In this document: positions 1 through 64,000 of the stretch, piece after piece
How the letters are laid out: each line of letters starts with the position of its first letter
Position numbering within the stretch: position 1 is the stretch's first letter
IMG/VR virus record: IMGVR_UViG_3300049491_000083
Coordinates: 1-64,000 of that record
Origin: a virus
Strand: one strand, 5' to 3'
DNA length: 64,000 nt
The notes under the pieces: generated by a model
The model's input: the letters and a program-made list of their open reading frames with translations, nothing else
What the model was told of the DNA's origin: nothing
Database searches by the model: none
Translations under genes and position numbers: made by a program

Positions 1-1
1 G

Positions 2-748
2 GTTGCCGGTAATGGTCAGGTTGTTACGGACTGTTGTGGTACCCGTTGTTGCTGCAATTGTCAGCGTAGTCGCTGCACGAGCGAAGTTGACGGTCGTAGC
101 AGTTGTGTCAACAAGGTCAAACGATGTTGAAGGAGTTGTCAGGCTGGTAGTAATTGCTGGGCTGGTTGCTGATAGCGTTCCAGTCACGTCGATTGTTGCA
201 CCAGTAATATTTACGTCAGTGCTGGCCCTACCAATGTTGATGGTAGAGGCACCCGAGCCGCCAGCGCCAAGATTCAAGGTACCGGTTGTCAGTGCGTTAC
301 CGATAGATACCGAGCCAGTTGTTACTGTAGACCAAAGAGTTGGGGTGGCCGCTGCACCAGAAGCAACGATGCTGTCAATGACAGGAGTGGTAATGGTGGG
401 ACTACCGGAAAGAACAACACTGGTTGTACCGGTGCTTCCTAGCCATGCTGGGGCTACTGCTGTAGAAGCGACAACGCTTTCAGACAGGAAGTAGATTCCG
501 TTTGTTGCCTGTCCTGCAAGTCGTGTTGCCGCACCCGCTGCTCCACCATAGATTACATCACCAAGGGTGGTCATTGGGTTTGTCAAGAAGCCGGATGACT
601 GGATACCGTTAAGGTATTGAACGTTCAGGTTTGGTACGAATGTAGTCGATGCTACCTGCAAAGGAGCAGTTCCAGTGCTGACAGTAGACTTCAGGACCGG
701 GGCTGTCACCCCGTATCTTGCTGCAAAGTCTCTTGTTTGTGTCGCCAT
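2..748 (-). CDS. Tail fibre/minor tail protein, 5' part (runs off the window)
   Basis: ATG at 748 with AAGGAG RBS. The frame (MATQTRDFAARYGVTAPVLKSTVSTGTAPL...) is Thr/Gly/Ala-rich and open to the window edge; it is missing from the ORF track because it has no stop. Confidence 0.75.
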   Translation of the reverse strand, partial: MATQTRDFAARYGVTAPVLKSTVSTGTAPLQVASTTFVPNLNVQYLNGIQSSGFLTNPMTTLGDVIYGGAAGAATRLAGQATNGIYFLSESVVASTAVAPAWLGSTGTTSVVLSGSPTITTPVIDSIVASGAAATPTLWSTVTTGSVSIGNALTTGTLNLGAGGSGASTINIGRASTDVNITGATIDVTGTLSATSPAITTSLTTPSTSFDLVDTTATTVNFARAATTLTIAATTGTTTVRNNLTITGN

Positions 749-784
749 GTTGCTCCTTACATATTTTCTTTAATTATATCACGG

Positions 785-1870
785 TTATGCGTCGTACATG
801 ACCTTGGAGAACTTCAATCCTACCGGTGTGATATTGGCGGTAGGGAACTGAATTGTCAGTTCAAGTTTTGTCAGAACAAATGCTGCATCAAGGTAGTATT
901 CAATGTCAGTGCCAATTGATACATGACCATATTCAGCAACAGCAACATTGGTACCGTCGTGAATAAGCATGACGCGCACGAGAGCATACGATGATCCCTG
1001 ACTGAACTGGAAGGTGTATTCTGCCGACCGGTAGGTAGCGGAAAAGAACTCATCTATCTTGCGTGGCGTTACGGCATTGACTACAAATGTATCTGACGAC
1101 AGTTGTGCGTCTGCTAGGTCAAGGGACGATGTTGCTGTCTGCCCAGAGACATTAAGATCCCCGGCCTTTGTCTGCGTATTTGAGGAAGTGTCAAGGAAAT
1201 AACTACTATCGAATCCATCAAGTGTGCTTGCGTCACCACCCACACCACCGATAACAGTAAGGCCGTCTGGACCGACAGTAAGCGTGGCTGCATCGTATTC
1301 AAGCAGAATAACGCTGGCAGAGTTGATAAACAGTGGAGCAGAAGCGGACTCAATTAGTCCACCCGGCACACCCGGAGGGCCTTGGATTCCCGGCGCACCG
1401 ACAAGCGAGGCCAGCCATTCCTCTTCTGTCCCCATGAATCCATATGAGACAGCAAGTTGATAGGCGGATACACCCTCTGGTCCGTCAGGTCCAGTTGGCC
1501 CCTCTGGACCTAATATTGACACACCAAGAGTTGACCACGTTCCCTGCGTGTACATGGCGTATACTTCGCCGGTAACATTTTCCAAGTACATATCGCCAGC
1601 AGTGCCAAACCATGTACCCGGAGGCCCTGTGCCAGTGTACCAGAGTCCCGTATATCCGTCATTACCCGGTTGCCCAATTAGGCTGTTCAGCCAGTCCTGT
1701 TCTGTGCCGACAAAGCCATTGTTCAAAGCCACTTCATATGCGCTGAACCCATCCTGACCAGCGGCACCGGGCCTGCCAGCATCAGCAACGACGATCTTTA
1801 GTCTCTCATCGTCAGTCTTGACAATGACAAAATCCTCATTGTCTATTACACTCGTCACTTTATACCCCAC
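785..1870 (-). CDS. Collagen-like minor tail/fibre protein
   Basis: Gly-X-Y runs and two SAYE/QxAxxxGFxGTExxWLxSL repeats typical of phage collagen-like fibres. Confidence 0.8.
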   Translation of the reverse strand: MGYKVTSVIDNEDFVIVKTDDERLKIVVADAGRPGAAGQDGFSAYEVALNNGFVGTEQDWLNSLIGQPGNDGYTGLWYTGTGPPGTWFGTAGDMYLENVTGEVYAMYTQGTWSTLGVSILGPEGPTGPDGPEGVSAYQLAVSYGFMGTEEEWLASLVGAPGIQGPPGVPGGLIESASAPLFINSASVILLEYDAATLTVGPDGLTVIGGVGGDASTLDGFDSSYFLDTSSNTQTKAGDLNVSGQTATSSLDLADAQLSSDTFVVNAVTPRKIDEFFSATYRSAEYTFQFSQGSSYALVRVMLIHDGTNVAVAEYGHVSIGTDIEYYLDAAFVLTKLELTIQFPTANITPVGLKFSKVMYDA

Positions 1871-2367
1871 AGAGTCGGCAGAAGTTCCTTAACGCGCTTG
1901 CCAAACGATCCAACAGTATTATGGCTGGACATTGGACGATCCCACACCGCAGCAGCAACCTGTGCAGCAGTTGGGCCACCAGAGCCAGATCCTACAGTCA
2001 CGTATGACGCAGCAGAACGCTGGAAGATGAATTGTACTGAATGCGGAGCAACAGTTGTGTCAACAAATGGAGCAAGCGGATCAGTTGGGTACAGATCGCC
2101 AGATATATTGATCTGGTAATCATATGGTGAATGAATGATCTTCCAGCCAAGGTTGTTGTTGATGAAGTAGTATCCTGATAGTGCAGTTCCTCCACCTAGT
2201 TCATTGCCGCCTACGGATTCTGCAAATGCTGGCTCGTATTGGGCGTTCCCCTGCGCCACCCAATCCTTCCAGCGTGAATAGAGTTCCACTGCTGTTACGT
2301 CGGTGATCGGACCATCATAGCCTATGGTAATGATCTTCTGTGCCCCGTCAAATGTTATCGTAGCCAT
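1855..2367 (-). CDS. Putative virion structural protein
   Basis: 170 aa ORF coupled to neighbours in the tail operon; C-terminal AAQVAAAVWD motif seen in virion proteins. Confidence 0.6.
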   Translation of the reverse strand: MATITFDGAQKIITIGYDGPITDVTAVELYSRWKDWVAQGNAQYEPAFAESVGGNELGGGTALSGYYFINNNLGWKIIHSPYDYQINISGDLYPTDPLAPFVDTTVAPHSVQFIFQRSAASYVTVGSGSGGPTAAQVAAAVWDRPMSSHNTVGSFGKRVKELLPTLWGIK

Positions 2368-3776
2368 TATGGGTTCCCATACTGTCTGTCAACCTGCTGC
2401 TGTACCGGGATGGTAAGGTCGGCAAGCGTCAGGGATTGGGCTAGGAGTCTGATGTTCTGGTACCCAAGCGACATAATAGATATGTCAATGCTGGGATGCT
2501 CTGTTGGGTCGAATACCCACTGGAATGTTCCTGAGTCAATATCTTCACTACCCGCGATTTCTGTCGTTGTACTAGCATCGAAGATTCTGATTTCTGAGTT
2601 TACTTTTAGGCCAGTAATGGATAGAGTTGGCTCAATCTTAGGCTCTACGTCGATCTGGAATCCAAAGTCAAGGCTCATCCATCCAGACATAGGAACGAAC
2701 GTCGCCGCCGTCGCAGTTTCAGCCGCAGACACAAGGGCAATAGCCTCTCCCTCACGAATGGTGATTCCTGCACGCCTACCGAAAAGGTCTGCATAGTGGT
2801 GACTGGTATTTGTGCCCATGGTATCCAGTCCTGTAGCGGCTGCATTCTCTGGGAAATAGACGCGATAGACAGGCCCGAGCAAGTCCTTGGTCTTGAGATA
2901 GTTAACATTCTTTGGGTTCCCTGTTGATGCATCAGATAGGGCATTCTCTGGCATACCGAGCGGCAGGAGTGCAACGTCCTTGTATACCTTGACCCATGAC
3001 GAAGGATCGGGATTATTTGAATCCATCTTTACCGGCGAAATAAGCCTAGTCGCATCAGTCAGGCTACTTGCGTTGATTGAGCCAACGGGTACAAGTTGCA
3101 GATACGGAGTATCAAGTGTTCCAACTTCTTCAACAGCAATGTTTCTCAGGGTCACCACTTCTCCAGAGCCAGAATCATTCTTCAGGGCAAAGGGAACGTC
3201 GTCCATGGATGCAGATTGGTTGGCATAGTAGGTAATGGCAAAAGTTCTATCGGGTGTGCCCGACACAACCACGGTTGCGCTCACCCTTAGCGGTGTTGGT
3301 CGATAGGCAGCCTGAATATCAGCCTTCATAGCGATAGACTCTCCCGCACGAATCACAATTCCTTCGGTATCACCAGCACCAGATCCCACAGCCGTCCTAA
3401 ACAGTTCACCAAATGATCTTGGGGTCTGCATATTAAACCATGACAGGCCTACACCAAGGTTCTTGCTGCCATTGAACCTGCGTAGTGAAATACCGGGAGA
3501 GGTAGACGCTGCACTGGTAAGGATATGCACAGTGCTAGGCCAAGTAGCCGTTGAGTCAAGCGGTGATGGAAACTGCTCTTCCCCGCCAGCAACGGTAGAC
3601 CTGTAGAGGGTATAGTTGGCAACTGTCGCAACAAGTGCAGACTTATTGGTAACCTCACTGGAACGAATAGTTAGTTTCTTTCCCGACCCAGCGGGATTGG
3701 AGATAACAACAAGAGCATTGCCAGAGTTGCTCATCCAATCAAATGACCCAGCATACCTGTACTGGTATCTAGCCAT
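2367..3776 (-). CDS. Putative virion structural protein
   Basis: 469 aa, beta-rich composition, coupled within the tail operon. Confidence 0.6.
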   Translation of the reverse strand: MARYQYRYAGSFDWMSNSGNALVVISNPAGSGKKLTIRSSEVTNKSALVATVANYTLYRSTVAGGEEQFPSPLDSTATWPSTVHILTSAASTSPGISLRRFNGSKNLGVGLSWFNMQTPRSFGELFRTAVGSGAGDTEGIVIRAGESIAMKADIQAAYRPTPLRVSATVVVSGTPDRTFAITYYANQSASMDDVPFALKNDSGSGEVVTLRNIAVEEVGTLDTPYLQLVPVGSINASSLTDATRLISPVKMDSNNPDPSSWVKVYKDVALLPLGMPENALSDASTGNPKNVNYLKTKDLLGPVYRVYFPENAAATGLDTMGTNTSHHYADLFGRRAGITIREGEAIALVSAAETATAATFVPMSGWMSLDFGFQIDVEPKIEPTLSITGLKVNSEIRIFDASTTTEIAGSEDIDSGTFQWVFDPTEHPSIDISIMSLGYQNIRLLAQSLTLADLTIPVQQQVDRQYGNP

Positions 3777-3778
3777 GA

Positions 3779-4303
3779 TTAACTCGCAGCGTTAGTGAAT
3801 TCGATAAATACGTCGGCAAGACCCACGGCAGATGAACCAGAGTGATGGACAGAGATTCCCTGACCCTCTCGTAGAACAATTGGCTCAATATTGGAATCGC
3901 CTGTAGAATCCCATACGCAGTTAAGTGGAATAAGAGTCTCAAACTCGTCAGAGGTACCAGTCGAAGCGGCTGGTTCGTCATTTGACCATACCCATGCACG
4001 GTAAGCCACGTCGCTGGTAAGCGTTACAGTGGCACCGGTAGCAGCGGCAATCTGTGCTGCAAGAGTGGCACTGTTTGAATCATGCTTGGTAGGAACAATG
4101 GCCGTACCACCAGTTTGAGCAGAGGTCTTGCGAAGTGTCCATGTAGTAAGAACACCAGTCACACCAGCAGTCTGGTTGTTGAGTACCCACACACGGTAGA
4201 CGCGAAGGACACGACCAGATCCAGAGCCGTTGAACAATCCAGCCATGGACTTGTTGGAAGCGAAGGTCGCACCGATAGCGGCGAGTGTATGTGTTTCAGC
4301 CAT
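3779..4303 (-). CDS. Putative virion structural protein
   Basis: 174 aa, AAGGAG RBS; shares motifs with 2367-3776 (NGSGSGRVLR / NPAGSGKKLT; PIVLREGQGI / GIVIRAGESI / GITIREGEAI). Confidence 0.6.
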   Translation of the reverse strand: MAETHTLAAIGATFASNKSMAGLFNGSGSGRVLRVYRVWVLNNQTAGVTGVLTTWTLRKTSAQTGGTAIVPTKHDSNSATLAAQIAAATGATVTLTSDVAYRAWVWSNDEPAASTGTSDEFETLIPLNCVWDSTGDSNIEPIVLREGQGISVHHSGSSAVGLADVFIEFTNAAS

Positions 4304-4315
4304 TAATTATTCTCC

Positions 4316-5749
4316 TTAGGGATTAGTGTAGTTACGCTCAAGAGGAGCAACGAGGGCAACTGCATTTGTCTTTGACCTTTCAATTGTACCAGTTGCGCGA
4401 ACATACTGGCCGGTGTTGAGTCCGATAGCAATGACGGTGATCGCTGCATCGGTAGCGGCTGTTCTGCCACCCTGCACGTTTCCGTCGTAGTCGAATGTAA
4501 ATGTGACCGGTGTAGAAGAAATTGTACCGGTGATATCTGTGCCACTGGCATTCTTGACCAGAACAGCGCCAGACTCTCCCCAGTCATTTCCGGCTCCGGG
4601 TAGCGTAGTGAAGTACACCCAATACTTTGCCGCACCATCAGCAACAAGGTTGGAGTTGAAGGACAGGATCAAGTTCGCAGAATAAGGGTACTGACGCTGA
4701 GTGCCTGTGTTGTCGGTGAAGTATACTGAGTTCTGGTCAGCAATATCAAAGTTGGTGATGAACACACCAGTACCACCGCCAGCAGGGTTAGTCGCTGTAT
4801 CTGTGTACAGTGTATCGCCAACATAGTGCATGAGAGAGTCTGCGGTCTTACCAATGACGCTGACGCTGGCAGAGTTGATGCTGACAGCCTGACGCTCTGC
4901 ATACTGAACAAACTCATACGCTTCCTGCAAGGACTGGCCATTTGCATCGACTGTGATGCCGAAGTTGTACGATCCACCGACAAGACCAGATCTGGACTGC
5001 GGAGAAGCGTGGTAAGTGATGGTCATGCCAGAATATGGTGCTACGTCAGCAGGGTAGCCGGTACCAGAAGCCTTGATTGCTGTATCTGCTGCAACAATCT
5101 TGAGGTCGGCACCAGTAGAAATGGGGAATCGGTATACCTGTGCTGCCATGGTGGTAACACCAATGTCGGCCAGCGTTGACTTGCCGAACAACTGAGCCTG
5201 CTCACGGCCATAGAGTGTAAGCGAAGATCTGAGGTCGAAGTCGGAGCCTTCTGCGTAGATACCGTCGCCGTCGTCGTCGCGGAGGATCTGAATGGCCTGA
5301 TTGACCTGACCCTGCAACTGGAAGTTGATAGGTGACCCGGTGCCTTGGTAGTAGTACAACTGGTCATTGGATTCAATGGCACCCAGACCTACGATACCGG
5401 CCCATTGCTGGGTAACGTTGCCTCCGGTGTTTCTTACGGTCCATCCACCAGTACGAATCAGATAGCGACCGGTATCATTGAAAAAGTCCCATCCGTCAAC
5501 GAGTTCGAATGCCTCGTCCGTAATAGGGACCATTGGGAAGGGGAATGCTGCAAGGTTCTTGGTCAGTGGATCATTCTTCCACTGCTCCTTGAGGAACGAA
5601 TACAAAGCCTTGAGAGTCACACCGTCTGTGCTGAGATTTCCTACGACCACCAACTTGATCTTCTTGGTCGTTGTGTTGATGAAAACTTCCTGAGAGCCGT
5701 CATCTGCGGCAGAATCAGCAAGCAGATCCGGGTCTGTAATCAGGGCCAT
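4316..5749 (-). CDS. Putative virion structural protein
   Basis: 477 aa, GAGG RBS, downstream of a TGATATAAT promoter. Confidence 0.6.
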   Translation of the reverse strand: MALITDPDLLADSAADDGSQEVFINTTTKKIKLVVVGNLSTDGVTLKALYSFLKEQWKNDPLTKNLAAFPFPMVPITDEAFELVDGWDFFNDTGRYLIRTGGWTVRNTGGNVTQQWAGIVGLGAIESNDQLYYYQGTGSPINFQLQGQVNQAIQILRDDDGDGIYAEGSDFDLRSSLTLYGREQAQLFGKSTLADIGVTTMAAQVYRFPISTGADLKIVAADTAIKASGTGYPADVAPYSGMTITYHASPQSRSGLVGGSYNFGITVDANGQSLQEAYEFVQYAERQAVSINSASVSVIGKTADSLMHYVGDTLYTDTATNPAGGGTGVFITNFDIADQNSVYFTDNTGTQRQYPYSANLILSFNSNLVADGAAKYWVYFTTLPGAGNDWGESGAVLVKNASGTDITGTISSTPVTFTFDYDGNVQGGRTAATDAAITVIAIGLNTGQYVRATGTIERSKTNAVALVAPLERNYTNP

Positions 5750-5796
5750 GCATATTCCTCCAAGTGCCTTGCGGCTATTTCTTTAATTATATCATG

Positions 5797-6138
5797 CTAA
5801 GGACCATAGGTTAACGTCAGATGGTCGTTCCAGACGTGCGTAAATGTTGCTGCTCCACCAGCCCAATCGACCGATGATCCGCCGACTGTCTCGGTGATTT
5901 TCTTCACTCTCCAGAGGGCTTGGCTTGCTGCCGTACCCGGCGCAGCCTCCCCGACGTATGTCACGCCAGAAACCGATGTGTCAATCTCAATATCGTACAC
6001 TTCATCCTCCGCTGCTACTTCTCTGATGATGGACTCGCTGACAGATACATTGACTCCATCACCCTGAACGACTACTCCGTATACTTCATCATATACGCTT
6101 ACTCGTACCGGGGACTCTTCGACAACTACCTTGGTCAT
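5797..6138 (-). CDS. Putative tail-associated protein
   Basis: YVGEAAPG...WRVKKI...WNDH pattern common in phage tail proteins. Confidence 0.55.
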   Translation of the reverse strand: MTKVVVEESPVRVSVYDEVYGVVVQGDGVNVSVSESIIREVAAEDEVYDIEIDTSVSGVTYVGEAAPGTAASQALWRVKKITETVGGSSVDWAGGAATFTHVWNDHLTLTYGP

Positions 6139-6476
6139 CGTGTGATACCGGGGGTAACAGTGAAAGAGCCTTCCAGCAACCTATCCCGCTTCCCATCCGG
6201 TGCAGTAATCTCAATGTCCCACACGTACTTGCCGGGAGCGAACTGCTCAGTCGTGTCCCATGCGATAACAACAGAAACATCATTACCACTGATAGTGATG
6301 CCAGCACCGTCGATGATATTGAAGAGATAGTCCTCAGATGTGTATGTCTCACGGGCCTGCATATCGGCTGTGTACCCTGTCAGGTCAAGAGCAATGCCGT
6401 CCTTGTCGAACAACTGAAACACCTTGGAAAACGTCGCTCCCTGTGGGCAAACGAGGTTCAACTTACCGGGAATCAT
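6135..6476 (-). CDS. BppU-like/virion adaptor protein
   Basis: QGATF...DLTGYTA.MQ.R...YVWDIEI...RLLEG.F.V.P pattern; start moved to ATG 6476. Confidence 0.65.
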   Translation of the reverse strand: MIPGKLNLVCPQGATFSKVFQLFDKDGIALDLTGYTADMQARETYTSEDYLFNIIDGAGITISGNDVSVVIAWDTTEQFAPGKYVWDIEITAPDGKRDRLLEGSFTVTPGITR

Positions 6477-6861
6477 TCTGCTGTCTCCATTTCTCAAGTA
6501 TACCATTTGGCATGACCTCGCGGACGAGTGCTTGGAGGGTTGCGGTGAGTTCATAGACGCGGCTCTTGAGTTTCACATTCTCTGCGTCAAGTTCCTGCCG
6601 ACCGGCAAGATAGTCGTTGGCAATGGTCTGCAATTCGATAATTCTTTGGGCATTCTGGCCAGCCTTTATCTGTACCTCTACGAGTTCTGCGTGCAAGGTA
6701 TTCATCGTAGCCTGCATGGTCTCCACCGCATTCTGGCTGGACTCTGAGATGCTGCTGTAGATATCTGCGACGTACTTCTTCCTGTTGAAGAACCATGTAA
6801 CAAAAGCCGCTAGGGGTGCCGCTAGCACGGATACGAGAATGGCAATCTGGGCGCTATCCAC
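6463..6861 (-). CDS. Membrane-anchored coiled-coil protein (lysis-module associated)
   Basis: N-terminal TM helix followed by a heptad-rich region. Confidence 0.55.
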   Translation of the reverse strand: MDSAQIAILVSVLAAPLAAFVTWFFNRKKYVADIYSSISESSQNAVETMQATMNTLHAELVEVQIKAGQNAQRIIELQTIANDYLAGRQELDAENVKLKSRVYELTATLQALVREVMPNGILEKWRQQNDSR

Positions 6862-7325
6862 TATGAATTATGTCCTCTATGTGTTATTAATATGTCTAAC
6901 GATCTTACTGCTGCGGTAACGAACAGCATCCCCCACACGAATGTCCACAGTGCAGCCTTCCCTAGGTCGCTCCCCTCGGCCACGGCCAGTGCCGGTGCCT
7001 GTATGATGTAAATGATTGTTGTTGCTAGTGCGGCTGCTGCAATGAATAGCCACCCATACATTTCTCCGAATATGGCGACCGCCGGGTGCTTTTTCGCGTC
7101 AATGACAAGGGACGTTATCACCCCTAGTGCAGCAACGGTATAGTACACGCCTACAATGGTAATGAAAAGGTGCATCCATCCGGTTTCTGCCGGAATCTCG
7201 GGACCGTCGAAAATAGCGTAGACACCAAGAGCAAAGACGACTGTCGATACGTAGATGCCGAATGGTCTATTGCGTAGTGCAACAGGGACGAGTCGCCAAA
7301 GTCGATGGGTAATCGAATCCGTCAT
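6861..7325 (-). CDS. 4-TM membrane protein
   Basis: Four hydrophobic segments; adjacent to putative holin. Confidence 0.6.
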   Translation of the reverse strand: MTDSITHRLWRLVPVALRNRPFGIYVSTVVFALGVYAIFDGPEIPAETGWMHLFITIVGVYYTVAALGVITSLVIDAKKHPAVAIFGEMYGWLFIAAAALATTIIYIIQAPALAVAEGSDLGKAALWTFVWGMLFVTAAVRSLDILITHRGHNS

Positions 7326-7334
7326 GCATTGTCA

Positions 7335-7553
7335 CTACTCTGGTTGCTTGCCATACTGATCATAACCCTTATCAAAGTAGTTCTTGATAACGGGAAGAAC
7401 GGCAATGACTCCTGAATAGAGAACCGCTTGGAGTGTTACCCAATCAAGTGCGAGAGACTGTGTTGTTACTAGGATCGTTGTTAGTGAGGCCAGAATTGCT
7501 GACATAAATGTATTTACCCAAGTACGTAGCATAGCCTTGTTTGCGTTTGACAT
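7335..7553 (-). CDS. Putative holin
   Basis: 72 aa, two TM helices, charged C-terminus, AAAGGAG RBS. Confidence 0.6.
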   Translation of the reverse strand: MSNANKAMLRTWVNTFMSAILASLTTILVTTQSLALDWVTLQAVLYSGVIAVLPVIKNYFDKGYDQYGKQPE

Positions 7554-7600
7554 ATGATCCCTCCTTTCTTATTAGTATAACATTTCCTTTCAAGGTATAC

Positions 7601-7629
7601 TTGACAGGAGTGCCCGACTCTGGTAGGCT
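7601..7629 (+). promoter_or_regulatory. Sigma70/HrdB-type promoter
   Basis: TTGACA-17 bp-TAGGCT. Confidence 0.7.
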
Positions 7630-7658
7630 AGGGGCAACTACAACAGACGAGGGACGTT

Positions 7659-7889
7659 ATGGAAACCATGGAAAAGATTGTAGAGATTGAGGCACCGGAA
7701 ATTGTTGAACCCGGCCCTGTTTTGAAGATGACTGATAGATGCGATAGATGCGGTCATCAGGCTTACGTCCTCGCTAAGGGTATCGAAGGGGAACTCATGT
7801 TCTGCGGTCACCACTACCATGATTATGAGTATGGATTGATCCCGTGGGCTTTTGAGATTGTAGACGAGCGGGACAAGATTCCTGCTTGA
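7659..7889 (+). CDS. Small actinobacterial-type zinc-finger protein
   Basis: DRCDRCG..AYV...GELMFCGHH motif. Confidence 0.7.
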   Translation: METMEKIVEIEAPEIVEPGPVLKMTDRCDRCGHQAYVLAKGIEGELMFCGHHYHDYEYGLIPWAFEIVDERDKIPA

Positions 7890-7938
7890 CAAGCCCTTTG
7901 AATAGTGCTACACTTACTATTCAACTTAAGGAGGATAC

Positions 7939-8199
7939 ATGGAACTATACGATTTCTACGCAGACTGGTGTGGTCCATGTAAGGTCATGGCTCCTATCAT
8001 TGATCAACTTGAGATTGACAGACCAGACATAACCATCGTTCGGATCGACGTGGACGAGCATCGTGAACTGGCAGCAGAGTACCAAATCCAGTCAATACCT
8101 ACTTACATAATGGTAAATCCGGGCAAAGAGGACATAAGAATCACCGGGGCACTCCCCAAGGCACGATTTCTTGCAGAACTAGGGCTTGACACCGCCTGA
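7939..8199 (+). CDS. trxA: Thioredoxin
   Basis: WCGPC active site, SIPT cis-Pro motif; promoter TTGACA-17-TACACT at 7886-7914. Confidence 0.93.
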   Translation: MELYDFYADWCGPCKVMAPIIDQLEIDRPDITIVRIDVDEHRELAAEYQIQSIPTYIMVNPGKEDIRITGALPKARFLAELGLDTA

Positions 8200-8214
8200 A
8201 AATAGTGCTACAAT
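8186..8214 (+). promoter_or_regulatory. Promoter of first tRNA block
   Basis: TTGACA-17 bp-TACAAT. Confidence 0.75.
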
Positions 8215-8224
8215 GAACAGGTAA

Positions 8225-8296
8225 CGGATTGTAGGGGAATGGTACCCCGTCTGTTTTGGGAACAGAAGGTCGTGAGTTCGATTCTCACCTATCCGA
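8225..8296 (+). tRNA. tRNA-Pro(TGG)
   Basis: Cloverleaf; anticodon arm TCTGT-TTTGGGA-ACAGA. Confidence 0.9.
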
Positions 8297-8306
8297 CGCA
8301 AAGCAC

Positions 8307-8380
8307 GCAAATGTGGTGAAATGGTATCACACTACCTTGCCAAGGTCGTAGCGCGAGTTCGATTCTCGTCATTTGCTCCA
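8307..8380 (+). tRNA. tRNA-Gly(GCC)
   Basis: Cloverleaf; loop TTGCCAA; encoded CCA. Confidence 0.92.
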
Positions 8381-8401
8381 CTAAATACATAAGGATTGAT
8401 T

Positions 8402-8608
8402 ATGACAACTCAGGCACAACAGATCGCAGCACTTCTCGGTGAAGTAACCTTGCAGAACGAGGCCATTGGTACGCTCCAAGAGCGTATCCGGGTACTTGAG
8501 GCGCAAGTTAATCCGCCAGTAGATCCAGAGCAGGAATTGCGTCGGGCAAACAGGGAGGCTGAGCGTGCAGCACGCAGAGCAGCCCGTGAAGCAGGACAGT
8601 CAGTTTAA
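8402..8608 (+). CDS. Hypothetical coiled-coil protein
   Basis: AAGGA RBS, 68 aa helical. Confidence 0.55.
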   Translation: MTTQAQQIAALLGEVTLQNEAIGTLQERIRVLEAQVNPPVDPEQELRRANREAERAARRAAREAGQSV

Positions 8609-8611
8609 TTT

Positions 8612-8683
8612 ATCTCCGTAGTTCAGAGGAAGAATGCTTCGCTACGAACGAAGTGGTCGCTGGTTCGAATCCAGCCGGGGATA
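8612..8683 (+). tRNA. tRNA-Arg(ACG)
   Basis: Cloverleaf; CTTCG-CTACGAA-CGAAG. Confidence 0.92.
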
Positions 8684-8816
8684 CAAGATGAATCACTGTC
8701 CAGACTGTCACTCAATCAAGAATAGTTTTCACAAGCGTTCATGCACACGAACATGCCTTGACTGTGGAGCAGTATGGAAAGTTGTTCATGTTCTACCCGC
8801 ACCTATATTTAAATAA

Positions 8817-8901
8817 GGAAGATTGCCAGAGTGGTTATTGGAGCGGTTTGCTAAACCGTGGTGGGGAAGCCTGCCCGTAGGTTCGAATCCTGCATCTTCC
8901 G
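8817..8901 (+). tRNA. tRNA-Ser(GCT)
   Basis: Cloverleaf with long variable arm; loop TTGCTAA. Confidence 0.92.
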
Positions 8902-8905
8902 CCGC

Positions 8906-8976
8906 GTGCCCTTGTCCGAATGGCAAGGTGACAGGCTGCAACCCTGTTTATGCCGGTTCGAATCCGGCAGGGCACT
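8906..8976 (+). tRNA. tRNA-Cys(GCA)
   Basis: Cloverleaf; ACAGG-CTGCAAC-CCTGT. Confidence 0.9.
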
Positions 8977-8998
8977 CAAAGAAAGTTCCACAAAAGAC

Positions 8999-9027
8999 TT
9001 GACAACTACATAGCACTACAGTATCAT
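8999..9027 (+). promoter_or_regulatory. Promoter of the Y-RNA array/Ro60 operon
   Basis: TTGACA-17 bp-TATCAT; predicted start ~9033-9034 coincides with unit 1. Confidence 0.75.
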
Positions 9028-9033
9028 TGAACT

Positions 9034-9106
9034 TAAGCGAGTCGGATTGAATGGGTTATCCTACATATGAGTAAAATATATCCCATCCATAAAGCATATT
9101 CGCTTA
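9034..9106 (+). ncRNA. Y-RNA-like unit 1 (minimal cargo)
   Basis: TAAGCGAGT pairs with ATTCGCTTA; GTCGGATTG; ATGGG/CCCAT inner stem; TTATC. Confidence 0.7.
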
Positions 9107-9114
9107 CAGACTTT

Positions 9115-9252
9115 TGAACGAGTCGATTGTCAACGATAATCTATGGAGAAGCAGGCCAATAGTTCAAAAAGCGCCTGCACAGCACAGTTACACAACCGGG
9201 TAGTTAGCCAACAAAAGGCCAGCCCGTTCGTTGCCTGCAACATATTCGTTCA
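9115..9252 (+). ncRNA. Y-RNA-like unit 2
   Basis: TGAACGAGT/ATTCGTTCA; CAACGA/TCGTTG inner stem; two cargo hairpins. Confidence 0.7.
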
Positions 9253-9261
9253 CAAAACTTA

Positions 9262-9362
9262 ATATGGGTCGAATAGGATCACGGTTATCGCGGTAAGCAG
9301 GGCCAACAAATTCCTGCCTCAGGGTTCAATTCCCTACCCGTTCCTAACTTATACATCCATAT
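9262..9362 (+). ncRNA. Y-RNA-like unit 3 (T-arm cargo)
   Basis: ATATGGGT/ATCCATAT; ACGG/CCGT; AGGG-TTCAATT-CCCT T-arm. Confidence 0.7.
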
Positions 9363-9367
9363 CAGAC

Positions 9368-9475
9368 TTGACGAGCCGGATTGTTTCGGTTATCATTGCC
9401 AAAATTAATGAGGCAAGGTTCGATTCCTTCCTGTACGGGGTGGCCCCCATCCGATTCACAAAGCATGTTCGTCAA
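9368..9475 (+). ncRNA. Y-RNA-like unit 4 (T-arm cargo)
   Basis: TTGACGAGC/GTTCGTCAA (compensatory C-G); TCGG/CCGA; AAGG-TTCGATT-CCTT. Confidence 0.7.
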
Positions 9476-9481
9476 CACAAC

Positions 9482-9619
9482 TTAATACGAGTCGAATTGA
9501 AGTCGATTATCCAATTCAAATGGGGTTATATCGGTTCGAATCCGGTCCCGTCCACCATGGGCGGGTAGTTTAATGGCAAAACACCTAAAATTCGATTTCT
9601 ACTAATATATTCGTGTTAA
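9482..9619 (+). ncRNA. YrlA-like Y RNA, unit 5 (circularly permuted tRNA cargo)
   Basis: TTAATACGAGT/ATTCGTGTTAA; T arm, then acceptor stem closed by ACCAT, then D arm; immediately upstream of Ro60. Confidence 0.85.
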
Positions 9620-9653
9620 CTACAATGCCCCACAGGGGCCGAAAGGAAAGAAA

Positions 9654-11255
9654 ATGTCTACTGCACTAAAGAATGTTTCATTCAAGAACACACAGCAGAC
9701 CGTTCAGGCACGTCCTGATCAGGTTAAGAACTCTGCTGGTGGGTACGTATTCCAGACCGCAGACAAGGATCGCCTAGAGCGCTTCCTGATCATCGGTACT
9801 GACGGCGGTACCTACTACGCATCTGAGTCAAAGATCACCAACGACAACACCAAGTTTATCGTTGAACTGATCCGTTGTAATGAGGATCTTGTTCGGGATA
9901 CCCTTGTTGACGTGTCGGTCAATGGTCGTGCGTACAAGAATTCCCCTGCACTCTTCACCCTTGCCCTGCTTTTCGTAGAGGGCACCAACAAGGCTGCCGC
10001 AAAGGATGCTTTGCAGAAGGTTGCTAGGACTTCAACACATCTTTTTGAGTTCGCTCAGTACATTGAGAACCTTGGTGGCTGGGGACGCGCAAAGCGTTCT
10101 GCCGTTGCCGAGTGGTACACGTCTAAGGAAACTGACAATCTGGCCTACCAGTTCGTCAAGTACCGTCAGCGTGACGGCTGGACTCACCGCGACCTTATGC
10201 GACTGTCTCACCCCGTTGGTATCGAAGCCAACACCGCCAACTTTGCCCTAGGCAAGGATCACGGTATTGCGCCTCGTATCATTAGCGGATTTGAGATTGT
10301 CCAGCAGGCTGAGAATGTCCAGCAGGTTCTCAACGCCCTGTCGTCTTTCAAGGATCTGCCATGGGAAGCAATTCCTACCCAGTTCCTTAAGGACCCCAAG
10401 GTGTGGAAGGCCCTGTTCTACAACGATCAGTTGAAGGGTCAGGCCCTTATCCGTAACATCGTCAGGCTCTCACGCAACGGTGCTTTCAATGACCTTGCGT
10501 TTGCGGCTGACTACGCAGCACGCCTTACCGATGTAGAAATGATCCGTAAGACTCGTCTGCACCCCGTTAACTACCTTAACGCTCTTGTGACATACACAGA
10601 GGGTCAGGTACCACGGGACGGTTGGGGCACTGGTTGGGGATACCGGATTTCCCGCAAGATCGATTGGACCCCTCGTGGGCCTCTCGTGGATGCGCTGAAC
10701 GAAGGCTTCCACCAGTCATTCAAGTTCGTAGAGCCTGCTAACAAGCGGACACTCCTAGGAGTTGACGTGTCAGGTTCTATGGCATCAGCAGCAATGGGCA
10801 CCGACCTGTCGTGTGCACAGGTGGCTGGCGCTATGGCAATGACCATTGCCCGAACTGAGCCTGCCTACGAGATTCGTGGATTCGCGGGTACATTTGTTGA
10901 TCTTGGCATCACCGCCAAGACGGGTCTGTCTGATGCAATGAACAAGGTCCAGAGGGCCAACTTCGGAACTACAGACTGCTCGCTGCCTATGCAGTACGCA
11001 CTTCAAAACAAGTTGGAGATTGATACGTTCGTGGTGATCACGGACAACGAGACTTACGCAGGTAGGCCTCATCCGTATCAGGCTCTTAAGAACTACCGTG
11101 ACAGGACTGGCATCGACGCACGGCTTGCCGTGCTTGGTGTTGCCTCAAACGGGTTCACTATCGCTGATCCCAAGGATCGTGGTATGATGGACTTTGTTGG
11201 ATTTGACAGCAATGCACCCAAGGTGCTTGCAGACTTCTCCGCAGGTAGGCTATAA
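9654..11255 (+). CDS. rsr: Ro60/Rsr TROVE-domain RNA-binding protein
   Basis: NSAGGYVF...RLERFLIIGTDGGTYY, KYRQRDGWTHRDLMRLSH, vWA MIDAS DVSGSM and TDNET. Confidence 0.95.
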   Translation: MSTALKNVSFKNTQQTVQARPDQVKNSAGGYVFQTADKDRLERFLIIGTDGGTYYASESKITNDNTKFIVELIRCNEDLVRDTLVDVSVNGRAYKNSPALFTLALLFVEGTNKAAAKDALQKVARTSTHLFEFAQYIENLGGWGRAKRSAVAEWYTSKETDNLAYQFVKYRQRDGWTHRDLMRLSHPVGIEANTANFALGKDHGIAPRIISGFEIVQQAENVQQVLNALSSFKDLPWEAIPTQFLKDPKVWKALFYNDQLKGQALIRNIVRLSRNGAFNDLAFAADYAARLTDVEMIRKTRLHPVNYLNALVTYTEGQVPRDGWGTGWGYRISRKIDWTPRGPLVDALNEGFHQSFKFVEPANKRTLLGVDVSGSMASAAMGTDLSCAQVAGAMAMTIARTEPAYEIRGFAGTFVDLGITAKTGLSDAMNKVQRANFGTTDCSLPMQYALQNKLEIDTFVVITDNETYAGRPHPYQALKNYRDRTGIDARLAVLGVASNGFTIADPKDRGMMDFVGFDSNAPKVLADFSAGRL

Positions 11256-11273
11256 TATTCCCATCAGGGAAGC

Positions 11274-11301
11274 GCACCTGAGCATGTGTTAAAACTGCTC
11301 A
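11274..11301 (+). ncRNA. H-type pseudoknot motif, copy 1
   Basis: GCAC/GTGT stem; loop CTGAGCAT pairs with TGCTCA. Confidence 0.55.
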
Positions 11302-11306
11302 CACAA

Positions 11307-11387
11307 GCCCGAGTGGTGAAATGGTAGACACGCTAGTCTTAGGAACTAGTGCCGTCAGGCGTGTCGGTTCGAATCCGACCTTGGGTA
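11307..11387 (+). tRNA. tRNA-Leu(TAG)
   Basis: Cloverleaf with long variable arm; CTAGT-CTTAGGA-ACTAG. Confidence 0.93.
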
Positions 11388-11527
11388 CAATGGAGTCGCC
11401 GCACAGATATCAGAGTTAATCGCCTGATGAGCAGCGAGAACGGCTAGCCTCTCCAGAGATATGAATGATAATCGTATCGTTAGTGGTAAGTGCAGTACGA
11501 ACGGGTTGACTGCAAACTGCCACTCAT

Positions 11528-11608
11528 GGCCTTGTGGTGGAATGGCAGACACGCAAGTTTCAAAAACTTGTGCCTTCGGGCGTGTGGGTTCGACTCCCAC
11601 TAGGGCTA
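11528..11608 (+). tRNA. tRNA-Leu(CAA)
   Basis: CAAGT-TTCAAAA-ACTTG; long variable arm. Confidence 0.92.
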
Positions 11609-11652
11609 CAACTATTGACAATCCCCCTCTTTTGGAGTATGATAGTCCTAGA

Positions 11653-11733
11653 GGCCTAATGGTGAAATGGCAGACACAGCGGATTTAAGTCCCGCCGCCG
11701 AAAGGCATGAGAGTTCGAATCTCTCTTGGGCTA
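11653..11733 (+). tRNA. tRNA-Leu(TAA)
   Basis: Loop TTTAAGT; long variable arm; own promoter TTGACA-17-TATGAT at 11615-11643. Confidence 0.88.
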
Positions 11734-11758
11734 CGCCAAACGAACAATGGAGGGAAAA

Positions 11759-12592
11759 ATGAAGAGATTTATTAAGATAGGGACTGTCCTCATGGCAGCA
11801 ACCCTCATCTTCGCACCAGCAGCAATGGCAACCGGCGACGGTGGTGGCGGAAATCCGCACCCCATGGTCACCATCTGTCACGTCACACCCGGCAATTCGG
11901 TAACGCTGACTCTGCCTGAGGATCAGGCCAATGGTCACCTTACCGGCAAGTCGGCAGGGCACGATGAGAATGGCCCGGTAAAGGATTATCTTGGCGAATG
12001 CAAGGAAGATCCCAAGCCCCCGGTCGTATCTCCTGTAGCACCTGAGGTAGTAGCATCTACTCAGTGTGAGGTTAATGGATCTGTTACTCCCGCAACTACT
12101 GCTAATGTAGTTTATGTCGTTGGCGGTACCTCGCCCACGGCTATCACGGTAACGGCAACTCCTGCACAGGGATTCAAGTTTTCTGGTGAGTCTCAGCAGG
12201 TAGTCTACGGTCCATACGACGTGAGCGCAAGCAAGTGCCCATCGTCACCCCCAACAGAGCCACCCGCTCCCCCAGCAGGACCCCCTGCACCACCCAAGGA
12301 CTTCTGTCCTGATCTAGAGGGTGTCCAGTGGGAGAACTATGACTGCAATACCGGTCAGGTTGTGCCAGTGGCTCCTGTAGAGACTCCAACAGCGACACCG
12401 GTACCTACTGAGACTCCTGTAGTCGATGTACCCGTTGTTGAGGTTCCTGACAAGCCAGTCATCCCCAGCGAGCAAATTGACGCTGGCGAGCAGCCCGAAG
12501 GCAATCCTTGGCTGCTTGGAATCCTGTACGGAATGATCATCGGTGGCGTAGCCGCTTGCGGAATCGCAGCAGTACGACTCTGGAATAAGTAG
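11759..12592 (+). CDS. Secreted Pro/Thr-rich, C-terminally anchored surface protein
   Basis: Signal peptide (MKRFIK...APAAMA), Pro-rich linker, IDAG motif, TM helix, basic tail; start moved to ATG 11759 (GGAGG RBS). Confidence 0.75.
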   Translation: MKRFIKIGTVLMAATLIFAPAAMATGDGGGGNPHPMVTICHVTPGNSVTLTLPEDQANGHLTGKSAGHDENGPVKDYLGECKEDPKPPVVSPVAPEVVASTQCEVNGSVTPATTANVVYVVGGTSPTAITVTATPAQGFKFSGESQQVVYGPYDVSASKCPSSPPTEPPAPPAGPPAPPKDFCPDLEGVQWENYDCNTGQVVPVAPVETPTATPVPTETPVVDVPVVEVPDKPVIPSEQIDAGEQPEGNPWLLGILYGMIIGGVAACGIAAVRLWNK

Positions 12593-12598
12593 CATCAC

Positions 12599-12626
12599 GG
12601 TCCTGAGCATGACCCTAAACTGCTCG
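12599..12626 (+). ncRNA. H-type pseudoknot motif, copy 2
   Basis: GGTC/GACC stem; same CTGAGCAT loop and AAACTGCTC. Confidence 0.55.
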
Positions 12627-12744
12627 CTTTCAAATGATACAATCAGTCTATGTACTGTGACATACATCAAACTAAATACGAACTTGATGAAGATGGTTGG
12701 CCCGATTGCTTGACACGGGTACAGAAATAGGCTACAATAGTTCT

Positions 12745-12813
12745 TGCGGGATAGTGAAACGGCATCACACCGGCCTCATAAGCCGGAATTAGGGTTCGAC
12801 TCCCTGACCGCTA
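12745..12813 (+). tRNA. tRNA-Met(CAT), degenerate acceptor stem
   Basis: CCGGC-CTCATAA-GCCGG; 3' acceptor strand appears one nt short; promoter TTGACA-17-TACAAT at 12710-12738. Confidence 0.7.
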
Positions 12814-12814
12814 C

Positions 12815-12887
12815 GCCACAATAACTCAGTAGGTAGAGTGTCTCACTTGTAATGAGAATGTCGCGGGTTCGATTCCTGCTTGTGGCT
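12815..12887 (+). tRNA. tRNA-Thr(TGT)
   Basis: TCTCA-CTTGTAA-TGAGA. Confidence 0.93.
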
Positions 12888-13072
12888 CAAACGCTGTCTA
12901 TCAGGCAACTAAAGATACTGTCTGGTATAAAGCAAACGGTCCTGCCGATCACAGGAATACGCGCAAAGTCAGACACAGCGGGAGCGGTTGCAAACGCTCT
13001 ACCCTTCGTCCTCTGGACTGCAATCCAGCCACGGAGTTACCGGGAGACAAATTCACAAATCCCCGGTGCCAA

Positions 13073-13145
13073 GGTCCGTTGGAGTAGCGGTAATCTCGCT
13101 TCCCTCTCAAGGAAGAGAACAAGGGTTCAAATCCCTTACGGACTA
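13073..13145 (+). tRNA. tRNA-Glu(CTC)
   Basis: CTTCC-CTCTCAA-GGAAG. Confidence 0.92.
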
Positions 13146-13252
13146 CAGACCCATCCTCTGGTCACTGTGAGTAAGAATGTCCTTGTATAAGGAATCAGGT
13201 CAGGGGCTTACACAGCGGTACGCGCACTATCGTCGGGGCCAAGTGCGCACAA

Positions 13253-13326
13253 TGGAAGTTCGTCTAATGGCAAGACGACTGACTTTGGATCAGTCTATCG
13301 GAGTTCGAATCTCTGACTTCCAGCCA
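13253..13326 (+). tRNA. tRNA-Gln(TTG)
   Basis: ACTGA-CTTTGGA-TCAGT; encoded CCA. Confidence 0.93.
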
Positions 13327-13512
13327 GTTTGTTCATGTTGGTGTGTTATGATGAACGTCACATATACCCCACATGAACGGAGGATGAACATATGAAAAGA
13401 CTTGTATCCAAGTGGAAGTTCGACAAGGACGGCAAATTATATGCCGACTGGAAGAATCGCAAGGTAAAGAAGCATGTGCGCAGGCATCTGCTTGAACTAG
13501 TAAAGGATGACA

Positions 13513-13692
13513 GTGCCAACGTACCAGTACAGTTGTGACTCGTGTGGCAGTCAGGAAATATTTCAGCAAATGTCCGACGATACCTTGCAATCCTGTCCAT
13601 TATGCGGTAGACTAGGCTTCAAGAAAGTGTTCGCAGCGGTCGGGGTATCCTTCAAAGGCTCTGGCTTCTACTCAACAGACAAGGGAAAGTAA
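13513..13692 (+). CDS. FmdB-family zinc-ribbon protein
   Basis: MPTYQYSCDSCG...CPLCG...FKGSGFYSTD. Confidence 0.9.
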   Translation: MPTYQYSCDSCGSQEIFQQMSDDTLQSCPLCGRLGFKKVFAAVGVSFKGSGFYSTDKGK

Positions 13693-13895
13693 TGAATGTT
13701 TGGACAGAGATAGGCCAAAGCCTAGCCAAGTGGTTTACCGGTTTTATCTACGTTGCAGGCATGACCGCCGCAGGATACCTGATTGGCTGGCTCATGGGCA
13801 ACCAATGGACAGTAGAAATGTTTGTTTTCTTTGCATATTTCGTGCTGCTCCCTTACGCCTTCGGGTATATCTTCAGCATTGAGAGGAAGTTGTGA
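13692..13895 (+). CDS. Small 2-TM membrane protein
   Basis: Coupled ORF with two hydrophobic helices. Confidence 0.55.
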   Translation: MNVWTEIGQSLAKWFTGFIYVAGMTAAGYLIGWLMGNQWTVEMFVFFAYFVLLPYAFGYIFSIERKL

Positions 13896-14119
13896 CCAAT
13901 ACCAGCAAAGCCAATTTTCATATCAATAACGGCATCGCCTACCTTGAGAATCTTGAAATAGAGATTAGCCGTGCGCTGGATCTTGCCAAGCCGGGATCAT
14001 ATCTCTCTGATATGCTAACCGTCGTGCTTACCAACATTGCTAGTATAAATACCAAGTTGTCGGTAGCAGACGAACTCACCCTTGATACCCCCACAAATAC
14101 CAAGAATTTCATTCGCTAG
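13892..14119 (+). CDS. Hypothetical protein
   Basis: GTGA overlap, GAGGA RBS. Confidence 0.5.
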   Translation: MTNTSKANFHINNGIAYLENLEIEISRALDLAKPGSYLSDMLTVVLTNIASINTKLSVADELTLDTPTNTKNFIR

Positions 14120-14158
14120 GGTATTGACACCCCGCACGCCTCATGATAGGATGAAGCC

Positions 14159-14491
14159 ATGAGAAACAAGGAAATCTTCGCACCGGTAGAGGAACGACGC
14201 TACATCGAAATCGATATGGCTCACCTTGCCGACATTGAGCATACCTTCAATGATTTTGCTCAGGAAACCGGGGTATCGGTAGAAGATATCACTATGGAAA
14301 TAACCGAAGATGAATACACAATGTCAGAGGTCTACCTTGTTACCATGCGCGAGCCTAACGCCAAGGAAATAGCCGAGCGCAGGAAGGTGGCCGAAAGGTC
14401 AGCAGCCCTGACAAAGAAGTTGAAGGAAGAGCGCGAGGCTAACGAGCGCAAGATGTATGATAAACTCAGTAAGAAGTACGGGCCTCTGTAG
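14159..14491 (+). CDS. Hypothetical protein (leaderless)
   Basis: TTGACA-17-TAGGAT ends 6 nt before ATG; C-terminal ER..Y.KL..KYG motif. Confidence 0.65.
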   Translation: MRNKEIFAPVEERRYIEIDMAHLADIEHTFNDFAQETGVSVEDITMEITEDEYTMSEVYLVTMREPNAKEIAERRKVAERSAALTKKLKEEREANERKMYDKLSKKYGPL

Positions 14492-14554
14492 TTCAATGGA
14501 TGAACGGCTGGCTTCTATCCAGCGCGTATGAAGGTTCGAATCCTTTCAGGGGCA
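14482..14554 (+). tRNA. tRNA-Arg(TCT)
   Basis: GCTGG-CTTCTAT-CCAGC; overlaps the stop of the upstream CDS. Confidence 0.88.
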
Positions 14555-14577
14555 CACCTACGATCTAAGGACAAATA

Positions 14578-14832
14578 ATGGCTGGACGACGTAAGAAAAT
14601 AGAGGATCATACGCCTCAGAAGCGCGGATCTGCCCCCTGTGGATGGTGTATTACGGGCGATCATGCTGATTGCAAGCGATCCTACCTGTACTCCGACTGC
14701 TCATGCGCCTGCGCTGGCCCTGTGGCCAAGCCTCGCACACGAAAGGCACCGGTAGCGTCACCGGTAGCCCCAAAGATTTCTGTAGCCCCAGAGAGGCCCA
14801 GAAAGCCTCTCGTGCCCCGGAAGGGTGGATAG
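14578..14832 (+). CDS. Basic Cys-rich hypothetical protein
   Basis: AAGGA RBS; CGWC..H..C...CSCAC. Confidence 0.55.
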   Translation: MAGRRKKIEDHTPQKRGSAPCGWCITGDHADCKRSYLYSDCSCACAGPVAKPRTRKAPVASPVAPKISVAPERPRKPLVPRKGG

Positions 14833-15118
14833 CATGACCAAGGTAAGCATGGAATTCACTACTGAAGAGTGGGATCTTATCGCTGATGCCCTGAATACAG
14901 CCGGGGAACAATGGAATGGCGACGATGCCGGTATGATTCACGATATAATCATGGATATCTACAGGCATCTACCATGAAGCAATTCCCTAGGGACCATGAC
15001 CCCATCCTCATTGCAGCAGAAACGGCATGGGCAGAAGGCGACAGAGAAGAGTATACTAGACTAGTCAATCGTTGGTGTAAAGAGAACGGCTATACATTCA
15101 ACGGTTGGCGCTGGACGC

Positions 15119-15420
15119 GGGGATGAAAGGTTTCGACCTTGCGGGAAGGTATCAGCAGTACCACAACACAACAATAAATGCAAACACACAAACCGCATTC
15201 GCCCTAGCAGCATGAGGGCCGTGGGGCCACTCCATAGGAACAGAAAGTGGCATGGAAAGATATCCTTTGCATTAATGTAAAGGGTAAGTTACACCGTCGG
15301 GGATATCCCCCGCAAACGCAACAAACACAAATAGTATGACCGTTGGTTGTGCTTTTTGTGGCTACAAAGACGCTGATATTGGAAGGCAATGGGACCGGGG
15401 TTCGATTCCCCGCATCTCCA
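15119..15420 (+). ncRNA. ssrA: tmRNA; tag ANTQTAFALAA
   Basis: GGGGATGAAAGGTTTCGAC 5' end; GGGGTTCGATTCCCCGCATCTCCA 3' end with G3:U; resume codon GCA at 15180 after AAATAAAT; TGA at 15213-15215. Confidence 0.95.
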
Positions 15421-15437
15421 CAACGAAAGGATAGGCA

Positions 15438-16259
15438 ATGTTCACTACATTCACGAGGGATCGCGCAGGCTTTGCTGGTGACTGGCACGGCAATACCGGC
15501 TGGGCACTCCATTGCCTTGACGTATTCAAGTCTCACGATATCTATACAATCTATCAGGTTGGTGACTTCGGGGTATGGGGTGGTAATGATGGTGCCTCGT
15601 ACCTGCGTAAGATCAATACCAGATTGAACATGAACAATCAGGATTTGATCGTCGTACCCGGCAATCACGAGAACTACGATATGCTTGACAAGTTCCCGAT
15701 CAATGAAGATGGATTCATGCAGCGCCCTGACCTTGACCGCATTCAGTTTGCTCCCCGTGGGCATGTGTGGCATCACAATAGCGCTCGCTTTGCTGCCATG
15801 GGCGGTGCTTTCAGCATCGACAAGAACATGCGCACAGAGGGACGGTCATGGTGGCCTCAGGAGGCCATTACGCCTGAGGACGTAGAGGCTCTCAAGCGCA
15901 ATCTTGACAAGCGTCTATGGCTCAGCGTGGACGTGTTCCTGAGCCACGATATTCCTGCCGGGGTAGATGTAGGACACAAGGCCTTCGGCCTGCCTGCTGA
16001 ATTGGAGTATGAGGCAAATCGCCAGCGTGTACTGCTTCGCCATGCTGTTGACTATGCGCGTCCGCGAACGCTTGTCCATGGACATTGGCACAAGCGCATT
16101 CGTCAGATCCTTATAGGCGACTCGCACACAGACGATTCCTATACGACTCAGATCTATGGCCTTGATATGGACGTGACGCAGGATAATATGATCGTGGCAG
16201 ACGTGGCCCCGTTCATCGGACTGTACAATGTTCAAGTAATCACAGGAGAGCCAGAATGA
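15438..16259 (+). CDS. Calcineurin-like metallophosphoesterase
   Basis: GDWHG, GDFG, GNHE, SHD and HGHWH motifs. Confidence 0.9.
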   Translation: MFTTFTRDRAGFAGDWHGNTGWALHCLDVFKSHDIYTIYQVGDFGVWGGNDGASYLRKINTRLNMNNQDLIVVPGNHENYDMLDKFPINEDGFMQRPDLDRIQFAPRGHVWHHNSARFAAMGGAFSIDKNMRTEGRSWWPQEAITPEDVEALKRNLDKRLWLSVDVFLSHDIPAGVDVGHKAFGLPAELEYEANRQRVLLRHAVDYARPRTLVHGHWHKRIRQILIGDSHTDDSYTTQIYGLDMDVTQDNMIVADVAPFIGLYNVQVITGEPE

Positions 16260-16531
16260 TCAATCAAGGGTGGCAATGCCCGGTATGCAAGAGAGTCTAT
16301 GCACCATCGGTAGCAACATGCTGGAACTGTCCTCAGCAGTATCAGTATGGCTATGGGACCAATGAGCCTAAGACCCCTCGCTGGAATGGCAACGTATCGG
16401 TTCGCTGTGCCGTCCTGCACCCACCCGGCTATGTCTGCAACTACGGTCATGAGTAGTGGCATAGTCCTAGGATTCATCTATCTGGCATCGGCTTGGATAC
16501 TTGTCGAATCAATCGTACTCTGGAGAAGGAA

Positions 16532-16738
16532 ATGAACATATCATACGACGACTGGCTGCAAATCGGCATTTTGGCTGGGTGGGCAGAGGAATTCTGCTAT
16601 ACGCACGAAAAGCGTCCGATGACGGACGACGAGTGGGTAGAGTTCTATGGCTCGGACCCGCATATCCGTGCGCTGGCTATTTGGCCGGGGAGTAAGCCGT
16701 ACCGTATCCCTTTGCCAGCAATTCCTGATTCAGATTAA
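16532..16738 (+). CDS. Hypothetical protein
   Basis: AAGGA RBS; WL..GI..GW...C..H pattern. Confidence 0.5.
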   Translation: MNISYDDWLQIGILAGWAEEFCYTHEKRPMTDDEWVEFYGSDPHIRALAIWPGSKPYRIPLPAIPDSD

Positions 16739-17003
16739 GACCATCAACAATGACGGTAGCAAGATACCTGCCGTACTTCTCCTGCTTGTCCATCTGGGTA
16801 TTCAGGATGACAGACTGACCGGGCCAGCACAATGACTGAACAAACGCTGTTGCTGCTTGGCCCTCAGGAGTGAATCGCTCGGGTGTATTAATACCCACAA
16901 GCCGAAATCGCATCTTCAGGTAGACGTGGAATCCCACGTCAACGATAGCATCAAGAGTGTCCCCGTCAACAATACGGTCGATTGTGGCATTGTAGGTGTA
17001 CAT
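16677..17003 (-). CDS. Thermonuclease (SNase) family nuclease
   Basis: RIVDGDT...RLVGINTPE...KYGRYLA...LNQELL; leaderless start at 17003. Confidence 0.9.
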   Translation of the reverse strand: MYTYNATIDRIVDGDTLDAIVDVGFHVYLKMRFRLVGINTPERFTPEGQAATAFVQSLCWPGQSVILNTQMDKQEKYGRYLATVIVDGLNLNQELLAKGYGTAYSPAK

Positions 17004-17010
17004 AGAACTA

Positions 17011-17289
17011 TTATAGCGTATCCGCAACAATAGTGACAAGGCGCTGAGACAGGTCTGTCCTGTCATGCTCCTTGTCGGCAAGGGCCTTGGCAATCAGGGG
17101 CCATGCCCCCATGCGCCGTGGGTGCTTCTTCACTACCCCGGACTTTACCCCGCTGATATCGCTGTATGCATAGGCATAGTTGCCCTTGATGTAGTTGCCT
17201 GTTGCGTCATTCGCAATCAGCATGGTCTCTATCATGGTTGCCTTGGACTCATCGCCATGGGGCACGAGTTCTACGGTTATCCTGATCAT
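17011..17289 (-). CDS. Hypothetical protein
   Basis: MIRITVELVP.G...IAND.TG...GNY; leaderless after TTGACA...TACAAT. Confidence 0.65.
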   Translation of the reverse strand: MIRITVELVPHGDESKATMIETMLIANDATGNYIKGNYAYAYSDISGVKSGVVKKHPRRMGAWPLIAKALADKEHDRTDLSQRLVTIVADTL

Positions 17290-17691
17290 GCTTTTATTGT
17301 ACCGCGAATTCGGCCAAATGTCAAAAATTTTTTGCAGACCGAATTTGGGCAAATGTTAAAATTTTGGAAACTAGGACGATACGTAAAAACAGAAAGCAGC
17401 GCCCCGCTCTTTAGTGCGCACATAAGCACCAAAAAGCGTTGGCATTGCTAGGCTTACAGCCCTGCCTCTGTGATGAAGTTCAAGTATGCATATGCAATGC
17501 CTATGAGAATGAAGCCTACAATTGCTCCCCGCGTTGTCAGCATCATTAGTAGATCCTCACATTCCAGATCGTGCATTCCTGTGCGTTGTTGATAGCAGAG
17601 GCGAGGTAGTGAAGCAACTGCCTATCACTGTTAGCCTCATACTCAATGGTAGTCGTACCCATCACGCTATCCAGATCGAATACTAGCGTAC

Positions 17692-19048
17692 TCATAGTGA
17701 CTGCTCCATCCTTGTGATGATCGTAAGGCCATGCTTCACAGCCTGTCGTGCAGTGGTATCGAAGCCACGCTCAATAGCAACGTCAGCAGCGAAGTCAAGT
17801 AGTTCTACTATCTGCTCCCACTCATTAGCCCTGAAGGTGATGGTGATAGGGGTAGTGCTCATTAGTGCCTCACACAGAAGGCGTGACCCTTGCGGCACTC
17901 AAAGAATGCACCGTCATCGGTCACGGTATCGAAGTAAAGAGCGGGAGCCACAGGCTCAGGCATAGGGTAGAGGGAAGAGCAAGCGTCAGCAAGCCAATTC
18001 CACTGAGAGCCGCACTCGCATGACACAAGGCCACGCACATAACGGTGCTGGTACATGTTAGACATGAGCATCCATCCAATCCCACACGTCCATGACAATG
18101 TGAGTCTTGCGAGGAAGGTCAGAGACAGTACCCACGTAGGTACCGTCGATCCGATCAGTCTCTTCGATGTGATCCCGGTGGATCTCAACATCGTAGCAGT
18201 CGTTGGAGTAAGGCCCAAAGACAAAGTAGGTGAAGGGCAGCCGACCCTTAGCGGTGTCATGATACACATGGTAGGTGGGGAGAGTCATTCTCTTACCTTC
18301 TTTCTATCTAGTCCTAGACTACACCCTGTACCCGCGAAAAGCAAGCCCAAAACGGACAATGACTGGTCATGCAATGGTCAATGACTGGTCATGCTGGGCG
18401 CGGGGTCACCAACCCCCATCATCAAAGGATTCGTCACCGAAGAAACCATAGTCCTCATCAGTACCCCACCCAGCAGAGGCGAGCGTATCAGCATCAGCCT
18501 CAGCATCACTCATTTGATACCCCTCGTACATGGCATCATCGAACTCTGCTTCCATCTCAGCATGATCCTCAGGCTCAAGGTCATCCCACTCGTACTCATC
18601 CATTAGATCAGCCTCTCAGGCTCAGGTGCATCGGGTGTGTTGTACAGGTCACCTAGGTAGGCATCCCATTGCTCTTGGGTCATGAGGCCCTTGTACTCAT
18701 GGCATGTGGGGCACACTACCGTACCATGTGCCCACTGGTTGTCACAGAAGCAACAGACAATGTAGTCGTACTCAGTCTCATCTGCATACCCGGTCATCGC
18801 ACGTACCATGCCTCATCGCTCACGTTGCTACGGGTGATGGGGGCCAGCATATCGAAGCCCCACAGGGCAGTAGTGCTCTCATGGCACACAGGGCAGGGGC
18901 CATAGGCCACGTTCGTCCACCCATCACCACGGGAATGCGTACCCGCGTAGGGCAGGGGGTTGTGCAGGCCACGGCCCTCATAGGCACACTCTACACAGTC
19001 AATGGTGGCAGGGCTATGCTCTGCCTCGGTCTCTAGAATCTCACTCAT
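17692..19048 (-). other. Cluster of small leftward hypothetical genes (17692-17862, 17862-18056, 18058-18288, 18406-18603, 18603-18797, 18794-19048)
   Basis: Abutting short ORFs, several acidic or with CxxC motifs, downstream of leftward promoters. Confidence 0.6.
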
Positions 19049-19140
19049 AGGGCTACTCTAGCACAGGGGGCTGACAGAAGCAACCCTGTAGGGCGGTCAA
19101 TTCGGTCATTGACCGGTCAAAGGTTTGCGGGGCGCGGCAA

Positions 19141-19575
19141 TTTGGTAACCTAGGCTTGCCAAACCTATCTGGGTACTTTGGGCCGTAGCCCTCACCATAT
19201 GTTGAGTGGTCGGGGAGAGGTTGGACTTCACTCTCACCCTTCCAAGTTGAGCGGAGGGTAACGCCTAAGCGATAGACCATAGCGATAACGCAGTCATCCC
19301 TCCGCAAGATTGTGTAGGCTGGGGATCATGGAAAGTCCCGCATTTAATACCCTCCCGGTTCGTTTGGGTAACCTAGGGCTTATGCAGGCATTGGTGGCGA
19401 GAACCTCATTTAACATCGAACGTGTCACTATTTGTACCTGCTGCCATTGGGGTTTCGTAGACTAGGCTAACCCGGCCTTGCCGGAGCGTTCGTTCCATAC
19501 TTCTGAGTTCTTGCTAACCCGGTCTGCACCGGAGCGTACCTCAGTTTTCCCAAGATCTTGGTTGTTCCTCTATGT
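19141..19575 (-). ncRNA. Candidate ~430-nt structured non-coding RNA
   Basis: No credible ORF; leftward -10 TAGAGT at ~19588-19593; duplicated hairpins and long stems. Confidence 0.5.
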
Positions 19576-19773
19576 TCTTATAGTGCTACTCTACAGGAAA
19601 ATCTGGCAAAACACAAGCCAAAAACGGTCATTGACCGGTCAGCCAGTGGTCATTGACCAGTCATCGCTCGGCGCGGAGCGCCCCGTCCTTCGTTATGAAA
19701 CCGTTACCAAATAGGCTTGATTATTCGGTCTGTTTGTGATAGGCTGGCGTTAACGCCAACGAAAGGACACACC

Positions 19774-19881
19774 ATGGCTATCTTCGAATTCTCTGACGGC
19801 TTCGACGCTCAGGGCTGGTACATGGAGCAGATGCGTAAGGGTCACTTTGACGAGGACTTCGACTATGGGGACGAGGGGTAA
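19774..19881 (+). CDS. 35-aa acidic peptide
   Basis: GAAAGGA RBS; own promoter (TTGATT...TAGGCT); MAIFEFSDGFDAQGWYMEQMRKGHFDEDFDYGDEG. Confidence 0.6.
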   Translation: MAIFEFSDGFDAQGWYMEQMRKGHFDEDFDYGDEG

Positions 19882-19909
19882 CCCTCTCCCGCGCCCCTTT
19901 CGGGGTAGT

Positions 19910-20860
19910 CTACGAATCCCATTCCATATTTCGCAGGGCCACGGAAATATCACGCTTAAGAGTTTCAATTGTCCTGAGTGCTTGTCCCAGAAGGATGAGG
20001 TCATTGTTGGTTGCCTGCACGAATGCATTGTCAAGATAGTTGCTGACATAGTTGGCATGATTCATCGCCAACTTGAGTTCATGCGAGTAGTTGAACTCAC
20101 GCATGGTCATCTGCTTGTTTGACTTCATTCTACTTCCCATGTTTGCAGTTGATAGAACCTCTGGTACTGTACCGGTTGAGATTCGATGTAGTATTGGGCA
20201 TCCATCGCATCACTGAAGATATGATCAAGGAACTTGGCACCGTCGCCAAGGTAGAATACGCAGAATACGTCCATCATCGCTTCTTAATCTCGTAGTTGTC
20301 GTAGTCCTTCTCGCCCATTGCTCGCTTGTGACCCTGAACATAGGTGAGTGCACGAGGGTAGTCAGAAAAGAACGAGAGGTATTGGCCCTTGTAGAACACA
20401 GTAAACAGCGGGGGAGGATTCAGGTCATCCTCAGTCAGCATAGGATTAGGCATCGACAACCTCCGAGAAGAGATAGATGACGTATGCACGAGAGGCAATG
20501 GAGGGATGCAGATTCCTACCCGCCTCAAACAGCGACTCAGCCTTGACAAGAATCTGACGAGGCTCGTCATCGTGCGAATACTCAACGGCATAGATGTTCA
20601 TTCAGACTTCTCCTTGATAATCTCAGTCCAGTGGACGTAGCAAAGCGGGGTACCCGCCCAATTCTTGAATGCGGGGGTATCACAGTACCCAAACTCACAG
20701 ATCACGGTAAAGGTATCCATTAGAACGGAGCCTTCCAGAACTCTTCACCGTCAACGATGACGCAATCCTCACCTACCCGCAGAACCACGGAGTAGTCAAA
20801 CGCGGCATCGTAGTCCGCGAGCATCCAGTAAACGGACGCCCAATGCTCTGACAGTGACAT
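19910..20860 (-). other. Cluster of small leftward hypothetical genes
   Basis: Abutting short ORFs with AAGGAG/AAAGGT RBSs. Confidence 0.5.
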
Positions 20861-21059
20861 TTCGTACCTTTCTGATCTGGTAGTCTCAGACTAACATGGG
20901 GGTCTGACACTCCCTGTCTGGATATTGGGGCAAAACGGACACCAAATATAACAGAATGGTAACGGTTTGCGGGGCGCTCGGTAGAAACGTTATCAAACTG
21001 TTACATAAATGGTCGCTCAAACGACCATAAATGTCAGACCCCTCTGCTACAGTGTTCCT

Positions 21060-21317
21060 ATGAGTACACAGGTGAGCATTCAGAGTGCGTGTGGCAGGAT
21101 CACTACGAGCATCGACCTCTTCGATCTTGAATTGAATCCTCATGGGGTGGTCTGCTGCCCCGAGTGCGAACTCATCATTGAGTCTCGTGATGCGTGGCTG
21201 GGTGTCTGCTATGAATGCGGAACTGATGTTCACCTGTACCCCGACACTCTCTGCCCTGAGTGTGCCTCGCAGTATATGTCCGACTACACGAAAGAGAAGT
21301 GGGGAGGTAGGTGGTAG
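21060..21317 (+). CDS. Cys-rich zinc-binding hypothetical protein (leaderless)
   Basis: CPEC, CYEC, CPEC; -10 TACAGT 6 nt before ATG. Confidence 0.55.
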   Translation: MSTQVSIQSACGRITTSIDLFDLELNPHGVVCCPECELIIESRDAWLGVCYECGTDVHLYPDTLCPECASQYMSDYTKEKWGGRW

Positions 21318-21544
21318 TGAGCAGGGTTGAATTCCATCGGGTTGATCATCCCTTCGTAGACGAGATTGGTGTCTATGACGTAGATGGTGATATTGCTGCG
21401 TCTGTTATTGGATTCCGGGGCAATCGTGCTGTCACTGAGCCGATCCTTGAATTCTCAGACTACGCAAAGGCGTACAGCATCATGACGGCATATGGCAATG
21501 TGCCTCTCTATGTTATTAGTGCGTTCGTCAGGGATCACTCCTGA
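21311..21544 (+). CDS. Hypothetical protein
   Basis: GGAGG RBS; overlaps previous gene. Confidence 0.5.
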   Translation: MVVSRVEFHRVDHPFVDEIGVYDVDGDIAASVIGFRGNRAVTEPILEFSDYAKAYSIMTAYGNVPLYVISAFVRDHS

Positions 21545-21757
21545 CGTTCCGCGCCCCGTTTTAGATCGTTACGAGATTGTTACAAATCCCCAATGCAACG
21601 TGTTACAAAGTATGTTATCATATTGTTACCTAAAAAGACCCCATTTCGCTTGCATCACTGGCTGATCTATGGTACCTTTAGGTTACTGGATCGGAGGAAG
21701 CGAGAGCCAAATCTGATCCCGGTCGGTTTCTTAAAAACTACACAGTGGAAATAGCAA

Positions 21758-21832
21758 GCACTCTTGGTGTAACGGTAGCACAGCGGATTCCAAACCCGCT
21801 AGGTGTGGGTTCGAATCCTACGGAGTGTGCCA
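21758..21832 (+). tRNA. tRNA-Trp(CCA)
   Basis: Loop TTCCAAA; encoded CCA. Confidence 0.9.
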
Positions 21833-21833
21833 T

Positions 21834-21906
21834 GGTCCTATAGAGCAGCGGAGTGCTCGTCACCCTGTCACGGTGAAGGTCACGGGTTCGAATCCCGTTA
21901 GGATCG
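21834..21906 (+). tRNA. tRNA-Asp(GTC)
   Basis: TCACC-CTGTCAC-GGTGA. Confidence 0.93.
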
Positions 21907-21951
21907 CGTTTGGCTAGGTACCTTATTAAAACAGGAGGCTAGCCACACCAT

Positions 21952-22033
21952 GTATGAGTTGAGCAGGCGGTGTGCTCAGCAGGCTGTAACCCTGTAGCCT
22001 TTGGGCATGGAGGTTCGATTCCTCTCTCATACA
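21952..22033 (+). tRNA. tRNA-Tyr(GTA)
   Basis: GCAGG-CTGTAAC-CCTGT; long variable arm. Confidence 0.9.
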
Positions 22034-22037
22034 CTCT

Positions 22038-22109
22038 GGCCCTATCGTCTATTGGTTAGGATGTGACCCTTTCAAGGTTGCGGAGAGAGTTCGATCCTCT
22101 CTAGGGCTA
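22038..22109 (+). tRNA. tRNA-Glu(TTC)
   Basis: TGACC-CTTTCAA-GGTTG. Confidence 0.9.
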
Positions 22110-22203
22110 CGGTCGGTGGCAGCACCGAGGCTGGTCAAGGACTCCCCCAATACCAGTCAAAGCGGAACCAGTGACGGGAGATTGCTGGGAATGTGGCTGC
22201 TTC

Positions 22204-22277
22204 GCCTCTGTAGTTTAATGGCAAAACAACTGTTTAGTAATCAGTTGACGAGGGTTCGATTCCTTCTAGAGGCTCCA
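22204..22277 (+). tRNA. tRNA-Thr(AGT)
   Basis: Loop TTAGTAA; GCC/GGC acceptor, U73; encoded CCA. Confidence 0.88.
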
Positions 22278-22278
22278 T

Positions 22279-22350
22279 TCTCCACTCGCCCAACGGCAGG
22301 GCAGCAGACTGTTAATCTGTACGGTCTTGGTTCGAATCCAAGGTGGAGAG
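22279..22350 (+). tRNA. tRNA-Asn(GTT)
   Basis: GCAGA-CTGTTAA-TCTGT. Confidence 0.93.
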
Positions 22351-22356
22351 CGTCAA

Positions 22357-22430
22357 TGCGAGGTCATCTAATGGCAAGATGCAAGGCTCTGAACCTTGTC
22401 ACCGGAGTTCGACCCTCTGCCTCGCAGCCA
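22357..22430 (+). tRNA. tRNA-Gln(CTG)
   Basis: CAAGG-CTCTGAA-CCTTG; CCA. Confidence 0.92.
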
Positions 22431-22431
22431 A

Positions 22432-22506
22432 GGGGGTGTAGTAGTAACGGTAACACAACTGTCTTGCACACAGTTATTCGGGGTTCGAATCCCCGCACTT
22501 CCACCA
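22432..22506 (+). tRNA. tRNA-Ala(TGC)
   Basis: ACTGT-CTTGCAC-ACAGT; G3:U70; CCA. Confidence 0.92.
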
Positions 22507-22507
22507 C

Positions 22508-22579
22508 GGGATTGAAGCATTAATGGTGATGCTCTAGACTCTTAATCTTGAGATGAAGGTTCAAGTCCTTCCAGTCCCA
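22508..22579 (+). tRNA. tRNA-Lys(CTT)
   Basis: Loop CTCTTAA. Confidence 0.88.
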
Positions 22580-22580
22580 C

Positions 22581-22652
22581 TGAGTCATGGTGAAACGGTT
22601 ATCACAGGATTCTGATACAGTCCTATTCCGGGTTCGATTCCCGGTGACTCTA
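22581..22652 (+). tRNA. tRNA-Ile(GAT)
   Basis: GGATT-CTGATAC-AGTCC. Confidence 0.88.
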
Positions 22653-22653
22653 C

Positions 22654-22724
22654 GCGAATGTTGCATAATGGTAGTGCCTCTGCCTTCCAAGCAGACGGTG
22701 CGGGTTCGATTCCCGCTATTCGCT
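22654..22724 (+). tRNA. tRNA-Gly(TCC)
   Basis: TCTGC-CTTCCAA-GCAGA. Confidence 0.92.
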
Positions 22725-22729
22725 CGCCT

Positions 22730-22805
22730 GCCTCTCTAGTTTAATGGCAAAACCGCGTGCTTTTACCACGTCAGACTGGGGGTTCGAATCCCTCGGGGGG
22801 CACCA
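22730..22805 (+). tRNA. tRNA-Lys(TTT)
   Basis: GCGTG-CTTTTAC-CACGT; CCA. Confidence 0.88.
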
Positions 22806-22806
22806 A

Positions 22807-22881
22807 GCAAGATTAACTCAACGGTAGAGTTCCTGTCTTACACACAGGCGGTTGGGGGTTCGAATCCCTCATCTTGCACCA
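22807..22881 (+). tRNA. tRNA-Val(TAC)
   Basis: CCTGT-CTTACAC-ACAGG; CCA. Confidence 0.93.
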
Positions 22882-22882
22882 C

Positions 22883-22955
22883 GCCTCTATAGTTCAATGG
22901 ATAGAGCATCTGGCTTCGAACCAGAATGTTGGGAGTTCGAATCTCTCTAGGGGCA
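22883..22955 (+). tRNA. tRNA-Arg(TCG)
   Basis: TCTGG-CTTCGAA-CCAGA. Confidence 0.92.
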
Positions 22956-22957
22956 CT

Positions 22958-23031
22958 GTGACTATGGTGTAATGGCAACATGATTGGTTGTGTCCCAATC
23001 GTTGAGGGTTCAAATCCCTCTAGTCACCCCA
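22958..23031 (+). tRNA. tRNA-His(GTG)
   Basis: ATTGG-TTGTGTC-CCAAT; C73; CCA. Confidence 0.9.
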
Positions 23032-23103
23032 CGCGAGGTAGCATAAAGGTAGTGCGTCGGTCTCATAAACCGAAGAGTGATGGTTCAATTCCATCCCCCG
23101 CGA
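23032..23103 (+). tRNA. tRNA-Met(CAT)
   Basis: TCGGT-CTCATAA-ACCGA. Confidence 0.88.
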
Positions 23104-23107
23104 CTCA

Positions 23108-23178
23108 GGGTTATTAGCACAGTGGAAGTGCATCCGGTTGAAGCCCGGAGGACGGTGGTTCGATTCCATCATTTCCCA
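23108..23178 (+). tRNA. tRNA-Phe(GAA)
   Basis: TCCGG-TTGAAGC-CCGGA; two T:T mismatches in acceptor stem. Confidence 0.85.
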
Positions 23179-23182
23179 CTCT

Positions 23183-23271
23183 GGAAGGGCTGCCATTGGT
23201 GAGGTAAACTGTCTTGAAAACAGCCGTGGGTAATTCTGCTTGATTGGGTTCGATTCCCTCCCCTTCCGCCA
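23183..23271 (+). tRNA. tRNA-Ser(TGA)
   Basis: Loop CTTGAAA; long variable arm; G73; CCA. Confidence 0.85.
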
Positions 23272-23272
23272 T

Positions 23273-23344
23273 GCCCCTATAGTAGAATGGATAGTGCATC
23301 CCTCTCCTAAAGGGAAGATTCAGGTTCGACTCCTGATAGGGGCA
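23273..23344 (+). tRNA. tRNA-Arg(CCT)
   Basis: TCCCT-CTCCTAA-AGGGA. Confidence 0.9.
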
Positions 23345-23434
23345 CTCCGCGCCACGCGATGATCGTTATACGATTGTTACCAAAATCCGCTGTTTCCACT
23401 TGTGTTTCCAATCCATCTATGATAGGCTCATCAC

Positions 23435-23782
23435 ATGAGCAGGACAGATGCACACCGCCCCTTCAAGGCACAGGTCCCCGATGCCCCTCGTGCGTGGCAT
23501 GATCACTCCAATGGCGTATGCGACCTTCCCTCGTTGGAAGAGTGGCAGCGTATGAACCGGCGTATGTGGTGGACCCGTACCCGCTGCACTTGGCAGCCTG
23601 CCAACTGGCACACCTACAAGGGCTTCAAGCGTAACAAGGGTGAGGGCCAGTGGATCGCTGATCAGCGGTACAGGAAGTACGCTGATCATCCTGACAACTA
23701 TGATCTTGACATTGAAGAAGAAGAGCCGGAAGAAATCATCGAAGGCTGTATGTGGTGCTGTGGAGGATATGATGTACGTTAG
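23435..23782 (+). CDS. Hypothetical protein (leaderless)
   Basis: MSRTDAHRP...HDHSNGVCDLP; -10 TAGGCT 6 nt before ATG. Confidence 0.6.
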   Translation: MSRTDAHRPFKAQVPDAPRAWHDHSNGVCDLPSLEEWQRMNRRMWWTRTRCTWQPANWHTYKGFKRNKGEGQWIADQRYRKYADHPDNYDLDIEEEEPEEIIEGCMWCCGGYDVR

Positions 23783-24111
23783 CGATACCGTTCTGAACGT
23801 GGTCTATGAAGAGACCCTCATTCTGCTCATTGAGCGAATGTCTGTTCATCCTCTGTTTGATCCTGAGTGTGATTGCATGATGCACTACTGCCAGTGTGAA
23901 CATCAGGGATGGATTCAGGCTGTGGCCTACATCGAAGATTGTCTGACGGGAGCCAAATGAGAGACATTGATTCCATACCCCAGAAAGAGTGGGAACTGAT
24001 TGGTGATGCCGTGGTCATGGCGATTGACATAGCAGACCAGTTGGGTCTGGCCATTGCAACAGACTTCTCCAATGCACTATTCGAACTAGAGAGCCGAAGG
24101 CCATTCCAAAC

Positions 24112-24570
24112 ATGAACACCGCTTTTATCGTTGATATGGATGGGACGCTCGCTGACGTGCGTACCATTCGTCATCATGTTCGGCAACGTCCGAAGAACTT
24201 CGATGCCTTCCATGCTGAATCAGTCAATGTTCCTCCGCATGATCATGTAGTTGAACAGGTACGTCAGGCCAAGGCTGATGGTCACGATATCATTATCGTT
24301 ACCGCTCGCAATGCCAAGTGGCGTAACCATACTGCCATGTGGCTTGCCCTGCACGACATTCCCAATGATGCCCTGTTCATGCGTAAGAACAAGGATCAGC
24401 GGGTAGATGTTGAGGTCAAGCGTGACATTCTCAATGTAATCCGAGAGTCTTGGACTGTTGTCCATGCCATTGATGACAACCCTTCGATCATCGAACTCTG
24501 GGAATCCGAGGGTATCCCGACTACTCACGTAGAAGGTTGGGAAGTGGGTATTGACAGCAACACCCGCTGA
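24112..24570 (+). CDS. HAD-family phosphatase, T4 PNKP 3'-phosphatase-like (no kinase domain)
   Basis: DMDGTLAD, VTAR, LFMR...D...K, IDDNP motifs. Confidence 0.85.
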   Translation: MNTAFIVDMDGTLADVRTIRHHVRQRPKNFDAFHAESVNVPPHDHVVEQVRQAKADGHDIIIVTARNAKWRNHTAMWLALHDIPNDALFMRKNKDQRVDVEVKRDILNVIRESWTVVHAIDDNPSIIELWESEGIPTTHVEGWEVGIDSNTR

Positions 24571-24603
24571 TGCTATACTTGAGACCTACACAAAGGAGAA
24601 CAT

Positions 24604-24741
24604 ATGGCAACAGTTGGCCAGTCCTTCACCACTGCACAGTCAGGCGTGACAGGCATTATCAAGGAAGTTCATCCCCGCTCTAATGGCGAGGTTCTGCTTC
24701 TGGACGTGAATGGTTCCGAGCGTTGGACCACTGCACGCTGA
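24604..24741 (+). CDS. Small hypothetical protein (45 aa)
   Basis: AAAGGAG RBS; promoter TTGACA-17-TATACT at 24551. Confidence 0.6.
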   Translation: MATVGQSFTTAQSGVTGIIKEVHPRSNGEVLLLDVNGSERWTTAR

Positions 24742-25246
24742 AAACAGTGCTACAATAACAGAATAACTTAGGGAATGTGACCGCGAATACTGGGTTCGCA
24801 TCGACTCACTCCCCAAAGAGGGTGGTACTGAACAGAGCACGGCTCCACCATCCTTCAATAGCCTGAAAAAGACAGCATAGACAGGCACTCTACTTCCCCC
24901 TTGGGACTGGACCTAGATCCTCCCTTGGGGGAGTTTCATTTTCCGCGCCCCGCCCTTCGAATCGTTACGAAGCCGTTACCAAATCCCCCGCCTCCGGGCT
25001 TGACTTTCCAGCCAATATAGACTAGGGTGGGTCTATGACCATCCACCGACGCAAGCGGACCCGCGAAGAAATCCAGTATTGGCAGGATATTCGCCGGTCT
25101 AATGCGGCTCAGCCGCACCGTAATAAGTCTAAGTATTCACGCAAGGCTAAGCACAAGGGAAAAGAATATGTATGAGTTTCTATGGTTTATTGGCATGGTA
25201 GTATTCGGTGCCCTCCTAATCGCCTTCGTCCTAGATCGGTAATAAA

Positions 25247-25993
25247 TTGACTACTGCACTTGCTACCCGCTCCCTTATCGCATCCAAGGATCGTAAGGTG
25301 GCTTCCGCTACTAATGCTGCCGGTACTCAGGCTGCCTTTGAGAATACCTTTGGCCTTGCTAATGGCAAGGCTAATTCTTGTGTAGAGGCAACCGACTACT
25401 GCGAACTTATCTGCTATGCGGGTAAACTGGAAAACCTGTTTACTGCCGTTGGCGTTAATATGCTGCACAATTGGAATCTGCTAAAGGATGCCAACCTCAT
25501 TGACACGTTCGATATGCTCAATGAGATTATCTATGTATTCGATACTAAGTCGGATAAGCGTGGGTCAGAGAAGATTTATCGTATCCATTGGGACGGTGAC
25601 TTTTTCTCCCCCGAGTATATCGAAGCGTGGGCATGTATCATCATGCTCTACCCTCAGATTCAGTTTTGGGTTTACACCCGTAATGCTGCGGCTGCCGTTG
25701 CCCTGCATAAGATGACGCTTACTAACCTGTCGCTCTACTTTTCTGGCGACCCGTCGAATAAGCCTATCGCAGAAATGCTGCACCGTACCTACGGTATCCG
25801 AATTGCTTTCGTAGCCGAGACTTTCGCAGACTCGCAGGCAGCACTAAAGGATATCACCGGAAAGCCGGGAGCAAGGTGCCCCGAGCAGACTAAGCAAATT
25901 AAACTTATCTCTGAGGCAGGGTCGGCATGTTCCGTGTGCGGCCTTTGCGTTTGGAATAAGGCCAACATCGCATTCTCTAGGAGCAAGAAATAA
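25247..25993 (+). CDS. GP88-family radical-SAM-like Fe-S protein
   Basis: C-x6-C-x3-CYA, RIHWDGDFF, FWVYTR, C-terminal CP...CxxCxxC. Confidence 0.75.
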   Translation: MTTALATRSLIASKDRKVASATNAAGTQAAFENTFGLANGKANSCVEATDYCELICYAGKLENLFTAVGVNMLHNWNLLKDANLIDTFDMLNEIIYVFDTKSDKRGSEKIYRIHWDGDFFSPEYIEAWACIIMLYPQIQFWVYTRNAAAAVALHKMTLTNLSLYFSGDPSNKPIAEMLHRTYGIRIAFVAETFADSQAALKDITGKPGARCPEQTKQIKLISEAGSACSVCGLCVWNKANIAFSRSKK

Positions 25994-26260
25994 TGCCCAA
26001 GGTTGAAATGCCGCGTGCATCATGGGAAAGTCTATTGGCTATGCTATCCATGCTGGATTCATGGCACGTTGATCCTACTCAGGTTGATATCATGTACCGC
26101 GAAATCTCCGAGCAGGTTTATAGTCAGGAGTATTAGCAGGCCCTTCGGGGTCCGCGCCCAGCAAGACCTTGTTACGAAATCGTTATTAAATCCCCAGTTC
26201 TAGGGCTTGACATGGGCCGGGTATGGGTGTAGAGTAAGCATTACCAACTAAGGAGACAAC

Positions 26261-26584
26261 ATGGCTGATACCGCTGACTACCTCATTCGTCAGATTGACG
26301 ACTTCATTGCCGAACTCAAGCGTGACGTAAAGAACTCTGACATTGACGCTTCAATGGCTCAGAACTATGCTGAGTTCTTCAACCGTTCAATTTCTACCCG
26401 CGTGACTGGCACGATCACGGTGACCTTTGAGGTCGCTATGGATCTTGAGCCGGGTACTGACAAGGGCGATCTTGACCCTTCGGACTTCGACGCTTCCATC
26501 GAAACCGGATGGGCAACTGAGGGTATCTGCATCGACTCTGCCGATGTGACCGACTTCGACTTCGATCTGGAGTATGACGACTGA
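26261..26584 (+). CDS. Highly acidic hypothetical protein
   Basis: AAGGAG RBS; promoter TTGACA...TAGAGT; Asp/Glu-rich C-terminus. Confidence 0.7.
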   Translation: MADTADYLIRQIDDFIAELKRDVKNSDIDASMAQNYAEFFNRSISTRVTGTITVTFEVAMDLEPGTDKGDLDPSDFDASIETGWATEGICIDSADVTDFDFDLEYDD

Positions 26585-26772
26585 TGAGCACCATGATTGA
26601 CTATCCCGATGAGTGGGATACCGAAGCCCTTACCCGCGATTTCGAAGTGGAGTCATTCTTCTATGATATCTGCTTCGTTAAGCGGAGGGCTGACGGTGTG
26701 AAGGGGAGCCTTACCTTCCACCGGGACCCTGAAAGGAACACCCGTATCTATACCAATTGGAGTGCAGAGTGA
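26584..26772 (+). CDS. Hypothetical protein
   Basis: Coupled; WDTE.L..DFEV..F...V.R..DGVKGSL.F. Confidence 0.6.
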   Translation: MSTMIDYPDEWDTEALTRDFEVESFFYDICFVKRRADGVKGSLTFHRDPERNTRIYTNWSAE

Positions 26773-26952
26773 AGTCTGTCGTTTATCAGGTAGAGGTTCT
26801 TGCCGAGCAGCCCTTCGAATCCATGGACTTTGAGTTCGTGGCTGAGATTGAGGATGACGACGATCCTACCGACGTTCTCAATCCTGATCTGTATACTCAG
26901 ATTCTCAACAATCTGTCGATCAACTGCGACTTCCTGTATGTGGAGGATGAAG

Positions 26953-27147
26953 ATGCCTAAGTATGACGTGGCGGTACAACTGTCGGGCAACGACGGCAAT
27001 GCCTATGCGATCATGGGATCAGTGTCCAAGGCACTCAAGCGAGCGGGGGCACCGAAGGAAGATGTTGATGCCTACCTCGCAGAGTCTATGTCTGGTGACT
27101 ATGACCATCTTCTCCAGACTGCTATCGAATGGGTGGAGGTTCACTAA
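26953..27147 (+). CDS. Conserved small phage protein
   Basis: V.L.G.DGNAY.IMG.V..AL...SGDYDHLL motif. Confidence 0.7.
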   Translation: MPKYDVAVQLSGNDGNAYAIMGSVSKALKRAGAPKEDVDAYLAESMSGDYDHLLQTAIEWVEVH

Positions 27148-27407
27148 TGCCTACCTATGAGAGCACCTACGTTGTACGCATGATCACCGATGCTGATTCG
27201 GAAGATGAGGCATTGGAAATTCAGGCAGAGGCACTTTCCGATATTGCCTATGACTGGGATTTCGCCTAGTCTGGAATGTCCCTTTTGGGGCATCTCCAGC
27301 GCCCCGCGAACCGTTATCAAAACGTTATCTAAATGTCCTATTTGAGTATTGACTCATGACCCGTACTAGTGTAGTCTAGGACTACCAACGAATGAAGGAG
27401 ATTGAAC

Positions 27408-28418
27408 ATGGCTCATGCGGTAGAGGTCTTTGAGGATGGGTCGGCTGCCTTCGCATCCCTCCGTGTCCCCGCGTGGCACGCTCTCGGGACGGTATTCACC
27501 AAGCCCGTAACGACTGCTGAGATGCTGAAACTGGCACACCTGAACCACTGGAATGTTCACCTTGAGGAAATGGAACTCCCCTACGATTGCTACCGTGATT
27601 ATTTCGCGGTTGTGCGTTCGAATCCTGTTGATCGGGACGAGAATGGTCGCAAGGTCAAGGAGATTCTTGGTCTCGTGGGTGCACGTTACAAGGTTGTCCA
27701 GAACGAGGAACTTTTCCAGTTTGGTGATGACCTGCTTTCCGATGGTCGGTGGGAAACTGCTGGCTCTATCAAGAATGGGACGACCGTTTTCGGTACCCTC
27801 GCTCTTGACCGTAAGGTCGTTCTTGACCCCACTGGTGTATCGGACACGATCAACACCTACCTTCTGATCCACACTTCCCATGACGGTTCGGTCGCTGTTC
27901 AGGCTTCCGTTACTCCCGTTCGTGTCGTGTGCCAGAACACTCTGAACATGGCCCTTAAGGGTGCAAAGCAGACTTTCAAGGTTCGCCACACGCAGACTGT
28001 TGCCGACAAGGTGCAGGCTGCCAAGGAAGCCCTTGGTCTGGCTAACAAGTTCATCGACAAGTTCGAAGTTGAGTCTAAGACTCTCTTTGAGACCAAGGTG
28101 AACGCCAAGGTGTTCAACGATATCATCACCACTCTCTACCCCAAGCCCGAAGGTAACGCCAAGGGTGCAATGACCAAGTGGGAGAACAAGGTCGATGCTA
28201 TCAACACCATCTACACTGGTGACACTAACGGTATGATCGCTGGTACCGCTTGGGGTGCACTCAACGCCCTTACTGAGCGTCTTGACTGGTACCGTAACGG
28301 TCGTGGAGAGAATGCAGACGTGAACGCGGCTGCTGCGGCTTCCGGCTTCGACGTTGCTACCAACGCTCAGAAGGCTACCATCCTGTCCACTGTCAAGACT
28401 CTGGCGGGAGTCAAGTAG
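27408..28418 (+). CDS. DUF932 / phage-plasmid TIGR03299-type protein
   Basis: PAWHALG, Y.VVQNEE.F, ETAGS..NG, SHDGS, PVRVVCQNTL, RHT, GTAWGALNA.TE..D. Confidence 0.9.
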   Translation: MAHAVEVFEDGSAAFASLRVPAWHALGTVFTKPVTTAEMLKLAHLNHWNVHLEEMELPYDCYRDYFAVVRSNPVDRDENGRKVKEILGLVGARYKVVQNEELFQFGDDLLSDGRWETAGSIKNGTTVFGTLALDRKVVLDPTGVSDTINTYLLIHTSHDGSVAVQASVTPVRVVCQNTLNMALKGAKQTFKVRHTQTVADKVQAAKEALGLANKFIDKFEVESKTLFETKVNAKVFNDIITTLYPKPEGNAKGAMTKWENKVDAINTIYTGDTNGMIAGTAWGALNALTERLDWYRNGRGENADVNAAAAASGFDVATNAQKATILSTVKTLAGVK

Positions 28419-28423
28419 CAAAA

Positions 28424-28468
28424 TGGCTGGCCCCCACTGCTCACGAGGCGGTGGGGGTCTTGCCATTC
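28424..28468 (+). terminator. GC-rich hairpin terminator
   Basis: ATGGC..GCCCCCACTGC...GCGGTGGGGGT..GCCAT after the DUF932 stop. Confidence 0.6.
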
Positions 28469-28536
28469 CCGCGCCCCGCAAAATTACCCCTTACGAAGGA
28501 CTTGACATTTCACCGGGAATCTGGTAGGCTCCGAGT

Positions 28537-31003
28537 ATGGAGCAGATAATAGAGCATGAGGGCCAAGTCTACCTGCGAGCAGAGGGGCTTATTGACTTAC
28601 TTATTGACAGGGTTGAGGCTCTGGCTATGGAACTTGACGTGTACCGCGACGGCTGGATCGAAGAGGATGTTACTGCATTCTCTAATCAGTTGAAGGGTTT
28701 CGCCAAGTGTATCAAAGTCATAACGATTGAGTATACCTCCTTGACTACCGACGAGAATCGTGCTAAGGTGTACCTAGACCTAGCCGACAAGATGCAAAGG
28801 ATCATTGACGCATGAACAAGTTCCAGTATCATTATGTGATCTGCTATGACGCGGAGACTCAGAAGTGGCATGTAGAGGATGAGACTAAGTACCTAGACGG
28901 TAACGTGTGGGATGACGTGCATGAGGAATGGTTCTGGCCCGTGGATGACACCGAAGAGGACTACCAGAATACCAAGTGCTACAACATGATCCAAGCCCTC
29001 GTTCCCATTTGGCCGGTGCCCTAATGTGGACTGAATACGACAAGACGATGGTAGACTTCGTTGAGCCTAATGATATTGTCAAGTACCGGGGCAAGATCAT
29101 CACGGTTACCGAGGTAGATGATTCTGACAGTGACCGGGTAGCACTATTCGGGCTGGACTGGATGGACTACTATGTTGAGGTCCGTGTCCCTTGCGGAACC
29201 TACGTCCCGCTGGTATACTGGCAGGACTAACCCACGGGGGACGGCTGGCTGGTGGTCAGATGGTGTCTTATATACATCCTAGAGTAGGGTTCAATCCCCT
29301 AGTCCCCTACAACAACAATGAAAGGATAGACAATGCCCACTTATACCGTTCATTTCTCGGCCTACTTCTCTGACTCCACTGAGGTAGAGGCAGACACCGA
29401 GGAAGAGGCGTGGAACATTGCAGGCCCCGTTATCTCTGATGACTGGTCGGCCTACTCCGCACAGGGCGGGTACACTGTACCGTTCGATGACATTCAGATT
29501 GAGGAAGTGCAGGAAGATGAATAGCAACCTGCCCGACTACATTAACGCTACGCAGACGTTCACCTATGACGTTGAGGCTGTCCGCGAATACCTGCGGGAG
29601 TGTGACATTCGCCCCACCGACGATGCTGTTATTCAGACTATCGAAACATGGGCGGCAGAAGAGTTTGGATGGGGAGACTACATCCTCATAGGACCGGATG
29701 GAGAAGAAATTGCCTAAGTACCTTGTTCGTTATCAGTCCCGCGAGTTCTACGAGATTGCGGTAGAGGCAGATTCGCCCGAGGATGCCGAAGAGAGGTTCT
29801 GGCTGGAGGATAAGATATGGGAGGGTCACCCCTATGACTCAGACACCAGCGTTATTGAAATTGAAGATGAGGATGGGGTTGTAACCTATGAATAGCAACG
29901 AATACTATGACAACTTTGTTGTCCCCGTTCTGACTGGGCAGATGGACGAGTACCTAGAGGGTATGATCGACACCATTCGCCTTCGCCAGAAGGACAAGGC
30001 TCCCAAGATTTGGGAGTTCAAGGTTGGCGATGCTGTCAAGTACGGCAACAACGTCAGGCCCAAGTACCTTGCCGGTGTCAAGGGCAAGATCGTGGAGATT
30101 CGTCGGACCAAGGTTACTGTTGGTCTGGAGAAGCCCGTTGGTCGATTCGGTACCCGGATCGTGACTCCTATTAACCTGATTGAGAAGGTGTAACATGGGT
30201 AACCGTGCAGCATTTGGATTCCGCGACTATGAGGGACGCATCCTCTGGCTCTATGCCCACGAGGGCGGCTATGACATGTTCAAGAAACTTGCAGATGCCA
30301 TTGCCCATGCCGAGCCTAGGTGGGATGGGGAAGAGTGTACCTACGGTACCCGGATGATGATTAGTCATATGATCGGTGAGAAGTGGGATAGCGAGTACGG
30401 CTTCGGGATCGGCTTTGACCTTCCTGATACCGCCCACTCTGTACCCGTTGTTGACTTTGGCACTAACGAGGTATGGCTGTACCCCTACCCCGGCTACAAC
30501 CCCAATGCCTCAGGCAACAAGAATTGGGCACTTTCTGACCTTCCCAAGTACCGCATCGGCTTCGAACTCTTCTGCAAGAAATATGGTTCGTGGACGGTGA
30601 GCAACCGGTTTGCCCATGCCCAGCCCAAGTCTCTTAAGACTGAGACTGAGGAACCCCGGTACACGAAGGCTGAGTGGCTTGAACTACTCCGCACCCTCTA
30701 ACCCTTGACATTGGAGGCCCCACCCGGTAGAATTGCTATAGGAGGTACATCATGACGTGGATCAACTCAGAGTCCATTGCTAATAAGATAACCAAGATTC
30801 TGGGGGACAATGCTCCTACTCCTTCGGAGTGGAAGTATGCGATCCCTGTTCATCTGGTCCAGTCACCCCTGCCTGTCGTTATCAACGCAAAGAATCTGGC
30901 AGACGGTATCAACGAAGCCATTGAGAAGTACCATCCTGATTTCAAGGATGAGTGGCTGGCATTCGACGCACGCTCGGAGAAGTATCACATGGAGGATCAG
31001 TGA
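28537..31003 (+). other. Run of small acidic hypothetical genes (28537-28815, 28812-29024, 29024-29230, 29333-29524, 29888-30193, 30195-30701, 30752-31003)
   Basis: Translationally coupled short ORFs; promoters at 28502 and 30705. Confidence 0.6.
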
Positions 31004-31182
31004 TAGTCTGGATTGAAACAGATGAGTGGTCTGCACGCTGGGGAGATGTGCCTGAGGCTGATGCCGACTGGCTATTCAACCTAGCAGAGATTGCCCTTGG
31101 CCCTGCTGACACCATAGCAACGTGATCCTGTACCCCGCCCCGTATGAGGGTGCGGGGTCCGGGCGCGGAAGCCAAAACTCAT

Positions 31183-31284
31183 ATTACGAAGGATCAAAAT
31201 TTTCACCGAGTTTTCGAAAACTGGCATTACGAATGGAGGGAATTTTCACATGAATTCATATTACGAAGGAATGAAAATTTCACC
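31183..31284 (+). repeat. Three tandem ATTACGAA-N8/9-ATTT(T)CAC repeats
   Basis: Copies at 31183, 31226, 31260; related copies at 28490, 31542, 31898. Confidence 0.7.
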
Positions 31285-31298
31285 GGGATGGAGTATGC

Positions 31299-31805
31299 AT
31301 GACCTGTATAGTAGCAGTAACACATGGAGATAAGGTATTCATGGCCGGGGACAGAGGTATGTCTGATGGTAATACCATAGTCAGTAGTAAGGAACCTAAG
31401 ATATTCGATACCGGTGAATATTTATTTGGCTGGGCAGGCAACATAGGCCTAGGCCAATCCATCATTCATGGCTTCGACTTCCCACTGATACAGGATGACG
31501 AGGAGATCTTTACCGTGTTCATCCCACATCTGAAGAAATACATTACGAAGCGCTTTGATATTTCCCCGGATGACCACAGTCACTTCATCCTAGGATACAA
31601 TGGCCGGGTATATGAGATTAGCACTGATGGTTATGGCTGTATAGAGTATGACAACATAGCAATAGGCTCGGGTAAGGAATTTGCCATGGGTTCCCTATAC
31701 AGCACAGTAGAGGAAGCACCATTGGTACGTGTCACCCTTGCTGTAGAGGCTGCCATTACCCTGAGTCCCGGCTGCGCCGGTCCTATTGACTGGGCAGAGA
31801 TGTAA
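31299..31805 (+). CDS. HslV/proteasome-beta-like Ntn peptidase
   Basis: M-T-CIVA (Thr nucleophile), AGD, PKIF, GWAG, AIGSG..FAMGSL. Confidence 0.85.
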   Translation: MTCIVAVTHGDKVFMAGDRGMSDGNTIVSSKEPKIFDTGEYLFGWAGNIGLGQSIIHGFDFPLIQDDEEIFTVFIPHLKKYITKRFDISPDDHSHFILGYNGRVYEISTDGYGCIEYDNIAIGSGKEFAMGSLYSTVEEAPLVRVTLAVEAAITLSPGCAGPIDWAEM

Positions 31806-31828
31806 AAATCAAACTTTTCAAGCATTTT

Positions 31829-31851
31829 ACCCCCACTTTTGGGGGTTTTTT
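31829..31851 (+). terminator. Intrinsic terminator at the transcription convergence point
   Basis: ACCCCC-ACTTTT-GGGGGT followed by a T run. Confidence 0.65.
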
Positions 31852-32192
31852 GCTGTTTGGGGGCATGTTTCTGCAAATAATTTGGGATGGGGGCGACATT
31901 ACGAAAGATTAATAGTCTCGACAATCACCCAAATCCTTATTGAAAATCATTATCAGAACAGAATATGCACTCTGGGAAATTTTTATGCATGTTTTATGCA
32001 TGATCGTGCATATATTCATGGCCCTATGGCTAGAGCAAGGCCGCTCTGTATCTCGTGTTCAGGCCCCTATGGTCAAGCGATACCTCTACGATGGTTCCGT
32101 CTATGGTTACTGCATATATTGTGTCTTTGTCGTCTATGGGGAAGCCTTCTGATTGCAGTACCCGGACGATTTCAGCCATGAAGGGCTTGCGC

Positions 32193-35100
32193 TTAATAGC
32201 CACGATAGCCCTCACGCTTGGCCCTGTATACGAAGCCGTTCTTGACCCATTCGATTTCAAGGTCACCCATGGAGCCATAGGAATACTCTGTTATGACTGC
32301 ATCCCGGCCTATGACGATCCTGTACTTGCGTGCTATCTTGCGGACGGCTGCCTCCATTGCATCATACCCGCCCCGCTCTTCTACCCGTTGTATCTTAGGC
32401 ATAGTTCCTCTATCTCCTTTACTAGTTCTGGGTCGTTCCCATTGATCTTGACGCTGACATACCATTGACTGGTACCCGGCGAAAGGCTGTCGATCTTGAC
32501 ATAGTGGGGCTTGAGGAAGCGTATCTCCAGCCTGTCAATGATCAGTCCGACGAGGGCATATGCCTGACTCAGCCGAAGATTAGCCTTGCTGTTGCGCCAT
32601 ACGATTTCAGTTTCAGTGTTCATTTGAGGTGTCCTAGGTTTTCGATTTTGATATAACTGTCGCCGTTGATTTTCAAAATTGGCTCATCCACGCGAATGAC
32701 GAACTTTTTGTTCTTGGTTTCAATTTTGATTTTTGACAGGTTGGGCCAGTCATCGTTGTTGATATGGATATCTACGGTGTCCTGTTCCTTCCACTCCATG
32801 AGTTTGTACCTCCCCTGAATGCTGGTCATATGCTGTAGTCCACTCTGCTCGTATCACGGGCATCTTCAATTCTCCCCCGCAGATTTGAGATTTCAGCATC
32901 GCGTTCCGCGATTATATCTTTTAGATCATGTATCATATCCAACCGATTGTCAAGTTGGAAGATGATAGCCCCTAGTGCTCTGCGGGTAATCATTATCTGC
33001 ATATCCTCAGGAACCATGATGAGTTCATTGGCTTCGTCTATGTCTATGTAACTCATGATTGCTCCTTGATTGAGTACCCGCCCAATGGACGGAACATTTC
33101 GTAGTGCTCATCGCATGTGCGAATCACTACGTCAGTACCCACGTCGTCAACAAATCCAAACTTGGCCTTTATCTCATGGGTTGCAGGCACGGTTGCATAC
33201 TCGCATACCATACAGTATTCAGTCATTGGAGTACCCTTCTGGATATTCAAACACTACCCGGCTTACCACCGGCAGGATCATGCTGTCCTTGTCATAGTTG
33301 GTGTTCATAAGGAACTTGATCTGGCTCTCTGTCACTCGCTGATTGCAGGCCCGGTAAATTTCCTGACTGATGAAACTGTATGGTGCATCGACTTCCCGCA
33401 TGAACTCAGTTGATACCCATAGGAACATCTCAGGATCATCCTTAACGGGAAATCCCCACATCCTATGCCGCCTGTCGTAGGCCACCGTCAGGGTTTCAAA
33501 GTTGACTTCTGGTATGTCAGACATTGTTTGTCCAATTAGAATGTGCTGTCGTGCCATACATGGAGTCCATGCAATTGATATGCGGAACACCAGTAAATTG
33601 CTTCCCACACAATATACAGGTGTTTGCTTGATCTTTCCTGCCTTGCTCGTAGCCTTCTCTATACGCAAGTTCTGGTGTAGGGATTTCTGAACACGGGTTT
33701 GAGTCATTCCTAATTACTGAGATGCAGGAGTCGCGGGAGAACCAGTACGGCAGAGCCTTAACCTTTTGTACGACCCTTTCCCTTTCGGACGCACGGATCA
33801 AATCGACCGCAGCATCGGGAACGTCGATCCACTCACCGTCATGTAGGAACTGCATCACTGCCTCCCTTGACGTTGAGGATCATGCCCATGACGACAGCCA
33901 GAGCCTCTTTCCATTCGGGCGATGCTCCTGCCATGACTGCCTTGACCTCACGGTCAATGCGTTCCCGCTCGTCCCGCTGGCCCTGCTCGTAGCCGATTCC
34001 CTGCGCTACGTGCGCCGCCTCGGCAAAGTCCTGCCATTCACTATTTGCCTGCTCCCGACCACGCTGCTCGCCACGCTGAAAGGCATCTGATGCTCGCTCG
34101 CTCATGCTGCGATACTGTAAGGCAAAAAACTTGCCCTGCTCCCGCATTCCTCTTTCGGTGGCATGATCACAGCCACACGGGCAGCCACCTTCACACCACG
34201 TCGATGTTCCGCAGCCACACATTATGTCACCACCACCTGTCTACCCAGAATCTTTTCATTGCATATGTCCCGGCAGCGAGGGCAGCAATAATGGCGATAC
34301 CAGCCCAGCCAGTGGAAAGAATGATAAAGGCAATGAGTCCGAGAATCGCAATCACACCCATAAGACCGCAGAATGCTACACCATACTTATCAATATTATC
34401 TGCCATTAGTTGGTCACCTGAGTCTCAAGGTCGATGTTGGGAACTATCACGTCAGGCTTGAAGATAACCCGGTAGTTGTAGGTGGAAACATTGGATGCCT
34501 CTACCTGCTCAACAAGATAGGATACGTTGTCGGACAGGCCAAGGAAATGCTTCTTGAATTCCGTGGGTCCTGTCTTGCAGGTAACCTCTAGACTACCGCC
34601 CAACTTTGAGTCGGAAGTCTCAACTGAGCAGTACCCCTGAATTTCAAGGATGTACTTGTCGGTGATGCCATTGATGAACACGATGCGACGGTTGACCTCA
34701 AACATCTCAGCAGCCTGCGACAAATTTGACGATGCAACGTCAGCATCGGTGGCACAGCCAGCCAGCAGGGTCGCACCCATGACGCCAGCAGCAGCGAGAG
34801 CAATAATCTTCTTATTCTTCATGATTCATCCTTAGGGGTTCCGGGGGTAGTTGCGGTGTCTTGCATTTCTGACCAGACTGCGTTAGTTCTCCACATCCAC
34901 TGAGTCAGAGAGAAGTAGTAGTTGGGCGGGGATTCTTGGGGGCGTGCCCACCATTCTCCATTCCAGAAAATCGGGGTACCCGGCTCTGGCTCTGGCTTGT
35001 CGGGAACAAGGACAAGGTGCTCTGGATCGTAGTAGAGAGTGGTGGCGAACTGTGGAGTCTGCAAGCCAACCTGCCAGCCTACGCCCTTATCAAATCTTAG

Positions 35101-38100
35101 TTCCATTACTTTGTAGGCCTTGGCCCAATCACGTTCCTTGTTCGTGACCCTATCGCCCAACTTGAATGGTGCATCGGGCTTGGGCCGGAAGATGAATTCA
35201 ACCTTGCTAATATAATTAGCCCTTCGCCCATCGGCATAGCGGACGAGATTCGCGGGGCCGATCATGAGGGCATCGCCTTTCTTGGCTGCCTTGTACAACT
35301 TGCCAGTCTCCACAGACTCATGGCCCTTGCCGTCGTACCAGTACACCTTTACGATATCCCCGGCACGCATATCCTTGATTTCCATTAGTTCTCCAAAAGG
35401 TATTGGTTATAGTATCTTTCAAAGTCGCTTGTGGCGGCAATGTAGCCTTCATCAAATCCCCGGCTATGGCCACGCCACCATTCTCCCCACAGGTCGTCCA
35501 TGACCTTGCAGGAGGGGCAGGAGGGGGTACATTCGCCCTGTCCCCACACACACTGGGGATTAACGTGCAGGGCACGCTCTGCGTTCATCCCAGCGTTGTA
35601 GCCACTCAGCCAGTATTCATTATTGATAAGGATTGTCATTTCTGGCTCACTCCATGGGTATCTTCGAAGTCAAAGCAGTCGCACAGCCACGACTTGCAAT
35701 CAGGGATTGTCTCTCCTGAGAAGGGGCACCTGTCATTGGCTACCTGTTGGTTGTAGAAGATTGCCCACTCTACCTGCTGGAAGTCATCCATATCTACCGG
35801 GCCATAATAGGCTTCGTATGCGTTGCTCATCGGTTTCTCTTGTCCCTATCCTTGGAACGCTTTGCCGTGGTAGCAGCCTGATCCGCTGCCTGTGCCCAAT
35901 GGCGAATCTGCAACCAGATACTCTTTACGGACTGGAATTCCTCTTCGGTCATGTTGGATGATATTGCCCCCATTTCCCTCTCCACGTTCCTGAGGGCATC
36001 GGCATAGCCGACCATGTACTCGTACCCGATCTTCACTGTGCCCCCAGCCAGTTGATACCGGCAATGATGAGGGCAATGATGGCTACTGTCATGGCAATGC
36101 CCAACACTGCACAGATGCTAAACCAGATTACGAACATCCTGTCGATAGCCTTGTCATCCATTATCATCGTCGCTCCCAAAGTACGTCATAGATTATGTCT
36201 CTAATGTCAGACTCAAATGCCACATTGAATGACTCCTGAGTCACCGGCTCTCCGCGACTAACAAATCCCTTGGTAATGAACCTGTTGGCAAACAGAGCCG
36301 CTATAGATGGTTCCCAGTGATGCTCGCTATCCATCAGACACCGTACCTATTCTTTGCGTAGTTGATGCAGTCAGCGTACTGACCTTCGAATTGAATCTCT
36401 CCGAACTCACCCTGAATCTCGTTCACGGCCCACCATGTATGCTTGTTGATGATGCAATGCTGGTCATAGCATCCTTCTCCAAATACTGTTCCACCACACT
36501 TGTTCTTTTCAATATGGTAGAGAGGGGTGGACTTGGTAGTTGAGATGTACATGCTGTCTCCTATGTCTGGATGATGGTACCATCCTATCAGGGATACCCG
36601 GCAAAGTCAAGGGTTTTAACGGAGAACTGGACGCTTTTTCTTGTCCTTGCGACCAGTCACCAGATACCAGATACCATAGACAATGGCAATGATTATCAGA
36701 ATTGCGAAGAAGATTGCGAATGGAATCCAGAACGGTGCGAGGACCCACAGCCATGCCCAATCGATGACACCAGTCAACTTAAGAGTGATGAACACTATCC
36801 CCAGAATCCCCAGAATTGGGAAGGCGGGTCCAGAAACATAAACAGTCTTGCTAGTATTAGTAGTCACTTTTCTCCTTGAATTTTGCTGCCTGTATGTATA
36901 GGATCTGCTGGTCGAATACCTGTCTCAGAATGGTGCTGGTTGTAGCATAGTCTCCAACGATAGTTCTAACGTTGTAGGCATCCTTGCCGGGATCATATTG
37001 TATCTGTCGTTGTGGCAGATCGGGGTTGCACTTGAGGCACCGATCCCAACTACAGGGATTATCATTCACCCTGAGTTCATGCTCAAGCCTAGAAATTCTC
37101 TCGTCATCACCCCAGCGGGTATCCAGAAGTTGATCAGCACTTGCTGTCCAGTTATACCCCACGGACTACCTCTTCAAGGCACTCCCGGCACTTGCAGGCA
37201 TCAGACTCAAGAGCATCATCGAAGGCTACTGCGGCATCGTCACGACCGCCAGAGTATCCCTTTCGGTACCCGGCATCGAAGCCCTCGGCATAGCCCTTCT
37301 GATGAGAGTCCTTGATTATCTTGGTAATGGTATCAACGTAATACTTTGCGATTACCTCGTCCATGTTCATTAGTTGCACTCCCACACTAGATCTGGATAC
37401 TTGATAGCGGCTACAGAAAGCCGCCTGAGCAGATCCCTACCACCATCAGCACTTCCCCATCCATTGGATGGGTTCATCTTACGATACACGTCGATGTAGT
37501 CATTCATGGTGGTATAGCCTGTAACAAGATCAACAAGTGTATCCCCGGCTCGCTGGCCTTCGATCAGATCCCGCAGGCTCTCCCCGAATATGCTATGAAA
37601 CATAGGACCAATGTTGTAGGTGTAGTTGTCCTGAAATACTTCGTCACCATCTTGGTCGTAGAGGTTGATATCGACGCTCACATCAGGCTCCTGACCGCAT
37701 CCATGGCATCCTGCAAGGCCTGCTCTCGGATATCGTCAGGATTATCCATGCCCCACTCGGCCTCCTGATACCCGTCGTCATAGGCCTCTGCCTTGATCTT
37801 CTCAATCTCTTCGAATGAGTAGATGCCCTCAGTATCAATAAGTTCTACAATGATCTTGCACTCGGGGCATTCATATGGATGGAAACTCGCCCACGACTTG
37901 CACATATCTTCGTGTTGCATTACGACTCCGACTCTATGATTGATAGGATTTCGTCTATTGGGATGATGACATTGGAGTTGTCCCACTTCTGGAACCTAAG
38001 ATACTTGGTACCCGGTGGAAGTTTTTCCATGGTGTCCCACACAGCATCAAAGGTGTAGTGATTAGCCAAAAGAAAGGCGGTGTGATGCGTAGTATCCTTG

Positions 38101-39456
38101 ACATACAGCCTGATCACAGTATCTCCACACTATAAATGATCTGCTCTGGATCGCCCTTGTCAAGGCTGATCATGAGCATGTTGTATACCTCGCCCATGTT
38201 GCGGGGTTCGGTCAACTTGATATGAATGTCCCAGTCAGTCTTTGTATACATTACATCTTCCCCCAATATACGACTGAATCTTCTGTTACCCCGAAATTGA
38301 GTACGAGTAGTTCCCAATTCCACAGGGTACCATCGTTTGCCTGAGACCACGCATCCTTGCCATTATCGGTCTGTCCATCCCACCACCTCATGCGCTGGAA
38401 GGCAAAGCCAGCCTGATCGACAACGACGCTGCCCATGGGCGGCTCTGCCGGGACGGGGAAATGCTCTAGAGATGTGGAAAGGTAGGAGTTTCCCGGCCCA
38501 CCGTTATCAAGTTCAACAAACGTGCGGCCCTCATCGAAGTCACGACCGGGATAGATCTTGGTCACGATGCCAGAAATGTGATGATGATTGGTCTGTCGTA
38601 CTCGCTCTCCAACTTCGAAAGTATTATCAAGTGCCGCATGGAGCATGATCCGCTCAGCACCGGGAGGGAAGGTAAAAGTCACCAGCCCATCGCCCTCAAC
38701 CCATGTGATGGTGCTATCCTTGTCAATCTTCATTGATTGTGCCTCTCTGCTTGGCTTATGGCCCTAGTCTACTACGACTAGTCCCAAGTGTCAAGCCTTT
38801 TCCCGGCGAATTCTCGCTGCATATCACGCAATGTCAGAACTGCTATTAGATCATACATTGGTGCCTTGTCCATCCATTGCTGGGTCACCGAGAGGCCACC
38901 CACCATGGTCATCCACTTGTGAGACACCATATATTCTGCGTCGGCTAGGCCAGCACGATAGCCGTCTACCCATACTTCGGTTTCTCTACCGATATTGCTC
39001 TTCTTTTTGCCCATTATTCACACCTTATCCACAGGATACAAAAGGATATTTATTAGACTACGGTCTTTCGGGCAATCATTCGTGCCCTTTCTGAACGCTT
39101 CTCGCTCTCAGTACGCTTACGCTTGATGATTCTGTCACGCCTGTTCTTTCCATTGGCCCACGCTCCACGCTCAGACAGGGCTAGGCCATAGGCCACCGGC
39201 TCACCATCGCGGAAGAGGACGTAATGCCAGAGGACCCAGCCCTTGCTTACTGCAATGATCCAGTCGTTCTTCATGTTACCGCCTTAATGGTTAGTTCTTC
39301 GATGTTCTCTACCCCGGTGAATTCGCGGCCTAGAAACGTGACGCTCTCAATACTATCAAGGTTATAGAAGGTATCAAGTGCGTCTGCATAGTCTATTGCG
39401 TCAACGTCGATAGCCATTTTGACTGTCTCCGTCCATGTAAATCTAAATGTACTCAT
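32193..39456 (-). other. Long leftward run of ~25 small hypothetical genes
   Basis: Abutting/overlapping ORFs (e.g. 32381-32623, 32826-33056, 33839-34222, 34819-35385, 36616-36867, 37370-37681, 38251-38733). Confidence 0.6.
34406..34822 (-). CDS. Phage lipoprotein
   Basis: Lipobox LAGC; AD.AS.NLS..A..FE..RRIVF.NGITD...KHFLGLSDNV.Y. Confidence 0.8.
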   Translation of the reverse strand: MKNKKIIALAAAGVMGATLLAGCATDADVASSNLSQAAEMFEVNRRIVFINGITDKYILEIQGYCSVETSDSKLGGSLEVTCKTGPTEFKKHFLGLSDNVSYLVEQVEASNVSTYNYRVIFKPDVIVPNIDLETQVTN

Positions 39457-40136
39457 GGGGCTACCCTTCCGTTGTTCACGAACGCAGCGTGGGTAAGCGG
39501 CATTCGATCTTCGAATATATCTTCATACTTCTCTGCCACCATCTCAATTTCCCGCTGAGGGAAGGATGGGAAGCGTGATTCCGGTGCCTTACGACGAAGG
39601 CTCAGGAAGTTCATCAGTGCCCGTGGATTCATGGTGACGTAAGCACTTGAATAGATGTTGACGGGCAAGACCATTCGGGCTACCTCTCGTGCGATACCAA
39701 GGTCAAGCATGGACTGGTACTCTGCGTAGCAATTGGTGGACATTCGCTTGATTGCGGCTACCATTGCTAGATACTGAGGCTCGTTGCCCGGAACGAAACT
39801 GTATGCACCCGGCTTGCCTACTTGAACAAGGTTACGATCAGGTCCGGGGATATAGAAGTCAGGCTTCAACTGGGTGTATCTGCCTGACTCTTCGTTGTAG
39901 TTTGCCATGCGGTGACGCATATGCTCTCGCCATACGAAGATGGGAGCCTCTACCCGGAAGGTAATAATGCCATGCTCAAAGGGGGAGCCATGCCTGTCAC
40001 GCATTAGATAGTTAATCAAGCCCTCTGGATCGGCTGAACTATGGTCTGTACCGGTCGATACCCGTGCTGCCTTGGCAACCATTTCATCGCTGACGCACGA
40101 TTCGATTAGTTCGACGTGCATATCAGATCTAAACAT
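39453..40136 (-). CDS. thyX: Flavin-dependent thymidylate synthase
   Basis: H.SPFEH, RHR-x7-S-GRY, REVAR.VLP. Confidence 0.95.
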   Translation of the reverse strand: MFRSDMHVELIESCVSDEMVAKAARVSTGTDHSSADPEGLINYLMRDRHGSPFEHGIITFRVEAPIFVWREHMRHRMANYNEESGRYTQLKPDFYIPGPDRNLVQVGKPGAYSFVPGNEPQYLAMVAAIKRMSTNCYAEYQSMLDLGIAREVARMVLPVNIYSSAYVTMNPRALMNFLSLRRKAPESRFPSFPQREIEMVAEKYEDIFEDRMPLTHAAFVNNGRVAP

Positions 40137-40608
40137 ACCCTTGGCTCTCTTCTGTCATGTGCGTAGGCCACATGACCTCGCAGTCGGTGTGGCACAGCAC
40201 AGGAGGCTCTATAGCGTCCCATGCGAAGGTCGGGTAGGCAACCGGGTCAAGTTCGAAGAGCCGCTGCCTATGGGACATATGGATAAGTTCATTGTCCAAC
40301 CAGTCAGGCTCTACAATGCCGCCATTGGGGAAGGCGTAGAAGATCTTAAGAGCATTGTCCCACTCGCTGTCAAGATAGATACGGCGGTAGTCACACTCAT
40401 CCTTGATAGTGAGCATGAACTCAAACAGGCAATCTCCATAGCCTCGCCATGCCTCTACCGCTGGATCATTATAGAGTATATTATTAGTGTCGTCTACCGC
40501 TAGAATTTTCAAAATTGTTTGCATATTGTGGAACTGCTGTTCCAAATCCTTGTCGCTCAAATCCTTGGCTGTCTGCTCAAAGGTTGAGTCTGTCATGTAG
40601 ATTATCAT
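40129..40608 (-). CDS. Pyrimidine-dimer glycosylase-like protein (MSMEG_6728 type), divergent
   Basis: PAVEAWRGY...PDWL...HMSHR.RL...DP..Y. Confidence 0.65.
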   Translation of the reverse strand: MIIYMTDSTFEQTAKDLSDKDLEQQFHNMQTILKILAVDDTNNILYNDPAVEAWRGYGDCLFEFMLTIKDECDYRRIYLDSEWDNALKIFYAFPNGGIVEPDWLDNELIHMSHRQRLFELDPVAYPTFAWDAIEPPVLCHTDCEVMWPTHMTEESQGYV

Positions 40609-41367
40609 TACTGCCCTTCAAACTTGGCCTTTAGTCGTTCGTACTCAGCACGTTCACGCTCTAGACTGCGGCGATTATAGACGCTCTTCCACTTCTCATT
40701 CTTCTCAAGGTTCTTAGCCACAACACCTAGACGGTGCTGCTGCTCAGCAGGGGACAGTGGCCTATCAACCTTGATATGGACAAATCCTCCCAGTTCGGCA
40801 CTCTCCATGACATTGCACGCAAGATCATCAAATAGTTCTTCTATGTCATGATCGGTTGCCTTTGCGGCATCGAATCTGACTACATCGATAACCTTGTGGC
40901 TGTAGACCGTCGTTCGGATCTTCATTGTCTCACCAATTCTCAACTGTATAGATAGACTCATCATAGGGCAGGCCGTCTAGGTACTTGTTCTGCTCTCGCA
41001 CATACGCCTGATGCCTGCGGTATGCCCGTGGATGCAAGGCGGCATTGATCCAATAAATAAGAAACATCATTCGTCTATCTCCGTAATAGTGAAGGCGTTA
41101 CCGAACTGCTCGCACCATTCCTCAGCATGTTCCCGCGTGAGGAAACTCCACGCGGGGGAGTCATCTACGTTTAGGGTGACTCTGTATCTAATCATTTCTT
41201 GTCCTCCCAATACACAGTAAGAATGGTCGCATCAGTCCTATAGTCGCTACGGATATTGAACTCGCTAGAACCCGGTACTCCGTAACTGGCTGCTGCATCA
41301 AGGAACGATTGCATGATGTTAAGAGTCATCCTACCACCGGGGACTTCCTCTGTCAAGGAGTGTCTCA

Positions 41368-41955
41368 TTATTCTTCCAATGACTTGTAGAGTGCCCTGAT
41401 CCAGTCGTTGGATTCATCTACGTTATTCTGCTCCCGCTCTTTTGCCTGAGTGTAATACTCAAGGTCACGCTCCGCAGCCTTTATTTCCTGCTCTGCATAT
41501 TCCTTTGGGGTGATGCGAGCGGGAGAGGGATAGATCTTGCAGTCCCATTCAATGGACGATTCCAACTGATCAATCATGAATTTCTTAAGTTCTTCGTGCT
41601 TGGGAGTGGGTGGCTTCCATGCGGTTACATCAGAAAGCATCTGCTCGTACTTTACCCGGCGAGCAAGAGCCTTGGACGCACCCTCGCTCCATGCCTTGAA
41701 GTCTCGCTGATATGCCAACTCAGCCTCTTCAGCGATAGTCTGCTCAGACCAGTAGGAGACAAACCATATCCTTTCCTTGGCCCGTGCTATGTTCTTATCA
41801 GTATAGTCATTAGTTGACCGCAAGGTTGGGGGATTGCTCAATGGTTCGTCACGCTGCTCAATAGTGGCACCAAATGCTCGTGCGCATTGCAGGATGAACT
41901 CGTTACGGGTGATGGGCTTAAGATCGTATAGGTCGGCGGTATATCCAGTAGGCAT
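41368..41955 (-). CDS. Conserved phage hypothetical protein
   Basis: MPTGYTA...F...CARAFGA...W.PPT..H..LK.FM..Q...SI..DC. Confidence 0.7.
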   Translation of the reverse strand: MPTGYTADLYDLKPITRNEFILQCARAFGATIEQRDEPLSNPPTLRSTNDYTDKNIARAKERIWFVSYWSEQTIAEEAELAYQRDFKAWSEGASKALARRVKYEQMLSDVTAWKPPTPKHEELKKFMIDQLESSIEWDCKIYPSPARITPKEYAEQEIKAAERDLEYYTQAKEREQNNVDESNDWIRALYKSLEE

Positions 41956-42434
41956 TAGACTTCCTCTATCCATGCATCTTCGTAGGATGACTCAAGTTCT
42001 ACCCCGTCCTTGCGGGGATTAAGAGTGTCAAACAGTTCCTCGGCATCCTCTTCGTTGTCTGCTACTACGGTGAGCGTATACCATACCCTGTATAGGGTTG
42101 TCTGTTCATATGTTGGCATTATGCCTCCACTAGGTCTAGGGGTGTAGGTGCAGTTAGTTTGGCATGGCAGTAGGCACACTCAGCATTCATGAGGTACCCG
42201 GCGATTTCATATCCTTCATCAAACGTTGCCTGAATTGTGAAAAGATCGCTCCCGCAGATACACTCCCGCGTAGGTATCCCTCTTAGACTTAACTGAGGGC
42301 GTGGGGCCATGCACCGAACAATCCATAGTCCAAACGATAGAACTATTAGTAAGGTCATATCTCTCCTGCCAAATGAAATTTCCCGCCATGACTTCAATTA
42401 TATCGGTCATGACGGGAAAAGTCAATGGCTGTGG

Positions 42435-42584
42435 TCAGATACTTCTACCGAAAATGGCATCTATCTCTGACAGTTCATTCGGTGATATGGCACGCGAACG
42501 CTGCCTATCCCACTCCCTCTGGATGCTCGTAGTGCTTGTGGCACCGTCGAAGATCTTAGAGAAGAATTGTCCAATGGATCGCAT
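42435..42584 (-). CDS. Small hypothetical protein (49 aa)
   Basis: AAGGAGG RBS; promoter TTGCAT-17-TACAAT; ...EWDRQR.RA....E..EIDAIF. Confidence 0.55.
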   Translation of the reverse strand: MRSIGQFFSKIFDGATSTTSIQREWDRQRSRAISPNELSEIDAIFGRSI

Positions 42585-42664
42585 TGTAGTTCCTCCTTGT
42601 TTGTTGATACTTCAATTGTATCAACTCTTTGCAGGAAATGCAAGCGGTTGCAGTGTGACGTTGG

Positions 42665-43147
42665 TTACTCAGGGACAGGCTTGTTCTGATTGTAACTAAA
42701 TCTCACTGGAGGATCTGGACGATATGTTGGATCTGGTGCATCGCCTCTTAGACCTGATCGGCCACGGTTGAACGACGCTACTTGCTGTGCAGCACCGCTG
42801 CTTATTTCTGGATCGTTCTTGAGAATGGCATGGATATGACTACCCCAATACCCCGGAATCTCTGGCCTGAACCATGCAGCAAAGCCACTATCCTTGAGAG
42901 CACGAACAACCTTTTTGCGATCTTCGTCTGTGAGATTGGAGTCAGAAATGTCTACTGCCCCTCCACCATCATGCGTACCAGCACTCTGAGAAACGCCGCC
43001 ACGATTATACGAGCCTTGAGCGATTACATAGAGTTGCTTGATGCCGTCGATCTTCTCCGCGTACTTAAGCGCAGCAATAGTTCGCCGGTTCAGTTTCTTT
43101 GAGCGGAAATACACTCGCTCCTGTGGGTCTTTTAGTGTTGTTGTCAT
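42665..43147 (-). CDS. Putative Zn peptidoglycan peptidase (M15-like), stand-alone
   Basis: QGSYN...SAGTHDGGGAVD...AAWFR...HIH (H-x6-D...HxH). Confidence 0.7.
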   Translation of the reverse strand: MTTTLKDPQERVYFRSKKLNRRTIAALKYAEKIDGIKQLYVIAQGSYNRGGVSQSAGTHDGGGAVDISDSNLTDEDRKKVVRALKDSGFAAWFRPEIPGYWGSHIHAILKNDPEISSGAAQQVASFNRGRSGLRGDAPDPTYRPDPPVRFSYNQNKPVPE

Positions 43148-43162
43148 GCAACAATTATACCA

Positions 43163-43720
43163 CTATGAAGCGATCCAGATTCCGTAGAGGTAAGGCTCCC
43201 CGTAGGTGCGAGAGTCAACAAAGTCAAACGCCTTGACTGTCCATCCTGCTCCTGTCATCAGGCCCTCTACGCCTTCACGATCCCACGCCCAGTAATGCTC
43301 AGCGTTAGTGTCGCCCCAGCATTCCAGCGGGGTAGACAGGACAAGATAGGATGACTTATCTCTGATCAGTGCAAGCACAAGGTCAGGATCATCAACATGC
43401 TCAAGAGTCTCACTGAGGATATAGGCATCCACATTGGGAATAAGGGCGAGGTTATCCTCTAGTCTGCCCGTGTACTGATACCCCGGAGCATAGTCCCCAA
43501 GGATCATCGTGGGGCACGCAAGAGCCTTGGCAATGTATGCGTTGCCACAGGACAGGTCGGCAATGGATAGCGTCTGCGCTGGCAGATGCTTGCGAGCCAA
43601 CTTAACTGTAGCCGCTACCCGCTCACCATGACCACGACCATAGATAAGATGGTTGTGTGGTGTAGCATATATGCTACCAAGTTCCTCGTCTGTCCACTTG
43701 GGTCGTACCCGCTCTATCAT
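43163..43720 (-). CDS. Class I SAM-dependent methyltransferase
   Basis: DLSCGN, SETLEHVDDP, STP, EHYW. Confidence 0.8.
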   Translation of the reverse strand: MIERVRPKWTDEELGSIYATPHNHLIYGRGHGERVAATVKLARKHLPAQTLSIADLSCGNAYIAKALACPTMILGDYAPGYQYTGRLEDNLALIPNVDAYILSETLEHVDDPDLVLALIRDKSSYLVLSTPLECWGDTNAEHYWAWDREGVEGLMTGAGWTVKAFDFVDSRTYGEPYLYGIWIAS

Positions 43721-44406
43721 CGTACCACTCGCATATCGTGTCCTCGTGTCTCAATGGCCCCGACAGCCTCGGGGTAGTGCTTGGCGAACACGTCCTTGCG
43801 AACGTATGTCTTGATGCCCAATAGATCAATGGCATCCTTGTGGTAGCAGGGATCGTCCGACCCGTCAACCGGGTCCCAACGCCAGCGGATCTTGCGGAAC
43901 ACGTCACGATGAATCATGATACATGCTGCCGATGCCATAACGTCCATGACGGGGAAGGGGAAGTCCGGTACGTCAGGGCCGATCAGGCAGTAGGTCCGAA
44001 TGTAGGGAGCCACCAGAGGGTGATTCATCTCAAGCATTCTCGGGACGATATCATCGGGAGGCATACAGTCAGCAGCCATGAACAGCAACCAGTCAGCACC
44101 AGTAGAGACAGCGTAGTCTGTTACTAGGTTCTGTCCATTGGTGATGTGTCGCAGTCTATTCGCTGTGGTTACCTGTACCCGCCCATCATCAAGGCTGTAT
44201 GTCCAGTAGTCCCCGCCAATCTCTTCCAACTTCTGGAGCAGCGGAGCGAAAGGCTCAAGGCCCCGTGCGTCTACCTCAATGGCAGCGAATGGCTTGACAG
44301 TTTCGTTTGTGTTGGCACGAACCTGATCGATGTTCCTGACCCACGCTTCCCATGTATCCTTCTGATCCATGACAAAGGCTGCCAGTGTTGTTCCAATGAC
44401 AATCAT
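43717..44406 (-). CDS. GT-A fold glycosyltransferase (GT2-like)
   Basis: DWLLFMAAD, CIMIHRDVF, SDD..Y, C-terminal H. Confidence 0.75.
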   Translation of the reverse strand: MIVIGTTLAAFVMDQKDTWEAWVRNIDQVRANTNETVKPFAAIEVDARGLEPFAPLLQKLEEIGGDYWTYSLDDGRVQVTTANRLRHITNGQNLVTDYAVSTGADWLLFMAADCMPPDDIVPRMLEMNHPLVAPYIRTYCLIGPDVPDFPFPVMDVMASAACIMIHRDVFRKIRWRWDPVDGSDDPCYHKDAIDLLGIKTYVRKDVFAKHYPEAVGAIETRGHDMRVVR

Positions 44407-45284
44407 GACTTCCCCTTAAGTGCCCTAGCAATACCCTCTTCAATGGTAATCTTGGGCTTGTAGATAGTATTCAAAAACGTTGGGTCGCCTACTCTGTAGG
44501 AGCATCCCCGTGGAGCATCCTTGCTGTATTCGATGGGCCTGACGTTACCTGCTGCCGTCATGAACATATTGGCAAGTCTGGTGAAGTCCACGCCACGCCC
44601 GGTAGAAAGATTGACAGGCTCTTCTATGTCAGCCTCAAAGATAGCCATGCACGCTCGCATGATATCATCGACGTGAATCCAGTCACGGGTCTGAGTACCG
44701 TCGCTCCACACTTCGAATGTCTTGGTACGAGCCTTGGCTTTCTTGAGGAACGAACCGAATGGATAGTCTGGAGACTGAGTGGTGCCATAGCCACTGAAAG
44801 GCCTGACAACATGGACTCTGGCCCCATGCTCGCGTGCTACGCTAGCCATGAACTCTCCGGTCAACTTAGACCACCCGTAGGTGTTGTCCGGGGTACCGTG
44901 AAGTTTCTTTAACTTGATATCGTTCTCTCGCAGGGCAATGTTGTACTCACCCTCCTGCAAGTAGGTGGGATACGCAGCGGAACTAGAGAAGTACAGGACG
45001 GGAGTCTTAGTCCTGACAGCCCAATTGAACATCGCCTGATCGATAGCCATGTTGCGTGCTACCCATAGCGGTGCCTTATCAATGGCTGCACGACCGCCCA
45101 CATTGGCTGCCGCATGAATCAGCAGATCAAACTTGGAGTCGGCGTTCTCAAAATACTTTACCGCATCGTAGCGGTTGCCGTTGGCAATGTCGAACCCGAA
45201 TGTTGACCACTTGTTCTTCTTCAAATACTTAGTGAAGTTACTCCCGATGAAACCAGCATTGCCGGTGATCATTACGCTCTTCAT
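44403..45284 (-). CDS. NAD-dependent nucleotide-sugar epimerase/dehydratase
   Basis: GNAGFIG, HAAA, SSSAAY, YGWSK, RPFSGYG, RDWIHV.D. Confidence 0.92.
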   Translation of the reverse strand: MKSVMITGNAGFIGSNFTKYLKKNKWSTFGFDIANGNRYDAVKYFENADSKFDLLIHAAANVGGRAAIDKAPLWVARNMAIDQAMFNWAVRTKTPVLYFSSSAAYPTYLQEGEYNIALRENDIKLKKLHGTPDNTYGWSKLTGEFMASVAREHGARVHVVRPFSGYGTTQSPDYPFGSFLKKAKARTKTFEVWSDGTQTRDWIHVDDIMRACMAIFEADIEEPVNLSTGRGVDFTRLANMFMTAAGNVRPIEYSKDAPRGCSYRVGDPTFLNTIYKPKITIEEGIARALKGKS

Positions 45285-45553
45285 TGCCGTGCCTTCCTGA
45301 CACAATCGTCATAGTCATCATAGTCACCATCAGCAGGTATACCGAGAAGTTCACAGAAGTTCTTCCATGTTTCCTCTACCCGTGAGTCACCCTCATCTGT
45401 CAGGATGACTAGATTATAGGCCACCGCCTGAGCCATGGGGATACCGAAGTCGTTGTAACTCACAAACGCCGTAAGTTTGTCAGCGGGATAGAATACGCGG
45501 TTATCCCGCATGAACTCCTCAATGATATTGCACTTGGTTTCTAGACTGGTCAT
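45281..45553 (-). CDS. Hypothetical protein
   Basis: Coupled ORF. Confidence 0.55.
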   Translation of the reverse strand: MTSLETKCNIIEEFMRDNRVFYPADKLTAFVSYNDFGIPMAQAVAYNLVILTDEGDSRVEETWKNFCELLGIPADGDYDDYDDCVRKARQ

Positions 45554-45719
45554 CGATACCGCTTCTTCAATGGTCGGCGCAGTCCATGACGGACCAGTTC
45601 TGTAAATGCCTGTCCGTACTTCTTCTCTGCTCCCTCGCCAGACTTACCAGCGGTCTTGCGAACGTTGTCACCAGCAGCGGCAAAGGCACGCTCAAGCCTA
45701 TCGGCCTGATCCTTGTCGA

Positions 45720-46133
45720 TCATGCCGCCTCATCTTCCCAAGGGTTGTCAAGGTCAGGCTCTACGGCTGCCACTGGCTTTGCTGCGGCCTCTTCTACGAC
45801 CTTGGGGCTAGAGAAGAGGATAGAGATACCAATGTCTGTTGCATCAATCTCATACCCGTAGCCGTCACGACCATCGGTGTGCTTGAATGCGCGGCCCTTC
45901 AACTTGCCGGTCACGATGACCTTCTGGCCCTTCTGCAACCCGGCTGCTGCCGTGCCCAACTTCCGCCATGCGGAAACATCGATGTAGGTGGACTCACCAT
46001 CTGTCCACTGTCCATCCTTATTTACTCGTTCATTGGTGGCCAGTCTCAATTTTGTGAGATTTGAGGTACCAAAGTCCTTGGCCTCGGCATCCCTAACAAG
46101 GTTGCCCACGATAGTAATTGTATTAGAACTCAT
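45720..46133 (-). CDS. ssb: Single-stranded DNA-binding protein
   Basis: ITIVGNL, LRLATNER, V.AWRKL, KGQKVIVTG, acidic tail ending PW. Confidence 0.92.
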   Translation of the reverse strand: MSSNTITIVGNLVRDAEAKDFGTSNLTKLRLATNERVNKDGQWTDGESTYIDVSAWRKLGTAAAGLQKGQKVIVTGKLKGRAFKHTDGRDGYGYEIDATDIGISILFSSPKVVEEAAAKPVAAVEPDLDNPWEDEAA

Positions 46134-46423
46134 TGCATTCTCCTGTACGCATTCTTTAGATGCTCCGGTAGTGTTTCGCCTGTGTCTATCACTGGCTCAA
46201 GTGTAACAGGATTCCCGTTACTTGTCAAGATCTTTCGTATCTTTGCTAGGTACTTTACGCAGTCAAGTCGCTCTTTCTCAGTGAAGTAGTTCCACTGTGA
46301 TTCGTATATCCGTACAGACATAAAGCGTGGTGCGTAGTTCTCGTATTCGACAACCTCAATGATGAAGCCATGAGGCGGCTTGATTTCGTGAATGGCCCTA
46401 CGCATGGCCGGGGTGTACATCAT
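46130..46423 (-). CDS. Hypothetical protein
   Basis: Coupled ORF. Confidence 0.6.
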   Translation of the reverse strand: MMYTPAMRRAIHEIKPPHGFIIEVVEYENYAPRFMSVRIYESQWNYFTEKERLDCVKYLAKIRKILTSNGNPVTLEPVIDTGETLPEHLKNAYRRMQ

Positions 46424-46743
46424 TTCGACTCCATAAGTGCTGCCTGCCAGATATTGAACCAGTCCTGAGAAGTCTTGTGCGAGTTGAATTCCTTGGATAT
46501 CTTGCCCTTCTCAAGGTAGACACCGCCCCATACTCCTGACTCCTGCTTGCTTACCCCGGTTGCTAGGCATTGACTCTGGACGGGGCACAACTGGCAGAAC
46601 TGATCGATGTTTGCTCTGTACTCTGGATCTTCAACACTGTCAGGATCATTGATATCCCTGCCAAAGTTCTCATAGAGGTCAAAGAATTCTGCCGTGTCCC
46701 TTCCAAGGCACAGGGCATCCTCTGACCACTTATACATGCTCAT
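46420..46743 (-). CDS. whiB: WhiB-family Fe-S transcription factor
   Basis: W...ALC...CQLCPVQSQC...GVWGG. Confidence 0.88.
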   Translation of the reverse strand: MSMYKWSEDALCLGRDTAEFFDLYENFGRDINDPDSVEDPEYRANIDQFCQLCPVQSQCLATGVSKQESGVWGGVYLEKGKISKEFNSHKTSQDWFNIWQAALMESK

Positions 46744-47952
46744 CCCCTAATCACCTTGTCTGGAATGATCCAGCCGTCAGGGGTAAGTTCATATGAGATG
46801 CGACGGTACCACTTGTTGGTGTCCTTGTTGTAGACTCCGTTGGGCAGGTACTCAGCATAGTCATCCTCAATGAGTTGAACAATGTCCCAACCTTCCCATC
46901 CAAGCGTCTTGGTATTCTCAACAATCTCCTGAGCCTCTTCAAGGTTGCTAACTATCATTGGATGACCTCTCTGTTGTTATGAGTACCGCCATTGCTAGTG
47001 CTATTGTGGATAGGAAAATGAAGATGAATCCTACCTGACGTGTAGCAATTCCGTACACGAGGTTCATACCCACGGTCAACAGCCATGTGCAAATGAGGAT
47101 GATATAGTTGAGCATATTGGGTCGCCTGAATACCGTCCAATAGAGCATGGCATAGTACAGGCCAGTAACGCCGAACATCACGAGCGACCAGTCGTTGAGA
47201 CTCATACCCGGAAAATCCCTACTTCGCGGTCAAGGAGTTCTGCCGCCGCGACAAGGCGGGATACAGGCTCACGCTTCTGACTAAAGTACGCCAGATAGTC
47301 AACTGTTTGAAGGCGATTCTCAATAGTCTTAGGCGGGTACATTCTGAATGTTACCCGGTGTCCCTTGGACTTTAGATAGTTTTCTGTAGAGTTGCAGAAC
47401 GATGCCGTGAAGTTATTGATTTTGTGTGGACCGGCAGACCACACTTCGATAGGGGCACCGTCCGGTGCCTGCGATAGTGCGACTCCCATGGCACGCATGA
47501 AAGTCTCGTAGTCCGAGAACGTTTTTGTTCCCTCAACTGCAATAATCATTGTCTTATCCTAAGCCGTCTAGCACCTTCAACAGTTTGTGCATTTCCTCTT
47601 CGGGTAATGCGTATGCATCTATTGGCTGTGCTGAGCCATGTACAACATGGCCGTCGATGAAGTCGCCTTGATAGAATACGTTGTCCTTGACCCAGTAGGC
47701 CTTGTCTCCGTGAATGGAGACTCGCAGGAGATTCTCTTTCCGCGTTTGGCCTATCTGGGACAAGGGCAGCGGTTCACTTGGCTGGCTTGGCTGCTCCGGT
47801 GTCGGGAACAGCATTTCCTTCAAGTTGTGCCTTAAGATCATTAATGGTAGCCGTAGCCGAGATCTGATATTGAACGAAATCAAACTCAAGTTGACTGGAC
47901 TTATTGCGGTAATAGTCCACCAAAGTCTGAAGATCCGCCGTTGGTTGGTCAT
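46740..47952 (-). other. Small hypothetical genes (46740-46958, 46948-47205 membrane, 47202-47549 and others)
   Basis: Coupled ORFs. Confidence 0.55.
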
Positions 47953-47987
47953 TCATCATGTACTCCTTCTTGTAGGATTCAATTGTA

Positions 47988-48551
47988 TCAAATCGATAAC
48001 GGCTTGTCAAGTGCACTGGAAGAAATAATTGTTCCAGTTGCATTCTTTTGTAGGCTTGCCACGCCAGCGGCGTGAGCCTTGCGAACAAGTTCCTCTTCGG
48101 ATGCTCCGATGCTCTTGTTCAGACCCCACTCTACGGGAATCTTGTCCTGCATATTAAGATCAACTGCTCGCTGCATTATGTGTCGCATAGCACGGCTGCC
48201 CGGATGAGCCTGCGCCTTTGTGAACAGGCCGATAGCCTTGTCCATATCCTCTGCGTCAAGGATCGGGAACGAGCCACTTTGCATGGCTTGACCACGATTG
48301 GCCATAATTCTTAGGTCCCTATCTGAATACTTCTCTGTCATCTGCATATCTCCCATATCTTCGGTATTGTCTGCTGCCATGGCCGCTTCGGCTGCTGCTT
48401 GTGTTGCATAACACCCCTGAAGTTCGCCGTCGCCATTGACAATTGCGTACCCGTCGCATCCGGGTACCCCTGTCTTGATAGAATCTCCATCCTTTCGGAC
48501 TTCGTTCTTCCTCTTGCCGGTTGATTCCTTAGTCTCATCCTTAACAGCCAT
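47988..48551 (-). CDS. Hypothetical protein, possibly head-associated
   Basis: GSFPI...D...AI...HI..RA..L....IP..W domain; follows a late-type promoter next to terminase. Confidence 0.55.
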   Translation of the reverse strand: MAVKDETKESTGKRKNEVRKDGDSIKTGVPGCDGYAIVNGDGELQGCYATQAAAEAAMAADNTEDMGDMQMTEKYSDRDLRIMANRGQAMQSGSFPILDAEDMDKAIGLFTKAQAHPGSRAMRHIMQRAVDLNMQDKIPVEWGLNKSIGASEEELVRKAHAAGVASLQKNATGTIISSSALDKPLSI

Positions 48552-48698
48552 GTTATCCCTTTGCTCCAGACTTTATGTTCTTGGGGTAGGGCTGGGTAAC
48601 CTTGTCGCTCGTGATGACGTTAGGGTCAACCTCTTCGACGTGTGGCTCCACAGCCATCTTATTGAAAGTGTTTTCTAGCATACCTAATTATACCACCC

Positions 48699-50477
48699 TT
48701 AGATGAGTTGGAAGCCCTTGAGGTAGTTGGCAATGTCATCGGGCATCTCAATTACCTTGGCCTCTTGCTCGTCCAGTCGCTCCTGCCTTGCCATAGTGGA
48801 TGGGGTATGAATCTCAACCTCACCGAACTGGTCACTCTTGCCCAGCCGAATGGCATTGGTCACCGATCCGGCGAGGGCATCGGACAAGTCCTTTGATTTC
48901 TTGCGAGGGTGGTCAATCTTGCCATTAGGCAGGATGCGCAACTCAAGCAATTCATCAAGCAGAATATCATTATGGGGACCAGCCAGTCGCTCGTCGTAGA
49001 ACAGCATAGCCAGATCCTCGTAGTGCTTCTTCGCTACGGATACAGTCTCAGTCTTGATACCGATGGACTGCAACTCCCGCTGGATATCGAATGAGTTCCA
49101 ACGGTCAAAGGATACGAGTCCTAGGTTGAATCCCATACGCCTGAGGTTGACGATGAAGTCACGCACGTCTGAAATGTCTACCGGGCCTTCCTTGTGTGGC
49201 TCCCACCATGCAATGGCATCGACAACGACGAACGGGACTACCTGCTGGTAGTCATTGAACATCTGCATCTTGACCCACTTGTCCACATGGCTGATAGCCA
49301 CGGCACACTTGTCATGCTGCTGGGCGAGGTCGGCGTGGACGTAGTAAGTAGTTTCTGGATTCGGTCTAAAGTTAGGGTCAAAGACGCGCTTGCTGTCCAC
49401 GGGGTTGTGCAACTTGAGGCAGGTTTCGATCTTCTCCCGTGACTTGAAGAATGTATCTGTTCCCTTACCCGGCATACAGGCAAAGCGCATAAGGCTGTCC
49501 TGAGGATCACGGAAGAATGCACCAGCGAACTCATCAATGTGCCGGGTAGGATTGACCTCCCATGTTGGCCTGCATAGAGCAAACACCCTAGGTATCTCAT
49601 ACCTAATGATATGATCTTCCTCCCATTCAATGTCGAATGAATTACCCGGTGCCTCTGGTGGAAGGCTGGGGTCAAGGACGAAGGTGTGCGACCGAATAAT
49701 AACATCCTTCTCCGCTACCACTGAGTCATAGATCTGAGAGATGTAGTCCTTGTCATACCGGGGGAAGGAGAGCAGAACAACCTTGCCATAGTCGGGGAAG
49801 CGGGAGTCCACAGAGCCTCGGAAGGCCTTGTAGATGTTGTCAGAAGTCTTAGCCTGATCGTTGCTGCTGGCAGCACTGGTCATGGCGAAGCCAGAAATCT
49901 CGTCAAGAATGGCAATGAGCAGGTTGAGTCCCTCGTGAGACTCACGCTCGGAGTGACCGGAGTACACCGTGACCGACTTGTCGAACTTGACATTGTTCAC
50001 CTTGTCGTCGTACTTGCCGACGAACCATGGACTGTTGCGAATTTTCTTGACGAAGTTATCGAAGAACACGTTCTTGGCCTGCTCGGCATTGACGGCGATA
50101 TTGATGATATCGATTGCGTCACCCGGAGGCTTGCCGAAGTACATGGCTGGGTCCCTGAGGCACAGTAACTTGTAGACGACGTAGGCTACGCCGATGGTAC
50201 TAGTGTGGTCCTTGCCTGATCCCTTGCCCAGTTTAAGGATGACCTCTGTCTTGGTGTACTTCTCGAAATGGTCACGACCTTCGTCACCCCAAATACGAAT
50301 AAGGTCAGCCTCACGGTAGATCTGGCTCATGCACTCGGCAAGAATGTATTGATACTCAGACAGTGGTGGCTGATTAAGGTAGTCCGGGGATGTGACAAAT
50401 GTCCGTATGTCTACCGGGATTTCTTCGAACGGGCTATCGTCCAGTGCTTCGAATAGATCGTTAAGATCAACTGTCAA
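48699..50477 (-). CDS. terL: Terminase large subunit
   Basis: Walker A GKGSGKD, Walker B ILDE, nuclease HADLA...D and KIDHP...KDLSDA. Confidence 0.92.
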   Translation of the reverse strand: MTVDLNDLFEALDDSPFEEIPVDIRTFVTSPDYLNQPPLSEYQYILAECMSQIYREADLIRIWGDEGRDHFEKYTKTEVILKLGKGSGKDHTSTIGVAYVVYKLLCLRDPAMYFGKPPGDAIDIINIAVNAEQAKNVFFDNFVKKIRNSPWFVGKYDDKVNNVKFDKSVTVYSGHSERESHEGLNLLIAILDEISGFAMTSAASSNDQAKTSDNIYKAFRGSVDSRFPDYGKVVLLSFPRYDKDYISQIYDSVVAEKDVIIRSHTFVLDPSLPPEAPGNSFDIEWEEDHIIRYEIPRVFALCRPTWEVNPTRHIDEFAGAFFRDPQDSLMRFACMPGKGTDTFFKSREKIETCLKLHNPVDSKRVFDPNFRPNPETTYYVHADLAQQHDKCAVAISHVDKWVKMQMFNDYQQVVPFVVVDAIAWWEPHKEGPVDISDVRDFIVNLRRMGFNLGLVSFDRWNSFDIQRELQSIGIKTETVSVAKKHYEDLAMLFYDERLAGPHNDILLDELLELRILPNGKIDHPRKKSKDLSDALAGSVTNAIRLGKSDQFGEVEIHTPSTMARQERLDEQEAKVIEMPDDIANYLKGFQLI

Positions 50478-50994
50478 TTACGATCACTCCCGAAGATACT
50501 TCAGATAGTCTAGAAAGTATTTCAGTTCGGATTTGAGGATGCTTAGTCGCAATCTCTTTAAGAATATTGATAATGATTTCATGCTTACGCTCCATGTTTG
50601 CAAGTTCTTCTGCAATTTCTTTGTTATCCAGCAAGCCTGCACGGTGGAGTTGGTCTAGTCGCTTTGCTTCAATGTCAGCGATCAACTTAATAGCGGCCAA
50701 CTTGTTCTTGAGGTCGCTGTTAAGATCGGCTTCCTCAACGACTTCGTATGTACGATTGATCAGTTTGGAGTAATGAACGTCTGCTCCTGCTAGGGCTTCG
50801 CGTGCCCGTGCATGGATAGCCTCATTGCTACCGATCATTTCCCGCCAGTCGCTCAGCAAGGACACGACGCGGGTACGGGGAATGGAAAGTTCAGTAGCAA
50901 TCTCTGACGGACCAAGCCCCTCTAGGTACTTGGTTGCTACAGCATTGACTTGATCAAGATGCTTTACTAGTTGCTCTTCGGGCAGTTGTGCCAT
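50467..50994 (-). CDS. Putative terminase small subunit
   Basis: N-terminal HTH plus helical body, directly upstream of terL. Confidence 0.6.
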   Translation of the reverse strand: MAQLPEEQLVKHLDQVNAVATKYLEGLGPSEIATELSIPRTRVVSLLSDWREMIGSNEAIHARAREALAGADVHYSKLINRTYEVVEEADLNSDLKNKLAAIKLIADIEAKRLDQLHRAGLLDNKEIAEELANMERKHEIIINILKEIATKHPQIRTEILSRLSEVSSGVIVIDS

Positions 50995-51274
50995 TCCGCT
51001 TCTTCCTCACTGGTATATGCTTGACTCGCTCGGGGTAGAAGGATCGCCATGCACACGCAATGTAGACCCCTCCTGTACCCTTCTGCATTTCAAAGCAGTC
51101 TATCCATTGTACCCCATTTGCCGGGTTGGTGACGTGATTCAGGAACCTGAACCGCCTACCATGCTCTCCCGTGATCTTGATAACCTCGCCCTGCACGATG
51201 GTAATACCGGGGGATAGGACGAAGTGATCCTTCCGAAGGAAGGGGTCCTGAGACTTGATCTTTCGTCTGCGCAT
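50954..51274 (-). CDS. Hypothetical protein
   Basis: Coupled, basic ORF. Confidence 0.55.
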   Translation of the reverse strand: MRRRKIKSQDPFLRKDHFVLSPGITIVQGEVIKITGEHGRRFRFLNHVTNPANGVQWIDCFEMQKGTGGVYIACAWRSFYPERVKHIPVRKKRNGTTARRATSKAS

Positions 51275-51507
51275 CAGAATGGGGGCAACAGTTGTGGCTT
51301 GTCGAATGCTTCGATGCGAGCAATCTCACGGTTGACATACCATGCCGCTTTCTTAAGATCCTCAATCTGCTTCCCCTTGAGGTCGGCACGCATGATGTAC
51401 TTGATAGCATTGCCAAGGTTGAAATTCATATGCTCAGTAATCTGAATGACTTCTACCCCGCTTGGGTGGCTTGTGTAGTGCACCGGATGGTTGACTGGAT
51501 CGCTCAT
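51274..51507 (-). CDS. DUF3310-family protein
   Basis: DPVNHP.HY...GNAIKY..RA..K...EDLKKA.WY. Confidence 0.9.
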   Translation of the reverse strand: MSDPVNHPVHYTSHPSGVEVIQITEHMNFNLGNAIKYIMRADLKGKQIEDLKKAAWYVNREIARIEAFDKPQLLPPF

Positions 51508-51656
51508 CTGTTTCCTCTCAGTTTGTACTTACGTATGTATCGGTAGACTTGCTGCAATGATGTGCCGCACTCGTCGGCTATCTGCTGCGGTGACTTGCGA
51601 TCCTCATGGAGTCGCTTGCGCAGCCAATGCTCATTCTGGTAGAGGGTGCTAGCCAT
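51504..51656 (-). CDS. Small HTH protein
   Basis: LYQNEHWL...SPQQIADECGTSLQQVYRY. Confidence 0.65.
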   Translation of the reverse strand: MASTLYQNEHWLRKRLHEDRKSPQQIADECGTSLQQVYRYIRKYKLRGNR

Positions 51657-52230
51657 TGAAGATCAACTTCTGATTCTCGGCTGCATACCACCCAATGCCA
51701 ATGGCATCCGTAATATCGTTGTCCGTAAGGCTAAGTAAATACTTATTGTTAACGGAGTCGATAGTCATTTTTTTTCTTGTCTCTCGCTGCTTGGCCTTGT
51801 ACCATGATCGTGTGTGACCGGGGTACTCTGCAACTATAGCAGCCTTCTGCTTCGGTGTCAATAGTCCAGTGCCGATGTAGGTCTGCCACTGGATAGGTGC
51901 TACCGCCTTAATGATCGGAATGCCAGAAACCTGTGCCGCAGAGATGATTGCGCCTTGCACAAGTGACAATTGCATGGCTGTCTTTGGGCTATTACTGTAT
52001 ATCGTTCCTTCAATGACGATTGCGTCAGCCACAACTTCCCTAAAGAAAGGGAGGGACTTTTTGCAGGCATCCCCGGCCTTGTAGAATGCATCTGTACCGG
52101 TGAAGTTGATCTTTCCATATCTAACCAGCCTTTCATCATCGAACACGGAGAACGCAAGGGAATTGGTGGAGGCATCAATACCGATGAATGACTTCGGCCT
52201 GCCAATGTCTGACAGTTTACTCAACATCAA
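51649..52230 (-). CDS. ruvC: RuvC-like Holliday junction resolvase
   Basis: GIDAS, IVIE, W...G, D..DAIGIG. Confidence 0.8.
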   Translation of the reverse strand: MMLSKLSDIGRPKSFIGIDASTNSLAFSVFDDERLVRYGKINFTGTDAFYKAGDACKKSLPFFREVVADAIVIEGTIYSNSPKTAMQLSLVQGAIISAAQVSGIPIIKAVAPIQWQTYIGTGLLTPKQKAAIVAEYPGHTRSWYKAKQRETRKKMTIDSVNNKYLLSLTDNDITDAIGIGWYAAENQKLIFNG

Positions 52231-52504
52231 AGTAGTCTTTCAAGTCCTTCATGAATGACTTCATCTTTTTCTTATGGATGATACAGTTGTCACACTTCCC
52301 GGTATCGTTGTAGATACTCAGGGCGGTGCCGCAGCCTCCTGCGCATAGCCTTACCTTGCCCACTCTTTTCTTGCGCTTCTCCAGATGGTATCGCTCAAGA
52401 ATCTTACCCTTGCTTGCTAGTTGACGGCACTCTGCACCACAGTAGATCTGCTTGGACGACTTGCGTTCAAACTCATCATCACACCAGACGCAGAATGCCT
52501 TCAC
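52217..52504 (-). CDS. Zinc-finger protein
   Basis: CVWC...YCGAEC...CAGGC...CDNC. Confidence 0.7.
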   Translation of the reverse strand: MKAFCVWCDDEFERKSSKQIYCGAECRQLASKGKILERYHLEKRKKRVGKVRLCAGGCGTALSIYNDTGKCDNCIIHKKKMKSFMKDLKDYFDVE

Positions 52505-53335
52505 CTAGAACTCTCCCTTTTCTTCCTTGCGCCGTTCGATCTTGACGACACCTTCCGGTGCAGCCTGACACGCCTGTTGCAGGGGGCAGTTGTTGCAGAT
52601 CTTCACAGTGTTGCTACGGAAGGGAACCTCGGGGATCGTCTTGTCCTCCCAAGCCTTCCATACCCGGCGCATCCAGTCGAACAAGTAGTTGGTAAAGTCT
52701 ACGTGCTTCTGATTGATGTTGACCGGGATTGCAAGCAACTCATGAGTATTCTTATTCTCATAGAGAAGGATACCATTCTTTTTCTTGTAGATCTTCATGT
52801 AGATCAGGAGTTGTAGAATCTGGTAGTTGCTTGCCGTCATGGTCCGCTTGTGCCTGTTGAATGCATCATCATTGCACGTCTTGATTTCTACAATGTACTC
52901 CTGACCCTTCCAGTTGATGAAACTATCGACATAGCCAAAGATTGGGGGATCGTCAAAGCGTGTCGCTCGCTCATTATCAATGAGAACCCCTGAGTCGGCA
53001 AGAGCCTTCTGGATTCTTGCGTGCCTGTCAGAGCCAGCATCCATGTTGGTAATGGCCTTGCCGGTCTTGTACTCATAGAAGGTGTTGCCCTCAAACGCGA
53101 GGTACCAATACCGGGGGCAGATGCCATGATTCCATACCAGCGACGACGGTGCAAAGGACTTCTTCCTTGTGTCCCTTGGCAGGTTGTCTACCCGGTATCC
53201 CTCTTCAATAGCCTCTACCAGTCCAGCCAGCGGACCATCGTCTACTGGCTGTGGCGGTGGGCCTGCGTTGTCCTGCTCGTACTGGTCTACGACAGCGAAA
53301 ACGCTGCCCAATTTCTTAAGTGGGTTATCACCCAT
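52505..53335 (-). CDS. Cas4-like PD-(D/E)xK exonuclease
   Basis: CPR, G...H, G.VD...EIKT, QLLIY, CNNCP....C. Confidence 0.85.
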   Translation of the reverse strand: MGDNPLKKLGSVFAVVDQYEQDNAGPPPQPVDDGPLAGLVEAIEEGYRVDNLPRDTRKKSFAPSSLVWNHGICPRYWYLAFEGNTFYEYKTGKAITNMDAGSDRHARIQKALADSGVLIDNERATRFDDPPIFGYVDSFINWKGQEYIVEIKTCNDDAFNRHKRTMTASNYQILQLLIYMKIYKKKNGILLYENKNTHELLAIPVNINQKHVDFTNYLFDWMRRVWKAWEDKTIPEVPFRSNTVKICNNCPLQQACQAAPEGVVKIERRKEEKGEF

Positions 53336-53648
53336 AGTGACTCCTTGCCACGTATTTTAGAGCATCCGATAACTTATCCAATGCCTCTCGTGCTGAATAG
53401 TACACGTTCTTTTTGGCTGTGTTGCCTTTCTTGACGTTGGCATAGTAAGCAGCCATCATCGCGCACTTTGCACTGTATACCTGCAACTGCACAATCAACT
53501 TAGCAGCAGCGGCAGGCGGAATGTCAGGCTTTGCTATCATCTTTGCCACCATGACAAGTGCCTGAGTAAACTCTTCGTCATCCATGAACTCCGCAAGTTC
53601 GGTGAACTCGCTTACCTTGTTCAGGTAGTCGATGGTTGTCTCATCCAT
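53328..53648 (-). CDS. Hypothetical protein
   Basis: Coupled helical ORF. Confidence 0.6.
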   Translation of the reverse strand: MDETTIDYLNKVSEFTELAEFMDDEEFTQALVMVAKMIAKPDIPPAAAAKLIVQLQVYSAKCAMMAAYYANVKKGNTAKKNVYYSAREALDKLSDALKYVARSHYG

Positions 53649-53968
53649 TACTCTAACCCTTCATACATCGCACGATACTCTCGTAGTTCTTCAAACTCGT
53701 CCCAACTAATTATAGCAAGTCTTGTCTTTGCGTGCTTTCCCAGCACGATGCAGAGGACTGGTTCCTTGCTATTGTCAACCTTGATGGTATCCATACAGAT
53801 CTTGGCCCACACATCGCGGGATACAGAGAAACTGTTCTCGTATTCCTTCACGTCAACGACATAGTGATCCATGCTGCCGTCACCCTTGACCATGCCCCGA
53901 CCAGAGTTCTTGTGAGCCTTGGCACCGATGCGCTTCAGTTCATTGAGTTCAGTCTGTTTCGTTGCCAC
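53648..53968 (-). CDS. PD-(D/E)xK endonuclease (resolvase-like)
   Basis: E...NSGRG..KGD...DVKE...SFS....W.K. Confidence 0.7.
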   Translation of the reverse strand: MATKQTELNELKRIGAKAHKNSGRGMVKGDGSMDHYVVDVKEYENSFSVSRDVWAKICMDTIKVDNSKEPVLCIVLGKHAKTRLAIISWDEFEELREYRAMYEGLE

Positions 53969-54263
53969 GCCTGTCCTTCAGTTTGATGATCGACGTGAGT
54001 TCGCTATACTTGAATGCGACCATTTCCTCGTCGTACCCAACGACATTGACGGCAATGATACAGTCGTCAAAGTCAAGCGGGAACTTCTCCCAGAGCATCT
54101 TGATATGGTCGGAGAACTCCTCGAATGTATTATCGATGTACCAGTACCCGCCGTCGCGCAACTTGATGATAGTCTTGGACGGCGGCTCGTACCTGCCGAC
54201 CATGGCGACTGAATCCATTGGCTGGCAATCCTTCGGCATTTCCTTGGTCTTTCTCTTGAACAT
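53949..54263 (-). CDS. Hypothetical protein
   Basis: GAGGA RBS before ATG 54263. Confidence 0.5.
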   Translation of the reverse strand: MFKRKTKEMPKDCQPMDSVAMVGRYEPPSKTIIKLRDGGYWYIDNTFEEFSDHIKMLWEKFPLDFDDCIIAVNVVGYDEEMVAFKYSELTSIIKLKDRRGNETD

Positions 54264-54413
54264 CAGTATCCTCTTTCCTTGTTTATACTTACATGAGATA
54301 CATGACCGCATGGACACTTCCATGTAAGGTCAAGGCTTGCCGGGTAGAAGCGTGAACTCATTACATCAGAGTCACACGACTGGCAGGCGAATGTTCCCCT
54401 GATCACATCGTAC

Positions 54414-55415
54414 TTACCGGCAAAGGTCTGCAAGGCTCTTCAACTCCTCATGATTGTTGCGTAGGTACTCCACGGCCTTAGGACGGCCATTGAAGCGCTC
54501 TCCGTTTGGCATGGTGAACCATGCCCCACCCTTGGCTATTAAGCCCTTGGCGACCCCTACATCGAACACCTCGGCAGGGTAATCGATACCCACGAAGTCA
54601 CCATCGAAGTAAAAGTCATACTGTCCATTGATGAATGCAGGACCGGTCTTGTTGAAGTCGATAGTCCATGTAACCTCACGACCAATGTCCTTCTCAAGGA
54701 TCTTGTCACCGACCTCAAACTTGGCACTGATAGCCTTCTTCTCAGATTCGCTTGACCACAACTTGATGATGGTGCTGCTAAAGAACTGGACAGCCTTCCC
54801 ACCGGTAGGAATATGGCTGACGAACATGGAGCCAAGGCTGTTACGCTGCTGGCTGATGAAAATGAGCAGGGTATTCTCATTGGCATAGTTGAGCATCTTG
54901 ACAGCGTTTGTCATATCGCGTGCCTCAGCACCGATCTGCTTGGTGTTCTCCAACTGCTTAAGGTCATCGCTGTCCTTCTCAAAGTAGATAGCAGGAAGCA
55001 GGGCACTGATGGAGTCAACGACTACAATGTCTACCCCGGCCTTCATGAACTGCACACCATCATCGACCATTTCATTGATCGTCTTGGATGCTACATAGAT
55101 AAGCCTATCCGTGTCAACTCCAAGGCGTGCGGCCCACTCAGGATCAAACGATGCTTCCGCATCAATCCATGCACAGACCTTGCCGTCCTGCTGAGCCTCT
55201 GCTACCAACTGCTGACAGAAACTAGACTTGCCGCTTGACTTGTTACCCCAGATCAAGACCTGACGACCATAGCCAAGGCCACCCCTGAGTGCTGAGTTAA
55301 GCCCCACGCTGGGGACAGGTTGCTTGGTGACAACCACGTCAGAGCCATGCTGGACTCGCTTGCGCAACTTGGGATCAAGTTGGGCGAAGATCTCTTCAAT
55401 GTCTATTTCGCTCAT
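54414..55415 (-). CDS. recA: RecA-like recombinase
   Basis: GNKSSGKS, WIDAE, VVDS, Q.R...TGGKA..F. Confidence 0.93.
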   Translation of the reverse strand: MSEIDIEEIFAQLDPKLRKRVQHGSDVVVTKQPVPSVGLNSALRGGLGYGRQVLIWGNKSSGKSSFCQQLVAEAQQDGKVCAWIDAEASFDPEWAARLGVDTDRLIYVASKTINEMVDDGVQFMKAGVDIVVVDSISALLPAIYFEKDSDDLKQLENTKQIGAEARDMTNAVKMLNYANENTLLIFISQQRNSLGSMFVSHIPTGGKAVQFFSSTIIKLWSSESEKKAISAKFEVGDKILEKDIGREVTWTIDFNKTGPAFINGQYDFYFDGDFVGIDYPAEVFDVGVAKGLIAKGGAWFTMPNGERFNGRPKAVEYLRNNHEELKSLADLCR

Positions 55416-55747
55416 GCTGGCACCAACGCTCCGTCGAATGTAATACTATCGAATACCACGAATTTTCCGTTCTGAAGTTTAGCAATGTAAGTTACGAACG
55501 TTGCCTCCTGCTCGTCCTTGTAGAAGTCAAGCCTGTTATTGGCTCCACGCTCACCGAAGTCTGGATCGTATGTAAAGAGGTACATAGTTACCTCAGTCCT
55601 ATTACCCTTGACAACTTCTTCTATGTACGAGGCCTTGCACCACTTGCCAACCTCCCTGAAGTTGAAACCATTAAGGATTCTTATTTCAACAATCGGGCTG
55701 ACAAGCATGAAACTTGTAGGCTCCTTGGTGTACTTGGTCATGCTCAT
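55412..55747 (-). CDS. Hypothetical protein
   Basis: Coupled ORF. Confidence 0.5.
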   Translation of the reverse strand: MSMTKYTKEPTSFMLVSPIVEIRILNGFNFREVGKWCKASYIEEVVKGNRTEVTMYLFTYDPDFGERGANNRLDFYKDEQEATFVTYIAKLQNGKFVVFDSITFDGALVPA

Positions 55748-56079
55748 GCCAATACTCCATGCATCGGGTCGCGTGTCTTGTTGTACTCTGTCTTACGAAC
55801 GAGCATCTGGCTGATGGATTCTTTTGTGTACCCGCGTTGGCTCATACCAGCCCACAGGTCAAGCACCCGAATGATGATATCCGCGAACTCTTCCACAACC
55901 TTGTCGTCGCCATGCTCCTTGCGGATAGACTCCAAGGCTTCCGATGCCTCGCTGTGGATCATGGCAATCTGCTTGAGATAGAAGATAGTATCATTCCCAT
56001 CATAACAAGCGTCCCAAAAGCCCTTGTCTACTGCGTTGCTATGAATGGCAAACGCAAGTTCATCCAAATCTGTGTTCAC
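55744..56079 (-). CDS. MazG-like NTP pyrophosphohydrolase
   Basis: HSEASEALE.IRK...EEFADIIIR. Confidence 0.85.
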   Translation of the reverse strand: MNTDLDELAFAIHSNAVDKGFWDACYDGNDTIFYLKQIAMIHSEASEALESIRKEHGDDKVVEEFADIIIRVLDLWAGMSQRGYTKESISQMLVRKTEYNKTRDPMHGVLA

Positions 56080-59000
56080 TGTGACTCCCTTTTCAATATA
56101 GATTGCAATGCTATTGTCCCATCCTTCAGTTCATTTGTCAACAACTTGACGACCTTACCCGGCTCGCACTTCATGTAGCCCTGAGAGAACATGGACGGGA
56201 ACACGACTACTGGAATGATGTTCTTATTCCAGTCTGCGAGAACCATGTGTGCCATTTTCTTCCCGGCCTTTGTGTTGCGTGCCCGGAAGGACAGCACGAG
56301 GTACTCGTCCTTGCCGTATGGCGGTGTGTCATAGTTGAGGAAGGTCACGATGGGATGGTTCTTGTGACTCTCCAATTCCTCTACGTTTATGTAGGATGCG
56401 ATCCTGTTATTACCCGCGAGGATGATGTAGGTCTTACCCTGTTCAATCTTTGAGTCTGCCTCATCGAAGATGCCGACGACACCAGTCTTGTCCAAGAACT
56501 CAATCCTGCACCAGCCCTTGCCTCTCTTAATCTTCTTTGAGATTCCCATGAGGATATGAGCCTTGGCCTCGTCGTAGTCCTCATTCTCATCAATCTGAGA
56601 ATAGAAGTTGGCAGGCAGGGTGAAGTTGAACTCAGGAAGGTTGAGAACATCGTAGAGATTCTTGCGAACCTCCGTATCATTCCTAGGGTTATCTGGCAGT
56701 GCAAGGGCACCAATGGAATTGAGGGCTGTTACTGCTCTGCTATTGATACCGCTTTTCTTCTCCAAGGACTTTTCCTTGAAGTCTGCATACGAAGCCCACG
56801 GACGATCCTTGATGATCCGCTGAGCCACGGCAGGAGAGACATACTTCGCTGCTGACAGGCCGAACCTGATCGACTTGTCCTCAATCTCAAAGTCGATACC
56901 AGACGTATTGACGTGAGGAAGTTTCAGACTAATGCCCATGCGCTTGCACTCAATCAGATATTCTGTGCGCTTGTCCTTATCAGACTCAGACTTGAGAGTG
57001 GCGAACATGAACTCAAGCGGGTAGTAGAACTTGAGCCAAGCCGTCCAGTAACTAATGATGGAGTAGGCTACCGCGTGAGACTTGTTGAATGAATACTCAG
57101 CGTGTGCTTCGAAGTCATGCCACAGGGACTCGGCAATGAAGGGGCTGACGTATGCCGATGCGTTCTGGACGAACTTCGCCTTGAACTCATCGAACTCCAT
57201 CACGTCCTTTTTCTTACCAATGATCTTACGAACCTTGTTGGCCTCGGACATTGACATACCGCCAAGCGTGGTGCAGGCAAGCATAACCTGCTCCTGATAG
57301 AGGATCATGCCGTAGGTATCCTTGAGATGCTCAGTCATGACAGGATGGATGTAGTCAACGATAGACTTACCATGCTTGCGATTCATGTACTCTGCACCGA
57401 TGGTATTCATTGCTCCCGGTCGCACAAGGGCGTTGGAGGCTACCAGTTCATCGAAGTTGCGCACGCCCATCTTGACAATGAGCCGGGTATACGGAGTCGC
57501 CTCACACTGGAACACGCCCTTGGTATTGCCAGACGATAGCATCTGATAGATCCTAGGATCATCCAGCGACAGTTCGTGCAAGTCAATGTCAATGTCGTGG
57601 CGAGCCTTGATACTCTTTATCGTATCATCGATAACCGTCAGGGTGTTGAGGCCCAGCGCATCGATCTTGACGAAGCCAATGTCTGCTACCTCGTTCATAT
57701 CAATAGCGACTACGGGAATACGCTGCTTGACACCGTTGATTTCCTTGTCGCGTGTCTCCATTGGGGCATACTTGAAGATGGGTTCCTTGGACGTGATCAC
57801 GCCTGCTGCGTGGACACCCGTGCTACGGATGCGACCAAGCAACTGATTGCCGTAGAACTCAACCTCCGGGTACATATCCCTGAACCACTTGGCATTGGGG
57901 AACTTGCAGTAGTCGCTCCACGTATCAATCTGCTTAGATACCCGGTTGGCATCTGCCAGAGGAATGTTCAGGACGCGAGAGATATCCTTGACGATACCCT
58001 TGCCATTGAACTTGGTGAACGTGGCAATGCTGCTGACGTTCTTGTACTCATCTTCAAGATCCTGCTTGACCTCTTCACGACGATTATCCTGAAAGTCAGT
58101 GTCAATGTCGGGGAAGTCGTCACGCTCAATGTCAATGAAGCGGAAGAACAGCAGACCGTACTTGATAGGATCAACGTCTGTGATGCCCAAGGCATAGCAG
58201 ATGAGCGACCCTGCCGACGAGCCACGACCGGGACCAACACGAATACCCTTAGCCTTGGCCTTGGAGATAGTGTTGTACATGATGAGAAAGTATGCTGCGA
58301 AGTTCTTAACCTTAACAATGTCAAGTTCCTCCATGAGCCTGTCTACATACTCAGGATTATCGAAGAGGCCACGGGCCTTAAGCCCATCGATAGCCAGACG
58401 GCGAAGAGTGTCCTGAGGGTGCTTGGCCTTGGAGGGCAGGAGGTTAAGGTTTGACTTAAGATTGTAGTCCTCTACCTTGTCGGCAATCTCCAGAGTGTTT
58501 GTATAGATAGAGTCATCGAAGTTGCCGTGCGTGTTCATGGCGGTAGACATTTCATCATAGTCCAGCATATGAATGTCCAACTTGGTAAAGGACAACTTAC
58601 GATCCGGGTACAGATAGTCCAGTCTCTCAAGCATGTTCTTGTATGACTTTGACTTCTCGTAGGTCGCATCCTTGTTCTTCTCAGGATGAGTATTCAGCAG
58701 GAGCATGAACTCCTGCATCTCCTTCTGTTCCTTTACACAGTGATGACAGTCAGGAGTAACAATGCACTTGAGACTCATGGCATTGGCAATGTCGTAGAGT
58801 TCCTGATTCATACCCGGCGTGTTGTGGGGCATCAGTTCGACATAGAAGTCATCGCCAAAGCGGTCGCTGAACCACGCCAGATGATTCTTGGCCTGAGCGT
58901 ACTCGCCCTGCTCAATAGCCTGATTGATCAGTCCACCCATGCAGGCGGTACTCACAATGAGGTCATCGCCGTACTTGTCCAGAATGTCGAAGTCCATGCG

Positions 59001-59366
59001 AGGCTTGTTGTAGAAGCCCTCTGTCCATGCAACCTCGTTCAACTTGTTAAGGTTCTCTAGCCCCTTCGCATTCTTGGCGAGGACGATAAGGTGATTGAAG
59101 ATAACGTCCAGAGGATCTGTCCGCAGTTTCTTCTCACGCTTGTCAAATCTATCCTTGGCTAGGTATGCCTCTATGCCAAGGATGGGCTTGATGCCTTGTT
59201 CCTTGGCTGCTCTGTACATGGGACGATGACCGGATAGGCCACCGTGATCGGTGACGGCGATTGCAGGCATCTCAAGAGCCTTAGCCCGAAATGCATACTC
59301 TTCTGGAGTGGCAACGCCGTCCATGAGACTGAAATGGGTATGGACGTGAAGGGGTACGTAATTCAT
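56076..59366 (-). CDS. dnaE: DNA polymerase III alpha subunit
   Basis: PHP HVHTHFS/TDHG, GRGSSAGS, PDIDTD, HAAG, KID.LGL, YSFNKSH. Confidence 0.97.
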   Translation of the reverse strand: MNYVPLHVHTHFSLMDGVATPEEYAFRAKALEMPAIAVTDHGGLSGHRPMYRAAKEQGIKPILGIEAYLAKDRFDKREKKLRTDPLDVIFNHLIVLAKNAKGLENLNKLNEVAWTEGFYNKPRMDFDILDKYGDDLIVSTACMGGLINQAIEQGEYAQAKNHLAWFSDRFGDDFYVELMPHNTPGMNQELYDIANAMSLKCIVTPDCHHCVKEQKEMQEFMLLLNTHPEKNKDATYEKSKSYKNMLERLDYLYPDRKLSFTKLDIHMLDYDEMSTAMNTHGNFDDSIYTNTLEIADKVEDYNLKSNLNLLPSKAKHPQDTLRRLAIDGLKARGLFDNPEYVDRLMEELDIVKVKNFAAYFLIMYNTISKAKAKGIRVGPGRGSSAGSLICYALGITDVDPIKYGLLFFRFIDIERDDFPDIDTDFQDNRREEVKQDLEDEYKNVSSIATFTKFNGKGIVKDISRVLNIPLADANRVSKQIDTWSDYCKFPNAKWFRDMYPEVEFYGNQLLGRIRSTGVHAAGVITSKEPIFKYAPMETRDKEINGVKQRIPVVAIDMNEVADIGFVKIDALGLNTLTVIDDTIKSIKARHDIDIDLHELSLDDPRIYQMLSSGNTKGVFQCEATPYTRLIVKMGVRNFDELVASNALVRPGAMNTIGAEYMNRKHGKSIVDYIHPVMTEHLKDTYGMILYQEQVMLACTTLGGMSMSEANKVRKIIGKKKDVMEFDEFKAKFVQNASAYVSPFIAESLWHDFEAHAEYSFNKSHAVAYSIISYWTAWLKFYYPLEFMFATLKSESDKDKRTEYLIECKRMGISLKLPHVNTSGIDFEIEDKSIRFGLSAAKYVSPAVAQRIIKDRPWASYADFKEKSLEKKSGINSRAVTALNSIGALALPDNPRNDTEVRKNLYDVLNLPEFNFTLPANFYSQIDENEDYDEAKAHILMGISKKIKRGKGWCRIEFLDKTGVVGIFDEADSKIEQGKTYIILAGNNRIASYINVEELESHKNHPIVTFLNYDTPPYGKDEYLVLSFRARNTKAGKKMAHMVLADWNKNIIPVVVFPSMFSQGYMKCEPGKVVKLLTNELKDGTIALQSILKRESQ

Positions 59367-59425
59367 AATTGTCTCCTAGGTGAGGGGCAGGGCCGGATTG
59401 CGACCCCACCCCCCACGCCTAGAGT

Positions 59426-60088
59426 CTACCACTCGCCAGAGTCAGTCGATGCAATATCGGCTGCCGTGCCTGTGTTGTTGCCAGTGTAGTAGGCTTCCTG
59501 CTGGTCGTAAGGAACCTTGTTAATCGCAAGGTCCAGATCGAACAGGGTGTAGGGAGACCAGTCGAATGGCTCCGTATCTGTTGGTCCGGGGAGCAAAGAG
59601 TAAGTAGTCTCTGTTGACTCGCCGCTGCGCTTGACCTTCCAAACATTCTGGGTCAGCGTTCCGTACTCTTCCGCATAGTCGCGGATCGTGCTGAAGGTGT
59701 TGGACTTGAAAGTGCCCATTCCCCATACAGCAATGTGGGGGTCCTTACCATCATCGATGAGGACGTTGGTGTAGAACCTCAACTTGGAACCCCACTTGGC
59801 CTTGAAGTCTCGCTTGTGCAGTTCGCAGGCGAAGCACTTGCCCTCATCATCCATGGTGCATTCCGCACGAATGGAGAAGTTGTTTGGACCCGGCTTTACA
59901 TGCTCCTTGACAAGGAGGACGAGACCCCGCTCGGGGTCGTATCCCGATGACTCATCGGTTGTCTCATTGGCAAACCGTACCTTGACGGCCTTACCATCTT
60001 CGAACTTTACCCAGCGGACGTTGCCACCAGATCCTTCTGACTTGCGCTCTTGCAACTCATTGAGTTGCCCTAATCCCTTATATGACAT
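59426..60088 (-). CDS. Putative gp32-like ssDNA-binding protein
   Basis: Zn motif H...C...C..C, K.KR.G...ETTY, acidic tail ending W; lies between primase and polymerase. Confidence 0.65.
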   Translation of the reverse strand: MSYKGLGQLNELQERKSEGSGGNVRWVKFEDGKAVKVRFANETTDESSGYDPERGLVLLVKEHVKPGPNNFSIRAECTMDDEGKCFACELHKRDFKAKWGSKLRFYTNVLIDDGKDPHIAVWGMGTFKSNTFSTIRDYAEEYGTLTQNVWKVKRSGESTETTYSLLPGPTDTEPFDWSPYTLFDLDLAINKVPYDQQEAYYTGNNTGTAADIASTDSGEW

Positions 60089-60091
60089 CTT

Positions 60092-61063
60092 TTATCTCTT
60101 TTCTTTATCAGTAATTTGTAATATGTAATCTAGTTCGTTATCAAATTGTGCTAGAAAGGATTCCAACTGCACGTCGTCCATATCGCCTATGTCCTTCATG
60201 CCTGCTGGTGGCTTTGCCGCAATCACTGTTGAACCTAGGTACTGCTTCAACTTTGTTCGCATTGCCAGACCAGCGTCGTCGTCGTCCTGTACTAATATTA
60301 TACTATTGAAATACCTTTTTAGCAAGTCGATCTGAGCAGAACTTACGGAAGCCCCCAAGGTTGCTGCCGCATGGCGACCAGTCTGTTCAATCCGCATGGC
60401 ATCGAAGGATGCCTCAACAACGAATATCTTATCGTATCGCTTGATACGATGGAGATTGAACATCGTCCGACTACGAGGTAGCCCTGTGCTGTTCTTGAAC
60501 TCCTTGCCGACGATTGATCTGCCGACAAAGCCCACGCACATTCCATCAGGAGAGTGCACGGGGATGGTAACCATTCCCTGCTTTTCACTATACCCAAGCA
60601 AGTATCTGTCTATGGATGCGTCGGTAATGCCACGCTTATGTAGATAATCCTTGCCCTTACCCGGCTGCTTAGCCGCATCGTTCAGCCGATAGATAACATC
60701 CATATCGTACTGTTCGAATTCTTTCTTCGCATTGAGGATCTTTTGAACCTCATCAACGATGCTTTGATCACTGCCCTTGGCTTCGATCAGCCGTAGTGCC
60801 TCAAAGAAATTCCTGTCTGACGTGAACATTACCAGTCCCGGCAGACTCTCCGAGTGCTGGCACCCGAAGCAATAGAACTGTCCTGTCTCTTTCGCTACCT
60901 CGCCAGCCGGGGTACGGAAGTTGCTGTGCCAAGGGCAGAAGATAAGATAGTCAGTATCGACTTCGCCCTCAATGCTTATCCCACAGGAGATAAGGACTTT
61001 TCGGACCTGACCCTCTGAGTAGGTTTCGAAATCATTCTGTTTTTGTCTACTCCCTCTAGACAC
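60092..61063 (-). CDS. dnaG: DNA primase
   Basis: CPWH...CFGC zinc finger; YL..RGI; TOPRIM VEASFD and DDD. Confidence 0.9.
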   Translation of the reverse strand: MSRGSRQKQNDFETYSEGQVRKVLISCGISIEGEVDTDYLIFCPWHSNFRTPAGEVAKETGQFYCFGCQHSESLPGLVMFTSDRNFFEALRLIEAKGSDQSIVDEVQKILNAKKEFEQYDMDVIYRLNDAAKQPGKGKDYLHKRGITDASIDRYLLGYSEKQGMVTIPVHSPDGMCVGFVGRSIVGKEFKNSTGLPRSRTMFNLHRIKRYDKIFVVEASFDAMRIEQTGRHAAATLGASVSSAQIDLLKRYFNSIILVQDDDDAGLAMRTKLKQYLGSTVIAAKPPAGMKDIGDMDDVQLESFLAQFDNELDYILQITDKEKR

Positions 61064-61299
61064 TGGGCCTGCCTCTTTCCAACATAGACACCGTACACGG
61101 ATAAGCGAAAGTCGAACGAACTACCATTGTACAGGACTGTGAAGTCCGGGTCAATATCGTAACGTCGTGCGTATCCATCTTTTTCCATGAGACTTCCGAG
61201 GACAGCAATGTGCTGATCCTTGAGCCTAGGAATATGGGCTTCATCGCCTATACTTCCTTCCAGATAGAAGCGCTTGATGTTCTTGTGGACAGGTACCAT
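60976..61299 (-). CDS. Hypothetical protein (leaderless)
   Basis: TATAAT 6 nt before ATG. Confidence 0.6.
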   Translation of the reverse strand: MVPVHKNIKRFYLEGSIGDEAHIPRLKDQHIAVLGSLMEKDGYARRYDIDPDFTVLYNGSSFDFRLSVYGVYVGKRQAQCLEGVDKNRMISKPTQRVRSEKSLSPVG

Positions 61300-61321
61300 G
61301 TATCCATTATACTATCTTTCC

Positions 61322-61714
61322 CTATCCCATGTTGCAGCGGGATACACTCGCAAGATCAATACTCGTGATGGAGTTACCGGTCACGTCATCGTTCATGATG
61401 CTTGTCTCATCAGGGTTGTGCTGCGCTCCTAGGGAGTGCCCAATCTCATGAGTGATGATCTTTCTTAGCATCCTACCCGGTTTTAGATCTTGGTTCAGAT
61501 AAATCCAGTCACCTTGTCGTGCGCCTTGCGTATACTGACCGAATTTTTCTTCGGTATCTGTCATGACGATATGAAACGTACCGTTATCAGTTTCAATGAA
61601 GTCCCTACCGGTGACATTCTCCCACATCTGTACCGCTGCATACAGGGGCTTTCGCCAAGGCTCAGGCCATGATGGATCGACCGTGTACAGGTACGGCAAG
61701 CATAGGTCTATCAT
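61322..61714 (-). CDS. Matrixin-like (metzincin) Zn metalloprotease
   Basis: HEIGHSLGAQH plus SIM Met-turn. Confidence 0.85.
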   Translation of the reverse strand: MIDLCLPYLYTVDPSWPEPWRKPLYAAVQMWENVTGRDFIETDNGTFHIVMTDTEEKFGQYTQGARQGDWIYLNQDLKPGRMLRKIITHEIGHSLGAQHNPDETSIMNDDVTGNSITSIDLASVSRCNMG

Positions 61715-61915
61715 CTTCGCCTCCTAGTTCTGCTACTGCTGGTCGATTCCAACGCTTGTGCTGCTGGTACTTGCCAGTGGCATACTCTCCGGTAAATCCG
61801 AATCCTGACGACGTGTGGAGCCTCACAGAGCCAGTATGGTGCATCCTAGCGTGAATCTCCCAGCCCTTGGGACCACCTATGCCATGCGTAGGGCAGAGTT
61901 TGCATACCCACCTAC

Positions 61916-63145
61916 TCATGAGTTATCCTCAAAGTCCTTGTACCGGAACATTCCTAGATCGAAGTTTGTCTCAATCATGAACTCTCCTAGGAACCCGTGT
62001 CGATTCTTGCGGAAGCAGGCTTCGATCACGTCGCTGGTTGGCTCACGACCTAGGGCCAGAACCCAGTCAGCGTCATAGGCAAGTTGCTTCGACCATGCGA
62101 CCTGACCTAAGGCGGGTACGGTGGTCATGTTCGTTGCATCGTCAGGAGTCGCTGAGGCGATAGCCACGATGGGCACCTGAGCAGACCCGGCAAGCATCTT
62201 CAATTCACGACTGATGTTCTTGATCTTGACAGTCTCATTGTCCTGCGGGGTATTGGATTGCATCAACTGGATATAGTCAACGAATACAATGTCCGGTGCG
62301 TACTGGTCGATCTTTCCTCTCAGTACCGCTGGTGTTACCTCGCCGTCGCCATCGTTGCTGATGACGGGGAAGGACGGCTTGCCCTCCAAGTATGCCTTAG
62401 CCCACTTGGTAAAGGACTCCACATCGAAGTCCCCGCTGCTGATCTTCCTGTGCGAGAACAGGCCACCGCCCATGATAGTATACGCACGGTTACGGACCTC
62501 TGCCTCAGACATTTCCAGACTGAGGATGAGAGGAACCTTGTTGTGCTTCCATGCTTGGATAGCCATGTAGAGCATGAGCCACGACTTGCCGATCTGAGGA
62601 TAGGCCAATAGGATGCCAAAGTGACCCGGCATGATACCGGCAGGAAGGTAGTTGTCGAATCCAGCCAGACCAGTCTTGATACCCTGACCAAGCCCAAGCC
62701 TGTTGAGTTCTTCCTGTCTCTCGTAATACTGAGTAGCATCCTCGTGATCGACCATATCAAGGTCACGGATGCTGGCGGTGTCCCGCTTGAGTTCCGCAGT
62801 CTTGTTAATGAGAAGATTGAGTGCTGCTACCGGGTCCTTTTGGGCCAACTTGACAGCACTTTCCTTGATGATATCGTTGACACGACTATCTACATAGTGA
62901 GTCTGCAATTCCTCTAGGTGATACTTGGTCGCCCCTACTTTTGGGACGGCATCGAAGTCACTGAAGTTTTCTTCAATTAGATGGACAGGAGGGACGGTCT
63001 TGTTCTTCTCGTGGTAATCTCGGATGAACTCCCAGATATCCAGATGGGTCTTGAATAGTTTGTCAGGGTTAGCCGACAGCAGGACGTGAATTTGCTTGTC
63101 CTCTAGCAAGGCCGATAATACCTTGGCCTCTGCATTGTCTGTCAT
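61916..63145 (-). CDS. dnaB: DnaB-like replicative helicase
   Basis: AYPQIGKS, SLEM, VDYIQLM, ISRELK, DAD, KNRHG. Confidence 0.93.
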   Translation of the reverse strand: MTDNAEAKVLSALLEDKQIHVLLSANPDKLFKTHLDIWEFIRDYHEKNKTVPPVHLIEENFSDFDAVPKVGATKYHLEELQTHYVDSRVNDIIKESAVKLAQKDPVAALNLLINKTAELKRDTASIRDLDMVDHEDATQYYERQEELNRLGLGQGIKTGLAGFDNYLPAGIMPGHFGILLAYPQIGKSWLMLYMAIQAWKHNKVPLILSLEMSEAEVRNRAYTIMGGGLFSHRKISSGDFDVESFTKWAKAYLEGKPSFPVISNDGDGEVTPAVLRGKIDQYAPDIVFVDYIQLMQSNTPQDNETVKIKNISRELKMLAGSAQVPIVAIASATPDDATNMTTVPALGQVAWSKQLAYDADWVLALGREPTSDVIEACFRKNRHGFLGEFMIETNFDLGMFRYKDFEDNS

Positions 63146-63444
63146 TTAAGCCACTCCCTCGCTCTCGCTCTGTTCACAGCACGAATGCGCTGATCCTCTT
63201 CCTCTAGTTTCATTGCTTGCAGGACTTTCTCCATATTGTAGGAGAGCCACGTCCAGTCCGGGGACGAATTGATCTTGAAGTAGTAGTTGATGCCTTCTAC
63301 GCACTCATCATAGCCGAAGGATTCAATAAGAGCATCTGCCGCCCATTGCTGAGCGAACATATTAATATATGAGGACTTGCCTCGGGCTGACAGATGCTTC
63401 TTGAATTGGGTAAGAAGTGCGAAGCGCAACTTCTTGTCAGCCAT
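63142..63444 (-). CDS. Hypothetical protein (possible helicase loader)
   Basis: Directly upstream of and coupled to dnaB. Confidence 0.5.
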   Translation of the reverse strand: MADKKLRFALLTQFKKHLSARGKSSYINMFAQQWAADALIESFGYDECVEGINYYFKINSSPDWTWLSYNMEKVLQAMKLEEEDQRIRAVNRARAREWLK

Positions 63445-63644
63445 TATCCAACCAGATCCTTCTTCGCCTGCGTTACCTTCGCCACCAACTGCTCTGCGAT
63501 CACAGTGTACAGGCTATCGATGCCCTCGTCAACCGTGGTGGTCGGGAGCAAGTCCTGAGTGGCCCCTACGTCAATCCGAATGTTCTGGAAGTTCCCTGTA
63601 TTGAGGGTGTATCCCAAGGATACTGTAACAGAATTATTACTCAT
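63444..63644 (-). CDS. Conserved small phage protein
   Basis: V.LGYTLN.GNF...RID. Confidence 0.65.
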   Translation of the reverse strand: MSNNSVTVSLGYTLNTGNFQNIRIDVGATQDLLPTTTVDEGIDSLYTVIAEQLVAKVTQAKKDLVG

Positions 63645-63654
63645 TGATAATCTC

Positions 63655-64000
63655 CTAATATGTTTTCTCTTGCCACGTTGGTATGAACTCTCCCGCTGGT
63701 GTTCTGGTGTACATTATCAGCGCATCCCCCATTTTAGCACGTAGTTCGTTCTCTGTCAATACCCCGGAAGTTGTGGTCAGTCCATCCTTGCGGGGCCTGC
63801 CACGATGCTTGGTAGCCATGTTAGATCTGATAGTGAAGAGGTCATCCTCTGAGTAGTAGGCTCTCCGCTGCCACTGTCTCTGTCCATCCTGAGATAGACC
63901 GACAGGCGGGGGAACCTCACCAGCCATGGCGTAGTTCTTGATCATCTTGGGGCTGCGTCCTAGGATTCTGCCTGCGCTCTCTAGGCTGTAGGCTCGCCTG
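63655..64000 (-). CDS. Putative DNA-binding protein, 3' part
   Basis: R.YYSE.D...R...H.GRPRKDG (AT-hook-like); frame probably starts beyond the window. Confidence 0.55.
   Translation of the reverse strand, partial: RRAYSLESAGRILGRSPKMIKNYAMAGEVPPPVGLSQDGQRQWQRRAYYSEDDLFTIRSNMATKHRGRPRKDGLTTTSGVLTENELRAKMGDALIMYTRTPAGEFIPTWQEKTY

What the first reader, a model, noticed from the sequence alone, without database searches (positions are those of the whole stretch)
8999..11255. Ro60 operon led by a tandem array of five Y-RNA-like units with constant handle and variable cargo
Seen: after TTGACA-17-TATCAT come five units (9034-9106, 9115-9252, 9262-9362, 9368-9475, 9482-9619) joined by near-identical linkers (CAGACTT, CAAAACTT, CAGACTT, CACAACTT), then the Ro60 RBS. 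Each unit has an outer stem whose sequence differs but always pairs (TAAGCGAGT/ATTCGCTTA, TGAACGAGT/ATTCGTTCA, ATATGGGT/ATCCATAT, TTGACGAGC/GTTCGTCAA, TTAATACGAGT/ATTCGTGTTAA), including a T-A to C-G compensatory swap. Each also has a G(T/C)CG core with an unpaired C, a covarying inner stem, and a T(T/A)ATC motif; the inserts (~20-85 nt) are largely unrelated. Established: Ro60/Rsr binds a bulged-C helix formed by the Y RNA ends, and bacterial Y RNAs tether Rsr to effectors such as PNPase; characterised loci carry one to a few Y RNAs. Inference: a polycistronic, processed, CRISPR-like repertoire that loads one phage Ro ring with interchangeable RNA modules (adaptors or decoys). I know of no description of such an array in a phage, but could not search.
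Basis: partly seen in the sequence, partly recalled or inferred. Interest (0 to 1): 0.92.

Follow-up and report, generated by a model that had tools for sequence, protein, structure and literature searches.

The report
Five-unit Y-RNA array before phage Ro60
An uncultured phage carries five small structured RNA genes in a row in front of its Ro60 gene; they are real relatives of the known bacterial and phage Y RNAs (YrlA/YrlB), and similar rows of two to nine units occur in many related phages, so this extends a known system rather than founding a new one.

Summary
Five abutting units (9034-9619, + strand) share a Ro60-type "handle": an outer helix, an invariant unpaired C followed by G, an inner helix and a UUAUC motif. 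They lie between a strong sigma-70-like promoter and a full-length Ro60 gene.

A covariance model built mostly from other phages finds exactly these five sites in the whole 76-kb record. On 77 distinct units, 91% of pair cells are paired, against 67% after shuffling.

The "cargo" is not unrelated:
- Unit 5 is a permuted tRNA-like YrlA module.
- Units 3 and 4 carry T-arms.
- Unit 1 is a short hairpin.
- Unit 2 is unclassified.

The array is not unique:
- The closest relative also has five tandem units.
- Streptomyces phage Gilson has six, Rhodococcus phage Trina about nine and Bixzunavirus mycobacteriophages three.
- In relatives the units are often interleaved with tRNA genes.
- Orthologous units keep their inserts (79-99% identity), so these are stable paralogous RNA genes, not a CRISPR-like repertoire.

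Known precedents are YrlA in phages (Chen 2014), M. smegmatis YrlA and YrlB cut from one precursor, and Thermus phage phiLo Yrl1/Yrl2. I found no paper describing more than two Y RNAs in a phage. This scan has noted comparable arrays on other phage DNA. No expression or binding data exist.

The parts
8999..9027 (+). sigma-70-like promoter TTGACA-17-TATCAT. The predicted start falls at about the first base of unit 1.
   Evidence: 11 of 12 matches. The -10 hexamer ends 6 nt before unit 1. Function is inferred.
9034..9106 (+). Unit 1: a short hairpin-type Y RNA (YrlB-like), made of the handle plus a ~20-nt apical hairpin
   Evidence: Fold; R2 scores 49.2 bits. It was in the training set.
9115..9252 (+). 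Unit 2: the handle plus an ~85-nt insert with two hairpins, no canonical T-arm, and a D-arm-like GGGTAGTTA. The module is unclassified.
   Evidence: R2 scores 35.3 bits, E 2.8e-6, and the unit was not in training. Fold. No Rfam hit.
9262..9362 (+). Unit 3: the handle, a stem-loop (GCAGG/CCTGC) and a T-arm at 9321-9335
   Evidence: R1, built with no unit-3 sequence, scores 21.1 bits at E 5e-4. R2 scores 36.6 bits. T-loop motif.
9368..9475 (+). Unit 4: the handle, a stem-loop, a T-arm at 9415-9429 and a small GC hairpin. This resembles M. smegmatis YrlB, which is described as carrying a possible T-arm.
   Evidence: R1 scores 28.4 bits at E 8e-6. R2 scores 41.3 bits. T-loop motif. Comparison from PMC4201824.
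9482..9619 (+). Unit 5: YrlA-type. The handle replaces the anticodon stem of a circularly permuted tRNA-like domain. Its parts are a T-arm at 9530-9546, the acceptor 3' strand at 9547-9553, A-CCA at 9554-9557, the acceptor 5' strand at 9559-9565 and a D-arm at 9568-9582.
   Evidence: Rfam YrlA RF02553 scores 30.9 bits, E 1e-4, below the gathering score of 69. R2 scores 39.9 bits and the unit was not in training. Sequence read.
9107..9114 (+). Linker CAGACTTT. The other linkers are at 9253-9261, 9363-9367 and 9476-9481. All are of the form CA-N-A(A)-CTT and may be processing sites.
   Evidence: AACTT, AGCTT or GACTT also precede units in related phages but do not precede the window's tRNAs. The role is inferred.
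9627..9639 (+). GC hairpin (GCCCC-ACA-GGGGC) between unit 5 and the ribosome-binding site. It has no T-run, so it is not a terminator on this strand.
9654..11255 (+). Ro60 / Rsr orthologue, 533 aa, with TROVE and vWA domains and the MIDAS motif DVSGS
   Evidence: Pfam: E 2.8e-61 and 2.6e-34. PDB: 2NVO Rsr at E 3e-101 and 1YVP Xenopus Ro60 at E 1e-94. Translation.

Best explanation
The region is one transcription unit of an uncultured phage related to actinophages. It encodes five paralogous Y RNAs of the bacterial YrlA/YrlB class, followed by their partner protein Ro60.

Each RNA has the same Ro60-binding handle. The 5' and 3' ends pair, an invariant unpaired C and a G-C pair follow (GNCGRA), then comes a second helix closed by UUAUC. 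Each RNA carries a different second module:
- unit 5: a full permuted tRNA mimic
- units 3 and 4: partial mimics that keep the T-arm
- unit 1: a plain hairpin
- unit 2: a module of unknown type

Inferred steps:
1. Transcription starts at about 9034 from the promoter at 8999-9027.
2. Host nucleases cut at the short CA..CUU linkers. In unit 5, RNase P probably also cuts at the acceptor stem, as shown for M. smegmatis YrlA.
3. Each released RNA occupies the outer surface of a Ro60 ring. Its module either tethers the ring to a different host factor (PNPase in the characterised cases, or tRNA-handling enzymes) or gates access to the ring's cavity.
4. The phage thereby makes several differently specialised Ro60 particles during infection.

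Shown here: the units exist, share a covarying structure, are homologous to units next to Ro60 in many phages and bacteria, and include a YrlA-type module. Not shown here: transcription, processing, Ro60 binding and the partners.
For: Structure and homology:
- MAFFT plus RNAalifold on 8 short units from 7 loci gives one extended hairpin. Sixteen of its 18 pairs have compensatory changes, and there is an unpaired C.
- Model R1, in which 7 of 8 training sequences come from other phages, finds units 3 and 4.
- Model R2 finds all five units and nothing else in 128 kb or in the 76-kb record.
- Over 42 related loci plus the window, R2 gives 95 hits. All are on the Ro60 strand and 94 are upstream of Ro60.
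- On 77 distinct units, 91.0% of pair cells are paired against 67.4% after shuffling (0 of 500 shuffles reach this). There are 322 double-change cells against 107, and slid controls give 34-45%.
- C8, G9 and U26/A28/C30 are invariant.

Link to published Y RNAs:
- Unit 5 matches Rfam YrlA at E 1e-4.
- In Mycobacterium phage Essence (genus Bixzunavirus; the paper reported YrlA in mycobacteriophages), the middle of three R2 units coincides with the Rfam YrlA hit.
- The motif fits the GNCGAA(N0-1)G reported as the likely Rsr site (PMC4201824).
- The published M. smegmatis YrlB probe implies UAUC followed by a T-arm, as in unit 4.
- M. smegmatis YrlA and YrlB lie upstream of rsr and are cut from one precursor.
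- Phage phiLo Ro60 binds two upstream Y-like RNAs and host PNPase.

Protein: the Ro60 gene is intact.
Against: - There are no expression data. The only RNA-library contig lies on the Ro60 coding sequence, none lies on the array, and contigs cannot show RNA ends.
- Rfam's YrlA model scores unit 5 well below its gathering score (30.9 against 69), and the other four units not at all.
- Four of the five window units depart from the strict published GNCGAA(N0-1)G motif: CGGA or CGAT in place of CGAA, or 2 nt before the final G.
- Alignment A5 was fitted to the model's structure, which inflates the percentage paired.
- Single-sequence folding z-scores are modest, from -1.1 to -2.3.
Confidence: 0.8

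Rival explanations
1. The five structures act only in cis. They would be a long structured 5' leader of the Ro60 mRNA, for example letting Ro60 bind its own leader to autoregulate translation or stability. They would not be released as separate RNAs.
For: The units lie directly between the promoter and the Ro60 ribosome-binding site, with no terminator-like site on the + strand. No data show processing. An autoregulatory side-role is compatible with everything seen.
Against: - In relatives the same units lie up to ~2.2 kb from Ro60 and are separated from it by tRNA genes and ORFs. In Gilson two CDS lie in between.
- Units also occur downstream of Ro60 in Gordonia phage Forza and in L002.
- They sit 2-3 nt from tRNA genes, whose maturation would release them.
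- The M. smegmatis homologues are released and bound by Rsr (PMC4201824).
Confidence: 0.07
2. The array is a decoy set aimed at the host. The tRNA-like modules would soak up or misdirect host tRNA-targeting defence nucleases, or tRNA-modifying or charging enzymes. Ro60 would serve mainly to stabilise the decoys, not as the effector.
For: - The modules mimic tRNA to graded degrees.
- The units are embedded in large phage tRNA clusters. The window has 33 tRNAs and a tmRNA, and relatives show the same.
- Unit 5 carries acceptor features of tRNA-Ala plus an encoded CCA.
Against: - There is no direct evidence.
- The anticodon arm, the usual target of anticodon nucleases, is exactly the part replaced by the handle.
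- Unit 1 and many units in relatives have no tRNA-like part.
- The characterised Ro60/Y RNA particles act through PNPase (PMC4201824, PMC12135203).
Confidence: 0.08
3. The units are decayed tRNA genes or tRNA-derived repeats left by tRNA-cluster turnover, with no function of their own.
For: T-arm and D-arm fragments are present, and the units neighbour tRNA genes. A published model derives YrlA from dimeric tRNA transcripts (bioRxiv 10.1101/312249).
Against: - The non-tRNA handle is the most conserved part, and it covaries.
- Inserts are conserved between phages.
- Every unit lies on the Ro60 strand near Ro60, and none lies in the window's main tRNA cluster at 21.7-23.3 kb.
Confidence: 0.03

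Closest known systems
YrlA / YrlB Y RNAs of bacteria and mycobacteriophages (Rfam RF02553; Chen et al. 2014, PMC4201824)
   Same: - They are encoded within 4 kb of Ro60 on the same strand.
- They carry a GNCGAA-type motif near the 5' end, within a helix formed by the RNA's two ends.
- Unit 5 has the T-arm, acceptor-like stem and D-arm order of YrlA with a 7-bp acceptor stem, as in M. smegmatis YrlA.
- A second kind of unit has only a T-arm or a plain hairpin, as YrlB does.
- In M. smegmatis two RNAs are cut from one precursor upstream of rsr.
   Different: - There are five units instead of one or two.
- The core is relaxed to GNCGRA.
- An invariant UUAUC closes the inner helix, and I did not find this described.
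- Short conserved CA..CUU linkers join the units.
- CCA is encoded in unit 5, whereas in M. smegmatis it is added after cleavage.
- Unit 2 has no described counterpart.
- The Rfam score is below the gathering threshold.
Thermus phage phiLo Ro60 with Yrl1 and Yrl2 (PMC12135203)
   Same: It is a phage Ro60 with Y-like RNAs directly upstream, recognised by a CGAA motif in a stem-bulge-stem. Binding to the phage Ro60 and to host PNPase was shown in vitro.
   Different: - phiLo has two RNAs, not five.
- The paper reports no tRNA-like modules.
- The phage lineage is very distant.
- I made no sequence comparison with phiLo here.
Deinococcus radiodurans Yrn1/Yrn2 and vertebrate Y RNAs (Y1, Y3, Y4, Y5)
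   Same: - Several paralogous Y RNAs serve one Ro60.
- Ro60 binds a terminal helix with a bulged C.
- A variable second module recruits different partners (from PMC4201824 and bioRxiv 10.1101/312249).
   Different: - In those RNAs both strands of the binding helix are conserved, and the modules differ.
- The vertebrate genes are separate polymerase III units, not one precursor.
- Rfam's Deinococcus_Y_RNA model gives only 15 bits on unit 4.
CRISPR arrays
   Same: Constant and variable parts alternate, the array is probably cut from one precursor, and each product is loaded onto a protein.
   Different: - The variable parts are structured modules conserved between phages, not acquired spacers.
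- There are no identical direct repeats.
- The constant part is a split helix that encloses the variable part.
- There is no guide function.

Membership tests
Ro60 / Rsr protein (TROVE family) | TROVE (HEAT-repeat ring) domain followed by a vWA domain with a MIDAS motif, about 530 aa | tested here: met
   Pfam PF05731 at E 2.6e-34 and PF25045 at E 2.8e-61. Full-length match to 2NVO at E 3e-101 and to 1YVP at E 1e-94. DVSGS is present in the translation.
Y RNA (general) | The 5' and 3' ends pair into a helix that carries a conserved bulged C next to conserved G/C, and this helix is the Ro60 site | tested here: met
   All five units form an outer helix of 8-11 bp. The consensus structure has an unpaired C between helices 1 and 2. 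C8 and G9 are invariant in 77 of 77 distinct units. Covariation is shown.
Y RNA (general) | Physically bound and stabilised by Ro60 | not testable with these tools
   This needs co-immunoprecipitation or gel-shift assays. No protein-RNA predictor was available.
YrlA (Rfam RF02553) | Score at or above Rfam's gathering threshold of 69 bits | tested here: not met
   Unit 5 scores 30.9 bits at E 1e-4, and the other units give no hit. Units in sequenced relatives also score below threshold, at 31-52 bits. The Rfam model therefore under-detects this phage lineage.
YrlA (Chen et al. 2014 criteria) | GNCGAA(N0-1)G near the 5' end | tested here: inconclusive
   No unit fits strictly. Units 3 and 5 have GTCGAA followed by 2 nt before the G. 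Units 1 and 4 have CGGA, and unit 2 has CGAT. Across 77 units position 10 is A in 38 and G in 36, so the lineage motif is GNCGRA.
YrlA (Chen et al. 2014 criteria) | tRNA-like domain with a T-arm, an acceptor-like stem and a D-arm, in that order | tested here: met
   This is met for unit 5 only: T-arm 9530-9546, 7-bp acceptor 9547-9553 with 9559-9565, U8-A9, and D-arm 9568-9582. Units 3 and 4 have a T-arm only. Units 1 and 2 have neither.
YrlA (Chen et al. 2014 criteria) | Within 4 kb of Ro60 on the same strand | tested here: met
   The units lie 35-620 nt upstream of the Ro60 start, on the + strand.
CRISPR-like array | Near-identical direct repeats separating unique, rapidly changing spacers | tested here: not met
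   Handles are only 53-74% identical within the array. Inserts are conserved between related phages at 79-99%.

The most novel reading that the evidence does not exclude
Phage Ro60 loci may encode a multiplexed set of adaptor RNAs, 5 here and up to about 9 in Rhodococcus phage Trina, that re-target one Ro60 ring to several host machines at once. One adaptor (unit 5) would be a two-piece molecule after RNase P cleavage. It carries G3:U70, A73 and an encoded CCA, so alanyl-tRNA synthetase could charge it, which would link Ro60 to the translation or tmRNA pathways. This would be an undescribed activity for any Y RNA.
Probability: 0.1. Interest if true: 0.8.

Novelty: new variant of a known kind. 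Interest (0 to 1): 0.5.

Why it matters
Ro60/Y RNA particles are conserved from bacteria to humans, yet how different Y RNAs specialise one protein is still poorly understood. Phages that pack 3-9 distinct Y RNAs beside Ro60 offer compact, genetically tractable systems for asking what each module recruits. Several of them are cultured: Gilson, Comrade, Trina and the Bxz1-type mycobacteriophages.

Practical points:
- These RNAs are unannotated in GenBank phage records, or are overlapped by small 'hypothetical protein' or 'tRNA-OTHER' calls.
- Rfam's YrlA model misses most of them.
- The handle model built here could correct many actinophage annotations.

Tried and rejected
- MAFFT alignment of the five whole units misaligned unit 3, so I did not use it.
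- The first loose descriptor (a stem plus CGR) gave ~175 hits per strand and was useless. Two intermediate versions were confounded by CGGGTCG overlaps.
- R1 with default filters missed the long units. It needed filters off, and then a retrained model R2.
- Public runs: one 242-nt metatranscriptome contig lies on the Ro60 coding sequence and none lies on the array. The other 'RNA?' runs are probably DNA and mostly match relatives. This gives no evidence for or against expression.
- A blastn search of the array against GenBank phages gave only a 52-nt match to the tRNA-like part of unit 5, in Streptomyces phages Kenrey and Francob. There is no close relative.
- A blastn search of the window's inserts against all other inserts found only T-arm matches, so no orthologues of the individual window units were identified.
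- Pfam on six neighbouring ORFs gave nothing informative.
- The Sim et al. 2020 review (PMC10870794) and the supplementary tables of Chen et al. 2014 are not held. I could not check whether they list several hits per phage.
- The promoter-like match inside unit 4 (9368-9396) arises from handle sequence, and I did not treat it as a promoter.
Full report
**What is there.**
- The window is part of a 76-kb IMG/VR viral record. It is rich in tRNA genes, with 33 tRNAs and a tmRNA.
- Positions 9654-11255 (+) encode a full-length Ro60/Rsr orthologue. It hits Pfam TROVE and vWA_Ro60. It matches D. radiodurans Rsr (2NVO) at E 3e-101 and Xenopus Ro60 (1YVP) at E 1e-94. The MIDAS motif DVSGS is present.
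- Its nearest phage relatives are Streptomyces phages at 56-63% amino-acid identity. Rhodococcus, Gordonia and Mycobacterium phages follow at 40-50%.
- Upstream, after tRNA-Ser and tRNA-Cys, lies a promoter-like TTGACA-17-TATCAT at 8999-9027.

**Check of the observation.**
- Each unit folds on its own with the stated outer helix.
- A descriptor requiring a stem of at least 7 bp flush against CGR, followed by T[AT]ATC, hits 7 times in both strands of the window. Five of those hits are these abutting units.
- I built a covariance model (R1) from eight short units, seven of them from other phages. Without filters it recognised units 3 and 4, which it had never seen, at 21 and 28 bits.
- I retrained on 27 hits to give model R2. 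It finds all five units at 35-49 bits, including units 2 and 5, which were absent from training. It finds nothing else at E<=1 in the 64-kb window on either strand or in the whole record.
- Small corrections: the linkers are 5-9 nt of the form CA-N-A(A)-CTT. The last TT of two of them belongs to the next stem.

**The handle.**
- RNAalifold on a plain MAFFT alignment of short units gives one extended hairpin. It has an outer helix, an unpaired C, a G-C pair and two further helical segments. Sixteen of its 18 pairs show compensatory changes.
- Across 95 hits (77 distinct), 91.0% of pair cells are standard pairs against 67.4% after shuffling. There are 322 double-change cells against 107. Sliding the partners drops pairing to 34-45%. 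That alignment was fitted to the model, so the percentage is somewhat flattering.
- C8, G9 and the U, U, A and C of UUAUC are invariant or nearly so.
- This is the architecture of a Y RNA Ro60-binding site. It overlaps the GNCGAA(N0-1)G motif that Chen et al. proposed as the Rsr contact (PMC4201824). In this lineage the motif is relaxed to GNCGRA.

**The cargo.**
- Unit 5 matches Rfam YrlA at 30.9 bits, E 1e-4, below the gathering score of 69.
- Read directly, unit 5 is a circularly permuted tRNA-like domain. Its parts are a T-arm, a 7-bp acceptor stem, U8-A9 and a D-arm, and the handle stands where the anticodon stem would be. This is the defining YrlA layout.
- The 7-bp acceptor stem is the feature that made M. 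smegmatis YrlA an RNase P substrate.
- Units 3 and 4 carry canonical T-arms only, as reported for M. smegmatis YrlB. Unit 1 is a plain hairpin. Unit 2 has two hairpins and no recognisable T-arm.
- The inserts differ, then, but most are graded tRNA mimics rather than unrelated sequence.

**Relatives.** R2 over 42 Ro60 loci from IMG/VR gave 95 hits. All were on the Ro60 strand and 94 were upstream of Ro60. Unit counts per locus:

| Locus | Units |
|---|---|
| Gilson-like phages (L001, L003, L004, L035; L004 is Streptomyces phage Gilson) | 6 |
| L017/L022 and L020 | 5 |
| L005, L018 (Comrade), L019, L032 | 4 |
| Several other loci | 3 |
| BE-type Streptomyces phages | 2 |
| L055, closest Ro60 found (66% identity), tRNA-rich contig binned with a cyanobacterial MAG | 5 tandem, directly before Ro60 |
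| Rhodococcus phage Trina | about 9 |
| Mycobacterium phage Essence (Bixzunavirus) | 3, the middle one coinciding with the Rfam YrlA hit |
| Gordonia phage Forza | units on both sides of Ro60 |
| Bacterial MAG Rsr loci | 1-3 |

- In relatives the units are often packed 2-3 nt from tRNA genes. This implies release by the tRNA-maturation machinery. It also fits the published idea that YrlA arose from dimeric tRNA transcripts.
- None of these units is annotated in the GenBank records I opened. Some are overlapped by small hypothetical CDS or by a 'tRNA-OTHER' pseudogene call.

**Is it CRISPR-like?** No.
- Between Gilson and three related phages the arrays are syntenic. Orthologous inserts are 79-99% identical, as conserved as the handles.
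- Paralogous inserts within a phage are 19-55% identical.
- These are fixed, distinct RNA genes, analogous to the several Y RNAs of vertebrates or to Yrn1/Yrn2 of Deinococcus. They are not an acquired repertoire.
- The window and L055 both have five units, but these are not one-to-one orthologues, so composition changes over longer distances.

**Mechanism.**
- Shown: the structure, the homology, the linkage to Ro60 and the YrlA-type module.
- Inferred by homology to characterised systems: co-transcription from the promoter at 8999-9027, processing at the linkers and at the unit 5 acceptor stem, binding of each RNA to the phage Ro60, and tethering to host partners such as PNPase. The characterised systems are D. 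radiodurans and Salmonella RYPER, M. smegmatis YrlA/YrlB, and phiLo Ro60 with Yrl1/2 and PNPase.
- The public runs gave no usable expression evidence.

**Novelty.**
- Already published: Y RNAs in phages, two Y RNAs per phage locus, and co-processing of two Y RNAs upstream of rsr.
- I found no paper describing arrays of more than two Y RNAs in a phage, the UUAUC element, or the linker motif.
- Earlier notes of this scan report comparable handle-plus-cargo arrays next to Ro60 or Ro60-like genes in other phage genomes. These are leads, not evidence, but they show that the pattern has been seen before on other DNA.
- I rate this a new variant, an expanded and heterogeneous array, of a known kind.

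Noticed in passing
window 9547-9565 (unit 5 acceptor stem): The acceptor-like stem of unit 5 has G3:U70, A73 and an encoded CCA followed by one U. These are the tRNA-Ala/tmRNA identity features. The orthologous YrlA-type units in L001, L004 and L018 keep G3:U70 and A73 but lack the CCA. L003 has G3:C70. Rfam's permuted-tmRNA model gives a weak 17.8-bit hit here.
   Followed up: partly
L048 (Rhodococcus phage Trina NC_042040) 2176-2384; L047 (Mycobacterium phage Essence) 2131-2470; L046 (Streptomyces phage Gilson) 559-961 and 1669-1887: Y-RNA units in GenBank phage records are unannotated or probably mis-annotated. In Trina a pseudo 'tRNA-OTHER' overlaps two units. In Essence two small hypothetical CDS (genes 229 and 230) overlap three units. 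In Gilson the units fill unannotated gaps between tRNAs.
   Followed up: partly
L055 (CAINGU010000031.1, 'uncultured cyanobacterium' MAG contig, 110 kb): This contig carries Ro60 at 66% identity to the window's protein, five Y-RNA units and 17 tRNA genes within 6.6 kb. It looks like a phage or prophage contig binned into a bacterial MAG.
   Followed up: no
window 9107-9114, 9253-9261, 9363-9369, 9476-9483; units in L003, L004, L018, L020 and BE-type phages: A short AACTT, AGCTT or GACTT motif immediately precedes many units across distant phages but precedes none of the window's tRNAs. It may be a unit-specific processing or 5'-end signal.
   Followed up: partly
window 8186-8214, 8999-9027, 11615-11643: Three near-consensus promoters (TTGACA, a 17-nt spacer, then TACAAT, TATCAT or TATGAT) punctuate the region that holds tRNAs, Y RNAs and Ro60. 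This suggests several short transcription units.
   Followed up: no
L032 2285-2415: Rfam YrlA scores 43 bits directly before Ro60 at a site that model R2 did not detect. R2 therefore undercounts units whose handles are more divergent.
   Followed up: no
window 15119-15423: A phage-encoded tmRNA with the tag ANTQTAFALAA lies 4 kb downstream of Ro60. Gordonia phage Forza likewise has a tmRNA next to Ro60 and its Y-RNA units.
   Followed up: no

What the first reader, a model, noticed from the sequence alone, without database searches (positions are those of the whole stretch)
9522..9586. Unit 5 holds a circularly permuted tRNA that keeps ACCA and full alanine identity (G3:U70)
Seen, in order: T arm ATCGG-TTCGAAT-CCGGT (9530-9546), 3' acceptor strand CCCGTCC, then A-CCA (9554-9557), one T, 5' acceptor strand GGGCGGG, TA, D arm GTTT-AATGGCA-AAAC. 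The anticodon arm is replaced by the Ro handle. Pairing gives G1-C72, G2-C71, G3:U70 and A73. The 19-mer GTAGTTTAATGGCAAAACA is identical to 22210-22228 of this phage's tRNA-Thr, and the CCA-T-G junction matches the Trp/Asp tRNA junction at 21830-21834. Established: YrlA has this permuted topology with a closed acceptor loop; G3:U70/A73 specify AlaRS; permuted two-piece tmRNAs are matured by cutting such a loop. Inference: (i) a snapshot of YrlA arising from a head-to-tail tRNA junction; (ii) an RNase P cut before G9559 plus trimming would give a two-piece Y RNA that can be alanylated.
Basis: partly seen in the sequence, partly recalled or inferred. Interest (0 to 1): 0.85.

Follow-up and report, generated by a model that had tools for sequence, protein, structure and literature searches.

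The report
Alanine-marked Y RNA beside phage Ro60
Just upstream of a phage's Ro60 gene lies a known type of small partner RNA (a back-to-front tRNA look-alike) whose sealed end looks exactly like a joint between two tRNA genes and carries the mark read by the alanine-loading enzyme, so it is probably cut open and may be loaded with alanine, which nobody has shown for such RNAs.

Summary
Unit 5 (about 9487-9622) is a YrlA-class Y RNA 30 nt upstream of a Ro60 gene (TROVE and Ro60 vWA domains). It has a two-tier closing stem with an unpaired CGAA motif, a T arm, a 7-bp acceptor hairpin and a D arm.

The hairpin loop reads A73-CCA-U before G1. This is the same "CCA, one base, next tRNA" joint found six times in this phage's tRNA cluster. 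G1-C72, G2-C71, G3:U70 and A73 otherwise occur here only in tRNA-Ala and the tmRNA.

Across 16 orthologues, mostly from Streptomyces phages, all three arms covary, G3:U70 is kept in 15, and pairs 4-6 change. ACCA is not kept there: the loops read ACUCUU, like CCA-less tRNA trailers. ACCAU does recur in the window's closer relatives, mostly without the G:U.

Both inferences have published precedent. M. smegmatis YrlA is cut by RNase P and receives CCA (Chen 2014). A dimeric-tRNA origin is an existing model, and the "snapshot" reading is not supported. Conserved alanine identity is the new part.

I found no RNA data, so cutting and charging remain untested. This scan has noted alanine-marked Y RNAs on other DNA before.

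The parts
8999..9027 (+). Promoter-like site (TTGACA, 17 nt, TATCAT) ahead of the Y-RNA array
   Evidence: 11 of 12 consensus matches. This is a consensus match only.
9034..9480 (+). Y-RNA-like units 1-4 of the array (context). Units 3 and 4 have T arms only.
   Evidence: The family model R1 matches unit 1 (9037-9111, 27 bits) and unit 4 (9371-9480, 33 bits).
9487..9622 (+). Unit 5, the whole YrlA-class Y RNA
   Evidence: R1 gives 112 bits over the full model. The window was one of the 14 training rows, so this score is partly by construction. Rfam YrlA matches 9500-9601 at 30.9 bits.
9488..9492 (+). Outer closing stem, 5' strand. It pairs with 9609-9613. The unpaired conserved CGAA(U) motif follows at 9493-9497 (the Ro60-binding motif of YrlA RNAs).
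   Evidence: RNAalifold consensus on A2. GNCGAA motif as described by Chen 2014.
9497..9506 (+). Inner closing stem, 5' strand (the anticodon-stem equivalent). It pairs with 9592-9601.
9530..9546 (+). T arm (5 bp, loop TTCGAAT)
   Evidence: 3 of its 5 pairs covary.
9547..9553 (+). Acceptor 3' strand (positions 66-72), with U70 at 9551
9554..9558 (+). Loop: A73, C74, C75, A76, then U(-1). The predicted RNase P cut is between 9558 and 9559. The predicted mature 3' end is 9557.
   Evidence: The same CCA, one base, +1 format occurs at six tRNA-tRNA joints in this window. The cut itself is inferred, not shown.
9559..9565 (+). Acceptor 5' strand (positions 1-7), with G3 at 9561
9566..9582 (+). U8-A9 and the D arm (GTTT / AATGGCA / AAAC)
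   Evidence: Identical to the D arms of tRNA-Thr(agt) and tRNA-Lys(ttt).
9592..9613 (+). 3' strands of the inner stem (9592-9601) and outer stem (9609-9613)
9654..11255 (+). Ro60 orthologue (533 aa)
   Evidence: Pfam TROVE 2.6e-34 and vWA_Ro60 2.8e-61. 62-64% identical to the Ro proteins of Streptomyces phages.
22432..22506 (+). tRNA-Ala, a comparator. It is the only tRNA in the window with G3:U70, and it has an encoded ACCA.
15119..15423 (+). One-piece tmRNA, a comparator. It has G1-C72, G2-C71, G3:U70 and A73.

Best explanation
Unit 5 is a YrlA-class Y RNA, the partner RNA of the phage Ro60 encoded 30 nt downstream. It is made as part of a five-unit precursor.

Its tRNA-like module has a T arm stacked on a 7-bp acceptor helix, plus a D arm. 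The hairpin loop A-CCA-U|G has the same format as this phage's tRNA-tRNA joints. I therefore expect the host tRNA-maturation enzymes to treat it as a pre-tRNA joint:
1. RNase P cuts before G9559.
2. A 3' exonuclease removes U9558.
3. The result is a two-piece RNA of about 70 nt and at least 55 nt. The pieces are held together by the acceptor helix, the two closing stems and the D/T-loop contact.
4. It ends in a free ACCA-3'OH on a helix bearing G1-C72, G2-C71, G3:U70 and A73.

Such a helix is a textbook substrate for alanyl-tRNA synthetase, so the Ro60-bound RNA is probably alanylated. Charging could protect the new 3' end or let the particle engage tRNA-binding factors.

Shown here: the structure, the family, the conservation, and the likeness to tRNA joints. 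Inferred: cleavage, trimming, charging and any downstream role.
For: 1. Y RNA identity.
- Ro60 gene with TROVE and vWA_Ro60 domains.
- Best Rfam hit is YrlA.
- RNAalifold on 14 relatives gives an outer stem, unpaired CGAA, an inner stem, and T, acceptor and D arms. 20 of 31 pairs show compensatory change.
- The family model finds 170 such units, all on the Ro strand (+); those examined lie upstream of Ro genes, a few downstream.

2. Precedent. M. smegmatis YrlA, the one studied YrlA with a 7-bp acceptor, is cut by RNase P in vivo and in vitro, trimmed, and given CCA. The authors raised possible aminoacylation (Chen 2014).

3. The loop looks like a tRNA joint.
- Trp/Asp, Thr/Asn, Gln/Ala, Ala/Lys, Lys/Val and Val/Arg all read CCA, one base, next tRNA.
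- ACCA is the commonest loop start among 37 distinct 7-bp hairpins in Ro loci, seen 10 times.
- ACCAU recurs in L192, L216, L257 (twice) and L020/L025/L249.
- In Streptomyces phages the loops read A-CUCUU or A-CUCAU, like the CCA-less trailers A-CUCU and A-CUCA of this window's Tyr/Glu and Met/Phe joints.
- YrlAs that look built to stay closed instead carry UUCG-type or GNRA-like tetraloops or long extensions (Sparky, Cali, L035, L041).

4. Alanine identity.
- It is unique to tRNA-Ala and the tmRNA among the window's RNAs.
- In 16 orthologues, 3:70 is G:U in 15. Pairs 1:72, 2:71 and 7:66 and A73 never vary. Pairs 4:69, 5:68 and 6:67 change on both sides.
- Eight distinct stems keep 5'-GGG...UCC-A, including BRock, which belongs to a different genus and has a different D arm.
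- G(5')-U(3') occurs at position 3 in 8 of 37 distinct stems, against 0-2 at each other position.
- L192 combines G3:U70 with ACCAU, as the window does.

5. That AlaRS charges acceptor minihelices on G3:U70 alone is established knowledge (Hou and Schimmel 1988; Francklyn and Schimmel 1989; from memory).
Against: - There is no RNA evidence of any kind, so cleavage and charging are pure inference.
- G3:U70 is not universal. One near-identical contig has G3:C70 (L006 = L102). L005 (its Ro 64% identical to the window's) and Limpid/Blueeyedbeauty have other stems, and Annadreamy lost the module.
- The window's closest Ro relatives (71-73%: L216, L257, L184) have non-alanine stems at the Ro-proximal unit.
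- The 15 of 16 count rests on few independent lineages.
- U70, C71, C72, A73 and CCA could simply be inherited from a tRNA-Ala 3' half. L190's 3' strand equals that of this phage's tRNA-Ala.
- A 5-nt loop cannot offer RNase P a free leader and a free RCCA at once.
- The Rfam score is below the gathering threshold.
Confidence: 0.4

Rival explanations
1. The RNA is opened but not charged. RNase P and trimming open the hairpin as in M. smegmatis YrlA, but the CCA end serves only to stabilise or mature the RNA. The G3:U70 pair is either a relic of a tRNA-Ala ancestor or is read by some other factor.
For: The M. smegmatis precedent stops at CCA addition. Many ACCAU-loop modules in relatives have no alanine mark (L216, L257, L020). 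So opening does not depend on G:U.
Against: It leaves unexplained why a weak G:U pair stays fixed at 3:70 while pairs 4-6 covary. It also does not explain why G:U is enriched only at position 3. A free ACCA on a G3:U70 helix would be hard for AlaRS to ignore (established knowledge).
Confidence: 0.2
2. The RNA is an ordinary closed-loop YrlA. The hairpin stays sealed, and A9554-U9558 may add an eighth pair around a CCA triloop. The module works as an uncut tRNA-shaped effector domain of the Ro60 particle. ACCA and G:U are then inherited leftovers.
For: - Most studied YrlAs are not cut.
- The minimum-free-energy fold closes 8 bp with a CCA loop.
- The G3:C70 and non-alanine variants in close relatives suggest the mark is dispensable.
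Against: - The acceptor is exactly 7 bp, which Chen 2014 name as the feature that makes M. smegmatis YrlA an RNase P substrate.
- The loops mimic tRNA joints rather than stable tetraloops.
- ACCA is enriched.
Confidence: 0.3
3. This is not a Y RNA at all, but a decayed joint between two tRNA genes, that is, pseudo-tRNA debris in a tRNA-rich phage.
For: - True tRNA joints give weak YrlA and R1 hits.
- The Ala/Lys joint at 22476-22520 is 6 of 7 self-complementary.
- The D arm equals those of two tRNAs.
Against: - The two acceptor strands pair perfectly and covary across genera.
- Closing stems with the CGAA motif are conserved.
- The position next to Ro60 is conserved.
- Of 118 T-arm-to-D-arm pattern matches in viral contigs, 103 were non-complementary true joints, unlike this one.
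Confidence: 0.03
4. The RNA is a decoy. The alanine-type end, cut or uncut, titrates or redirects a host factor that reads tRNA-Ala or tmRNA acceptor ends, such as AlaRS, SmpB with EF-Tu, or an anti-phage tRNA nuclease, rather than being charged productively.
For: It has the same identity set as tRNA-Ala and the tmRNA. Phages commonly carry tRNA mimics. This is inference only.
Against: No specific evidence supports it. No partner gene was found in the window.
Confidence: 0.05

Closest known systems
Mycobacterium smegmatis YrlA (Chen et al. 2014, RNA 20:1715, PMC4201824)
   Same: - A Y RNA encoded upstream of Ro60/rsr and processed from a multi-Y-RNA precursor.
- A permuted tRNA-like module with a 7-bp acceptor hairpin.
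- That RNA is cut by RNase P at the tRNA +1 position, trimmed, and ends in CCA, giving two Ro-bound pieces. This is the fate proposed here.
   Different: There the CA is added after transcription, whereas here ACCA is encoded. Alanine identity has not been reported for it, and I could not retrieve its sequence to check. Aminoacylation was only mentioned as a possibility.
Salmonella Typhimurium YrlA / Rfam RF02553 (structure: Wang et al. 2018, 10.1101/312249)
   Same: The same order of parts: handle, T arm, acceptor hairpin, D arm, handle. The same CGAA handle motif and the same gene neighbourhood.
   Different: Salmonella YrlA has a 6-bp acceptor and is not cut. The window's RNA scores only 30.9 bits against the gathering score of 69.
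Two-piece (circularly permuted) tmRNA, Rfam RF04321
   Same: The gene order is T arm, 3' acceptor strand, CCA, spacer, 5' acceptor strand. It has G3:U70 alanine identity and matures by opening the spacer.
   Different: Only a local 17.8-bit match covers the acceptor/T region. There is no tag reading frame and no pseudoknots. The spacer is 1 nt rather than tens of nt. The phage has its own normal one-piece tmRNA at 15119-15423.
Thermus phage phiLo Ro60 with Yrl1/Yrl2 (PMC12135203)
   Same: A phage-encoded Ro60 with Y-RNA-like genes directly upstream. Binding was shown in vitro.
   Different: Those RNAs are described as stem-bulge-stem with CGAA. The paper mentions no tRNA-like module, acceptor or CCA.
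tRNA-Ala and AlaRS minihelix substrates
   Same: G1-C72, G2-C71, G3:U70, A73 and CCA on a 7-bp helix stacked on a T arm.
   Different: There is no anticodon arm. The 3' end is not free until the loop is cut.

Membership tests
YrlA-class Y RNA (Rfam RF02553) | Encoded next to a Ro60/Rsr (TROVE) gene, on the same strand | tested here: met
   Unit 5 ends about 30 nt before the Ro60 ORF at 9654-11255, which has TROVE and vWA_Ro60 domains.
YrlA-class Y RNA (Rfam RF02553) | The 5' and 3' ends pair into a stem carrying the conserved GNCGAA motif on the 5' strand | tested here: met
   Outer stem 9488-9492/9609-9613 and inner stem 9497-9506/9592-9601. G-U-C-G-A-A lies at 9491-9496. Both stems covary in 14 relatives.
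YrlA-class Y RNA (Rfam RF02553) | T arm 5' of D arm, with an acceptor-like stem-loop between them (permuted tRNA) | tested here: met
YrlA-class Y RNA (Rfam RF02553) | Score at or above the Rfam gathering threshold | tested here: not met
   30.9 bits against 69 (E 1.2e-4 over 751 nt). It is the best hit in the window.
YrlA-class Y RNA (Rfam RF02553) | Bound by Ro60 | not testable with these tools
   Needs co-immunoprecipitation or a gel-shift assay.
RNase P-opened, CCA-ended YrlA (M. smegmatis type) | Seven-base-pair acceptor helix stacked on a 5-bp T stem | tested here: met
   7 of 7 pairs plus 5 of 5 pairs.
RNase P-opened, CCA-ended YrlA (M. smegmatis type) | Cleavage at +1 and a CCA 3' end in vivo | not testable with these tools
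   No RNA data are available (see Tried and rejected). CCA is encoded here.
AlaRS substrates (tRNA-Ala, tmRNA) | G3:U70 wobble pair, with A73, G1-C72 and G2-C71 | tested here: met
   Kept in 15 of 16 orthologues.
AlaRS substrates (tRNA-Ala, tmRNA) | Free single-stranded ACCA-3'OH | not testable with these tools
   It exists only if the loop is cut between 9558 and 9559 and U9558 is removed.
Two-piece tmRNA (RF04321) | Tag reading frame, pseudoknots and a long excised spacer | tested here: not met
   Only a 38-nt local match at 17.8 bits (gathering score 47). The unit has no room for a tag frame.
tRNA (RF00005) | Cloverleaf in the native order with an anticodon arm | tested here: not met
   Neither ARAGORN nor Rfam tRNA calls it.

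The most novel reading that the evidence does not exclude
A family of actinophage Y RNAs is cut open by RNase P and charged with alanine by the host AlaRS. This would make Ro60-bound Y RNAs a third class of natural alanine acceptors, after tRNA-Ala and tmRNA. It could link the Ro60 RNA-surveillance particle to EF-Tu or the ribosome.
Probability: 0.35. Interest if true: 0.8.

Novelty: new variant of a known kind. Interest (0 to 1): 0.6.

Why it matters
What the tRNA-like half of bacterial and phage Y RNAs does has been an open question since 2014. The authors of the only cleaved example could only speculate about aminoacylation.

A conserved alanine identity set, sitting on a hairpin that looks like a tRNA joint, turns that speculation into a specific prediction. 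It can be tested cheaply in cultured Streptomyces phages (Gilson, Kenrey, Comrade, BRock) by end mapping, acid-gel Northern blots, and AlaRS assays with a G:C control.

If the prediction holds, Ro60 particles would carry an aminoacyl group, which points to contacts with translation factors. If it fails, the mark is a fossil of tRNA-Ala ancestry, and that still informs how Y RNAs arose from tRNA joints.

These RNAs are also being mis-annotated as tRNAs in deposited phage genomes.

Tried and rejected
- RNA evidence. The look-up of sequencing runs listed no RNA holder. Laying contigs of 4 runs gave only DNA-type contigs and no ends or joints. One cDNA-labelled wastewater contig covers 9278-9415 only and is probably DNA. 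This gives no evidence either way on expression or cleavage.
- M. smegmatis YrlA sequence. Two primer-derived patterns from Chen 2014 found nothing or only random hits in genome contigs. I could not check whether the experimentally cleaved YrlA has G3:U70. The paper's supplements are not held.
- Pattern scan of viral contigs for a T loop followed by this D arm. 103 of 118 matches were true tRNA-tRNA joints, so it was of little use for counting.
- Thermodynamics. The z-score of the single-sequence fold is only -0.98. A two-piece cofold gave 17 intermolecular pairs but a different local fold. I did not rely on either.
- Phage-encoded helpers. I scanned 21 of the longer ORFs (of 42 listed at ≥130 or ≥170 aa) with Pfam for a CCA-adding enzyme, an AlaRS or AlaX domain, or an RNA ligase. 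None was found. Only a PNKP-type phosphatase domain (24112-24570) and a metallophosphatase (15438-16259) turned up.
- 'Snapshot of origin' from the 19-mer. I rejected this because the same D arm occurs in the Y RNA but in no tRNA of Kenrey or Gilson, and because two tRNAs in this window share it.

Full report
**What is there**

The window is part of a 76-kb uncultured phage record. It carries 32 tRNA genes, a tmRNA and a Ro60 orthologue at 9654-11255. Ro60 has the TROVE domain (2.6e-34) and the Ro60 vWA domain (2.8e-61). It is 62-64% identical to the Ro proteins of Streptomyces phages of the Gilsonvirus group.

Between a promoter-like site at 8999-9027 and the Ro60 start lie five tandem Y-RNA-like units. 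The finding concerns the last one.

- T arm 9530-9546
- CCCGTCC 9547-9553
- A9554
- CCA 9555-9557
- T9558
- GGGCGGG 9559-9565
- TA
- D arm 9568-9582

The pairing gives G1-C72, G2-C71, G3:U70, four Watson-Crick pairs, and A73.

**It is a Y RNA of the YrlA class**

- Rfam's best match in the region, and in the whole record, is YrlA at 9500-9601 (30.9 bits, E 1.2e-4). This is well under the gathering score of 69.
- The single-sequence fold gives the T arm, acceptor hairpin, D arm and closing stem.
- I fetched Ro60 loci from viral contigs (43 loci), metagenomes (79 loci) and cultured phages.
- An alignment of 14 related units gives an RNAalifold consensus with an outer stem (window 9488-9492 with 9609-9613), an unpaired conserved CGAA motif, an inner stem (9497-9506 with 9592-9601), and the T, acceptor and D arms. 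20 of 31 pairs show compensatory changes.
- On 16 orthologues of the tRNA-like core, 99% of cells pair and 9 of 16 pairs change on both sides. None of 500 shuffles, and no slid register, comes close.
- A covariance model of the family finds 170 units in 100 sources, all on the Ro strand (+); those examined lie upstream of Ro genes, a few downstream. They include the window's units 1 and 4.

The RNA is therefore real, conserved and Ro60-linked.

**What is known already**

- Chen et al. 2014 (PMC4201824) showed that M. smegmatis YrlA is cut by RNase P in vivo and in vitro at the tRNA +1 site. It is then nibbled and given CCA, and it remains Ro-bound as two pieces. It is the only studied YrlA with a 7-bp acceptor. 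They noted that it "could potentially be aminoacylated".
- Wang et al. 2018 (10.1101/312249) describe YrlAs as circularly permuted tRNAs. They cite the Sim and Wolin model that YrlA arose from dimeric tRNA transcripts.
- I found no paper that mentions alanine identity in a Y RNA.

**The loop looks like a tRNA joint**

- In this phage's tRNA cluster, six joints read N73-CCA, one base, then the next tRNA: Trp/Asp, Thr/Asn, Gln/Ala, Ala/Lys, Lys/Val and Val/Arg. Unit 5's loop A-CCA-U|G has exactly this format.
- Among 37 distinct perfect 7-bp hairpins that follow a T arm in Ro loci, ACCA is the commonest loop start, seen 10 times.
- ACCAU recurs in L192, L216, L257 (twice) and L020/L025/L249. Trina has ACCA as well.
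- In Streptomyces phages, whose tRNA genes examined in the Kenrey locus lack an encoded CCA, the loops are A-CUCUU or A-CUCAU. These resemble the CCA-less trailers of this window's Tyr/Glu and Met/Phe joints.
- YrlAs that look designed to stay closed carry UUCG-type or GNRA-like tetraloops or long extensions: Sparky, L035, L041 and mycobacteriophage Cali.
- From the 7-bp stem and the M. smegmatis precedent, I infer that RNase P cuts before G9559 and that one U is trimmed. This leaves a two-piece RNA with a genuine ACCA end.

**The alanine mark**

- In the window, G3:U70 occurs only in tRNA-Ala (1 of 31 tRNAs) and the tmRNA.
- In the 16 orthologues, 3:70 is G:U in 15. Pairs 1:72, 2:71 and 7:66 and A73 are invariant. 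Pairs 4:69, 5:68 and 6:67 change on both sides.
- Eight distinct stems keep 5'-GGG...UCC-A while positions 4-7 vary: GGGCGGG, GGGCCUG, GGGACUG, GGGACCG, GGGCCGG, GGGAGUG, GGGGGAG and GGGUAGA. The group includes BRock, from another genus and with a different D arm.
- G-U in this orientation is found at position 3 in 8 of 37 stems, and 0-2 times at each other position.
- L192 carries both G3:U70 and ACCAU, as the window does.
- This pattern is what selection on the AlaRS identity set would produce.

**Caveats**

- The lineages are few and related.
- One contig has G3:C70 (L006). L005 and Limpid/Blueeyedbeauty have other stems, and Annadreamy lost the module.
- The window's closest Ro relatives (L216, L257, L184) have non-alanine Ro-proximal units.
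- Descent from a tRNA-Ala 3' half could also explain the mark. L190's 3' strand equals that of this phage's tRNA-Ala. The window's own tRNA-Ala/tRNA-Lys joint is 6 of 7 self-complementary, with G3:U70.

**The 'snapshot' idea**

- The 19-mer identity with tRNA-Thr is real. However, tRNA-Lys(ttt) has the same D arm.
- In Kenrey and Gilson that D arm occurs only in the Y RNA.
- The module is thus an old family feature, not a fresh product of a joint.

**Verdict**

The object is a YrlA-class Y RNA of a sub-type whose acceptor hairpin mimics a tRNA joint and which carries the alanine identity set.

| Claim | My estimate |
|---|---|
| It is a Y RNA | about 0.95 |
| It is opened by RNase P | about 0.6 |
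| It is alanylated | about 0.35-0.4 |

No RNA data could be found.

Earlier notes of this scan report alanine-marked Y RNAs on other DNA. My own counts agree with their rough frequency of about a quarter. I treat those notes as leads only.

Noticed in passing
window 22476-22520 (model match 22457-22539): The natural joint between tRNA-Ala and tRNA-Lys(ctt) reads CACTTCC-ACCA-C-GGGATTG. That is 6 of 7 self-complementary, including a G3:U70-type pair. It scores 39.9 bits against the Y-RNA family model. It is therefore one substitution away from an alanine-type closed acceptor hairpin, which illustrates how such modules could arise.
   Followed up: partly
L191:3385-3460: A stand-alone permuted tRNA-like module: T arm, TCTATCC-ACTCTT-GGGTAGA with G3:U70 and A73, and a D arm, closed by a short stem. 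It has its own promoter-like site and lies about 800 nt downstream of a Ro60 gene, just before tRNA-Ile(tat). There is no obvious Ro handle.
   Followed up: partly
L170:171-243 (Blueeyedbeauty), L173:160-221 (Sham), L271:1176-1384 (Trina): Deposited phage annotations call parts of these Y RNAs tRNA-His(gtg), tRNA-Ser(cga) and a pseudo 'tRNA-OTHER'. These are mis-annotations of Y-RNA units.
   Followed up: partly
window 9037-9111, 9371-9480 and 9368-9396: Units 1 and 4 of the array match the family model at 27 and 33 bits. A second promoter-like site (TTGACG, 17 nt, TATCAT) lies at the start of unit 4.
   Followed up: no
window 9278-9415: One 165-nt contig from a wastewater library labelled RNA-Seq cDNA covers units 3-4 at 95-99% identity, with adapter letters at both ends. 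It is probably DNA and was not interpreted.
   Followed up: no
window 24112-24570 and 15438-16259: An ORF with a polynucleotide kinase-phosphatase (PNKP) HAD phosphatase domain, and a calcineurin-like phosphoesterase ORF directly after the tmRNA. Both may be RNA-end-healing functions in a tRNA-rich phage.
   Followed up: no
L272:1151 (Sparky), L270:1243 (Cali): Mycobacteriophage Y RNAs use other acceptor designs. Sparky has 7 bp closed by a UUCG tetraloop. Cali has a 6-bp stem extended by a further hairpin. This contrasts with the tRNA-joint-type loops of the window's family.
   Followed up: partly
sequencing run X1, second contig on window 9531-9579: The sample that may be the window's source holds a second 151-nt contig matching the tRNA-like core with 8 differences and different flanks. 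A related Y-RNA unit from another phage is present in the same sediment.
   Followed up: no
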